DNA from: Acidimicrobiales bacterium | GTDB lineage: Bacteria; Actinomycetota; Acidimicrobiia; Acidimicrobiales; VFJN01 | NCBI GenBank assembly: GCA_035303865.1 | Contig: DATGRC010000027.1 | Coordinates: 1 to 37,207, forward strand | Reading direction: 5' to 3' | Length of the DNA: 37,207 bases | Part shown: positions 1-37,207 of the stretch, piece after piece | Position numbering within the stretch: position 1 is the stretch's first letter | How the letters are laid out: every line of letters starts with the position of its first letter | Made by a program: the position numbers and the translations under genes | Notes under the pieces: model-generated | Told to the model about the DNA's origin: nothing | Databases searched by the model: none | The model's input: only the letters and a program-made list of their open reading frames with translations

Positions 1-155
1 CCGCCGTCGCCCGAGAAGCCGGGGTTGCCGGCCAGACCAGCCAGCCGGTCGATGTCGCCCACCGCCGCGCCCGCGGGACTCACCCCCAGCGCGCCCGTCC
101 CGGCGACCAGCACAGCCACCGCTGCGATCCGCACGATTCGACCCGTCCAGGACAT
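1..155 (-). CDS. Secreted protein, N-terminal fragment (signal peptide plus NHL-repeat-like motif); 3-prime part lies outside the window
   Basis: Not in the ORF track because it runs off the edge. Minus-strand ATG at 155 has GGAGG 6 nt upstream. Hand translation: MSWTGRIVRIAAVAVLVAGTGALGVSPAGAAVGDIDRLAGLAGNPGFSGDGG. This reads as a hydrophobic signal-like N-terminus followed by a GFSGDGG motif typical of NHL repeats. Confidence 0.5.
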   Translation of the reverse strand, partial: MSWTGRIVRIAAVAVLVAGTGALGVSPAGAAVGDIDRLAGLAGNPGFSGDG

Positions 156-196
156 GGCCCACCTCCGCGCTCACCCGGCGGCGCGCACCTACACCC

Positions 197-261
197 GAGC
201 ACGAGATCTGTGCGTGGTTCCGTGCGGCATGCGCACGCAGACCCGCACAGATCTCGTGCTC
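197..261. repeat. Nested-hairpin intergenic repeat, copy A
   Basis: Perfect 18-bp inverted repeat GAGCACGAGATCTGTGCG (197-214) / CGCACAGATCTCGTGCTC (244-261) encloses an inner hairpin CGTGCG-GCATG-CGCACG (221-237). Positions 201-257 align without gaps to 9077-9133 at 46 of 57 identities (hand alignment). It lies between the stop of the 264-890 gene and the start of the 1-155 gene. Confidence 0.65.
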
Positions 262-263
262 GG

Positions 264-890
264 TCAGCAGGTGGCGTCGAGGGCGAGGCCGACGAGGCCG
301 CCCTCCTCGGCGGTGTCGCCGGGCGGGCCGGCCAGCCCGGCGCCGGACACGCCGTCGGCGCGGGGGCGCAGCAGCGGGCTGGTGGCGGCCGGGTCGCGCA
401 GGTCGGTGACCTGGCCGGCGACCTCGGCTCGCTGGGCCTGCAGGATCCGGGCCGGGTCCTGGTAGGTGATCGTGTCGGTGTAGGTGGTCGTCTCGCCGAG
501 CGTGGCGGCGAAGCGCTGCACCTCGACGGTGAACGCGTCGCCGCGGCTGGTGGTGCCGGCGCCGGTCACGACGAGCAGCGCCCGGGCGGCGTCCGGCTCG
601 GCCGGGTCCGGTTCGAGGCGGCACTCGACGACCTCGAAGGGTCGGGCGGTCCCGCCGACCACGACGGTCCCCTGCCCGGAGGGGCCCGGCGCGGGCGGGG
701 CGGGCACGGTGGGCGCGGTGGTGGCCGAGGCCGGCTCGGGCGCGCCGTCGCCGCTCCCGCCGCCTCCCGACGAGCAGGCCGCCAGGCCCAGGAGCGCCAC
801 GACCCCCACCGCCGCCCCGCGCCTCGCCGCGCCGCGGCGCCAGGACCGGCCGACGGGCGCGCCCGGTCGGCGACGGGTGAGGTCAGCCAC
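264..890 (-). CDS. Hypothetical lipoprotein
   Basis: 208-aa ORF with a GTG start. The N-terminus has a positively charged region, then VGVVALLGLAAC (lipobox LAAC) and a Gly/Ser/Pro-rich linker. The start overlaps the stop of the upstream small ORF by 8 nt. Confidence 0.6.
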   Translation of the reverse strand: MADLTRRRPGAPVGRSWRRGAARRGAAVGVVALLGLAACSSGGGGSGDGAPEPASATTAPTVPAPPAPGPSGQGTVVVGGTARPFEVVECRLEPDPAEPDAARALLVVTGAGTTSRGDAFTVEVQRFAATLGETTTYTDTITYQDPARILQAQRAEVAGQVTDLRDPAATSPLLRPRADGVSGAGLAGPPGDTAEEGGLVGLALDATC

Positions 891-1086
891 CGGCGCGGCG
901 CCGCCGGCGCTCGGCTTGGGTCTGCTTCCAGCGGATGGCTCGCGCCTCGTACTGGCGATGGAGGAGCCGGCCGGGCTGCCAGAGGTACCAGCGCAGCCCG
1001 GCGTACGCGAGCGCGTAGGCCACGAGCAGCACCGGGTGGAGGCGCAGGAACGGGTACAGCACGACGACGATGAGCAGCCCGACCAC
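883..1086 (-). CDS. Small two-TM membrane protein, hypothetical; start uncertain
   Basis: This is the C-terminal part of track ORF 883-1563. That ORF's upstream part overlaps guaA out of frame and is rejected. The first usable start downstream of the guaA stop is GTG at 1086, giving VVGLLIVVVLYPFLRLHPVLLVAYALAYAGLRWYLW... with two hydrophobic helices and a basic tail. No clear SD. Confidence 0.3.
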   Translation of the reverse strand: MVGLLIVVVLYPFLRLHPVLLVAYALAYAGLRWYLWQPGRLLHRQYEARAIRWKQTQAERRRRRAGG

Positions 1087-1175
1087 GAGGTTGTACGGGA
1101 ACGGGTGCGCAGCCTGGAGGTCGTCGAGCTTCTCCAGGTTGCTGCGCTCGTCGCGGCTGCCGTCGGCGTTCGGGG

Positions 1176-2753
1176 CTACTCCCACTCGATCGTGCCCGGG
1201 GGCTTCGAGGTGACGTCGAGGACCACCCGGTTCACCTCCGGCACCTCGTTGGTGATGCGGGTGGAGATGGCGGCCAGCACGTCGTAGGGGACGCGGGTCC
1301 AGTCGGCGGTCATCGCGTCCTCGCTCGACACGGGCCGCAGCACGACCGGGTGCCCGTAGGTGCGGCCGTCGCCCTGGACGCCGACGGAGCGCACGTCGGC
1401 CAGCAGCACCACCGGGCACTGCCAGATCTCGCGGTCGAGCCCGGCGGCGGTGAGCTCCTCGCGGGTGATGGCGTCGGCGGCCCGCAGGATGGCGAGGCGC
1501 TCGCGGGTCACCTCGCCGACGATGCGGATGGCGAGGCCCGGGCCCGGGAACGGCTGGCGCCACACGATCGGCTCGGGCAGGCCCAGCTCGAGGCCGACCT
1601 TGCGGACCTCGTCCTTGAACAGGGCGCGCAGCGGCTCGACGAGCTGGAACTGCAGGTCGTCGGGCAGGCCGCCCACGTTGTGGTGGCTCTTGATGTTGGC
1701 GGTGCCGGTCCCGCCGCCGGACTCGACCACGTCGGGGTAGAGCGTGCCCTGCACGAGGAACTCGACGGTCTCGCCGTGGGCGCCGGCTTCGGCGATCACC
1801 TCGCGGGCCGCGGCCTCGAAGACCCGGATGAACTCCCGGCCGATGATCTTGCGCTTCTCCTCCGGGTCGGTCACCCCGGCCAGCGCCCCGAGGAACCGGT
1901 CCTGGGCGTCGACGACCTTGAGGGACACGCCGGTGGCGGCCACGAAGTCCCGCTCCACCTGCTCGGGCTCACCCTGCCGCAGGAGCCCGTGGTCGACGAA
2001 CACGCAGGTGAGCCGGTCCCCCACGGCCCGGTGCACGAGCGCGGCGGCCACGGCGGAGTCGACCCCGCCGGAGAGGGCGCAGAGGACCCGCTTGTCGCCG
2101 ACGGTGGCCTGGATGGCGGCGATCTGGTCTTCGATGACGTTCGAGGTGGTCCAGGTGGGGGCGATACCGGCCAGCTCGTAGAGGAAGTGCTCGAGGACGG
2201 CCTGGCCGTGCTCGGTGTGGAGCACCTCGGGGTGGAACTGCACGCCGGCGTGGCGGCGGCCCGGGTGCTCGAACGCGGCGACGGCGGCCCCGGCGGTGCG
2301 AGCGGTGACGACGAAGCCCTCGGGGGCCTCGGACACGGCGTCGCCGTGGCTCATCCAGACGGTCTGCTCGCGGGGCAGGCCGTGGAAGAGCGTGGAGTCC
2401 GCGCCGGTCACCTGCAGGGTGGTGCGGCCGTACTCGGCCCGGCCCGTGCGCTCCACGGTGCCGCCGAGGGCCTGGGCCATCGCCTGGAACCCGTAGCAGA
2501 TCCCGAACGTGGGGACGCCGGCCTCGAACAGCGCCGGGTCCACCTTGGGTGCGTCGTCGGCGTACACCGACGACGGGCCGCCGGAGAGGATGATGGCGGC
2601 CGGGTTCCGGGCGAGGACCTCCTCCACGGTGGCGGTGTGGGGGACGATCTCGCTGTAGACGCGGGCCTCTCGGACGCGGCGGGCGATCAGCTGCGCGTAC
2701 TGGGCGCCGAAGTCGACGACCAGGACCGGGCGGTCCGCGCCGGGTGCGCTCAT
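1176..2753 (-). CDS. guaA: GMP synthase (glutamine-hydrolysing)
   Basis: 525 aa from [29 protein letters not shown]. GATase motif [11 protein letters not shown]-loop [11 protein letters not shown]-terminal [12 protein letters not shown] at 2753 overlaps the guaB3 stop (ATGA). The 174-aa Arg-rich N-terminal extension in the track ORF is rejected. Confidence 0.95.
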
Positions 2754-3856
2754 CGGAGCGTGACCACCTCGGCCTTCTGGAACTCCTTGACCGTCTCGTA
2801 GCCGCAGAGCGCCATGGCTCGGCGGAGGGCACCGAGCAGGTTCCGGCGCCCGTCGGCCTCGTGGGCCGGTCCGACGAGGATCTCCTCGAAGGTGCCGCGG
2901 GGCTCGACGGCCACCCGGTTGCTGCGGGGCAGGGTGGCGTGCACGGCGGTGGTGCCCCAGTGGTAGCCCCGGCCGGGCGCCTCGGTGGCGGCGGCCAGCG
3001 GCGTGCCGATCATCACGGCGTCGGCGCCGCAGGCGATGGCCTTGGCGATGTCGCCGCCGGTGCTCATGCCGCCGTCGGCGATGACGTGCACGTAGATGCC
3101 GGTCTCGTCGAGGTGGCGCATCCGCGCCGAGCGGGCGTCGGCGATGGCGGTGGCCATCGGGGCCCCGATGCCGAGCACGTGACGGGTGGTGCCCGCCGCG
3201 CCGGAGCCGGCCCCCACGAGCACGCCGGCGGCGCCGGTGCGCATCAGGTGCAGGGCGGACTGGTACGAGGTGCACCCGCCGACGATCACGGGGATCTCGT
3301 AGTGGCGGATGAAGTCCTTCAGGTTGAGCGGCTCGGTGGCCCGGGACACGTGCTCGGCCGACACGACCGTGCCCTGGATGACGAGCAGGTCGGGCTCGGC
3401 CTTCAGGATGTGCGGGGCCAGCGCGAGCGTGTGCTGCGGGCTGACGGCGACGGCCACGGTGACGCCGGAGGCCCGCAGGTCCGCGATGCGCTGCTCGACC
3501 AGGCTGGGCTGGACCGGCGCGGCGTACACCTCCTGCATCCGGCTGATCGCCTTCTCCGGGGCCAGCCCGGCGATCTCCTCAAGGATCGGGTCGGCGTCCT
3601 CGTAGCGGGTCCAGAGCCCCTCGAGGTGGAGCACGGCCATCGCCCCGAGCCGGTCGAGCTCGACCGCGGTGGCGGGCGAGACGACGCTGTCGGACGGCGA
3701 GGCCATGATCGGCAGGTCGAAGCGGAAGGCGTCGATCTCCCAGGAGATGTCGACGTCCTCGGGGTCGCGGGTGCGTCGGCTCGGCACGATCGCGATCTCG
3801 TCGAAGCCGTAGGCGCGGCGGCCGGTCTTGCCGATGCCGATCTCCACGTCAGCCAT
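2750..3856 (-). CDS. guaB3: GuaB3-family IMP dehydrogenase-related protein
   Basis: 368 aa, [32 protein letters not shown]... IMPDH-like TIM barrel without CBS domains. The catalytic Cys loop reads GAAGTTRHV instead of GSICTTR. GAAGGG SD 8 nt upstream of the ATG. Confidence 0.9.
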
Positions 3857-4013
3857 GGCGGGAGCCCTTCAGGTGGGGACGGGGAAAGGTCCAAGCGTAC
3901 CCGTGGCCGGACCTCGGCCCGGAACCCGCCCCCGGGCGCCGCCCGCGGCCGCGAGCCCGGTCGACGCGCTGGGTGGGTGGATCGGCACGCTCGGTGTGGG
4001 GGATGCTCGGACG

Positions 4014-4658
4014 ATGCGCCACACCGCCATCGTCCTGCTCGCCGCCGGCTCCGCCGCCCTCGCCGCCTGCGGTGACGACGACGGCAGCTCCCCCGACGGG
4101 AGCGCCCTGGTCGACGCGTTCGACGCGCGGGCGACCGCGCTCTACGAGGCGGAGGACCGCGACCGCGACGAGGAGTTTGCCCGGGGACTGGCCCTCGACG
4201 ACTGCCCGATCCTCAACGACGAGCACGCCGAGGCCGTCCTCGCCGCCGCCGAGATCGACGCCGACGAGCCCGCGGCGCGCGGCGGCTACCTGCAGGGTGT
4301 GCCCGGCGAGAGCGAGATCCTGACCTGCTGGCTCAGCGGCGGCGACGGGCCCGAGGACCGGGTGGCGCTGACGCTCGGCACCACGCTGCGCGACGTCGAC
4401 CAGGTCGAGCAGGCCGTCCGCCGCAGCGGGTTCCCCGACGCCCAGCGAGTGGAGGTCGACGCGCCGGGCCTGCCCGACGACGAGGTCCTCGTGCTCCAGG
4501 TGGAGCGCTCGACGAAGGCCTATTGGGTCGGCGACGGATTCTTGGTCTCCGTGGACCTCCTCTCCGCTGAGGACGAGGCGCCCGCAGCCGACCAGGAGCG
4601 GGCCGCCGCCACCCTCGCCGCCGCCGTCGAGCAGGTGGACGACGCGCTGACGGGCTGA
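4014..4658 (+). CDS. Hypothetical lipoprotein
   Basis: The internal ATG at 4014 of track ORF 3828-4658 gives MRHTAIVLLAAGSAALAACGDDDGSS, a signal peptide plus lipobox. The remainder is an acidic mature domain. Confidence 0.6.
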   Translation: MRHTAIVLLAAGSAALAACGDDDGSSPDGSALVDAFDARATALYEAEDRDRDEEFARGLALDDCPILNDEHAEAVLAAAEIDADEPAARGGYLQGVPGESEILTCWLSGGDGPEDRVALTLGTTLRDVDQVEQAVRRSGFPDAQRVEVDAPGLPDDEVLVLQVERSTKAYWVGDGFLVSVDLLSAEDEAPAADQERAAATLAAAVEQVDDALTG

Positions 4659-4679
4659 CCCGCCCGCCGGCGCCCGCGC

Positions 4680-5645
4680 TCAGCGGGCGGCGAGGAGGTC
4701 CCCGCAGAAGCGGGTGACGTGGTCGACGAGCGCATCCGGGCGCTCCCAGGGCACGAAGTGGCCGCAGCGCTCCAGGCGGTGCGGCCCGTCGTGGTCCGGG
4801 AAGACGACGGCGGCCATCTCGTCGAAGGCCGGGTAGATCACGTGGTCCGACGGGCCGAAGAGCAGGAGCGCCCGCACGTCCGGGTTGCGGGCCAGCAGCG
4901 GGCGCTCGGCGCGGGCGGCGGGATCGAACGCGCTCTCGTAGGTGCGGAACGAGGCCCGCAGCGAGGTGCCGTCACCGAAGGGCTCGGTGTGGAAGTCCAC
5001 CTCGGGCGTGCCCCCGTAGGGCCCGAACGGCGCCGGCGCGTCGCCCATGAAGGCACCCGGGTGGGCCCACAGGCGCGACGTGTAGAACGTCGCCACGTAC
5101 CGGCGGCGCAGCTCGGGGGTGGCCAGCTCGGCGGCGAGGGCGTCGGCGTCGAGGCCCTGGCGGAAGAAGTAGTCGGCGGCTTCGCGGGGCGGTCGGCTGT
5201 CCATCCCCGCCATGCGCTCCTTGTCGTAGGGCAGCGGCGAGTTGAACAGCACGAGCCGCTCGGTGAGCTCGGGGAAGCGCAGGGCGAGGTCCTGCACGAC
5301 GGGGCCGCCGAGGTCGCCGCCGCAGAGCACGACCCGCTCGTGGCCGAGGCCGTCGGTGAGGAGGGCGTGGAGGTCCAGGCTGTGGGAGGCGACGTCGCCG
5401 AAGCCGTCGGGGCCGGGCTCGCTGTCGCCGAAGCCCCGGAGGTCGGGGGCGATCACCTCGAACCCGGCGGCGGCCAGCGGCTCGATCACCTTCCACCAGA
5501 TGCGCTTGGTCTCCGGCCAGCCGTGCACGCAGAGCAGGGGCACGCCGCCGGGGTTCTCCCGCACGTAGGCCTGGCGGAACCCGCGGCCGTCGAAGGTGTG
5601 GACGGCGAAGCGGTCGGGGTCGAGGTGGGCGGGCAGGTCGGCCAC
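4680..5645 (-). CDS. Alpha/beta hydrolase, epoxide-hydrolase / haloalkane-dehalogenase-like
   Basis: 321 aa. HGWPETKRIWW motif, APDLRGFGDS, and a nucleophile elbow GGDLGG (Asp nucleophile type). Confidence 0.8.
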   Translation of the reverse strand: MADLPAHLDPDRFAVHTFDGRGFRQAYVRENPGGVPLLCVHGWPETKRIWWKVIEPLAAAGFEVIAPDLRGFGDSEPGPDGFGDVASHSLDLHALLTDGLGHERVVLCGGDLGGPVVQDLALRFPELTERLVLFNSPLPYDKERMAGMDSRPPREAADYFFRQGLDADALAAELATPELRRRYVATFYTSRLWAHPGAFMGDAPAPFGPYGGTPEVDFHTEPFGDGTSLRASFRTYESAFDPAARAERPLLARNPDVRALLLFGPSDHVIYPAFDEMAAVVFPDHDGPHRLERCGHFVPWERPDALVDHVTRFCGDLLAAR

Positions 5646-5707
5646 GCCCCGAACCTAGGCCCTCGCAGCCGAGGTCCGGGTCGGCGGGCGCCGGCGGCGC
5701 CGGCGCG

Positions 5708-7120
5708 TCAGGCCAGCTCGTCGATCAGCGCCCAGAGCGCGTCGACGTGGCGGGCCTCGGTGGCCTGGGTGCCCACCGCCACCCGGAGCACGAACCGCCC
5801 GTCGAGGCGGGTGTGGGTGAGGAACACCCGCCCGGTGGCGTTCAGGCGGGTGAGCAGCGCCTCGGAAGCCTCGTCGCCGTCGACGTGGTGGAAGCACACG
5901 AGGTCGAGCGGGTGGGGGGCGCTCAGCTCGAGGCGGGGGTGGGCGGCGATGCGGGCGGCCAGGTCCTGGGCCAGGGCCGTCTGGTGGCGGACGTGGCGAC
6001 GCAGGCCCTCGGCGCCGTAGGAGCGGATCACGAACCACAGCTTGAGCGCCCGGAACCGGCGGCCGAGCGGGATCTGCCAGTCGCGGTAGTCGATGACGGC
6101 GCCGCTCTCGGTGGCCGCGTTCCGCAGGTACTCGGGCAGGACCGACAGGGCGGCGACGAGCGGCTGGCGGTCGGCCACCCAGAAGCAGTCGCAGTCGAAG
6201 TTGGTGAGCAGCCGCTTGTGCGGGTTCATGCAGAAGCTGTCGGCCCGGTCGAGGCCGTCGGCGATCCAGCGCAGCTCGGGCAGGAGCAGGTGCGCGCCGG
6301 CGTGGGCGCCGTCGACGTGGAGCCAGGCGCCGTGCTCGGCGGCGACGTCGGCCATCGCCCCCACCGGATCGAGGGCGGTCGACGAGGTGGTGCCGAGGTT
6401 GGCGACCACGAGGGTGGGGACGAGCCCGGCCGCCGCGTCGGCTGCCATCAGCTCGGCGAGGTGCTCGGGTCGGGCGGCGAACGCGTCGTCCACGTCGACG
6501 AGGCGGAGCTGGTCGGGGTGCAGGCCGGCCACCCTCACGGCCTTCTCCACGGAGCTGTGGGCCTGGCCGGAGGTGTACACCCGCAGGCGGTCGAACGGCC
6601 CGTCGCCCGCGGCCCGCCAGCGGGCCGCGACGAGGGCGCACAGGGTGGCGCTCGACGCCGAGTCCTGGATGACGCCGCCGCCCGCTGCGGTGGAGCGGAA
6701 CCGCTCGGGCAGGCCGAGGAGCTCGGCCATCCAGTCGAGGACGTGGGTCTCGAGCTCGGTGACCGCCGGGGAGGTCGACCAGAGCATCCCCTGCACGCCG
6801 AGCGTCGACGAGATCAGGTCGGCGAGCACCGACGGCCCGGACGCCCCGGTCGGGAAGTAGGCGAACCAGCCCGGGTGCTGCCAGTGGCTGAGCGCGGGGG
6901 TGACGACGCGGTCGAGGTCGGCGAGGAGGTCCTCGAACGCCTCCGGGGCTTCCGGCGGCGAGGGCGGGAGCTGGTCCCGCACCCACCCCGGCTCGACCTC
7001 GCTCGTCACGGGTCGGGCCTCGAGCGTCTCGAGGTAGCGAGCCGCCCACTCCACCGCGGCGTGCCCGTAGCGGCGTAGGTCGTCGGGCGTCCAGTGCGCT
7101 GCGCCGTCGGTCGCGTCCAC
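5708..7120 (-). CDS. Group II PLP-dependent decarboxylase (aromatic-L-amino-acid decarboxylase-like)
   Basis: 470 aa. HWQHPGWFAYFP, SGQAHSSVEKA, and the PLP-lysine motif NPHKRLL. GTG start with no obvious SD. Confidence 0.85.
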   Translation of the reverse strand: MDATDGAAHWTPDDLRRYGHAAVEWAARYLETLEARPVTSEVEPGWVRDQLPPSPPEAPEAFEDLLADLDRVVTPALSHWQHPGWFAYFPTGASGPSVLADLISSTLGVQGMLWSTSPAVTELETHVLDWMAELLGLPERFRSTAAGGGVIQDSASSATLCALVAARWRAAGDGPFDRLRVYTSGQAHSSVEKAVRVAGLHPDQLRLVDVDDAFAARPEHLAELMAADAAAGLVPTLVVANLGTTSSTALDPVGAMADVAAEHGAWLHVDGAHAGAHLLLPELRWIADGLDRADSFCMNPHKRLLTNFDCDCFWVADRQPLVAALSVLPEYLRNAATESGAVIDYRDWQIPLGRRFRALKLWFVIRSYGAEGLRRHVRHQTALAQDLAARIAAHPRLELSAPHPLDLVCFHHVDGDEASEALLTRLNATGRVFLTHTRLDGRFVLRVAVGTQATEARHVDALWALIDELA

Positions 7121-7217
7121 GACCCGGGAGGCTACGGCCCGGCGGCCGACCGACCGGCATCCGCTATTGTTCCAGTCGATGCTGTGAAAAGGTCGTCGAC
7201 CAGGAGGAGCCGATCAG

Positions 7218-7526
7218 GTGCGCGCGACCACGGAGCAGACCCCCGAGCCCGTCGACGCCCAGCACGGCCTCGACGGCGTCACCGAGTCCCTCCTCGTCCG
7301 CGCCCACCCGGGCCTCTGCGAGGGGTGGGGCGAGTGCCACCGGTGGGCGCCGGAGGTGTACCCCCTCGACGACGAGGGTCGGATTGACGTCCACGTCCTC
7401 GAGGTGCCGCCGGAGCTGGCCCGCCAGGCGTGGATCGCAGCGCAGGCCTGCCCGGCGCAGGTCATCTCGCTGGTGGGGGTGGTGCGGCGAGGCGGCACAT
7501 CGGGAGGCGACGACCGGGACCACTAG
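7218..7526 (+). CDS. Single-cluster ferredoxin (3Fe-4S type pattern)
   Basis: 102 aa. CEGWGEC...AP...ACP matches the C-x-G-x-G-x-C ... CP pattern. GTG start with AGGAGG 10 nt upstream. Ends 9 nt before guaB. Confidence 0.7.
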   Translation: MRATTEQTPEPVDAQHGLDGVTESLLVRAHPGLCEGWGECHRWAPEVYPLDDEGRIDVHVLEVPPELARQAWIAAQACPAQVISLVGVVRRGGTSGGDDRDH

Positions 7527-9071
<1,545 letters not shown>

Positions 9072-9076
9072 CCCCA

Positions 9077-9133
9077 ACGAGATCTGTGTGCGTTTCGATG
9101 CGGTAGCCGCACGAAAGCCCGCACAGATCTCGT
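9077..9133. repeat. Nested-hairpin intergenic repeat, copy B
   Basis: Outer arms ACGAGATCTGTG (9077-9088) / CACAGATCTCGT (9122-9133). Inner hairpin TTTCG-A-TGCGG-TAG-CCGCA-CGAAA (9093-9116). Same orientation as copy A and 46 of 57 identical to it. Begins 6 nt after the guaB stop. Confidence 0.65.
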
Positions 9134-9152
9134 GTCGGGTAGGCAGGGGGCG

Positions 9153-9680
9153 ATGAGCGAGGGTCGCCACGTCGTGCTGCTCGGGCTGATGGGCGGTGGG
9201 AAGACGTCGGTGGGGCGGCGGGTGGCGGCCCGCCTGGGGCGCCCGCTCCTCGACGGCGACGCCCTGCTCGAGGCCCGCACCGGCCGCACCGCGGCCGAGA
9301 TCGCCGACTCGGAGGGGCTCGACCGGCTCCACGGGCTGGAGGCCGAGATCGCGATGGAGGCGCTGGCCTCGACCGAGCCGGCGGTCGTCAGCCCGGCGGC
9401 GTCGGTGGTCGAGGTCGACGCGGTCCGCGCCGCCCTGGCCGGCCACGCCGTCGTGTGGCTGGCGGCGTCAGCCGCGCACCACGCTCGGGCAGCGGTGGGG
9501 AAGGACCACCGGCCGCTGCTCGACGGCGACCCGCTCGCCCTCTTCGAGCACCAGCTCGCCGTGCGGGGCCCGCTCAGGCCATCGGTGGCCGAGCTCGTCA
9601 TCGACGTGGAGACCGCCACGAAGGACGAGCAGGCCGACGCCGTGGTGGCGCTCCTCCAGCGCCACCACCCCGAGCTCTGA
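9153..9680 (+). CDS. Shikimate kinase-like P-loop kinase (divergent)
   Basis: Walker A GLMGGGKTSVG followed by LLDGDALLEARTGRTAAEI, which resembles the D-x-D ... G-x-x-I-x-E-I pattern of shikimate kinases. I prefer ATG 9153 to the track GTG 9132, because 9132 lies inside the repeat hairpin. The usual GGG lid motif reads SPAASVV. Confidence 0.6.
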   Translation: MSEGRHVVLLGLMGGGKTSVGRRVAARLGRPLLDGDALLEARTGRTAAEIADSEGLDRLHGLEAEIAMEALASTEPAVVSPAASVVEVDAVRAALAGHAVVWLAASAAHHARAAVGKDHRPLLDGDPLALFEHQLAVRGPLRPSVAELVIDVETATKDEQADAVVALLQRHHPEL

Positions 9681-9710
9681 CCGCGACCGCGGGCCGCCGC
9701 CGCGGTCAGA
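9674..9710. terminator. Hairpin shared by convergent genes, with both stop codons inside the stem
   Basis: CTCTGACCGCG (9674-9684) pairs perfectly with CGCGGTCAGAG (9700-9710) across a 15-nt GC-rich loop. The TGA of the kinase-like gene and the TCA (minus-strand TGA) of the Nudix gene sit in opposite arms. No U tract. Confidence 0.4.
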
Positions 9711-10590
9711 GGTGGTCGAGCTGGCCGCGGGCGAGCGTGCCGGTGACGAGCCCGAGGAGCTGGCGCAGCATCGCCGCGGTGGCACCCCAGAGGGTGTCGC
9801 CCTCGAGCTCGAAGAAGAAGATGGGCCGGTCCTCGGCCCACGGGAGCTGCCAGCGCTCCTCCCGGTAGATGGCCGGGTCGAGCAGCTCGGCCACCGGGAC
9901 GTGGAGGACGGCGGACACCTCGGCCGGGTTGGGACGGGTGTCGGGCCGGCCGGGGAGGGCCCCGACGTAGGGGACGATGAACGAGCGGCTGGTGACGGTG
10001 GCCAGGTGGTCGAGCTCGCCGATCTGCTCCACGTCGTCGGGCGGCAGGCCGATCTCCTCCTGCGCCTCCCGCAGCGCCGTCTCCCAGAGCGTCTCGCCGG
10101 GGTCCTGACCGCCGCCGGGGAAGCTGACCTCACCGGAGTGGGAGCGCAGGTTCCAGGTGCGCCGGGTGAGCACGACCCACAGCTCGCCGTCGTCCTCGTA
10201 GAGCGGGGCCAGCACGGCCGACGCCCGGTCGATGCCCGGCAGCGTCTCGCGCTCGGACGGCAGCGCCGGGCCGGCCCGGCCGAGGGCCTCGCGCACGTCG
10301 TCGAGGCGGGGGCGCCGGGCGGCAGCGGGCAGGTCGGCCCACGGGGCGGGCCGCCCCGCCCGGGCGGTCAGCGGTCGGGGGATGATCTGGTCGCCCCCTC
10401 GCCCCGACGGGACCGGGACCGGTGGCGGCGGGAACGGCTCGCCGGGCCGCGGGAAGCCGGGCATGCCGCGCCGGGCGGCCTCCCGGGCCGACAGGATCGG
10501 GGGGTCGTAGCCGTCGATCGGGTCGGCGACGGCTTCCTCGAGGTCGTCCTCGTGGGCGTCGGTGGCGGGCTGGCCCTCAGGCGTCGGCAT
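9706..10590 (-). CDS. Nudix hydrolase (CoA pyrophosphatase-like) with a Pro-rich N-terminal extension
   Basis: 294 aa. Nudix box GGGQDPGETLWETALREAQEEIG. GC3 stays high through the roughly 100-aa Pro/Arg/Asp-rich N-terminus. The ATG lies 14 nt upstream of the stop of the preceding small ORF. Confidence 0.8.
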   Translation of the reverse strand: MPTPEGQPATDAHEDDLEEAVADPIDGYDPPILSAREAARRGMPGFPRPGEPFPPPPVPVPSGRGGDQIIPRPLTARAGRPAPWADLPAAARRPRLDDVREALGRAGPALPSERETLPGIDRASAVLAPLYEDDGELWVVLTRRTWNLRSHSGEVSFPGGGQDPGETLWETALREAQEEIGLPPDDVEQIGELDHLATVTSRSFIVPYVGALPGRPDTRPNPAEVSAVLHVPVAELLDPAIYREERWQLPWAEDRPIFFFELEGDTLWGATAAMLRQLLGLVTGTLARGQLDHL

Positions 10591-10741
10591 CGGCCCGCTG
10601 CTCGGCGGCCAGCGACTCCAGCAGGTCCCGCAGTCCGTGGGTCTTCAGGTTGCTCATCACCCGGCCCGGCGGCGTCTCGCCCCGCTCCCACTCCATCCAG
10701 TCGGCGAGGAGCTTGCTGGGGTCAGGAGGCGGTCGATCCAT
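10577..10741 (-). CDS. Small hypothetical protein (54 aa)
   Basis: MDRPPPDPSKLLADWMEWERGETPPGRVMSNLKTHGLRDLLESLAAEQRADADA. This is the C-terminal part of a longer track ORF. It has an ATG start and high GC3, and it overlaps the Nudix start. Confidence 0.45.
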   Translation of the reverse strand: MDRPPPDPSKLLADWMEWERGETPPGRVMSNLKTHGLRDLLESLAAEQRADADA

Positions 10742-10831
10742 GCCCGGGAGGCTACCGGCGCCGGAGCAGAGCCAGGCGGGGCGGGGCCGGTCGGCTCGCC
10801 GATCGCGCCGCCGTTCCGGCACCCTGGAGGG

Positions 10832-11431
10832 GTGACCCGACGACTCGTCCTCGCCTCTGCCTCCCCGGCCCGTCGCCGCGTGCTGCAAGAGGCTGGCTTC
10901 GCCCCCGAGGTGGTGGTGAGCGGCGCGCCCGAGGACGGGGTGACCGGGTCCACCGCGGAGGTGGCGGAGGCGCTGGCCGAGCGCAAGGCCACGGCGGTGG
11001 CCGCGACCCTCGACGGGGAGCCGGCGATCGTCGTCGGCTGCGACTCGGTCCTCGACGTCGACGGCGAGACCCGCGGCAAGCCGGCGTCGCTCGACCAGGC
11101 CCGGGCCTGGTGGGCGTCGGTGGCCGGACGCTCCGCCGTGCTGCACACCGGGCACTGCGTGATCGACACCAAGACGGGCCGCCAGGCCAGCGGGGTGGCG
11201 AGCACCACCGTCCACTACGGCGAGCCGACCCCGGAGGAGATCGAGGCCTACCTGGCCACCGGGGAGCCCCTCGCCGTGGCCGGCGCCTTCACGATCGACG
11301 GCTACGCCGCCCCGTTCGTGACCGGCATCGAGGGGGACCACGGCAACGTGCTCGGCCTGTCGCTGCCGCTCCTGCGCACGCTCCTCGCCGACATCGACGT
11401 GGCGATCACCGACCTGTGGGTGCCCCGGTGA
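10832..11431 (+). CDS. maf: Maf-like nucleoside triphosphate pyrophosphatase
   Basis: 199 aa from GTG 10832. VTRRLVLASASPARRRVLQEAGF..., CDSVLDVDG, GAFTIDGYAAPFV. The stop overlaps the dus start (GTGA). Confidence 0.85.
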   Translation: MTRRLVLASASPARRRVLQEAGFAPEVVVSGAPEDGVTGSTAEVAEALAERKATAVAATLDGEPAIVVGCDSVLDVDGETRGKPASLDQARAWWASVAGRSAVLHTGHCVIDTKTGRQASGVASTTVHYGEPTPEEIEAYLATGEPLAVAGAFTIDGYAAPFVTGIEGDHGNVLGLSLPLLRTLLADIDVAITDLWVPR

Positions 11432-12594
11432 CCGACCTCCGCGCCCGCGCAGCGCCCGCCGAGCAGCCGGCGACGCCGGGGCCGCTGCGCATCGGGCCGC
11501 TGTCGGTCGACCCGCCGGTGGTCCTCGCGCCGATGGCGGGCGTCACCGACGGGCCGTTCCGGGGCCTGTGCTCGCGCTTCGGCGCCGGGCTGTACGTGTC
11601 GGAGATGATCACGGCCCGGGCGGTGGTGGAGCGCAACGAGAAGACGCTCGGGATGCTGCGCTTCGACGGCTCGGAGACCACCCGCAGCGTGCAGCTGTAC
11701 GGCACCGCCCCGACCACGATGGGTGAGGCGGTGCGGTTCCTCGTGGGCGAGGTGGGCGTCGACCACATCGACATGAACTTCGGCTGCCCGGTCCCGAAGG
11801 TGACCCGCAAGGGGGGTGGGGCGGCGCTGCCGGTGCGCCGGGTGCTGCTGCGCGAGATCGTGCGCGCGGCGGTGCGGGCGGCCGGCGACGTGCCGGTGAC
11901 GGTCAAGTTCCGGATGGGGGTGGACGACTTGGTCCTCACCTACCTGGAGACGGGCCGCATCGCCGCCGACGAGGGGGCGGCGGCCATCGCGCTGCACGCC
12001 CGCACGGCCGAGCAGCTCTACAGCGGGCAGGCCCGCTGGGACGCCATCGCGGCCCTGAAGGCCGAGGTCACCGGCATCCCGGTGCTCGGCAACGGCGACG
12101 TCTGGGAGGCGTCGGACGCCCTCGCCATGGTGGCCGAGACGGGGTGCGACGGCGTGGTGATCGGCCGGGGGTGCCTCGGCCGGCCGTGGCTGTTCCGGGA
12201 CCTGGCCGACGCGTTCGCGGGCCGACCGGTGCAGCCCCCGCCGCGGCTCGGCGAGGTGGCGGCGGTCATGCGCGAGCACGCCGAGCGCCTCGTGGACTGG
12301 TACGGCGAGACGAGCGGCATGAAGGCGTTCCGCAAGCACGCCGGCTGGTACTTCACCGGCTACCCGGTGGGCAGCGAGCTGCGTCGCCGGGGCTCGATGG
12401 TGTCGACCCTGGCCGACCTCGACGCCATCCTGGCCGAGCTCGACCCCGACGCCACGATCCGCGACAACGCCCTGCGCGCCCCCCGGGGCCACACCAACGG
12501 CCCCCGTCCCGTCCATCTCCCCGACGGGTGGCTCGCCCTCCGCGACGACCCCACCCCGCCCAAGGGCGCCGAGATCCTCGCCAGCGGCGGCTGA
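11428..12594 (+). CDS. dus: tRNA-dihydrouridine synthase
   Basis: 388 aa, the C-terminal portion of the artefactual 1132-aa track [28 protein letters not shown] (catalytic Cys), [13 protein letters not shown]. Confidence 0.9.
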
Positions 12595-12606
12595 CCCCCG
12601 CGGGCG

Positions 12607-12702
12607 CGAGGCAATGCGTCCCGCCAGCGCGCTCTCGAGGCGATGCGTCCCACATGTGGGACGCATCGCCTCAACCGCGACGTCGCGGGACGCATTGCCT
12701 CG
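12607..12702. repeat. 96-nt double (nested) palindrome built from four copies of a 15-mer
   Basis: Outer arms CGAGGCAATGCGTCCCGC (12607-12624) / GCGGGACGCATTGCCTCG (12685-12702) form a perfect 18 bp. The inner perfect 36-nt palindrome is GAGGCGATGCGTCCCACA|TGTGGGACGCATCGCCTC (12637-12672). The motif GAGGC[A/G]ATGCGTCCC occurs in + + - - order. Confidence 0.8.
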
Positions 12703-12752
12703 CCCACGGTCGGGGCGGTGGCGAGATGGGCGGTGGGCGCCCGGACGACGGC

Positions 12753-12780
12753 GAACGGCCGCCCCGAAGGGCGGCCGTTC
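12753..12780 (-). terminator. groEL terminator hairpin
   Basis: On the minus strand GAACGGCCGCCC-TTCG-GGGCGGCCGTTC, a 12-bp stem with a TTCG tetraloop, starts about 30 nt after the groEL stop. No U tract, which is common in high-GC actinobacteria. Confidence 0.6.
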
Positions 12781-12808
12781 ACCAGAAGGGGTTCGCCGAG
12801 GCGAATCG

Positions 12809-14458
<1,650 letters not shown>

Positions 14459-14749
14459 CTACTTGACGATGGCCAGGACGTCCCGGCCGTTGAGGATGAG
14501 GAGCTCCTCGCCGTTGTCGGTGATCTCGGTGCCGCCGTACTTGCTGTACACGACGACGTCGCCGACCTTCACGTCGAGGGGGATGATCTCGCCCGTCTGC
14601 TCGGAGCGGCGACCGGGGCCGACGGCGATGACCTCGCCCTGCTGCGGCTTCTCCTTGGCGGTGTCCGGGATGACCAGACCGCTGGACGTGGTCTCCTCAG
14701 CCTCGCTGGGCTTGACGATGATCCGGTCCTCGAGGGGCTGCAGTGACAT
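14459..14749 (-). CDS. groES: Co-chaperonin GroES
   Basis: [46 protein letters not shown]... I prefer ATG 14749 (GGAGG 8 nt upstream) to the track start at 14764. Confidence 0.95.
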
Positions 14750-14780
14750 GTTCGGCGCCTCCATGACGCTTCCGTAGCGG

Positions 14781-14807
14781 TTAGCACTCGATCTGAGCGA
14801 GTGCTAA
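14781..14807 (-). promoter_or_regulatory. CIRCE operator (HrcA site), promoter-proximal copy
   Basis: TTAGCACTC-GATCTGAGC-GAGTGCTAA is a perfect match to the CIRCE consensus TTAGCACTC-N9-GAGTGCTAA. It lies 32 nt upstream of the groES ATG. Confidence 0.9.
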
Positions 14808-14835
14808 CCGTAGACGCCCGGTTCAGCACTCGCAA
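14807..14835 (-). promoter_or_regulatory. Predicted groES-groEL promoter
   Basis: Minus strand: -35 TTGCGA (plus 14830-14835), a 17-nt spacer, then -10 TACGGT (plus 14807-14812). The -35 lies inside the distal CIRCE and the -10 abuts the proximal CIRCE. Sequence-based only. Confidence 0.5.
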
Positions 14836-14849
14836 CTGCCGAGTGCTAA
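14823..14849 (-). promoter_or_regulatory. CIRCE operator, distal copy
   Basis: TCAGCACTC-GCAACTGCC-GAGTGCTAA has one mismatch to the consensus. Confidence 0.85.
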
Positions 14850-14925
14850 TCCCGTGCCCGCCGGGAACCCGGCGGCGTCGCGCGGTCGTCCGATCCCCGT
14901 CATCGACGGTCGGAAAGGCGCTCCC

Positions 14926-17058
14926 ATGACGACGACAGGCGGCTCGCTCCCCTCCCCCTGGCTCCGCGCGCTCGCCGCGGCGGGCACGGTGCTGCTGCTC
15001 GCCGGGGCGATCGTGCTGAGCAACGACCGCCCGGCGGCGGCGACGGGCCTGCGGGCCTTCGCCAGCTGCCGCGAGCTGCGCGACCACCTGGCCGAGCGGG
15101 TCGCGGCGGACCGGCCAGCGCAGCTGGCGGTCGGGGACCGCGCCATGGCCGCCGACGACGCCGGCTCGGCGCCCGCGGCGACCGAAGCGGCCGCGGCGGC
15201 GCCGGGCTTCGCCGACGACGGCACGAACACGCAGGTGGCCGGGGTCGACGAGCTCGACGTGGTGGACCTGCTGCGCGACGGGCGCAGCGTCGTGGCCCGA
15301 GGGTCGGAGCTGTGGCTGGTGGCCGCCGACGGGCGGCAGGTCCTCGCCCGCACCCCGGCCCCACCCGACGCCCGGGTCACCGTGGACGAGGACCGGGGGC
15401 TCGTGTGGGCGGTCGGCAGCACCTGGGAGCGCACCGCCCTGCGGCGCATCCCGCTCGTCGGCGACGGGTTCGGCCCCGCCGACGAGTGGGCGGTGGCCGG
15501 GCGCCTGGTGGACCTGCGCCGCGCCGGGGCCACGGTGCACCTCGTCGCCGTCGACGACGAGGTGCGGCCGCTCGAGCCCGGCGCGGCCGGCGCCGGCGAC
15601 GCCGCCCTGCCCTTCGCCGGCACGTCCCCGGTGCCCTGCGACGAGGTGCTCCACTCCCCGCTGCCGGGCGGGCCGGCGACCACGCTCGTGGCCCGCTTCG
15701 CCGCCGAGGGACCGCTCGCCCCGACGGCGGCCACCGAGGTCGTGGGAGCGGGCGACAACGTGCTCGTCACCGCCGACGCCGTGTACGTCAGCACCCCCGT
15801 GGCGGACAGTGGCGCGCCGGTCACCGGGATCCACCGGTTCACGGCGGACGACCTGGCCCTCACCGGGTCGGGCACGGTGCCGGGCCGCCTGCTGAACCAG
15901 TTCGCCCTCGACGAGCACGACGGCCACCTGCGAGCGGCGGTCACCGTCGGTTGGGGCGGCCGGATGCTGCCGGTCGACGTGGTGGTCGAGCCAGCGGTCG
16001 AGGACGCCGTGGTGGGCCAAGCCGCCGCTGCGGCGACCCCGGCCCGAGACGAGGACCCGCCGGCGGGTGAGCCGGAGCCCGCACCGGCCACGAGCACCAC
16101 CGAGGCCGAGCCGACCACGTCGACCACGTCGACCACCGAGGCGGATCCGACCACGACGACGTCGTCGACCGCGCCGAGCACGCCGAGCACCGAGGCCACG
16201 ACCACCACGACCGAGGTGACGACCACCACCTCGGCGCCCGAGCTCGAGCCGCTGCCCCCGCAGCCCGACGCCCTCAACGAGATCGTCGTGCTCGACCTGG
16301 AGGGCGACCTCGACGTGGTGGGCCGCTCGGCGCGGTTCGGCAAGCCGGGCGAGACGATCCACGGGATCCGCTTCGCCGGCGACGTGGCCTACGCCGTCAC
16401 CTTCCTGCAGACCGACCCGTTCTACGTGGTGGACCTGTCGGACCCGACCCGCCCGGCGGTGCTCGGCCAGCTCGAGATCCCGGGCTTCTCCGCCTACCTC
16501 CACCCGATCAGCGACACGGAGGTGGTGGGCTTCGGCCCCGGCCCGGACGGCGGCGTGCTGGCCCGCCTCTTCGACGTGTCGCAGCCCGCGGCGCCGCGGG
16601 TGGTCGACACGGCGACCGTCGGTCACGACAGCCCGGTGGCCTACGACCACCACGCGCTGCGGACCGACGGCACCCGGATGCTGCTGCCGGCCACCGAGTG
16701 GGTGCCGATCGGCGCGGCGCCGGGGTGCCCCCCGATGCCTGAGGCCCAGGCCCGGATCGAGGCGCTGGTCGAGCAGCTCGACGCCGCCTACCGCGGGGAC
16801 CGCGACGCTGACGTGGCCGAGCTCGAGGCCGCGGTGGACGAGCTCCACGCCTGCGCCTACCCCGGCACCCAGCCCCGCGGGCACGTGGTCGCCCTGGAGC
16901 CCGGCGGCGGGCAGCTGCGGATGACCGTCGTCGCCACCGGTGCGGTGGGCGACCCCCAGCGAGCGCTGCCGATGCGCGACGGCGGCTACCTGCTCGTCGG
17001 CACCGACGTGGTGGTCAAGGTGGGCCCGGGCGGGGCGGTCGAGGCCGAGCTGGCCTGA
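14926..17058 (+). CDS. Secreted beta-propeller domain protein (PF09826-like) with an internal Thr/Ser/Pro-rich insert
   Basis: 710 aa from ATG 14926 (GGAAAGG SD). It has an N-terminal TM/signal segment (WLRALAAAGTVLLLAGAIVL). FASCRELRDHL, TNTQVAGVDELDVV and IHGIRFAGDVAYAVTFLQTDPFYVVDLSDPTRPAVLGQLEIPGFSAYLHP match my memory of the Beta_propel family. Confidence 0.75.
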   Translation: MTTTGGSLPSPWLRALAAAGTVLLLAGAIVLSNDRPAAATGLRAFASCRELRDHLAERVAADRPAQLAVGDRAMAADDAGSAPAATEAAAAAPGFADDGTNTQVAGVDELDVVDLLRDGRSVVARGSELWLVAADGRQVLARTPAPPDARVTVDEDRGLVWAVGSTWERTALRRIPLVGDGFGPADEWAVAGRLVDLRRAGATVHLVAVDDEVRPLEPGAAGAGDAALPFAGTSPVPCDEVLHSPLPGGPATTLVARFAAEGPLAPTAATEVVGAGDNVLVTADAVYVSTPVADSGAPVTGIHRFTADDLALTGSGTVPGRLLNQFALDEHDGHLRAAVTVGWGGRMLPVDVVVEPAVEDAVVGQAAAAATPARDEDPPAGEPEPAPATSTTEAEPTTSTTSTTEADPTTTTSSTAPSTPSTEATTTTTEVTTTTSAPELEPLPPQPDALNEIVVLDLEGDLDVVGRSARFGKPGETIHGIRFAGDVAYAVTFLQTDPFYVVDLSDPTRPAVLGQLEIPGFSAYLHPISDTEVVGFGPGPDGGVLARLFDVSQPAAPRVVDTATVGHDSPVAYDHHALRTDGTRMLLPATEWVPIGAAPGCPPMPEAQARIEALVEQLDAAYRGDRDADVAELEAAVDELHACAYPGTQPRGHVVALEPGGGQLRMTVVATGAVGDPQRALPMRDGGYLLVGTDVVVKVGPGGAVEAELA

Positions 17059-17088
17059 CCGCCCCGTTTGCGCCGGGACCGCGTGGGC

Positions 17089-17802
17089 TCAGCCCGTGTA
17101 GGCGGGCTGCGCCGTCACCGGCCGCGCGCCGGTGGCCGGCGGCGCCGCGGGCGAGGAGGTGGTCGACGTGGCGGTGGGGGCCTCGCTCGTCGTCGTGGTG
17201 GTGGTCTCCTGCACCGCCACCACGACGTCGACCGGCTCGTAGGCGGCGGCGACGATGGCCGCCGGACCCATCACGAGGTCGGGCTCGACGGGATCCGTCG
17301 GGGACTCGCCGTCCTCCGGGGTGTCGTCGTACGAGCAGGCGGCGGTCACCGGGTAGGTGCCGACCTCGTCGGGGACGGTGAGCTCGAGCTGCCACGCCTC
17401 GCCGAAGGGCTGGGGGTCGTCGGCCTCGAGCAGGTGGCTCTCGCTGAGGAACTCGACGTAGGCCACCGGAGGCTCGCCGTCACGGTCCTGCGAGACGCAC
17501 CAGGGACCCGAGATCGTCACGGTCCCGCCCGGCTCGACCGGGGCCGGCGCGGCTGCGAGCACGAGCGGCTCGTGGACGAGGAGGTGGGCGACGGCGAGCG
17601 TGTGGCCGACCAGGTCGCCCTCGCCGACGGTCCGGGAGCACTCGACCCAGACCCCGTACGTGCCCGGATCGGGGGCCTCGATCTCCACCTCGAACGCACC
17701 GGCGGGGCCGGCGACGCCCGTGCCGACGACGCTGCCCTCCGGGTAGGTCGCCACGTCGTCGGGGGTGGTGAACTGGTCAGCCGGGGCGATCCGCGCCTCC
17801 AC
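17089..17802 (-). CDS. Tandem Ig-like-domain protein with Thr-rich tail; probably the body of a frameshifted lipoprotein gene (see finding)
   Basis: 237-aa track ORF with two similar Cys-pair domains (...TVTVTPDYQPTSSRCAEGEP...GTYGVWVECS and ...GGTVTISGPWCVSQDRDGEP...GTYPVTAACS). The reading frame stays open upstream of the GTG at 17802. A lipoprotein signal peptide lies in another frame, starting at 17951. Confidence 0.55.
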   Translation of the reverse strand: MEARIAPADQFTTPDDVATYPEGSVVGTGVAGPAGAFEVEIEAPDPGTYGVWVECSRTVGEGDLVGHTLAVAHLLVHEPLVLAAAPAPVEPGGTVTISGPWCVSQDRDGEPPVAYVEFLSESHLLEADDPQPFGEAWQLELTVPDEVGTYPVTAACSYDDTPEDGESPTDPVEPDLVMGPAAIVAAAYEPVDVVVAVQETTTTTTSEAPTATSTTSSPAAPPATGARPVTAQPAYTG

Positions 17803-18069
17803 CGGCTCCCCCTCCGCGCACCTCGAGGAGGTCGGCTGGTAGTCGGGGGTGACCGTGACCGTGCTGCCGGCACGGTCCGGTCGGTGCTCAGCGCCGTCTG
17901 GCAGGCGGCGAGGAGCACGGCGGTTGCAGCGATGACGAGCGCTCGGCGCATGGGTCTCCGTTCACGAGGGCCCGGCTCGCGCTGATCCCGCCACATCGCG
18001 TCCAGCCACCGGGCGTGCGAGGGGCGAGAACCTGTCCCACTTCGCCCTGGTTGTCCGGTTCCTCCGGGT

Positions 18070-19119
18070 TCAGGCGAGGCCGAGGTTGGGGACGGCGCCG
18101 ACGTCGAGGGGGTCGGGGCCGTGGAGGCGCCAGCGGTGCCAGCCGGCGGCGGCGACCATCGCCGCGTTGTCCGTGCACATCGCCCGGCTGGGCAGGAACG
18201 ACTGGAGGCCCTCGGCCTCGCAGCGCTCCACCAGGCGCTCGCGCAGGCGGGAGTTGGCGGCCACGCCGCCGCCGAGCGCGATGCCCGTGGCCCCCACGGC
18301 GCGCGCCGCGGCGAGGCCCTTGGCCAGGAGCGTGTCGACCACCGCCTCCTGGAACGAGGCGGCCACGTCGGCGGTGGCGACGTCGGGGTGCTTGCGGACG
18401 TGGTTGACCACGGCCGTCTTCAGCCCGCTGAAGCTGACGTCGAAGGTGCCGTCGCCCACCATCGGCCGGGGGAAGCGGATCGCCTCGCGGTCGCCCTCGG
18501 TGGCGAGCAGGTCGATGGCGGGCCCGCCCGGGTAGCCGAGGCCGAGGTACCGGGCCACCTTGTCGTAGGCCTCGCCGGCGGCGTCGTCGATCGTGGAGCC
18601 GAGGATCCGGTAGCGGTCGTGGTCCTCCATCAGGACGAACAGGGTGTGACCGCCCGACACGATCATCACGACGATCGGCAGCTCGACGTCGGGGGCCTCG
18701 AGGAGGGTGGCGTAGAGGTGGGCCTCGAGGTGGTTGACGGCCAGGAACGGCACGTCCCAGGACAGGGCGAGCGCCTTGGCGGCGGACACGCCCACGAGCA
18801 GGGCGCCCACGAGCCCGGGCCCGTAGGTGGCGGCCACGGCCTCGACGTCGGGGGGCCGCTCGGCGGTGGCGTGGTCCGACAGGCCGGCCTCCACGAAGGC
18901 CTGGGCGACGACCGGCACGAGCAGGTCGACGTGGGCCCGGCTGGCGATCTCGGGCACGACGCCGCCGTAGCGGGCGTGGAGGTCGACCTGGCTGCTGACC
19001 ACCGAGGACAGGATGCGGGTGCCGCCCTGCACGATGGCGGCCGCGGTCTCGTCGCAGGACGTCTCGATGCCCAGCACCCGGGCGGCGGCCAGCTCGGCGG
19101 GGACGTCGACGGCGGTCAC
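18070..19119 (-). CDS. tsaD: tRNA N6-adenosine threonylcarbamoyltransferase
   Basis: 349 aa from GTG 19119, which overlaps the rimI stop (GTGA). VLGIETSCDETAAAIV, AVNHLEAHLY, SGGHT. The 289-aa extension in the track ORF is rejected. Confidence 0.93.
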   Translation of the reverse strand: MTAVDVPAELAAARVLGIETSCDETAAAIVQGGTRILSSVVSSQVDLHARYGGVVPEIASRAHVDLLVPVVAQAFVEAGLSDHATAERPPDVEAVAATYGPGLVGALLVGVSAAKALALSWDVPFLAVNHLEAHLYATLLEAPDVELPIVVMIVSGGHTLFVLMEDHDRYRILGSTIDDAAGEAYDKVARYLGLGYPGGPAIDLLATEGDREAIRFPRPMVGDGTFDVSFSGLKTAVVNHVRKHPDVATADVAASFQEAVVDTLLAKGLAAARAVGATGIALGGGVAANSRLRERLVERCEAEGLQSFLPSRAMCTDNAAMVAAAGWHRWRLHGPDPLDVGAVPNLGLA

Positions 19120-19679
19120 CGGCGCTCCTCGATCGTGGTGGTGCCGGGCACGGCGCTGGCCAGCTCGTCGAGGCGGCGACCGTACTCGGGGGTGTCGATG
19201 TCGATGGCCCACATGATGAGCGCGTCCTCGCCGGTCTCCTGGTAGTACCCCTTGCGGACCCCGACCGGCGCGAACCCGAAGGCCCGGTAGAGGCGCTGGG
19301 CCGGGGCGTTGCCGACGCGCACCTCGAGGGTGAGGTTGCGGGCCCCGGCGTGGCGGGCCGCCGTGGCGAGGGCGTGGACGAGGCGGCGGCCGATGCGGTG
19401 GCCCTGCCAGGCGGGGGCGACGGCCACGTTGGTGATGTGCCCGTCCTCGGCGACGAGCATGAGCCCGGCGTAGCCGACCACGTGGGATCCGACTTTGGCG
19501 ACGTACCAGACCCGGGTGGGACCGGCGGAGAGCTCGCTCAGGAACAGGTTCAGGGACCAGGGGCGGGGGTGGACGACCTCCTCGATGCGCAGGACGGCGC
19601 GCAGGTGGCGGCGCCGCATCGGGGTGAGCACGACGTCGATCGGCTCGGCCGAGGAGGTGGCGGCTGCGGCGGCGGTCAC
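19116..19679 (-). CDS. rimI: Ribosomal-protein-alanine N-acetyltransferase (GNAT)
   Basis: 187 aa. NVAVAPAWQGHRIGRRLVHAL, LEVRVGNAPAQRLYRAFGF. GTG start overlaps the tsaB stop (GTGA). Confidence 0.85.
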   Translation of the reverse strand: MTAAAAATSSAEPIDVVLTPMRRRHLRAVLRIEEVVHPRPWSLNLFLSELSAGPTRVWYVAKVGSHVVGYAGLMLVAEDGHITNVAVAPAWQGHRIGRRLVHALATAARHAGARNLTLEVRVGNAPAQRLYRAFGFAPVGVRKGYYQETGEDALIMWAIDIDTPEYGRRLDELASAVPGTTTIEERR

Positions 19680-20377
19680 CGGGCGCCGTCCCTGGTGGTC
19701 CAGCTGATCTCGGCGTCGGGCTTGCGGAGGTAGAGGGGCGCCACGTCGCCGGGCCCGGTGAACTCCTCTCGCAGCGCCCGTGGGTGGGCGAGCTGCACGA
19801 GCGACCCGGCGCTCGGGTAGGCGATGCCCGGGTCGCCGAGCTCGACCTGGTCCAGGGGCTCGAAGACGTCGCGGTGCCGCAGGGCGCCGTCGCCGACGAG
19901 CAGGACGTCGTCGCGGCTGGCCGCCAGGTCGGAGGCGAGGTCGGCCGGGGTGGCCACCGCCGGCTCGTCCATGCGCTGCACGCCACCGGGCACCTGCCGG
20001 TAGGCGGCGTGGAACAGCTCGCCCCGGCCGCCGTCGATGGCGCAGACGATCCGGCGGGGCGAGTGGCGCAGCGGGAACGCGAGCAGGTCGAGGCTCGACA
20101 CCCCGATCATGGGGAGGCGCCGGGCGTGGGACAGGGCCTTCGCCGCCGCCACGCCCACCCGGAGCCCGGTGAACATGCCGGGGCCGACGTCGACGGCGAT
20201 GGCGCCGACGTCGGCGAGGTCGATGCGGGCCTGGCGGCAGAGGAAGTCGATGGCCGGGGCGAGGGTCTCGGCGTGGCGCCGGCCGCGGGCGACGTGGGTG
20301 GACGCGAGCACGCCTTCGTGGCCGCCGATCGCGCAGCCGACCTGCGCGGTGGAGGTGGTGATCCCGAGGATCAGCAC
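19676..20377 (-). CDS. tsaB: tRNA threonylcarbamoyladenosine biosynthesis protein TsaB
   Basis: 233 aa from GTG 20377. VLILGITTSTAQVGCAIGG..., GPGMFTGLRVGVAAAKAL. Overlaps the tsaE stop by 7 nt. Confidence 0.88.
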   Translation of the reverse strand: MLILGITTSTAQVGCAIGGHEGVLASTHVARGRRHAETLAPAIDFLCRQARIDLADVGAIAVDVGPGMFTGLRVGVAAAKALSHARRLPMIGVSSLDLLAFPLRHSPRRIVCAIDGGRGELFHAAYRQVPGGVQRMDEPAVATPADLASDLAASRDDVLLVGDGALRHRDVFEPLDQVELGDPGIAYPSAGSLVQLAHPRALREEFTGPGDVAPLYLRKPDAEISWTTRDGAR

Positions 20378-20862
20378 GCGCCCCTCCAGGGGGCGAGCAC
20401 GAGGTCGAGCTGCGGGAGGCGGTCCAGCCACGCCGCGCCGACAGCCTGGAAGGTGAGGGTGCGGTCGTCGTCGCCCTCGCCGAAGGTGAGCCGCACCTCG
20501 AGCAGGTCGTGGGGCAGGACCGGGGTGATGGCGTCCCCCCACTCGACGAGCACCACGCCGCCGCCGTCGAGCATCTCGGCGAGGCCGAGGTCGGTGGCCT
20601 CGCTCAGCTGGTCCAGGCGGTACACGTCGAGGTGGTGGACGGGGAGGCGGCCCCCTTCGTAGACGTGCACGAGGGTGAAGGTGGGGCTCGTCACCCGCTC
20701 GGTGATGCCCAGCCCGCGGCTGAACCCCTGCACGAACGCGGTCTTCCCAGCACCGAGGTCCCCGGCCAGCACCACGACGTCGCCGGGCTGGGCGAGCGCC
20801 GCGACGGCGGCGCCGAGCGCGCGCGTCTCGTCGACCGAGCGGGTCTGGGCCGTGACCGTCAC
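20371..20862 (-). CDS. tsaE: tRNA threonylcarbamoyladenosine biosynthesis ATPase TsaE
   Basis: 163 aa. GDLGAGKTAFVQG P-loop, SPTFTLVHVY. Confidence 0.9.
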   Translation of the reverse strand: MTVTAQTRSVDETRALGAAVAALAQPGDVVVLAGDLGAGKTAFVQGFSRGLGITERVTSPTFTLVHVYEGGRLPVHHLDVYRLDQLSEATDLGLAEMLDGGGVVLVEWGDAITPVLPHDLLEVRLTFGEGDDDRTLTFQAVGAAWLDRLPQLDLVLAPWRGAC

Positions 20863-20871
20863 GTCTCGAGC

Positions 20872-22023
20872 CTACGGGGACGGGTACCGGCGTTCGACCC
20901 GAGCGCCGATCGCGCAGACCACCTCGTAGGAGATCGTGTCGAGGCGGGCGGCCCACTCGTCGGGGGTGATGCGCTCGTCGCCCTGCCGGCCGAGCAGCAC
21001 CGCCTCGTCGCCGACCGCGACGTCGGCGTCCGGGCCGACGTCCACCATCAGCTGGTCCATGGTCACGACGCCCACCATCGGGTGGCGACGACCGCCGATC
21101 AGCACGTCCTGGTGGAGGAGCCCGAGCCGCCGGAACACGCCGTCGGCGTAGCCGATCGGCAAGGTGGCGACGACGGTGTCGCGCTCGAAGCGGTGGCGGA
21201 GGCCGTAAGAGATCCGCTCCCCTGCCGCCACCTGCTTGACGAAGGACACCTCGGTGGCGAGCCGCACCGCCTGGCGGAGGTCGGCCCGGTCGGCCAGCGC
21301 CGGGCTGGGCGGGATCCCGTAGACGCTGATGCCGCAGCGGACGAGGTCGTAGCGCGCCGCCGGGTGGGCGAGCGCGGCGGCCGAGTTGGCGGCGTGGCGC
21401 ATCGGCACGTCGATCCCAGCGGCGGCGAGGTCGGCGAGGACCCCGTCGTAGCGGGCCAGCTGCTCGGCGGTGAACGGCTCGTCGGGCTCGTCGGCGACGG
21501 CGCAGTGCGTCCACACCGACGCCAGCGTGAGCCACCGCTCGTCGCGGATCGCCTCGGCGACGGCGAGGGCGTCGCCCGGCTCCACCCCGACGCGGCGCAT
21601 CCCGGTGTCGACCTTCAGGTGGACGCGGGCGGCGACGCCCCGAGCCCGGGCCGCGTCGGCCAGGGTGCGCAGCAGGTCCGGGCTGTAGACGGTGACGTCG
21701 AGGTCCAGCTCCAGTGCGTCGTCGAGCTCGTCGGGCCGGGGCTGGGACAGCAGCAGGATCGGCGCCTCGATGCCGAGGTCCCGGAGCGGGGCCGCCTCGG
21801 GGACCTGGGCGACGGCCAGCCAGGTGGCGCCGGCAGCCAGCGCCGCCCGGGCCACGGGCGCGGCGCCGTGCCCGTAGCCGTCGGCCTTCACGACGGCGCA
21901 CACCTCGGCCGGGGCGGCGACGCGGCGCAGCTGGGCCACGTTGTGGGCGATCGCGTCGAGGTCCACCTCGGCCCAGGCTCGGGAGGGCATCGGGCGGCCA
22001 CCCCCGCTGACCCGGGGCGTCAC
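20872..22023 (-). CDS. alr: Alanine racemase
   Basis: 383 aa. AVVKADGYGHG (PLP Lys), SYGLRH, VTMDQLMVDV. GTG 22023 overlaps the nnr stop (GTGA). ATG 21990 is an alternative start. Confidence 0.92.
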   Translation of the reverse strand: MTPRVSGGGRPMPSRAWAEVDLDAIAHNVAQLRRVAAPAEVCAVVKADGYGHGAAPVARAALAAGATWLAVAQVPEAAPLRDLGIEAPILLLSQPRPDELDDALELDLDVTVYSPDLLRTLADAARARGVAARVHLKVDTGMRRVGVEPGDALAVAEAIRDERWLTLASVWTHCAVADEPDEPFTAEQLARYDGVLADLAAAGIDVPMRHAANSAAALAHPAARYDLVRCGISVYGIPPSPALADRADLRQAVRLATEVSFVKQVAAGERISYGLRHRFERDTVVATLPIGYADGVFRRLGLLHQDVLIGGRRHPMVGVVTMDQLMVDVGPDADVAVGDEAVLLGRQGDERITPDEWAARLDTISYEVVCAIGARVERRYPSP

Positions 22024-23420
22024 GGCCCGGCCTCCGGCTCGCGACCCACCTCGGCCAGCGCGTCGGGGAGCAGGGCGAGGAGGTCGGTGGCCACGAGGCC
22101 CCGGTCCGGGCCGAGGGCGGCGGCCCGGCCGTGCAGCCAGGCGCCGACCGCGGCGGCGTCGAACGGCGGGACCCCCTGGGCGATGAGCGCGGCGATGACG
22201 CCGCTCAGCACGTCGCCGGTGCCGGCGGTGGCCAAGCGCTGGTCGCCGGCGGCGACGACCCGGGCCGCGCCCTGCGGGTGCGCCACGACGGTGGTGGGGC
22301 CCTTGAGGAGGACGACCGCGCCGGCGTCGGCGGCCAGCTGGCGAGCGGCGGCGATGCGGTCGGGTCCGGGACGGTCGCCGGCGAGCCGGGCGAACTCGCC
22401 GTCGTGGGGTGTGAGCACGGTGGCGGCGACCCGGTCCCGAACGACGTCGAGGTCCCGGCCGACCGCGGCGAGCCCGTCCCCGTCGACCACGGCGGCCACG
22501 GGGGCGGAGCCGAGGAGCAGGCGCACCCCGCCGCGGGTGGCCAGCGAGGTGCCGAGCCCGGGGCCGACGACGAGGGCCCGGAAGCGGTGCAGCTCGCGGC
22601 TGACGGCTTCGGCCCAGCCGTCGTCGGGGAGCCGGAGGCCGACGGCCTCGGTGGGCCGCCGGGGGTCGTCATCGAGGCCCGGGGTGGCGAGGCGCACCAT
22701 CCCGGCCCCGGCCCGCTGGGCGGCGGCGGCGGTGAGGTGGGCGGCTCCGGTCATCCCCGGCGAGCCGGCCACGACCATGACGGCGCTGTCCCACTTGTGG
22801 GCGGTGGCCCGGCGCCGGGGGAGCGCCGCCGCGACGTCGGCCCCCTCGACGAGGTGGGTGGTGGCGCGGGAGACGTCGAGCCCGATGTCGGCGAGGGCGA
22901 CGGCGCCGGCGAGGCTGCGGCCCGGCTCGAGGAGGAGGCCGGGCTTGAGGGCGGCGAAGGTGATCGTGCGGTCGGCGGCGAGGACCCGCTCGGCGGCCTC
23001 GCCGGTGAGGCCCGACACGCCGCTCGGGATGTCGACGGCGAGCACCGGCGTGCCGGGCGCGACGAGCGGCGCACGGTACTCGCCCCGGAAGCCGGTGCCG
23101 TACGCGGCGTCGATGACGAGGTCGGCGGGGGGCAGCTGGTACGGGGCGGCGTGGGCCTCGATGACCTGCACCCGGACGCCGCGTCGGCGCAGGCGCCGGG
23201 CCGCGGACCGCCCGTCGGCGCCGTTGTTGCCCTTGCCGGCGAGCACGACGGCGCGGCGCCCGTACCCCCCGCCGAGGAGGCGGAGGGCTTCGCGGGCCAC
23301 CGCGGCGCCGGCCCGCTCGATGAGCTCGACGACCGGCTCGGGGGCGGCCGCGTCGACCGCGGCCATCTCGGCCGGAGTGAGGACCGGGATCACGGGGCCA
23401 GCGTACGACCCCGCCGCCAC
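22020..23420 (-). CDS. nnr: Bifunctional NAD(P)H-hydrate epimerase / ADP-dependent dehydratase
   Basis: 466 aa. N-terminal YjeF_N part (VLAGKGNNGADG) and C-terminal carbohydrate-kinase part (HKWDSAVMVVAGSPGMTGAAHL, GTGDVLSGVIAAL). Start uncertain; GTG 23393 is an alternative. Confidence 0.88.
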   Translation of the reverse strand: MAAGSYAGPVIPVLTPAEMAAVDAAAPEPVVELIERAGAAVAREALRLLGGGYGRRAVVLAGKGNNGADGRSAARRLRRRGVRVQVIEAHAAPYQLPPADLVIDAAYGTGFRGEYRAPLVAPGTPVLAVDIPSGVSGLTGEAAERVLAADRTITFAALKPGLLLEPGRSLAGAVALADIGLDVSRATTHLVEGADVAAALPRRRATAHKWDSAVMVVAGSPGMTGAAHLTAAAAQRAGAGMVRLATPGLDDDPRRPTEAVGLRLPDDGWAEAVSRELHRFRALVVGPGLGTSLATRGGVRLLLGSAPVAAVVDGDGLAAVGRDLDVVRDRVAATVLTPHDGEFARLAGDRPGPDRIAAARQLAADAGAVVLLKGPTTVVAHPQGAARVVAAGDQRLATAGTGDVLSGVIAALIAQGVPPFDAAAVGAWLHGRAAALGPDRGLVATDLLALLPDALAEVGREPEAGP

Positions 23421-23471
23421 CGGTCCCGACGACCGGGACCGTCGCTCGCGGCGCCCCGGCGACGGCCGCCG

Positions 23472-24377
23472 TCAGGCTGGGTCACGAACCTCGAGCCGCT
23501 CGAGGCGGTACTCCCACGGGGTGTCGCTGGCGGTGGCGCTGCAGGTGAGGGCCACGGCGGCACCCCGGTGGCGGGACACGGTGGCGAGCAGGGCGCCGGC
23601 TCCGTAGCCGAGCTCGACGGTGATCTGGTCGCCGTCGCGGGTCCAGGCCCGGGGCTCGAGGAGGGCGAGGCGGCGCTCGCCGAGCTCGAGCCGGGCGAGC
23701 ACCTCGGCGGCCTGGACGAGCGGCGGGTAGCAGCTGCGGCCCCGGTAGTGGTCGAGGGCGAGGAACCCGTCGGCGTGGTCGCGCAGGATGGCGACGGCCC
23801 GCTCCGGCGGGACCCGGCCGAAGTAGACGCCGGAGGGGAGGCAGACGACGTTGGCGGCGAAGCGGTCGCCGCCGACGTGGGAGGACTCCCACACGTCCTG
23901 GCCGGCGGCCCGCAGGACCCGGACCACGGGCCGGCCGAAGTCGGCGCAGCACGGGTCGTGGCGGCCGTTGGTGCACACGAGGTCGAGGCGCTCGACCCGC
24001 TCGCCCACCCCGGGCGGCGCGTCGGCGTCGAGCGCGCCGAGGGGCAGGTGGAGCAGCGCCTCGGGCTCGCGGATCCGCAGCCGCTCGGCCCAGCTGACCT
24101 GACGGTCGGAGCGGACGAGGAAGACCTGGTGGGCCCCGGTGGTGGGGGCCATCGAGCGACGCACGAGCACCACCCTCGCTCCGTGCCGGGCGGCGAGGCG
24201 ATGGACGCCCTCGGCCACGGCCTCGGGGATGCGGCTCTCCCGCAGCGCGTCGCTCCCCCAGGAGCCGGGCTGCTCCACGAGCAGCCACCGCCGCACCCGG
24301 GAGGCGGTGCCGAGGACCAGCTCGCCGCGCCGGCGCGAGTCGAGGGCGCAGCCGGGCGCCCCGGGCTCACGAGCCAT
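23472..24377 (-). CDS. Sucrase/ferredoxin-like (Suc_Fer-like) thioredoxin-fold protein
   Basis: 301 aa. WLLVEQPGSWG, LVCTNGRHDPCCADFGRP, SSHVGGDRFAANVV. The ATG overlaps the upstream cupin gene stop by 11 nt. Confidence 0.8.
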   Translation of the reverse strand: MAREPGAPGCALDSRRRGELVLGTASRVRRWLLVEQPGSWGSDALRESRIPEAVAEGVHRLAARHGARVVLVRRSMAPTTGAHQVFLVRSDRQVSWAERLRIREPEALLHLPLGALDADAPPGVGERVERLDLVCTNGRHDPCCADFGRPVVRVLRAAGQDVWESSHVGGDRFAANVVCLPSGVYFGRVPPERAVAILRDHADGFLALDHYRGRSCYPPLVQAAEVLARLELGERRLALLEPRAWTRDGDQITVELGYGAGALLATVSRHRGAAVALTCSATASDTPWEYRLERLEVRDPA

Positions 24378-25584
24378 CGGTGCGGTGGAGCACGCCCTCG
24401 CGCAGGAGGCGGCGGACGAAGACGGCTCGGCTGCCCTCGTCGAGCAGGTCCGAGAGGGCGCCGACGGGCAGCGCGGGCCCGTCCAGGACGCGGCGCAGCG
24501 CCGGCTCCAGGGCCGCTGGCAGGTCGATGCGGCGGTCGCTCAGCTCGAGCCCGATGCGGGACCCGTCGTCGCGGTCCGGGCGGGGGTGCAGCCGCCACGC
24601 CACGCCCGGTCGGCGGGCGACGACGGTGGCGTCGTCCACGGCACGGTCGGCGACCAGCTCGAGGAGCTGGCCCCGGCGCCGGGGGCTGCGCCGAGCCGAC
24701 TCCCGCCACACGAGCTCGTCGGCCACCTCCTCGGCGGGGAGGTCCTCGAGCCAGCGGAGCAGGTCGGCGACGACGTCCTTCACGACCCGCTGCGCGGTGT
24801 CGTCGTCGGCCGCGAACCGCACCGGCAGGGACCGCCGGAACGCGGGGTCCTCGGCCGTGCGGTCCACGATCTGGCGGAGCAGGTCGTGGCGGGTGCGGTT
24901 GAGGATCCCGATGGTCAGGTGGAGCGACGCCTCGGCCTGGGCGGCGGCCGAGTGCACGAAGCCGCGGGGCAGGTAGAGCGCGTCGCCGGGCTCGAGCACC
25001 CCGTCGAAGAGGACCGGCTGGGCGCCGGCCGCCTCGTGGTCGGAGCGGTGCCGCTCGAGGGGCGCCTCGACGAGCGGCTCGCGCACGGTCCAGTGCTTCG
25101 TGCCCTCGACCTGGAGGACGAGCACGTCGTGGGTGTCATGGTGCGGGGCGAACCCGGCGGCGCCGGCGGGGGTCAGGTAGGCGTTGGCCTGCACCGGGTG
25201 GCCGAGCTCGTGCTCGAGCTCGGCGCAGAAGTCCCCGAGCGGGGGCCACCAGCGGTGCAGCGAGTTGAGGACGATCGTGGCGCCGTCGGCGAAGGCGGCG
25301 AGGGTGCGGGCCGGGTCGACGAGGTCGTCGATCCAGGTGCTGCCGGTGCGGGCGCGGCGGGTGAACGACGACGGGGGAAGGACCTCGCCGTCGCGCGCCA
25401 GCCGCACCGCGGGTCGGCGCAGCCCCCCACCGGTGAGCTGGGCGTCGACGTCGGCCACCGACAGGAGGTCGGTGAACGGACCCGAGCGCCACCGGTGGGG
25501 AGCTCGGCCGAAGGCTTCGGCCAGGAAGGCCCCGGCGTCGCCGACGCAGCGCCCGAGGGCGCTGGTCGGCGGTCGCGCGGTCAC
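24367..25584 (-). CDS. JmjC / cupin-4 Fe(II)-2OG oxygenase (ribosomal-oxygenase YcfD/RoxA-like)
   Basis: 405 aa. FAPHHDTHDVLVLQVEGTKHWTV provides the HxD of the facial triad, and GDALYLPRGFVHSA provides the distal His. GTG start lies 13 nt after the micro-ORF stop; exact start uncertain. Confidence 0.8.
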   Translation of the reverse strand: MTARPPTSALGRCVGDAGAFLAEAFGRAPHRWRSGPFTDLLSVADVDAQLTGGGLRRPAVRLARDGEVLPPSSFTRRARTGSTWIDDLVDPARTLAAFADGATIVLNSLHRWWPPLGDFCAELEHELGHPVQANAYLTPAGAAGFAPHHDTHDVLVLQVEGTKHWTVREPLVEAPLERHRSDHEAAGAQPVLFDGVLEPGDALYLPRGFVHSAAAQAEASLHLTIGILNRTRHDLLRQIVDRTAEDPAFRRSLPVRFAADDDTAQRVVKDVVADLLRWLEDLPAEEVADELVWRESARRSPRRRGQLLELVADRAVDDATVVARRPGVAWRLHPRPDRDDGSRIGLELSDRRIDLPAALEPALRRVLDGPALPVGALSDLLDEGSRAVFVRRLLREGVLHRTDGS

Positions 25585-25597
25585 GGGGGGACGCCGG

Positions 25598-25783
25598 TCA
25601 GGCGTCGGTGCCGTCGGCGTCGCCGCCGTCGGTACCGTCGTCGTCGGCGTCCGTGCCGTCGTCGTCGGCGTCCGTGCCGTCGGCGTCGCCGCCGTCGGTG
25701 GCGTCGTCGTCGCCCTGGGCCTTCGGCGAGGTGATCAGCTCGGTGCGGATGTCCTCATCGGTGAGGTTGGTGACCACGGTCAT
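25598..25783 (-). CDS. Asp-rich repeat micro-protein (61 aa), hypothetical
   Basis: MTVVTNLTDEDIRTELITSPKAQGDDDATDGGDADGTDADDDGTDADDDGTDGGDADGTDA. ATG 25783 has AAAGG 8 nt upstream. GC3 is nearly saturated and in frame. This is the C-terminal part of track ORF 25598-26047, whose Arg-rich upstream part is rejected. Confidence 0.6.
   Translation of the reverse strand: MTVVTNLTDEDIRTELITSPKAQGDDDATDGGDADGTDADDDGTDADDDGTDGGDADGTDA
25613..25699 (-). repeat. In-frame 21-nt (7-codon) repeats inside the micro-ORF, in X-Y-Y-X arrangement
   Basis: Plus strand X = GTCGGCGTCGCCGCCGTCGGT at 25613-25633 and 25679-25699. Y = GTCGTCGTCGGCGTCCGTGCC at 25637-25657 and 25658-25678. All copies are perfect. Confidence 0.85.
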
Positions 25784-25887
25784 CGGCTGTGCCTTTCTGT
25801 CTCTGGGGCAGCCCCGGGAACCTGCCCACCGGGCCCAAGGTCTACACGGCGCTCCGGCCCCGTGCTCGGGCCCCGGCGACCGGTCGC

Positions 25888-26253
25888 TCAGAGGGCGACG
25901 GCGACGGCCTCGGCCAGCAGCGGCGTGTGGGTGAGCGTGAGCAGCCAGCGCTGGATCCCCCGCTCGTCGGCGGCGGCGAGCGCGGCGCCGGTGAGCCGCA
26001 GGGACGGCTGGCCGCTGCCGGCTCGCACCACCTCGATGTCGTGCCACCGGCAGGCGCCGAGGCCGAGCCCCATCGCCTTCAGCACCGCCTCCTTGGCCGC
26101 GAAGCGCGCCGCGTACCGCTCGGCCGGGTCGCCGCGCCGCTCGCAGTACGCCCGCTCCTCCGGGGTGAAGAGCCGGTGGGCGAGGGTGGGGGTCCGCTCC
26201 AGCGAGGTCCGCATCCGCGGCACCTCGCAGAGGTCGACCCCGATCCCGATCAC
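25888..26253 (-). CDS. acpS: Holo-[acyl-carrier-protein] synthase
   Basis: 121 aa from GTG 26253, which overlaps the glmS stop (GTGA). VIGIGVDLCEV, RFAAKEAVLKAMG. Confidence 0.9.
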   Translation of the reverse strand: MIGIGVDLCEVPRMRTSLERTPTLAHRLFTPEERAYCERRGDPAERYAARFAAKEAVLKAMGLGLGACRWHDIEVVRAGSGQPSLRLTGAALAAADERGIQRWLLTLTHTPLLAEAVAVAL

Positions 26254-29200
26254 GAGCGGAACCGGTCGGCCAGCTCTCGGATGGGCTCGACGAGCAGGTC
26301 GACGGCCGGGGTCTCGGCGAGCAGGTCCTCCCGGAAGGTCGGCTCGGTCTCGAGCACGGCGTCGCGCAGGGCCGACCAGCGGTTGCGGTAGCCCTGCAGG
26401 ACGCCGCGGGCGGCGGCCACGGAGAGGCGGTCCTGGAAGCGGACGTGCAGCAGCGTGATGCCGGTGGCCTTGTCGTCCTTGGTCTCGGGGACGATGACGA
26501 CGGTGCGGCCGTCCACGCGGCCCCGGGTCACGAAGACCTGGCGCTCGACGGCCACCGTGTGCTTGGTGCCCCGCAGGCGGCCGCCCCGCTCGGTGCGCGA
26601 CGGGATGTCCAGCGCGATGCCGCCCCGGTCGACGACGTGGACGGGCACCTCGCCGTCCTCGGCCTCGCCGTCGAGCTCGTAGCGGATCCAGCCGGTGACC
26701 TCCGCGATCGCCGGGTCGAGGTCGGCCAGGGTGCGCAGCACCCGGTAGGAGAGGCGGTCGCGGGCGGTGCCGGCGGCGAGGACGGCCTGCACGAGGCGGG
26801 GCTGGAGCAGCGTCTCGTCGCTGCGGGAGATGCCGACCGTGACCGTCTTGGCCTGGTGCTTGATGGCGTCGACGGGCCGGGTGAGCTCCTCGATGCCCTG
26901 GGTGAGCGCGGCCGTGAGGTCCTCGATGACCACGGCCGGGGTGCCGATGCGACCCATCTCCGCCTGGTAGGCGTCGAGCGAGGCGATCCCGAGCGCGTAG
27001 CGGAAGGCACCGGCCAGGCGCACGGCCGAGCTGGCCTCGAGGTTGCCGTCGTAAGCGCCGGCGCGCAGCCCGTCGAAGAACCGGGTGGCGGCGGCGGTGA
27101 GCGCGGGTCGGAGCTGCTGGAGCAGCGCGTCCCCGTCGGCGGCGGCCGACTCCCCCACCGCCTCCTCGATGGCGGCCCTGGCCTCGCGCAGCGGGAGGGC
27201 CTGCGCGTCGATGGCGAGCGCCGCCTCGTAGCCGAAGAGGTGCCCCGCCACCGCGGTGAGCACGAAGCCCAGCTGCGGGTGGCACTGCGGCACGGAGATC
27301 ACCGAGACGGCGGCGCTGTAGCGGGCCTGGTCGTCGCTGGCGATGACGATCGGGGTGGCCTTGTGGGCCCGGTAGATCGCCACCTCCTTGGCCACGTCGT
27401 CCGCGGTGGAGCCCTCGAGCCCCGCGGCGCACACGAGGATCATCGGCTCGCAGGACAGGTCGATGTGCTTCTTGTCCTCGGTGGCGTCGCAGGCGATCGA
27501 CCGGTAGCAGAGCTCGCTGAGCTTGATGCGCAGCTCGGCGGCGGCGATCCGGTTCACGCCGTTGCCGACGATGGCCCAGTACCGCTTGGCCGGCGCGAGC
27601 TCGCGAGCGGCGGCGGCGACCGCGTCTCGGCGGCGGAGCGTCTCCTCCATCTTCTCGGGGAGGCCGCGCAGCTCGGCGAGCAGCGCCGGGTCGACCGAGC
27701 CGCCCACCTCCTCGGCGATGGCCCAGGCGAGGAGGAAGCCGGCGGCGATCTGGGAGTAGAACGCCTTGGTGGAGGCCACGCTCATCTCCACGTCGCGCCC
27801 GTCGGAGGTGTAGAGGACGCCGTCGGACTTGTCCGTGAGGTCCGAGCCCCGGCGGTTGACGATCGACACGACGGTGGCGCCTCGCCCGCGGGCGAGGTCG
27901 ACGGTGCGGTTGGTGTCGGTGGTGGTGCCCGACTGGCTGATGGCCACGACGAGGGTGTCGGACATGTCGGGGCGCAGCCCGAAGCCGGACAGCTCGGTGG
28001 CGGGCAGGGCCTCGACCCGCAGGCAGCCCTCCGGGGCGGCGGCCTCGAGGGCGGCGGCGAGGCTCTGGCCGGCCACGTGGGCGGTGCCCTGGCCGATGAC
28101 CTGGACCCGGGTGATGCGGCCCTCCCGGAACCCGGCCCGCACCTCGGGGGTGAGGACGTCGGGTCCGAGCTCGACGGCGAGGCGCCCGTCGCGCTCGACG
28201 AGCTTGCCCCGCAGCGTCTTGCGGAAGCTGTTGGGGGCCTCCGAGATCTCCTTGAGCAGGTAGTGGGGGTGGTCGCCGCGGTCGATGTCGCGGGTGGTGA
28301 CCTCGGCCCGGTGGAGGTCGGCCTCGGTGACGGGGAGGTCGGTGCCGTCGTAGGCCTGGCGGGTGATCCCCTCGAGCGTGCCGGGGCGGGTGCCGTCGAG
28401 GACGACGATCTGGCCGCGGCTGGCGGTGGGGTTCTCCGGGTTGGCCGGGGTCTCGCCGTCGAGGCGCAGGTAGGTGTCGGTCAGCTCGACGACCCCGTAG
28501 GGCTCGGAGGCCACGATGTAGCAGCCGTCGGCCAGGCCGACGTAGAGCGCCTGGCCGGAGCCCCGCAGCGCGAGGAGGAGCTGGTCGGGGTGGGTGGCGG
28601 CGCTGGCGCCGATGGCCACCGACCCCTCGAAGGTGGCGACGGTGTCCCGGAACGCATCGACGAGCGCGGCGCCCTCGTCCAGGCGCCGCGAGATGAGGGT
28701 GGGGATGACCTTCGCGTCGGTGGTGATCTCGGGGGCGACGCGCAGCGCCTCGGCGGCCTTGAGGTCGGCGAAGTTGTCCACGTCGCCGTTCAGGACGGCG
28801 GACACGTAGGGCCCGTCGACGCGGTCGACCTCGTAGCTGTCGACGGGGTGCGCGTTGGGCTGGGAGATGATGCCGATGCTCGCCCAGCGGGTGTGGCCGA
28901 GGACCGTGGCGCGGGCCCGCTCGCCTCGCAGGGCGAGGTGGAGCAGCTCGTCGCCCACGACCTCGGCCCGGATGGCGGCGGTGTTGTCGCCGAGCTCGCC
29001 GATCTCGGCGGCCGCCTTGTAGACGAAGCAGAGGTGGCCCTCGGGGGTGCGCACCGTCCCGCTGCGGCACAGCGGATCGCCCGTCCGGGCCTCGAGGAGC
29101 TGCGCCACGGCGGGGTCGGCGAGATCGAGGTCGTGGTCCTGGACGAGCACCTCGATGCCGGCCGAGTCGCGCCCCCGCACCTCGAGGCGGTCGATCGCCG

Positions 29201-29666
29201 CCAGGGCCTGCTGGATGGAGGTGCCGATCTCGATGGCCGACCAGCCGGCGCCGGCTCCCACGAGGTCGCGCACCGCGCTCGCGGTGGGGACGCGGTCGCG
29301 CTCGACGGCCCAGCGGGCGTCCTTGAGCCGCACGATGGCGGCGTTCAGGTCCTCGAGCTCGCGCCCGGCGTCCGCGTCGTCGTCAAGCGCCGCCTCGACC
29401 TCGTCCACCCACGCGGCCACGGCGCCGCAGGTGGCGGTGATGCGGGTGCCGAGCGCGCTGTCGCGCACGAGGGCGGCCACCCCGTCGGTGGTCCGCAGGA
29501 GCCGATCGAGCTCTTCGAGGATCTGGGCGGCGGCCGTCGCGGCGGGGCGCGGCGGCTGCCCGCTGGCGATGGCGGCCTGGACGGCGTCGAGGCGATCGAG
29601 GATCTCAGGGGCGGGGATGGCGCGTCGGGCGCCGGGCCCCCGCTGGAGGGCGATGATGCCGCACAC
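26250..29666 (-). CDS. glmS: Glutamine--fructose-6-phosphate aminotransferase homologue, atypically long (1138 aa)
   Basis: GTG-TGC start gives Cys1 (MCGIIAL) with GGAAGGA SD. Canonical motifs are present: RGRDSAG (res 164-170), GHTRWAS...NAHP, LNGDVDN, TDAKVI, HYLLKEISEAPNS, ISQSGTTTDT, ASTKAF, and AKTVTV (res 939-944). Large extra segments separate them (see finding). It occupies the syntenic glmS position between glmM and acpS. Confidence 0.8.
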   Translation of the reverse strand: MCGIIALQRGPGARRAIPAPEILDRLDAVQAAIASGQPPRPAATAAAQILEELDRLLRTTDGVAALVRDSALGTRITATCGAVAAWVDEVEAALDDDADAGRELEDLNAAIVRLKDARWAVERDRVPTASAVRDLVGAGAGWSAIEIGTSIQQALAAIDRLEVRGRDSAGIEVLVQDHDLDLADPAVAQLLEARTGDPLCRSGTVRTPEGHLCFVYKAAAEIGELGDNTAAIRAEVVGDELLHLALRGERARATVLGHTRWASIGIISQPNAHPVDSYEVDRVDGPYVSAVLNGDVDNFADLKAAEALRVAPEITTDAKVIPTLISRRLDEGAALVDAFRDTVATFEGSVAIGASAATHPDQLLLALRGSGQALYVGLADGCYIVASEPYGVVELTDTYLRLDGETPANPENPTASRGQIVVLDGTRPGTLEGITRQAYDGTDLPVTEADLHRAEVTTRDIDRGDHPHYLLKEISEAPNSFRKTLRGKLVERDGRLAVELGPDVLTPEVRAGFREGRITRVQVIGQGTAHVAGQSLAAALEAAAPEGCLRVEALPATELSGFGLRPDMSDTLVVAISQSGTTTDTNRTVDLARGRGATVVSIVNRRGSDLTDKSDGVLYTSDGRDVEMSVASTKAFYSQIAAGFLLAWAIAEEVGGSVDPALLAELRGLPEKMEETLRRRDAVAAAARELAPAKRYWAIVGNGVNRIAAAELRIKLSELCYRSIACDATEDKKHIDLSCEPMILVCAAGLEGSTADDVAKEVAIYRAHKATPIVIASDDQARYSAAVSVISVPQCHPQLGFVLTAVAGHLFGYEAALAIDAQALPLREARAAIEEAVGESAAADGDALLQQLRPALTAAATRFFDGLRAGAYDGNLEASSAVRLAGAFRYALGIASLDAYQAEMGRIGTPAVVIEDLTAALTQGIEELTRPVDAIKHQAKTVTVGISRSDETLLQPRLVQAVLAAGTARDRLSYRVLRTLADLDPAIAEVTGWIRYELDGEAEDGEVPVHVVDRGGIALDIPSRTERGGRLRGTKHTVAVERQVFVTRGRVDGRTVVIVPETKDDKATGITLLHVRFQDRLSVAAARGVLQGYRNRWSALRDAVLETEPTFREDLLAETPAVDLLVEPIRELADRFRS

Positions 29667-29720
29667 GCAGGCGGTTCCTTCCGGTTCGGGGACCGGCCCA
29701 GCGTATCGACGGGGCCGCGC

Positions 29721-31049
29721 TCAGCGGGCCTCGAGGGCGGCCACGAGGCGGGCCACCGCGGCCTGGGCGGCCTCGGCGGTGGGCGCCTCGGCCATGACCC
29801 GCACGAGCGGCTCGGTGCCGCTCGGGCGGACCAGGACGCGACCTCCCTGGCCGAGGTCGCGCTCGGCGGCGGCCACCTCGTCGACCACGGCGGCGACGGC
29901 GGCGCGGGCGTCGCCGGCCACCCGCACGTTGTGCAGGACCTGGGGCAGGCGGGTCATCGCCTCGTCGGCCAGCGCCCCCAGGGGCCGTCCCGCTCGCTGG
30001 ACGACGTCGAGGAGCTGGACCGCGGTGAGGATGCCGTCGCCGGTGGTGGCGTGGTCGCGGAAGATGACATGCCCGCTCTGCTCGCCGCCCAGGGTGAGGT
30101 CGCCCTCGTCGAGGGCCTCGAGCACGTAGCGGTCCCCCACGGGGACGTCGAGCACCCGGATGCCGGCCTCGGCCATGCCGAGCCGGAAGCCGAGGTTGGT
30201 CATGACGGTGACGACCACCGTGTCGTCGGCGAGGAGCCCCCGCCGGTGCCGGTCGAGGGCGCACACCGCGATGATCTGGTCGCCGTCGATGAGCCGTCCG
30301 CCGGCGTCGACGGCGAGGCACCGGTCGGCGTCGCCGTCGAAGGCGATGCCGGCGGCGGCGCCGTGCTCGACGACAGCCCGCTGGAGGTCCTCGGGGTGGG
30401 TGGAGCCGCACCCGGCGTTGATGTTCGTGCCATCGGGCTGGTCGTGGATGGGGTGGACCTCGGCGCCGAGGGCGCGCAGCACCGCCGGACCGGTGCGGCT
30501 GGCGGCGCCGTTGGCGCAGTCGACCACAAGGCGCATCCCGTCGAGGCGGCGGCCGTCGATCGACGCGGCCACGGCCGCCGCCCAGGCGTCGACGTCGTCC
30601 TGACCGGCTCGGGCGGTGCCGACGGCGTCGCCGACGCGCGCCTCGGGGACGACCTCGTGGCTGAGGATCCGGTGGAGCTCGGCCTCCAGCTGTGCCTCCA
30701 CGTCGTCGCCGAGCTTGCGCCCACCGGGGCCGAAGAGCTTCACGCCGTTGTCGGCGAAGGGGTTGTGGGAAGCGGAGATGACCGCCCCGGCGATCCCGTC
30801 GCGGGCCGCCACCCAGGCCACCGCCGGGGTGGGCACCACGCCGAGGGTCGTGACGTCGGCGCCCTCGGCGGTGAGCCCGGCGAGGAGGGCGCCCTCGAGG
30901 AGCGGACCGGAGCGGCGGGTGTCGCGCCCGATCACGAACTCCCACGCCGGCAGCACCCGCGCCGCCGCGCGCCCGAGCGCCAGCACCAGCTCCGGCGTGA
31001 GGTCCTGGTTCGCCACGCCGCGAACCCCGTCGGTCCCGAACTTCAGCAC
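29721..31049 (-). CDS. glmM: Phosphoglucosamine mutase
   Basis: 442 aa from GTG 31049. VLKFGTDGVRGVAN, SASHNPFADNG (phosphoserine loop), GEQSGH. The upstream part of the track ORF is rejected. Confidence 0.92.
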   Translation of the reverse strand: MLKFGTDGVRGVANQDLTPELVLALGRAAARVLPAWEFVIGRDTRRSGPLLEGALLAGLTAEGADVTTLGVVPTPAVAWVAARDGIAGAVISASHNPFADNGVKLFGPGGRKLGDDVEAQLEAELHRILSHEVVPEARVGDAVGTARAGQDDVDAWAAAVAASIDGRRLDGMRLVVDCANGAASRTGPAVLRALGAEVHPIHDQPDGTNINAGCGSTHPEDLQRAVVEHGAAAGIAFDGDADRCLAVDAGGRLIDGDQIIAVCALDRHRRGLLADDTVVVTVMTNLGFRLGMAEAGIRVLDVPVGDRYVLEALDEGDLTLGGEQSGHVIFRDHATTGDGILTAVQLLDVVQRAGRPLGALADEAMTRLPQVLHNVRVAGDARAAVAAVVDEVAAAERDLGQGGRVLVRPSGTEPLVRVMAEAPTAEAAQAAVARLVAALEAR

Positions 31050-31091
31050 GGGGGAAGGATGCCAGACGCCAGGTGGCGGCCCGGACGCGCC

Positions 31092-31116
31092 GGAGGCCGC
31101 CCCGAGGGCGGCCTCC
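31092..31116 (-). terminator. Hairpin after rpsI
   Basis: GGAGGCCGCCC-CGA-GGGCGGCCTCC (plus-strand reading), an 11-bp perfect stem and 3-nt loop about 22 nt downstream of the rpsI stop. No U tract. Confidence 0.5.
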
Positions 31117-31137
31117 ACGTGGCTCGTCCGGAGACGA

Positions 31138-31542
31138 TCAGCGCTTCGAGTACTGGGGCGCCTTGCGGGCCTTCTTGAGGCCGTACTTCTTGGACTCCTT
31201 CTCGCGGGCGTCGCGGGAGAGGAAGCCGGCCTTCTTGAGGGTGGGCCGCAGCTCGGGGTCGAGCTCGGCGAGGGCCCGAGCGATGCCGAGGCGCAGCGCA
31301 CCGGCCTGACCGGTGGGGCCGCCGCCGTCGATCGTGGCGTCGACGTCGTAGATGCCGGCCGTCTCGGTGATCCGCAGCGGCTCGGTGAGGATCATCTGGT
31401 GGGTCTTCGACGGGAAGTAGTCCTCGAGGGGCCGCTTGTTGACGGTGATGGTGCCGGTGCCGTCGGTCTGGGCGGGACGGATCCGGACCCGGGCGACGGC
31501 CTCCTTGCGGCGGCCGGTGGTCTGCACGAGGGGCTGGGGCAC
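31138..31542 (-). CDS. rpsI: 30S ribosomal protein S9
   Basis: 134 aa from GTG 31542 (GGAG SD 5 nt upstream, overlapping the rplM stop codon TAG). [20 protein letters not shown]-terminal KAPQYSKR. Confidence 0.95.
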
Positions 31543-31550
31543 GGGATCTC

Positions 31551-32000
31551 CTAGGCGGTGCGCCGGGCGGCGGCGAGCTCGAGCGGCTCGGGCTTCTGGG
31601 CCGAGTGCGGGTGGTCGGGGCCGGCGTAGACCTTCAGCTTGGACAGCATCTGGGCGCCGAGGCGGTTCTTGGGCAGCATGCCCTTGATGGCCCGGCGGAC
31701 CGTCTCCTCGGGCTTGCGGGCGTGGGCCTCGGCGAAGGTGCGGGACCGGAGACCGCCGGGGAAGCCGGTGTGGCGGTACACGATCTTCTTGTCGGCCTTG
31801 TCCGAGGTGACGACCACCTTGGCGGCGTTCACGACGATGACGTGGTCGCCCGTGTCGAGGTGGGGGGCGTAGACCGGCTTGTGCTTGCCCCGCAGGATGC
31901 GGGCGGCCTCCGTGGCGAGGCGCCCGAGGACGAGGTCCTCGGCGTCGATCACGTACCACTTGCGGGTGATCTCGCTGGCCTTGGGGGTGTAGGTGCGCAC
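31551..32000 (-). CDS. rplM: 50S ribosomal protein L13
   Basis: 149 aa. [29 protein letters not shown]... Confidence 0.96.
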
Positions 32001-32145
32001 GAGGGGCGTCCTTGGGTCGCGGTGGGATCGTGGCCGGGCGCGCGGGCGCCCGAGGCGAAGAGCAACACTACCGGTCGCTGCGGGGGATCCCGCAACTCGC
32101 GGCGCCGATCGGGTAAAGGGGGGCGCCGCGGCCGGAGCGGCCAGC

Positions 32146-33609
32146 CTAGAACGAGACGTCGACGCCGTCGTCTCGCTCGCCGTCGGGGTTCTCGGCGGCG
32201 GCCTCGGCCAGCGACGCGAGGATGACCGCGGCGTCCTCGACGATCGTGTGCTTGGCCCGGCGCAGGACGAGCGTGCCGACGATGACCGGCGGGGTGACCA
32301 CGTAGAAGGCGGTGACCAGCGATCCGGTCACGTCGGAGATCAGCCCCACGACCGCCGGCGCCAGGGCGGTGCCGAACACCGTGGACACGAGCGCGAAGGC
32401 GCTGACGCTGACGCCTCGGGCGTGCACCGGCGTGACGTCCATCATCGACGCCCGCAGCCCGGGGATCGCGCTGGCCGCGGCGAGGACGGCGACGAACTGC
32501 AGCAGGAGCCGCACGGGCACCCACGGCACGGCGAGGCTCGCGCAGAACAGGACGAGGCAGGTGATCACCGCGTTGGAGACCTGGGTGATGCGCCCGGCTG
32601 GGCTCACCCCGTAGACCCGGTCGGAGGCCCGACCGCCCCAGATCGTGCCGATGACCCCGGCGGTGGCGAGCACGAGGCCCGCGGCACCGGCGGCCTGCGC
32701 CTCGGTGAAGCCCGAGTAGCGCTTGTGGTACATGGCCAGCCAGTAGCCGACCCCGGAGACCGTGAAGAGCATGGCGGAGACGCCCACGAGCACGAAGCGC
32801 ATCGTGCGGATCCCGAAGATCATCTTCAGGTCGCTGCGCAGGCCGGACCAGGCGCTGCCGGCCAGCTCCCGCACCGGCACCGCAGGGGGCGGCGGCAGGC
32901 TGATCCCCTCGGCCTCGCCGCGGCTGGGCTCGCGCATGCGGAAGACGGCGAAGGCGAGCAGCGAGCCGGGCACGCCGACGAGGGCGAAGGCCCAGCGCCA
33001 CCCGAAGGCACCGCCGACGAGCCCGCCGAGGCCGATGCCGAGGCCGGCGCCGATGAACGTGGTGACCTGCTGGACCGAGAACACGGTGCCGCGCACCTGG
33101 GCCGGGTAGTGGTCGGCCAGGAGGGAGGTGGACGCGGGGTCGTCGATGGCCTGCCCGAAGCCGAGCGAGGCCCGGGCGCCGAAGAGCTGGGTGAAGCTGC
33201 GGGCGACGGCGGACAGCAGCGACAGCCCGCTCCACGACAGCAGCGTCCAGCCGATCAGGCGGGTGCGGCGGACCCGGTCGGCGATCCAGCCGGCCGGGAC
33301 GGAGGCCAGCGCGTTGACGAAGACGAACGCGAAGCCGAGGGCACCGAGCTGCCAGTCCTCGAGGCCGAAGTCGTCTTTGATGAGCGGCAGGACGCCCCGG
33401 AGGATGTTGGTGTCGATCTGGTCGACGAGGGTGACCCCGGAGAGGAGGACGAGCGGCTTGGCCGGCCGCCCGGCGAGCCGCCGGGACGCCGCGGAGGTGG
33501 GCGGCGGGGCGGCGGGGGCCGGGGTGGTCGCCGGGCCCGCCGCGGCCTCGGCCGGGGGCGCGCCCTCGCTCCCTCGCTCCGCTGCCCCCTCCGTCGGCAC
33601 GGTCGTCAC
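32146..33609 (-). CDS. MFS transporter
   Basis: 487 aa with multiple hydrophobic helices. It has a motif-A-like [17 protein letters not shown] start with GGAGG 8 nt upstream. Confidence 0.8.
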
Positions 33610-33630
33610 GAACGGCCCCTCCCCCGAGTC

Positions 33631-33646
33631 TTGACCCGCGGGTCAA
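33631..33646. promoter_or_regulatory. Perfect 16-bp palindrome upstream of the MFS gene (candidate operator)
   Basis: TTGACCCGCGGGTCAA lies 21 nt upstream of the MFS GTG. On the minus strand it is immediately preceded by TAGATT, a TAnnnT -10-like hexamer. Confidence 0.4.
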
Positions 33647-33718
33647 TCTAGGACAAACGGCGCGGCCGCCGGAAGTCCGGTGCGTGCGGGCGCCACCTCC
33701 GGGGGCCGCCCGCGCCCC

Positions 33719-34516
33719 TCAGTACGCCACGTGCCAGAGGCAGAGGCCCTGGGGCGGTGCGATCGGCGCGGCCTGCGCCCGGTCGCCGGAGCGGAGGATG
33801 CCGAGGATGTCGCCGGCGCGGACGCGCCCGTGGCCGGCGGCGACGATCGTGCCGACGACGCTGCGGACCATCTGGTGGCAGAAGGCGGTGGCGGTGATCT
33901 CGAAGCGCAGGACGCCGTCGCCGAGGTCGGTCCACCCGGCGCGCAGGACCCGCCGCACGAGCGACGGCGCCGTGCCGTCGGGCCCGGGCTTGGGGCGCCG
34001 GCAGAAGGCGCTGAAGTCGTGCTCGCCCAGGAACGGGTCACAGGCGAGCGTGAGGAGCTCGAGGTCGAGGGGCTGGGGCACGTGCCAGCTGGTGCGGGCG
34101 AGGAAGGGGTCCGGCAGCGGCCGGTTGAGGACGGTGTAGCGGTAGGTGCGGGCGCGGGCGGAGAAGCGGGCGTCGAAGTCCGGTGCCGCCTCGGCGACCT
34201 CGCGCACGACGATCTGGGGGGCGCACAGCTTGACCAGCGAGCGGTGGAGCCCGTCGAGGTCGGTGGCGACGGGGAGGTCGAGGCTGATCACCTGGCCCCA
34301 GGCGTGGACGCCCCGGTCGGTGCGGCCGGCGCAGGTGATCTCCACCGGGCGGCGCACGACCTTCTCGATGGCCTCCCGGAGGGTGCCGGCGACGGTGCGG
34401 ACGCCGGGCTGCTCGGCGAAGCCGTGGAAGTCCGTGCCGTCGTAGGCGACGAGCATCCGAACGCGGATCAGCGGCCCCGCGGGGGCCGCTGACTCCGGGA
34501 CGTCGAAGAGCGTCAC
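33719..34516 (-). CDS. truA: tRNA pseudouridine(38-40) synthase
   Basis: 265 aa. VAYDGTDFHGFAEQPG, AGRTDRGVHAWGQV (catalytic Asp). Confidence 0.93.
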   Translation of the reverse strand: MTLFDVPESAAPAGPLIRVRMLVAYDGTDFHGFAEQPGVRTVAGTLREAIEKVVRRPVEITCAGRTDRGVHAWGQVISLDLPVATDLDGLHRSLVKLCAPQIVVREVAEAAPDFDARFSARARTYRYTVLNRPLPDPFLARTSWHVPQPLDLELLTLACDPFLGEHDFSAFCRRPKPGPDGTAPSLVRRVLRAGWTDLGDGVLRFEITATAFCHQMVRSVVGTIVAAGHGRVRAGDILGILRSGDRAQAAPIAPPQGLCLWHVAY

Positions 34517-34533
34517 GCCCTCAGGCGATGGCG

Positions 34534-34887
34534 TCAGACCAGCTCGATGCGGGCCATCGGGGCGTTGTCGCCCTGGCGCGGGCCCAGCTTGAGGATGCGC
34601 GTGTAGCCGCCGTTGCGGTCGGCGTAGCGGGGCCCGATCTCGGTGAAGAGCTTGTGGGCCATCTCCTTGTCGCCCAGGAACGACACGACCTGGCGGTGGT
34701 TGTGGAGCCCGCCCTTCTTGGCCTTGGTGATGACCTTCTCCGCGATCGGGCGCAGGGCCTTGGCCTTGGCCTCAGTGGTGACGATCCCCTCGGCGGCCAC
34801 GAGCGAAGCCACGAGGTTGGCCATCATGAGGCGCTGGTGCTGGGCGTCGCCGCCGAAGCGACGACCCTTCTTCGGGGTGGCAGGCAT
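34534..34887 (-). CDS. rplQ: 50S ribosomal protein L17
   Basis: 117 aa. [21 protein letters not shown]..., [15 protein letters not shown]. Confidence 0.95.
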
Positions 34888-34890
34888 GGG

Positions 34891-35829
34891 TCAGTCCTTC
34901 GTGCGCAGGGCCAGGCCCCGCTCGTTCAGCTTCTCGACGACCTCGTCGAGGCTCTTCTGGCCGAAGTTCGTGATGGCCAGGAGGTCGTCCTCGGTCTTGG
35001 TGAGCAGCTCGCCGATCGAGTTGATCTGGGCGCGCTTCAGGCAGTTGCGGGGACGCTCGGACAGGTCGAGGTCCTCGATGGGCAGGTCCAGGTCAGGCGA
35101 GCCGGCGGTGGCGGTGGACACCTCGCCGAGCTCGAGGCCCTGGGGCTCGTCGCTCATGTCGGCCACGAGGCCCACCAGCGAGCGCAGCGTGTCACCGGCC
35201 GAGGCGAGGGCGTCGCGCGGCGTGATCGAGCCGTCGGTCTCGATGTCGAGGACGAGGCGGTCGTACTCGGTGGACTGCTCGACGCGGGTGGGCTCCACCT
35301 GGAAGGCGACCCGGCGCACCGGCGAGAAGATCGAGTCGACCGGGATGACGCCGATCGTGTCGCTCGTCTTGTTGCGGTCGGCCGAGACGTAGCCGCGACC
35401 CTTCGACACGGTGATGTCGACGGCCAGGCGGGCCGTCTTGTTCAGCGTGGCGATGTGGAGCTCGGGGTTGAGGATGTCGACGTCGCTGTTGGGCTCGATG
35501 TCCTTGGCGGTGACGTCACCCGGGCCCTTCTGGTCGAGGCGCAGGGTGACCGGCTCGTCGCTGTGGCAGACGAGGACCAGGTCCTTCAGGTTGAGGATGA
35601 TGTCGGTGACGTCCTCGGTGACCCCGGCGATCGTGTCGAACTCGTGGAGCGCGTCGTCGAAGCGCAGCTGGGTGATCGCCGCGCCGGGGATGGACGACAG
35701 GAGCGTGCGGCGCAGGGAGTTGCCGAGGGTGTGACCGAAGCCGGGCTCCAGCGGGCTGATGGCGAACTTCTGACGGTTGCCTTCCTCTTCGCCGATCGCC
35801 TCGACGGACGGGCGCTGGATGACGAGCAT
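34891..35829 (-). CDS. rpoA: DNA-directed RNA polymerase subunit alpha
   Basis: 312 aa. FAISPLEPGFGHTLGNSLRRTLLSSIPG, and a C-terminal domain LSERPRNCLKRAQINSIGELL. Confidence 0.96.
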   Translation of the reverse strand: MLVIQRPSVEAIGEEEGNRQKFAISPLEPGFGHTLGNSLRRTLLSSIPGAAITQLRFDDALHEFDTIAGVTEDVTDIILNLKDLVLVCHSDEPVTLRLDQKGPGDVTAKDIEPNSDVDILNPELHIATLNKTARLAVDITVSKGRGYVSADRNKTSDTIGVIPVDSIFSPVRRVAFQVEPTRVEQSTEYDRLVLDIETDGSITPRDALASAGDTLRSLVGLVADMSDEPQGLELGEVSTATAGSPDLDLPIEDLDLSERPRNCLKRAQINSIGELLTKTEDDLLAITNFGQKSLDEVVEKLNERGLALRTKD

Positions 35830-35870
35830 GTTCTGCTACCTCGGGACTCGGTGGCGGCGGGGGGAGTGGA

Positions 35871-36485
35871 CTACTTGGAGTACAGCTCGACGATGAGCTG
35901 CTCGCGCACGGGCACGTCGATCTGCTCGCGCAGCGGGAGCTCGCGCACGGTGACCGACTTGCCGCCCTCGCCCTGGTCGAGCCAGGCGGGGACCCGGACG
36001 TCGAGCGTGTCGAGGTTGTGCTGGATGACGATCATCGACTGGGCCTTCTCGCGGAGGGAGACGACGTCGCCCTTCTTGACGCGGTAGCTGGGGATGTCCA
36101 CCCGGCGGCCGTTGACGTCGATCAGCCCGTGGTTCACGAACTGCCGCGCCTGGGGGCGGGTGCGGGCCCAGCCGGCCCGGAAGACGATGTTGTCGAGGCG
36201 CTGCTCGAGCATCCGCAGGAGGTTCTCGCCGGTGACGCCCTTCTGGCGGTTGGCCTCCTCGTAGAGGTTGGCGAACTGCTTCTCGAGGAGCCCGTAGATG
36301 TGCTTGGCCTTCTGCTTCTCGGCCAGCTGCAGCGAGTACTCGGAGGGCTGACGGCGACGGGCGCGGCCGTGCTCACCCGGGGGGTAGGGCCGGCGCTCGA
36401 GGGCGCGGCGACCCTTCTCGTTCTCGAAGATGTTGACGCCGAGGCGGCGCGAGATCTTGACCTTGGGACCGGTGTAGCGAGCCAT
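35871..36485 (-). CDS. rpsD: 30S ribosomal protein S4
   Basis: 204 aa from ATG 36485. MARYTGPKVKISRRLGVNIF..., C-terminal LIVELYSK. The upstream part of the track ORF is rejected. Confidence 0.95.
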   Translation of the reverse strand: MARYTGPKVKISRRLGVNIFENEKGRRALERRPYPPGEHGRARRRQPSEYSLQLAEKQKAKHIYGLLEKQFANLYEEANRQKGVTGENLLRMLEQRLDNIVFRAGWARTRPQARQFVNHGLIDVNGRRVDIPSYRVKKGDVVSLREKAQSMIVIQHNLDTLDVRVPAWLDQGEGGKSVTVRELPLREQIDVPVREQLIVELYSK

Positions 36486-36499
36486 GTCTTCCTGTTGCC

Positions 36500-36898
36500 T
36501 CAGACCCGGCGCCGCTTGGGGGGGCGGCAGCCGTTGTGGGGGACGGGGGTGACGTCCTTGATGCCGGTGACCTCGATGCCGGTGTTCTGCAGCGAACGGA
36601 TGGCCGTCTCGCGACCGGAGCCGGGGCCCTTCACCTCGACGTCGACCTTGCGCACCCCGTGCTCCATCGCGCCCCGGGCCGCGCGCTCGGCGGCCATCTG
36701 GGCGGCGTAGGGGGTGGACTTGCGGGAGCCCTTGAAGCCGACGTTGCCGGCCGACGCCCACGACAGCACGTTCCCCTCGAGGTCCGTGATCGTGATGATC
36801 GTGTTGTTGAACGAGCTCTTGATCTTGGCGATGCCGTGCGAGACGTTGCGACGCTCGCGCTTGCGGGGCCGGCGACCGCCGGGCTTGGGCTTGGCCAT
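36500..36898 (-). CDS. rpsK: 30S ribosomal protein S11
   Basis: 132 aa. [36 protein letters not shown]. Confidence 0.96.
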
Positions 36899-37207
36899 TA
36901 CTTGCGAACCTTCTTCTTACCGGCGACGGTCTTCTTCGGGCCCTTGCGGGTGCGGGCGTTCGTCTGGGTGCGCTGGCCGCGCACGGGCAGGCCCTTGCGG
37001 TGGCGGAGGCCCTGCCAGCAGCCGATCTCCATCTTGCGGCGGATGTCCTGCTGGATGTCCCGGCGCAGGTCGCCCTCGACCTCGAGGTTCTGGTCGACGT
37101 AGGCGCGGATCCGGTTGACCTCGTCGTCGGTCAGGTCACGGACCCGGGTGCTGCGGTCGAGGCCGAGGTCGTCGCAGATCTTCTGCGCCGTGGTGCGACC
37201 GATGCCG
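36898..37207 (-). CDS. rpsM: 30S ribosomal protein S13, C-terminal part (5-prime end outside the window)
   Basis: Hand translation of the minus strand ends ...[50 protein letters not shown]. The TAA stop shares one base with the rpsK ATG (TAATG). Confidence 0.9.

Follow-up and report, generated by a model that had tools for sequence, protein, structure and literature searches.

Our analysis of a 37,207-nt stretch of DNA (the window) from an Acidimicrobiales-type actinomycete revealed a minus-strand cassette in which a gene for a small, disordered, polyanionic protein is followed by a JmjC_2 (PF08007) oxygenase gene and a Suc_Fer-like (PF06999) gene (Table 1). To judge from their neighbourhoods in other genomes, the three genes constitute one functional unit, a self-contained operon. 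The explanation that we favour, and to which we give an even chance of being right, is that the co-encoded peptide is the dedicated substrate of the oxygenase, that it undergoes Asp hydroxylation with support from the ferredoxin-like third protein, and that the product stays inside the cell.

Table 1. Features of the cassette and its borders in the window
Feature	Position	Strand	Remarks
Operon 5′ region, acpS to micro-ORF	25784..25887	-	holds SD-like GAAAGG and a block that the closest relative shares
Acidic micro-ORF, 61 aa, net charge −20	25598..25783	-	first cassette gene; putative substrate/precursor peptide
N-terminal motif LTDEDIRT, codons 7-14 of micro-ORF	25742..25765	-	family motif L-[TS]-D-[ED]-D-I-x-T
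Acidic repeat tail QGDDDATDGGDADGTDADDDGTDADDDGTDGGDADGTDA, codons 23-61 of micro-ORF	25601..25717	-	7-aa (21-nt) units of form DxDGTDx
Predicted ROX-type JmjC Fe(II)/2-oxoglutarate oxygenase, 405 aa, GTG start at 25584	24367..25584	-	PF08007, E 3.9e-28
Suc_Fer-like protein, 301 aa, ATG start at 24377	23472..24377	-	PF06999, E 3.6e-20
G+C-rich hairpin, 8 bp, after cassette	23421..23441	-	sequence CGGTCCCG-ACGAC-CGGGACCG; no T-run

An earlier note made from the same sequence had described this layout, and all of its elements were found: the coordinates, the 61-aa ORF with its SD sequence, the 13-nt gap between the micro-ORF stop and the oxygenase GTG, the 11-nt overlap of the oxygenase and Suc_Fer-like genes, the hairpin, and the acpS and nnr flanks. 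Its JmjC/cupin-4 and Suc_Fer-like assignments were likewise borne out by the domain matches given in Table 1. A domain search of the window identified nnr (YjeF_N + Carb_kinase) and alr on the downstream side, while acpS on the upstream side was recognised because the syntenic gene of a 91%-identical relative, L081, is annotated as ACPS. The genes surrounding the cassette in the window are housekeeping genes. The hairpin is possibly a weak terminator or boundary ahead of nnr; it was not called by a scan for consensus terminators, in which a T-run is obligatory.

The micro-ORF begins at the ATG at 25783, ends with a TGA at 25600-25598 and has the N-terminus MTVVTNLTDEDIRTELITSPKA. An SD-like GAAAGG (25797-25792) lies 9-14 nt 5′ of its ATG, and an SD-like element stands ahead of 56 of 60 homologous micro-ORFs. 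Further upstream signals include a 5′ block common to the window and L081 (...GTGTAGACC.TGGGCCCGGTGGGCAGG.TCCCGGGGCTGCCCCAGA..CAGAAAGGCA...) and a promoter-like CTGTTT-N17-18-GGTTAGCGT present in many Acidimicrobiales loci; a sigma-70 consensus scan of the window returned no site. No separate SD sequence precedes the oxygenase GTG in the window. The micro-ORF stop and the oxygenase start overlap or are at most 30 nt apart in 55 of 63 loci. The oxygenase gene is translationally coupled to the micro-ORF.

The association of the three genes extends far beyond the window. Our survey set comprised 80 genomes with an oxygenase homologue (41-63% identity), 75 of whose loci had usable upstream DNA; the neighbourhood counts cover these 80 genomes, with 500 or more homologous genomes remaining beyond them. 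An acidic micro-ORF is present directly upstream of the oxygenase in all 75 loci, which span several classes and phyla. The earlier note had set this survey beforehand as a check, naming homologous loci devoid of a conserved upstream acidic micro-ORF as the outcome that would count against its proposal, and no such locus was encountered. Moreover, when a strict definition of the micro-ORF was applied to six frames of 870 kb, all 58 instances fell at the pre-oxygenase position and none elsewhere. In 69-70 of the 80 loci the gene that immediately follows the oxygenase is Suc_Fer-like; any other gene family is found in at most 19, the minor neighbours being unrelated enzymes. In the 80 loci we found no conserved protease, exporter or transporter, receptor or recognised RRE protein near the cassette. 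The databases also hold frameshifted read-through proteins that fuse the peptide to the oxygenase. The cassette has carriers across Actinomycetota, among them the cultured Cellulomonas chitinilytica NBRC 110799 and Gordonia tangerina, as well as a few among Myxococcota, and it shifts as a unit among genomic contexts and phyla. Neither acpS nor nnr lies within 6 kb of the cassette in any of the 80 other genomes; only the 91%-identical relative shares these neighbours. The trio is thus an insertion at the acpS/nnr position of the window. The earlier note had observed that this stretch normally contains no such genes in Streptomyces and mycobacteria, although the DNA comes from neither of these but from an Acidimicrobiales-type organism.

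Given the composition of the DNA, an open frame arising by chance had to be considered. Long spurious ORFs abound on both strands of the genome, and the region in question is a 21-nt tandem repeat (period 21, 5.0 copies, 25602-25714, according to Tandem Repeats Finder). However, all 75 loci, drawn from different classes and unrelated in their repeat DNA, conserve the start, SD sequence, motif and frame, and the 870 kb contain no such ORF elsewhere. The window and L081 micro-ORFs differ by seven synonymous and two non-synonymous substitutions, and the L081 equivalent is annotated as a gene. About 60 homologues of 54-74 aa are found in a set of 5.8 billion proteins, and the family forms 176 clusters among 1.84 billion representatives, nearly all of them stand-alone proteins of 50-100 aa matched end to end. 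These comparative data effectively refute a chance frame, which we consider next to impossible. The micro-ORF, with a GC3 of 0.95 and no Pfam or NCBIfam match for its product, is thus a genuine, conserved coding gene tied to the oxygenase.

The peptide family combines a short constant element with highly variable tails. Of 135 members, 126 carry the motif L-[TS]-D-[ED]-D-I-x-T (L in 109, the two D in 120 and 118, I in 114 and the final T in 123), and in one alignment of the peptides (A5) L7 and I12 are invariant, with D9, D11 and T14 at least 90% conserved. Between clades, the peptides range from 49 to 135 aa, and the tails are hypervariable in both repeat type and length. One homologue (P0122) equals the window peptide less one 7-aa unit, an in-frame change of copy number. 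Family members have a median of 20 Asp, a net charge of −21 and no Cys; their tails are composed of 31% D, 18% G, 16% A and 11% T, and 119 of 135 peptides end in A or S. Apart from one Q, the window tail is made of D, G, T and A only. Its DADDDG units match the D-x-D-x-D-G consensus of EF-hand-like Ca loops, but this fit is not family-wide, because the tails of other clades (DGGADG, TTDDAD, DADADAS, DPDxGP) deviate from it. Neither a signal peptide nor a conserved cleavage motif between the N-terminal motif and the tail was found in the peptides. The retention of a specific N-terminal motif across phyla, together with mostly synonymous substitutions, argues for selection on the peptide sequence. 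As a sequence pattern, this anatomy fits a conserved leader followed by a variable core, much as the earlier note had seen in its leader-like N-terminus and Asp core; the motif is a candidate for a recognition (leader-like) element or, alternatively, for the modification site itself.

Selection on the peptide also bears on the idea that the micro-ORF is a cis-acting regulatory leader whose peptide has no function. Such a leader would sense Asp-tRNA, Mg2+ or similar and adjust translation of the genes coupled to it; the sensing itself would proceed through the many Asp codons or through an acidic nascent chain that destabilises the ribosome. Both the idea and these means of sensing strike us as very improbable. 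Runs of D/E do destabilise translating ribosomes, and mgtL-type leaders exploit such runs. A short ORF that lies directly upstream, with its stop within 30 nt of or overlapping the oxygenase start, and an oxygenase start devoid of its own SD in the window would also suit a leader. On the other hand, an N-terminal motif kept across phyla and mostly synonymous substitutions point to selection on the peptide, and at 49-135 aa the ORFs greatly exceed attenuation leaders in length. A terminator/antiterminator would not fit between the ORF and the oxygenase, nor is there any sign of one: alternative structures of this kind were not found, a scan of the window detected no terminator-like site on the coding strand, and no Rfam element was found at the cassette. 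Finally, in clades of the DGGADG type the tails contain only about 20% Asp.

The oxygenase itself is predicted, from both sequence and structural models, to be a NO66-like JmjC Fe(II)/2-oxoglutarate (2OG) enzyme with the ROX fold. Its putative metal triad is H148-x-D150...H211, and K163 is aligned with the NO66 lysine; these residues and N134, Y136 and T138 are invariant among the homologues, the triad having been checked in sets of 26 and 48. The family profile matches NO66 and MINA53 with E about 1e-28, aligning the HxD, GxK and PRGFxH motifs, and the predicted 2OG-binding residues line up with the GRK and SNVYLTP segments of NO66. In an AlphaFold2 model (P0047, residues 70-487; pLDDT above 90), the enzyme is predicted to consist of a JmjC catalytic domain, a helical dimerisation domain and a C-terminal winged helix. 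The best Foldseek match of the model is NO66, over the full length (E 4e-24, about 475 columns), followed by MINA53 and YcfD, while FIH is a distant JmjC relative (E about 5e-9).

The complete ROX architecture, closest to NO66/MINA53, gives some weight to a reading that we nevertheless consider rather unlikely, namely, that the acidic peptide has an accessory role towards the oxygenase, which it might inhibit, serve as an adaptor or supply with Fe(II) or another metal, or whose basic target it might chaperone, and that the true substrate is another protein, e.g. a ribosomal one. The known substrates of NO66 and MINA53 are ribosomal proteins (PMC6006756). The known ROX target residues, His and Arg, are missing from many peptides. 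Polyanionic peptides would be plausible binders of metal ions or basic proteins, and translational coupling would be equally suitable for a stoichiometric partner and for a substrate. AlphaFold2 did not predict docking of a tethered peptide to the oxygenase either (peptide pLDDT 33-50), although the missing pose is weak negative evidence because the peptide part had no alignment depth. However, a binder of the enzyme surface would be expected to stay conserved, whereas here only the short N-terminal motif is kept and the tails vary freely, as in a leader plus core. In addition, across the 80 loci the cassette has no linked ribosomal-protein gene as a neighbour outside the lineage of the window, and its mobility as a unit also speaks against this reading.

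The product of the third gene is predicted, again from sequence and model, to be a thioredoxin-like ferredoxin of the Apd1/Aim32 family. Its central domain carries the putative cluster ligands C135-x8-C144 and H167-x3-D171. The CX8C motif is present in 70 of 70 sequences; at position 171, D occurs in 63 of 69 sequences, C in five, E in one and H in none. C10, C135, H140, C143, C144 and H167 are nearly invariant among 71 sequences, and C279 is present in 63 of them. The AlphaFold2 model (pLDDT 90.7) matches the Aquifex thioredoxin-like [2Fe-2S] ferredoxin in a Foldseek search (TM to target 0.65-0.70, probability 1.00); the flanking N- and C-terminal domains have no structural match. Because the second motif is HX3D instead of HX3H, the protein would be a variant of the family.

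Returning to the substrate reading, we infer from the arrangement of these genes that the oxygenase may take the co-encoded peptide as its dedicated substrate, so that the cassette, if this is true, probably modifies its own peptide. The N-terminal motif would be recognised by the oxygenase, possibly via its winged-helix domain; winged-helix domains fused to PF08007 have been flagged as RRE-like (PMC12710340). Residues of the peptide would then be hydroxylated, most plausibly at the β-carbon of several Asp. The only residues universal in the 119 peptides are A, D, G and T; 78 lack His, 77 lack Lys, 91 lack Asn and five are devoid of R, K and H altogether. This leaves Asp as the only universal residue that is a known JmjC hydroxylase target. 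FIH, a JmjC enzyme, hydroxylates Asn and Asp of ankyrin repeats. The argument for Asp draws on this knowledge and on the residue list in PMC11575548. For its part, the ferredoxin-like protein might give redox or iron support, e.g. by keeping the catalytic iron as Fe(II) or returning it to that state, or might serve a second oxidative or iron-handling step. 2OG oxygenases need no external electron donor, so that standard chemistry does not explain this role. Since the cassette comes without a linked protease or exporter, the modified peptide would probably be an intracellular, unprocessed small protein, perhaps binding or buffering Fe or Ca or acting as an O2-, Fe- or 2OG-responsive switch. Several observations go against this scheme: the oxygenase clade is on the whole not basic (median pI about 5.9, net charge about −9) and gross charge complementarity to the −21 peptide is lacking, no docked pose was obtained, and no protease, exporter, RRE protein or iron box accompanies the cassette. 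Also, the conserved motif might not be a leader but the place that is modified.

A related possibility, which takes up the poly-(hydroxy)aspartate metal-binding peptide of the earlier note and which we regard as distinctly doubtful, is that the product is an exported metallophore of that kind, a siderophore-like RiPP whose leader would be cut and whose core would be exported by unlinked generic proteases and transporters. Siderophores are known to use β-hydroxy-Asp for binding Fe(III), the anatomy of the peptide is leader-like and core-like, and the [2Fe-2S]-type partner could serve as a ferric reductase. RiPP metallophores do exist, bufferins being cited as such in PMC12710340 (its reference 73). 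Like RiPP clusters, the cassette has a short precursor gene beside an enzyme and a pattern of conserved leader-like and variable core-like parts, but the leader protease and/or exporter typical of them is absent from the 80 loci, as is a conserved receptor gene. Further points against export are the lack of a signal peptide and of a conserved cleavage motif, and the location of the window cassette amid housekeeping genes. An IdeR-type iron box was not found upstream of the cassette. The siderophore-like version is weakened because no iron box, transporter or protease goes with the cassette. The overall interpretation of the earlier note is partly supported.

We found no curated family or publication describing the whole cassette, and the three-gene module as a whole is undescribed; its components, however, have known relatives. 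The oxygenase shares with the ROX enzymes (human NO66/RIOX1 and MINA53/RIOX2, E. coli YcfD/RoxA) the PF08007 domain, three-domain organisation, HxD...H triad and 2OG-binding Lys. The oxygenase is nearer to the eukaryotic NO66/MINA53 than to YcfD, the ROX example named in the earlier note. Known ROX members hydroxylate His or Arg of ribosomal proteins, that is, basic residues and not Asp, a circumstance unfavourable to our mechanism, and do so without a dedicated co-encoded small substrate. In contrast, the cassette oxygenase is always preceded by a polyanionic micro-ORF, often lacking His, Arg or Lys, and followed by a ferredoxin-like gene. The third protein shares PF06999, the thioredoxin-like ferredoxin fold and CX8C with Apd1/Aim32, in which the ligands are CX8C...HX3H, with bis-histidinyl coordination (PMC8482512). 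Unlike these proteins, it never has His at the last position and possesses additional conserved residues (C10, H140, C143, C279) and terminal domains.

Fe/2OG-dependent Asp hydroxylation of peptides and proteins is established chemistry, represented by FIH, CinX (cinnamycin), SmaO and aKG-HExxH. CinX, SmaO and aKG-HExxH belong to different enzyme families and FIH is only a distant JmjC relative; the known substrates offer a single Asp site or a few, compared with 9-50 Asp in the cassette peptides. SmaO and SmaX convert Asp to hydroxy-Asp and then to aminomalonate, a second iron enzyme following the hydroxylation (PMC12186529). By analogy, the pairing of the oxygenase with a metal-cluster-type partner may represent a parallel, although the SmaX-type protein is an HD-domain enzyme and that of the cassette a thioredoxin-like ferredoxin. 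In methanobactins and bufferins, too, a short ribosomal peptide is encoded beside an iron-dependent oxidative enzyme and metal handling is proposed. However, their ligands are derived from Cys by MNIO/DUF692 enzymes and they have signal peptides or export genes, whereas the cassette peptides have no Cys, signal peptide or linked export genes.

The closest precedents qualify the claim of the earlier note that no system of this form had been described, a claim that stands for the whole cassette but not for JmjC hydroxylases with co-encoded peptides. BipG, the ornithine hydroxylase of biphenomycin, is a JmjC enzyme acting on a ribosomal peptide from the same cluster (PMC12707348), and the gene for CzlI, the JmjC Phe hydroxylase of curacozole, is immediately beside the precursor gene (PMC11575548). 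The cassette likewise places a JmjC-subfamily enzyme next to a ribosomal peptide gene. The BipG and CzlI clusters encode cyclodehydratases, MNIOs, rSAMs, proteases and transporters, and one defined residue is targeted; in the cassette, no modifying enzyme other than the oxygenase can be recognised, the peptide takes the form of a long acidic repeat, and linked protease or exporter genes are missing. Moreover, CzlI resembles YxbC (1VRB), whereas the cassette oxygenase is NO66-like and has a winged helix.

Read directly, the minus strand of 23300-26100 and a listing of its ORFs bore out each sequence feature that the earlier note had claimed for the 61-aa ORF, the 405-aa and 301-aa genes and the hairpin (see the table). 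The micro-ORF encodes MTVVTNLTDEDIRTELITSPKA followed by QGDDDATDGGDADGTDADDDGTDADDDGTDGGDADGTDA, the oxygenase ORF runs over the ATG of the Suc_Fer-like partner with its final 11 nt, and the whole system occupies about 2.3 kb. Downstream genes are, by Pfam, nnr (YjeF_N and Carb_kinase) and alr. Upstream of acpS, in the position of glmS, lies a 1138-aa gene about twice the length of canonical GlmS. Pfam assigns to it only GATase_6 (residues 254-388) and one SIS domain (520-647), leaving large regions without assignment, and the same gene is called in L081, the locus of the closest relative (oxygenase 91% identical). Longest-ORF listings far over-extend the true genes in this G+C-rich genome, as the ORFs with Dus and TsaD domains illustrate, and ORF lengths in the window should not be read as gene lengths.

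Features of the three-gene cassette and other sites in the window
Feature	Position	Strand	Details
Micro-ORF, 61 aa	ATG 25783 to stop 25600-25598	-	GAAAGG 9-14 nt upstream
Oxygenase, 405 aa	GTG 25584, 13 nt past the micro-ORF stop	-	JmjC_2/PF08007, E 3.9e-28 (Pfam)
Partner, 301 aa	ATG 24377, end 23472	-	Suc_Fer-like/PF06999, E 3.6e-20 (Pfam)
Hairpin, 8-bp	23421-23441		Direct reading
5' region containing the block conserved with L081	25784-25887	-	
Terminator-like match	25775-25791	+	Across the micro-ORF start codon
Gene in glmS position, 1138 aa	26250-29666	-	
ORF with Dus domain, 1132 aa	9196-12594	+	Dus at residues 777-1075 only
ORF with TsaD domain, 638 aa	18070-19986	-	TsaD at residues 325-612 only

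Scanning GTDB, with one genome per species, using an alignment of oxygenase homologues revealed more than 580 stretches that encode a relative of the oxygenase. The best 80 of these were fetched with 6-kb flanks (870 kb in all). Their oxygenases are 41-63% identical to the window enzyme and come from Acidimicrobiales, Actinomycetes (among them Gordonia tangerina, Cellulomonas chitinilytica, Leifsonia, Mycobacterium and Jatrophihabitans), Thermoleophilia/Solirubrobacterales, Nitriliruptoraceae and two Myxococcota (Sandaracinus). The acidic micro-ORF that the earlier note had proposed to look for upstream of such oxygenases was present in 75 of the 75 usable loci, always on the same strand and adjoining the enzyme gene; this set omits five loci without upstream sequence (L019, L023, L043, L059 and L077), contig ends among them. 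Two apparent exceptions, L067 and L034, proved on manual inspection to have the micro-ORF as well; in one the heuristic had picked the wrong frame, and in the other Ns masked the sequence. As a control, the six frames of the 870 kb were searched with a strict definition, the conserved N-terminal motif plus an acidic low-complexity tail. All 58 matches were the ORF directly upstream of the oxygenase, with none elsewhere. The partner gene follows the oxygenase in 69-70 of the 80 loci.

When the flanking ORFs of the 80 loci were clustered all-against-all, no further family occurred in more than 19 loci, and those that reached such numbers were unrelated enzymes reflecting local synteny. In particular, no conserved transporter, protease or separate RRE protein emerged from this clustering. 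Clusters 1, 3 and 4 turned out to be antisense shadow ORFs of the two enzymes, not extra genes. Neither nnr nor acpS lies within 6 kb of the cassette in any of the 80 loci; L081 alone has the order seen in the window (rplM-rpsI-glmM-glmS-like-acpS, the trio, nnr-alr-tsaE-tsaB-rimI-tsaD). This makes the cassette an autonomous unit, inserted at a housekeeping position in one lineage. Overall, the survey shows that the three genes form a conserved, autonomous, co-translated module, in which the peptide gene is strictly linked to a ROX-fold oxygenase (related to ribosomal oxygenases), predicted to be catalytically intact, and usually also to a variant thioredoxin-like ferredoxin. The complete cassette is also found outside Actinomycetota, in two Myxococcota loci, L045 and L046 (a 'Deltaproteobacteria' MAG and a Sandaracinus MAG), whose peptides of 131-135 aa keep an LTDDEIET motif ahead of DADADAS/DKDSDAG repeats. 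This occurrence suggests that the module as a whole has moved by horizontal transfer.

Among 5.8 billion proteins searched, 62 small homologues of the peptide were found, of 54-107 aa and all except one below 75 aa. They have in common an N-terminal segment, ...L-T-D-E-D-I-R-T-E..., then a linker that varies, a stretch of acidic repeats, and ...GDADGTDA as a near-invariant end. Profile searching against 1.84 billion representative proteins gave 176 clusters at E <=1e-3, nearly all of 50-100 aa and matched end to end; the few long matches were either an unrelated repeat protein or frames that continue into the oxygenase after a frameshift. The micro-ORF DNA is a 21-nt tandem array, and one database protein, P0122, is identical to the window peptide apart from one missing 7-aa unit, an in-frame repeat change. 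Compared with its counterpart in L081, which was also called by the gene caller of that metagenome, the window micro-ORF differs at seven synonymous third positions and two non-synonymous ones, and its GC3 of 0.95 is like that of the adjacent genes. Together, these comparisons show that the micro-ORF is a real gene for a polyanionic small protein that, as far as sequences can tell, is translated and under selection. That it might be a chance ORF is excluded by the comparative data, and we give this reading practically no credence.

The motif L-[TS]-D-[ED]-D-I-x-T is present in 126 of 135 peptides (L in 109, D in 120, D in 118, I in 114 and T in 123). Past the motif, composition is dominated by D (31%), G (18%), A (16%) and T (11%), followed by S (6%) and P (5%). 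None of the 135 members has Cys, and 119 of them end in A or S. The repeats themselves vary between lineages. In the window's group they are DADGTDGG and DADDDGT; other Acidimicrobiales lineages have the types DPDxGP, TTDDAD and DTGDD; Actinomycetes have DGGADG and GEGPADGGANPGGHDGGADGSA; Thermoleophilia have DGGADGPAEPGPEGPA; and Sandaracinus, with its longer peptides, has DADADAS. Across the 119 full-length peptides, the median is 20 Asp and a net charge of -21, and five have no R, K or H at all. Peptides of eight clades gave no match in Pfam or NCBIfam.

The same repeat DNA has left its mark on public annotation. Three database proteins (P0047, P0419 and P0369; compare loci L003 and L053) are fusions of the acidic peptide and the oxygenase, linked in frame behind ...ADSDA or by an R-rich wrong-frame stretch. 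These joined proteins are probably single-base errors in long-read assemblies, and they show that the repeat region provokes frameshifts. In addition, many oxygenase entries (P0080, P0081, P0063, P0071, P0084, P0096, P0118, P0054 and P0085) start with a T/P-rich extension such as MTPPTPRRTSTARTTPTASTPTP..., which corresponds in sequence to the micro-ORF repeat DNA in another reading frame. Gene callers over-extend the oxygenase start through the micro-ORF in the wrong frame and thereby hide it. The micro-ORF is often either missed by gene callers or swallowed by an extended oxygenase start.

An SD-like sequence lies 4-18 nt before the start in 56 of 60 micro-ORFs, and the micro-ORF stop is within 30 nt of the oxygenase start, or overlaps it, in 55 of 63 loci. 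In the window, moreover, the oxygenase GTG lacks its own SD, so that synthesis of the enzyme probably relies on translational coupling to the peptide. In many Acidimicrobiales loci (among L001-L031), a promoter-like CTGTTT (also given as CCCTGTTT)-N17-18-GGTTAGCGT lies about 40-50 nt before the micro-ORF start, GGTTAGCGT having the form of a TAnnnT-type -10 element. The window and L081 instead have in common a conserved block, GTGTAGACC.TGGGCCCGGTGGGCAGG.TCCC, and a sigma-70 consensus scan of the window found nothing. A scan for terminator-like sites found none between micro-ORF and oxygenase; its lone match, on the opposite strand (stem CACGGTC/GGCTGTG then CCTTTCTGTC), is probably due to chance, as the expected number is 0.1 per region. 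Rfam had no match in the window. A regulatory leader ORF, the role that a short reading frame ahead of an enzyme gene could have, is contradicted by these missing attenuator structures, by the length of the ORF and by the selection on its amino-acid motif, and we regard it as very improbable.

With the oxygenase family profile, NO66 and MINA53 give by far the stronger matches, at E about 1e-28, against 8e-10 for YxbC and 3e-8 for YcfD. The HxD, G-x-K, N-x-Y-L-T-P and P-R-G-F-x-H segments align with those of NO66/MINA53, and H148, D150, H211, K163, N134, Y136 and T138 are invariant across homologues. For modeling, we used P0047, whose in-frame fusion of peptide and oxygenase (probably due to a frameshift) provides a tether for docking, together with the oxygenase alignment. 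The AlphaFold2 model had pLDDT above 90 over the enzyme, and the tethered peptide stayed at 33-50, which speaks neither for nor against binding. The model matched full-length NO66 over about 475 columns (E 4e-24, TM about 0.6), followed by MINA53, YcfD and YxbC. ROX are defined (PMC6006756 and its reference 16) by a JmjC domain, a dimerisation domain and a winged helix, and by its structural match to full-length NO66 the enzyme is a complete ROX with all three. The oxygenase clade is not basic overall (pI about 5.9, net charge about -9), so there is no gross charge match to the acidic peptide. None of the three cassette proteins has an NCBIfam model.

The partner belongs to the same Pfam family as Aim32 and Apd1, characterised members that bind [2Fe-2S] via CX8C...HX3H (PMC8482512). 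Like them, it has CX8C (C135...C144); unlike their HX3H, its second motif is H167-x3-D171, and position 171 is D in 63, C in five, E in one and H in none of the partner sequences. At least 69 of 71 sequences keep C10, C135, H140, D141, C143, C144, W163, H167, G169, G170, R172 and F173, and 63 of 71 keep C279. In a fold search with the AlphaFold2 model (pLDDT 90.7), the central domain matched the Aquifex thioredoxin-like [2Fe-2S] ferredoxin (TM to target 0.65-0.70), no significant match emerged for the flanking domains, and a sequence search against PDB gave insignificant matches only. Beyond CX8C...HX3D there are four more conserved Cys/His residues, C10, H140, C143 and C279, of which C10 belongs to the N-terminal segment and C279 to the C-terminal beta-domain. 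These may mark a further site for a metal or a disulfide, or a different ligation of the cluster.

What the cassette may do is suggested by several lines of reasoning, from which we infer that the peptide is the substrate of the oxygenase. Adjacency of the two genes is strict and exclusive, and a conserved motif followed by variable repeats is a leader/core pattern. By analogy, the JmjC enzymes BipG (PMC12707348) and CzlI (PMC11575548) hydroxylate co-encoded ribosomal peptides, and winged-helix domains fused to PF08007 have been noted to resemble RiPP recognition elements (PMC12710340). Only A, D, G and T occur in every one of the 119 full-length peptides; 78 lack His, 77 lack Lys and 91 lack Asn. 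For Asp, FIH is a known JmjC example. If the tail is the target, Asp would thus be the only universal candidate with precedent, given that the residues listed as JmjC hydroxylation targets are Lys, His, Asn and Asp (PMC11575548). Alternatively, the motif itself (D, I, T) could be the modification site. The peptide might also be an accessory (an inhibitor, an adaptor or a donor of metal) to an enzyme whose hydroxylation target is a different protein; such a role would agree with the ROX fold and accords badly with tails that are hypervariable, and we consider it possible, if rather unlikely.

Standard 2OG-oxygenase chemistry, which needs no external reductant, does not account for the ferredoxin. 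This protein could rescue oxidised iron, handle iron bound by the product, or perform a second oxidative step, much as SmaX acts after SmaO (PMC12186529). The lack of linked protease or exporter genes argues for an intracellular, unprocessed product and not a classical secreted natural product. An exported metallophore is accordingly hard to reconcile with the missing export genes and with the upstream region, which has no IdeR-type iron box (best match, 7 mismatches in 19 positions), and appears quite improbable. The most far-reaching proposal is a new class of ribosomally encoded, oxidised polyanionic peptides. An NO66-like oxygenase would install many beta-hydroxy-Asp residues (or more highly oxidised forms, such as aminomalonate) on an Asp-repeat core, with the variant thioredoxin-like ferredoxin as an obligatory partner. 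The resulting peptide, whether kept in the cell or secreted, would bind Fe(III)/Ca(II) with high capacity, and it would be the first non-ribosomal dedicated substrate of a bacterial ROX-fold enzyme. We put this forward tentatively, as an unlikely reading when taken as a whole. If the peptide is the substrate, the system would extend bacterial JmjC chemistry to multi-site modification of an acidic repeat, give a function to one bacterial branch of the Suc_Fer-like (Apd1/Aim32) ferredoxins, which are poorly understood, and could reveal a new type of metal-binding or O2/iron-responsive small protein. The cassette is widespread and compact, occurs in cultured strains (Cellulomonas chitinilytica, Gordonia tangerina and Leifsonia sp.) and is amenable to direct testing.

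Full-text searches of a literature collection with few subscription-journal papers yielded no description of the three-gene cassette, although a prior account may exist; the papers found deal with RiPP pathways that use JmjC enzymes, with ROX biology and with Apd1/Aim32. Neither Pfam nor NCBIfam has a curated model for the three-gene combination. Already known are the component families and the JmjC hydroxylases of ribosomal-peptide pathways; what appears to be new is the joining of an acidic repeat peptide to an NO66-like ROX and a variant thioredoxin-like ferredoxin, and to no other component. Should the peptide be the substrate, the cassette would represent a minimal system of two enzymes for modifying a peptide, with hundreds of Actinomycetota species carrying it, and, compared with known ROX such as NO66, MINA53 and YcfD, the first case of a ROX-fold enzyme with a dedicated, co-encoded, non-ribosomal substrate.

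Follow-up and report, generated by a model that had tools for sequence, protein, structure and literature searches.

GlmS (glutamine--fructose-6-phosphate aminotransferase, isomerizing; EC 2.6.1.16) converts Fru-6-P and glutamine to GlcN-6-P, the committed step towards UDP-GlcNAc and peptidoglycan, and is essential unless an amino sugar is supplied from outside; it is an ammonia-channelling enzyme and an antibiotic target, and its C-terminal decapeptide is viewed as a free lid. In GFAT, extra sequence serves protein-level regulation, comprising UDP-GlcNAc feedback and a PKA site, and GlmR/YvcK are protein activators of GlmS. Closure of the isomerase site by the C-tail is established for GlmS, and the glmS gene is controlled by the glmS ribozyme in Firmicutes and by the small RNAs GlmY/GlmZ in Enterobacteria (PMC10087520).

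As described so far, bacterial GlmS (E. coli; TIGR01135/NF001484; PDB 1jxa, 2j6h, 4amv) has about 610 aa and a free tail. Here we analyzed a homologue from the window, a stretch of 37,207 nucleotides from an Acidimicrobiales bacterium (assembly GCA_035303865.1, contig DATGRC010000027.1). Ntn glutaminase, two SIS subdomains and tail follow one another as in the bacterial enzyme, but the protein has 1138 aa, the tail is internal, and a 190-aa domain comes after it. The eukaryotic enzymes GFAT1 and GFAT2 (PDB 6r4e, 6svp and others) are likewise enlarged GlmS homologues and score as high as E. coli GlmS in Foldseek. In contrast to the long form, they measure about 680–700 aa, carry their extra loop elsewhere in the glutaminase domain, end freely in ...KSVTVE, and have neither an N-terminal helical module nor a C-terminal domain.

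The glmS gene, its neighbours and its family

The long-form glmS gene, encoding 1138 aa plus stop, lies at 26250..29666 on the minus strand; it was delimited from the list of open reading frames, a GC3 of 0.98, full-length homologues, and its contiguity in independent assemblies. The start reads GTG-TGC (M-C-G-I-I), and 9 nt 5' of the GTG, on the same strand, a Shine-Dalgarno sequence GGAAGGA (29676..29682) could be read within the spacer to glmM. GC at the three codon positions is 0.75/0.50/0.98 in a genome of 75% GC, a pattern typical of a real gene at such GC. Directly upstream, with a spacer of 54 nt, stands glmM (phosphoglucosamine mutase; 29721..31049, minus strand, start approximate; stop at 29723-29721), recognized by four PGM_PMM Pfam domains. 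Downstream follows acpS (holo-ACP synthase; 25888..26253, minus strand; Pfam ACPS, 2.8e-18), whose GTG start (26253-26251) overlaps the TGA stop of glmS (26252-26250) to give GTGA. An earlier note, made from the sequence of this stretch, had claimed both the GTGA coupling to acpS and a syntenic glmS position. The former is read directly from the stop/start overlap at 26253-26250, and the latter is borne out by a neighbour survey of 80 species loci, in which up to 10 kb on either side were read: glmM stood no more than 600 nt upstream in 48 of the 66 related loci that could be tested, and acpS no more than 600 nt downstream in 67 of 76. The order glmM-glmS-acpS was also found on two Mb-scale contigs (L001 and L004), and this neighbourhood is shared with glmS of other Actinobacteria. 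In Xenobia and Planctomycetota, glmM is not adjacent to the long form. No biosynthetic-cluster context was seen around the gene, and an Rfam search of the window returned neither a glmS ribozyme nor any other match; the leader of the gene measures just 54 nt.

Only its unusual length would speak for the gene being an assembly or annotation artefact, either a fused duplicate or a read-through of two genes, and the chance of this is negligible. A 5609-nt contig from an independent metagenome run (X1) spans 25800-30200 with one mismatch and zero gaps, three further runs tile the region, and at least 20 independent metagenome runs contain 96–99% of the 31-mers of the gene. The frame is unbroken, with the high GC3 given above, and an internal-repeat search gave one weak 21-nt, 2-copy match and nothing more. 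At least 598 species genomes, and over 120 clusters drawn at 90% identity, show this full-length architecture as well. The assembly artefact that had been considered earlier as the cause of the length is ruled out by the spanning contig, the independent runs and the breadth of homologues.

These full-length homologues, of about 1070–1280 aa, come nearly all from Acidimicrobiia, with a few from Xenobia and Planctomycetota metagenome-assembled genomes; close ones have 1135–1175 aa and 67–85% identity, and at 50% identity the family forms 694 clusters. The family is old, and it is the norm in Acidimicrobiia. It had been suggested that the long form might prove to be a well-populated, already characterised subfamily. 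Well populated it is, but no characterisation came to light: no paper on the long-form GlmS or its three added modules was found in the literature, and no model dedicated to the family was found in Pfam or NCBIfam.

Catalytic core and internal C-tail

Profiles, PDB sequences and Foldseek all gave GlmS as the only significant similarity of the protein. Pfam placed GATase_6 at residues 254-388 and SIS at residues 520-647, whereas NF001484 (6.9e-74) and TIGR01135 (5.3e-71) matched over residues 251-819. The PDB sequence match was E. coli GlmS (1.4e-31, residues 253-818), and the top Foldseek matches were GlmS and GFAT1, with E values of 1e-23 to 1e-20. Core identity to E. coli GlmS is about 22–25%, and the scores fall below the curated cut-offs (239.9 versus 418 bits for TIGR01135; 249.3 versus 381 for NF001484). 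The protein also departs from GlmS as usually defined in having no free C-terminal tail at about 600–700 aa. The sequence does carry the Cys after the initiator, the glutamine-site set, the Fru-6-P and catalytic set of the two SIS subdomains, and the C-tail Lys motif. Thus the earlier description of a giant, 1138-aa GlmS homologue was confirmed by the Pfam, NCBIfam, PDB and Foldseek matches. Its motifs stand in the right order with altered spacing, as had been stated: MCGIIALQRG at 1-10, RGRDSAG at 164-170, EDKKHID (in SIS-2) at 730-736, GYEAALAID at 812-820 and AKTVTV at 939-944.

We then mapped residues in 48 long forms (39–84% identity), numbered against an E. coli GlmS reference sequence that is 100% identical to PDB 2j6h_A. 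Residues 1-10 (29637..29666, minus strand) comprise the initiator, the Ntn nucleophile Cys and the first glutaminase strand. C2 aligns to E. coli C1 and is present in 47/48, the remaining sequence being N-terminally truncated. In 26 aligned long forms, every sequence that has its N-terminus carries the Cys right after the initiator, P0058 being truncated; the apparent N-terminal extensions of P0054 and P0081 look like start codons called wrongly, as we infer. A Cys directly after the start codon fits the requirement of an Ntn hydrolase. In the class-II (Ntn) glutaminase core (residues 161-455; 28302..29186, minus strand), defined by GATase_6 and the residue map, the glutamine-site residues R164, R260, W261, N293, G294 and D317, equivalent to E. 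coli R26, R73, W74, N98, G99 and D123, are conserved in 48/48. The isomerase domain with its two SIS subdomains (residues 456-820; 27207..28301, minus strand) was defined by Pfam SIS, the PDB alignment, the residue map and Foldseek. Here S577-Q578-S579, T582 and S632 correspond to E. coli S347-Q348-S349, T352 and S401 (48/48, except S577 with 47/48), and catalytic K715, E718 and H734 to K485, E488 and H504 (48/48). The tested catalytic and substrate-binding residues of bacterial GlmS listed here are all conserved. Substitutions are seen at the S303 position, which is A in 48/48, and the H77 position, which is V/I/N; at the T76 position a conservative S is found in 48/48. Judged by this residue map, the protein is predicted to be a catalytically competent GlcN-6-P synthase.

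The internal C-tail (residues 930-948, RPVDAIKHQAKTVTVGISR; 26823..26879, minus strand) was located by MAFFT and by conservation. MAFFT, unguided, set the E. coli tail DQPRNLAKSVTVE onto DAIKHQAKTVTVG of the window, in agreement with the earlier claim of an internalised tail at AKTVTV with 194 residues beyond it, which run on past V944. HQAKTVTVG at 937-945 is invariant in the 48 sequences, which cover at least three phyla, and no other stretch in the C-terminal third is as well conserved. The motif A-K-[ST]-V-T-V shared with bacterial GlmS has a chance expectation of 5e-5 in 320 residues of the same composition. K940 aligns with E. coli K603 in 48/48 and is the putative Schiff-base Lys; G945 stands where E. 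coli GlmS ends with E608. The full-length AF2 model is of moderate quality (pLDDT 72.9, pTM 0.56) and poor at the active-site loops 701-738 and 942-951, the latter being a low-pLDDT part of the C-tail; hence the placement of K940 in the site is a prediction from sequence.

Three added modules

Bacterial GlmS lacks expansions of about 140, 48 and 110 aa that are found in the long form. The first of these, a helical insert at residues 11-160 (29187..29636, minus strand), was delimited by AF2, conservation and an alignment gap. It lies between E. coli residues ~9 and 14 (gap opposite 10-13) and separates the Cys1 strand from helix alpha1/R26. AF2 predicts six helices over residues 19-160, with block pLDDT mostly 79–93 and 65–70 at residues 91-110. 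Conserved polar positions are E105, N108, D116, W119, D124 and R125, and no Pfam family was matched at the gathering score. The glutaminase domain is also expanded by about 48 aa at residues ~176-252, a stretch that contains an invariant FVYKAAAEIGELGDN and was missed by the earlier note. The other helical insert, residues 821-929 (26880..27206, minus strand), joins the last SIS-2 helix to the C-tail motif. Its net gain over E. coli GlmS is about 110 aa, AF2 helices span residues 800-941, and no match was found in Pfam or among PDB sequences. The structure prediction that had been called for earlier returned helical inserts and an alpha/beta C-terminal domain. The first estimates, about 150 helical residues after the Cys1 strand and about 115 residues between SIS-2 and AKTVTV, agree with the net values of about 140 and 110 aa.

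The C-terminal alpha/beta domain (residues 949-1138; 26253..26822, minus strand) was identified by AF2 and weak Foldseek matches; a separate model of the C-terminal part, residues 796-1138, which takes in the second helical insert, reached a pLDDT of 89. Its 190 aa are predicted to form a helix, two strands, a helix, three strands and further helices, and it is found solely at the C-terminus of the ~1070–1280-aa relatives. Invariant residues are G992, Y996, G1016, R1024, L1031, G1033, K1035, G1049, D1052, P1060, H1074 and E1106. The domain gave no Pfam match at E values up to 10, and its profile gave no match against PDB sequences. The top Foldseek matches were weak (best E 0.012), and almost all of them were PAS/GAF/Cache domains, which also made up most of the top 50; these had E values of 0.012–0.2, TM of about 0.2–0.5 and identities of 9–18%. 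As in the sensors KinD (4jgo), fRMsr GAF (3ksg), PtsP GAF (3ci6) and WalK (4ywz), a helix-flanked five-stranded antiparallel sheet is predicted, and the order of secondary-structure elements fits it; what differs is that superposition matches are weak and a sequence-family match is lacking. The modelled domain bears a weak resemblance to sensor folds of the PAS/GAF type. This likeness does not appear in the earlier note, and fusion of a PAS/GAF/Cache domain to the C-terminus of GlmS was not found described in the literature.

The two helical inserts and the C-terminal domain are conserved across the long-form family, and these three added modules had no sequence match in Pfam, NCBIfam or PDB. 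Their mean column identity is 75% within the class and 51–55% when phyla are compared, and many of their polar residues do not vary. By this measure of the alignment they are under strong constraint.

Function of the long form

We regard the gene as probably the housekeeping GlcN-6-P synthase of Acidimicrobiia, with built-in modules that are likely to be regulatory. By position it would be the orthologue of glmS in the conserved actinobacterial rplM-rpsI-glmM-glmS-acpS-nnr-alr-tsaE cluster. The chemistry would proceed as in E. coli GlmS: Cys1 would hydrolyse glutamine and ammonia would be channelled to the isomerase site, where K940 would form the Schiff base with Fru-6-P, E718 would act as base, and H734 of the partner subunit would open the sugar ring. 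The C-tail lid would then be a loop tethered between the ~110-aa helical module and the PAS/GAF-like domain of 190 aa. These two modules and the helical one at the N-terminus, which adjoins the glutaminase site, would most likely control lid closure and domain coupling, as a protein-level regulator that perhaps answers to a small phosphorylated ligand. More tentatively, the C-terminal sensor and the two helical modules might bind a pathway metabolite, such as UDP-GlcNAc, GlcN-6-P or another phosphorylated signal, and control C-tail closure and opening of the ammonia channel, forming a protein-encoded feedback switch for the supply of cell-wall precursors throughout the class. The ribozyme, GlmY/GlmZ and GlmR/YvcK serve the same need, matching GlcN-6-P synthesis to demand, but their agent is an RNA or a distinct protein, whereas the module proposed here would act in cis and would replace such control.

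Two other readings have to be weighed. The gene could be a neofunctionalised paralogue, acting on another sugar phosphate or in another GlcN-6-P-related role, while a canonical housekeeping glmS would lie elsewhere in the genome. The scores under the curated GlmS cut-offs, the changes at S303 and H77, the large extra domains, and the Xenobia and Planctomycetota copies without a glmM neighbour would fit such a paralogue. However, across the class the gene occupies the exact glmS slot from glmM to acpS, a biosynthetic-cluster context is absent, all residues for Fru-6-P binding, glutamine binding and catalysis, the Schiff-base Lys among them, are invariant, and JGI pipelines already assign EC 2.6.1.16; we consider a paralogue improbable. 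Alternatively, the protein may be an active GlmS whose extra modules are purely architectural, serving oligomerisation, stability or scaffolding with no ligand sensing. The C-terminal domain of large-subunit catalases is an architectural analogue. Of the three additions, the two inserts are plain helical bundles, the PAS/GAF likeness is weak, genomic context points to no ligand or partner, and E. coli GlmS itself shifts between dimer and hexamer (PMC10087520). Nevertheless, R1024, K1035, D1052, H1074 and E1106 of the C-terminal domain are invariant across phyla, as are E105, N108, D116, W119 and D124 of the first insert, and such charged and polar residues make a binding site likelier than a scaffold. 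The additions also border on the Cys1 region and the C-tail, the two catalytic elements that move, and a purely architectural role appears unlikely.

In summary, the long form keeps the catalytic set of GlmS and adds three uncharacterised modules and an internal tail. The curated NCBI models miss the long form, its name there is just 'SIS domain-containing protein', and with such naming, pathway reconstructions for Acidimicrobiia may wrongly score glmS as absent. Apparently, a whole class of Actinomycetota that are abundant in soil, compost, wastewater and marine settings relies on a GlmS of double size, whose lid is tethered at both ends and followed by a sensor-like domain. If the long form is active, lid closure would not need a free terminus, and the enzyme would offer a natural system for the study of in-cis control of lid closure and domain coupling.

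Gene integrity and chromosomal setting

The long-form glmS gene lies at 26250..29666 on the minus strand and comprises 1138 codons, with a GTG start followed by TGC. A ribosome-binding site (GGAAGGA) is located 9 nt upstream of the start, and the stop codon of glmM, the upstream gene, is separated from it by 54 nt. At the other end, the gene's TGA stop shares bases with the GTG start of acpS, giving GTGA, the coupling that the earlier note had claimed. The window has a G+C content of about 75%, and the GC values by codon position (0.75/0.50/0.98) fit a real gene in a genome of such composition.

The earlier note had allowed that the length might be an assembly artefact. This was ruled out by a single 5609-nt contig of one independent run, which covers 25800-30200 with one mismatch and no gaps, and by near-identical gene copies in at least 20 independent metagenome runs from compost, manure, wastewater and gut. 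The continuity of the gene is settled by full-length contig pieces. Tandem or internal duplication was likewise rejected as the origin of the length, the sole internal repeat being a weak, two-copy match of 21 nt. Apparent joints in the tiling of reads and contigs, which came from unrelated high-GC contigs matching by chance over 20-22 nt, were rejected as deletions.

In the window, the gene stands in the order rplM-rpsI-glmM, long-form gene, acpS-...-nnr-...-tsaE-...-groES-groEL, and on two Mb-scale contigs (loci L001 and L004) in the order rplM-rpsI-glmM, long gene, acpS-nnr-alr-tsaE-tsaB-rimI-tsaD-groES-groEL. Among 80 species loci, glmM lay no more than 600 nt upstream in 48 of the 66 that could be tested, and acpS was as close on the downstream side in 67 of 76, which bears out the syntenic glmS position proposed before. 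In other Actinobacteria, canonical glmS is part of this housekeeping cluster. At a Xenobia-like locus (L002; GCA_018780265.1, contig JADMJV010000012.1), the long-form gene (10001-13531) is directly upstream of rpmH-rnpA-yidD-yidC-jag-mnmE-mnmG-rsmG, another housekeeping neighbourhood, without glmM or acpS; on a Planctomycetes contig the neighbours were uninformative.

Between acpS and nnr, the window also contains a JmjC_2/cupin gene (24367-25584, minus strand) and a sucrase/ferredoxin-like gene (23472-24377, minus strand). Since nnr directly follows acpS in L001 and L004, the stretch 23472-25584 has the look of an insertion that is specific to this lineage within a conserved cluster. Lying between the JmjC gene and acpS, a small ORF (25598-25783, minus strand) has at its end an acidic tandem repeat rich in Asp, Gly and Thr (..DDDATDGGDADGTDADDDGTDADDDGTDGGDADGTDA), detected by TRF at 25601-25714 with periods of 21 and 15 nt and 5-7.5 copies. 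On the opposite strand, adjoining groES/groEL, 14797-17058 (plus strand) encodes a 753-aa protein with a Beta_propel domain (PF09826). No Rfam family reached its gathering score in the whole 37-kb window, be it the glmS ribozyme, another annotated leader RNA or an sRNA.

Catalytic core

Pfam detected GATase_6 (residues 254-388) and one SIS domain (520-647) in the window protein. The NCBIfam GlmS models aligned to residues 251-819 (6.9e-74 and 5.3e-71), with scores of 249 and 240 bits, below their cut-offs of 381 and 418. The best solved relatives were E. coli GlmS (1.4e-31) and human GFAT1, and the full-length AlphaFold2 model (pLDDT 72.9, pTM 0.56) matched GlmS and GFAT1 structures with Foldseek E values of 1e-23 to 1e-20. 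Homology of the long form was found to GlmS only.

For the residue map, 48 long forms with 39-84% identity to the window protein were aligned, and an E. coli GlmS reference sequence, 100% identical to PDB 2j6h_A, was then added. In the N-terminal part, E. coli C1 corresponds to C2 of the window protein, R26 to R164, D29 to D167, R73 to R260, W74 to W261, H86 to H273, N98 to N293, G99 to G294 and D123 to D317, and T76 is conservatively changed to S263. Further along the chain, T302 corresponds to T528, S347, Q348 and S349 to S577, Q578 and S579, T352 to T582, V399 to V630, S401 to S632, K485 to K715 and E488 to E718. H504 corresponds to H734, which is carried by the segment read as EDKKHID in the earlier note, and A602, K603, T606 and V607 of the tail correspond to A939, K940, T943 and V944. 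The motif residue numbers given in that note all agreed with the ORF translation and the alignment. The mapped positions were invariant in 48 of 48 long forms, except C2 and S577 (47 of 48 each); the homologue without C2 (P0058) begins about 20 residues in. At known ligand positions, the only departures among the 48 were S303, invariantly Ala, and H77, replaced by V, I or N. An Ntn hydrolase requires the start codon directly before the Cys, and in the 26 aligned long forms a Cys directly follows the start codon wherever the N-terminus is present. Taken together, every part of the GlmS catalytic apparatus is present and invariant in the long form, which occupies the chromosomal glmS slot and would make GlcN-6-P by the canonical mechanism.

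Added modules and the internal tail

Insert 1 (residues about 11-148/160) forms a predicted six-helix bundle between the Cys1 strand and helix alpha1. Its pLDDT is mostly 79-93, dropping to 65-70 at residues 91-110, and its conserved polar positions are E105, N108, D116, W119, D124 and R125. The glutaminase domain has about 48 extra residues (about 176-252), including the invariant FVYKAAAEIGELGDN. Insert 2 (about 821-929) consists of predicted helices prolonging the last SIS-2 helix, and leads into the tail segment, RPVDAIKHQAKTVTVGISR (930-948), which is invariant across phyla. The E. coli tail, DQPRNLAKSVTVE, aligned on this segment unguided (MAFFT), and the chance expectation of AK[ST]VTV is 5e-5 for 320 residues of matching composition. 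A C-terminal alpha/beta domain of 190 residues follows directly.

Residues 796-1138 were modelled separately on a 31-sequence cross-phylum alignment, and this model was confident (pLDDT 89). The C-terminal domain is predicted to run helix, two strands, helix, three strands, helices, and R1024, K1035, D1052, H1074 and E1106 within it are invariant across phyla. Foldseek found no significant fold match for the model in the PDB (best E 0.012); the top 50 hits, all weak, were mostly PAS, GAF and Cache ligand-sensor domains (KinD, fRMsr, PtsP-GAF, WalK, Tlp3, LOV). When the three added regions were searched separately against Pfam, with E values of up to 10 allowed, no family reached its gathering score for any addition; nor did the profile of the C-terminal third bring up a PDB sequence match for the additions. 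Matches of the added regions to phiKZ_IP (19 bits against a cut-off of 27) and Nup57 (E 0.46), and of the glutaminase expansion to DUF5132 (E 0.004), were at chance level and were dismissed as noise.

Binding of Fru-6-P orders the C-tail of E. coli GlmS, which thereby shuts the isomerase site (reviewed in PMC10087520). In the long form, the tail motif would be an internal loop, held by the helical module on one side and the PAS/GAF-like domain on the other. Confidence is lowest in the tail segment in both the full-length and the 796-1138 model, which fits a mobile element without proving it; the loops that bear on whether K940 sits in the sugar site are of low confidence in the full-length model. 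Read most simply in functional terms, the additions would govern how the lid closes and how the two active sites are coupled, possibly responding to a ligand that the C-terminal domain binds. A purely architectural role of the additions is a serious rival to such regulation. Eukaryotic GFAT, too, carries extra sequence that serves regulation; in contrast to the long form, however, this sequence is at a different site and the tail of GFAT is free (PMC10087520).

Distribution and standing of the long form

Among 5.8 billion proteins searched, full-length relatives were found in more than 120 clusters (90% identity); they are 1135-1175 aa long and 67-85% identical. The named ones were all Acidimicrobiales, Acidimicrobiia or Microthrixaceae MAGs, except P0113, labelled Thermoanaerobacterales. 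With residues 818-1138 alone as query, an exhaustive HMMER search of 1.84 billion cluster representatives matched 694 clusters, 183 of them below 1e-30. All full-length matches were 1070-1280 aa with the region C-terminal in every one, the short matches look like contig-end fragments, and no stand-alone form of the extension was found among these representatives. A profile search with divergent members recovered the architecture in Candidatus Xenobia and Planctomycetota MAGs as well, at 35-50% identity.

When GTDB species were scanned with one genome each, tail and extension were present in at least 598 genomes. The best 80 of these are essentially all Acidimicrobiia; among them are Aquihabitans sp. 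G128, which is cultured, and MAGs under the names Ferrithrix, Iamia and Microthrix. Three loci with an Acidimicrobiia-type long gene and synteny were deposited as 'Bifidobacterium breve' (L042) and 'Acidobacteria bacterium' (L050, L075); these records, like P0113, are probably mis-binned or mislabelled MAGs. In an Iamiaceae MAG (L073, 7580-10012), the N-terminal 800 aa were matched by tblastn in two separate pieces (7580-8596 and 9056-10012); this MAG may have a frameshift, an additional insert or an assembly fault there.

The earlier note had also considered that the long form might belong to a well-populated, characterised subfamily. Populous it is, with those 598 or more genomes; as to characterisation, we found no paper on it in the literature on GlmS in Acidimicrobiia, C-terminal extensions and SIS domain-containing proteins, and no curated model describing it in Pfam or NCBIfam. 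Automatic pipelines already label many long forms GlmS, the names given being 'SIS domain-containing protein' at NCBI and GlmS at JGI.

In summary, the sequence evidence identifies the long form as GlmS by mechanism and ancestry; curated thresholds and its architecture (its length and non-terminal tail) place it outside the GlmS family as defined. It is common in nature and uncharacterised, and is relevant to enzymologists and to annotators of Actinomycetota genomes.
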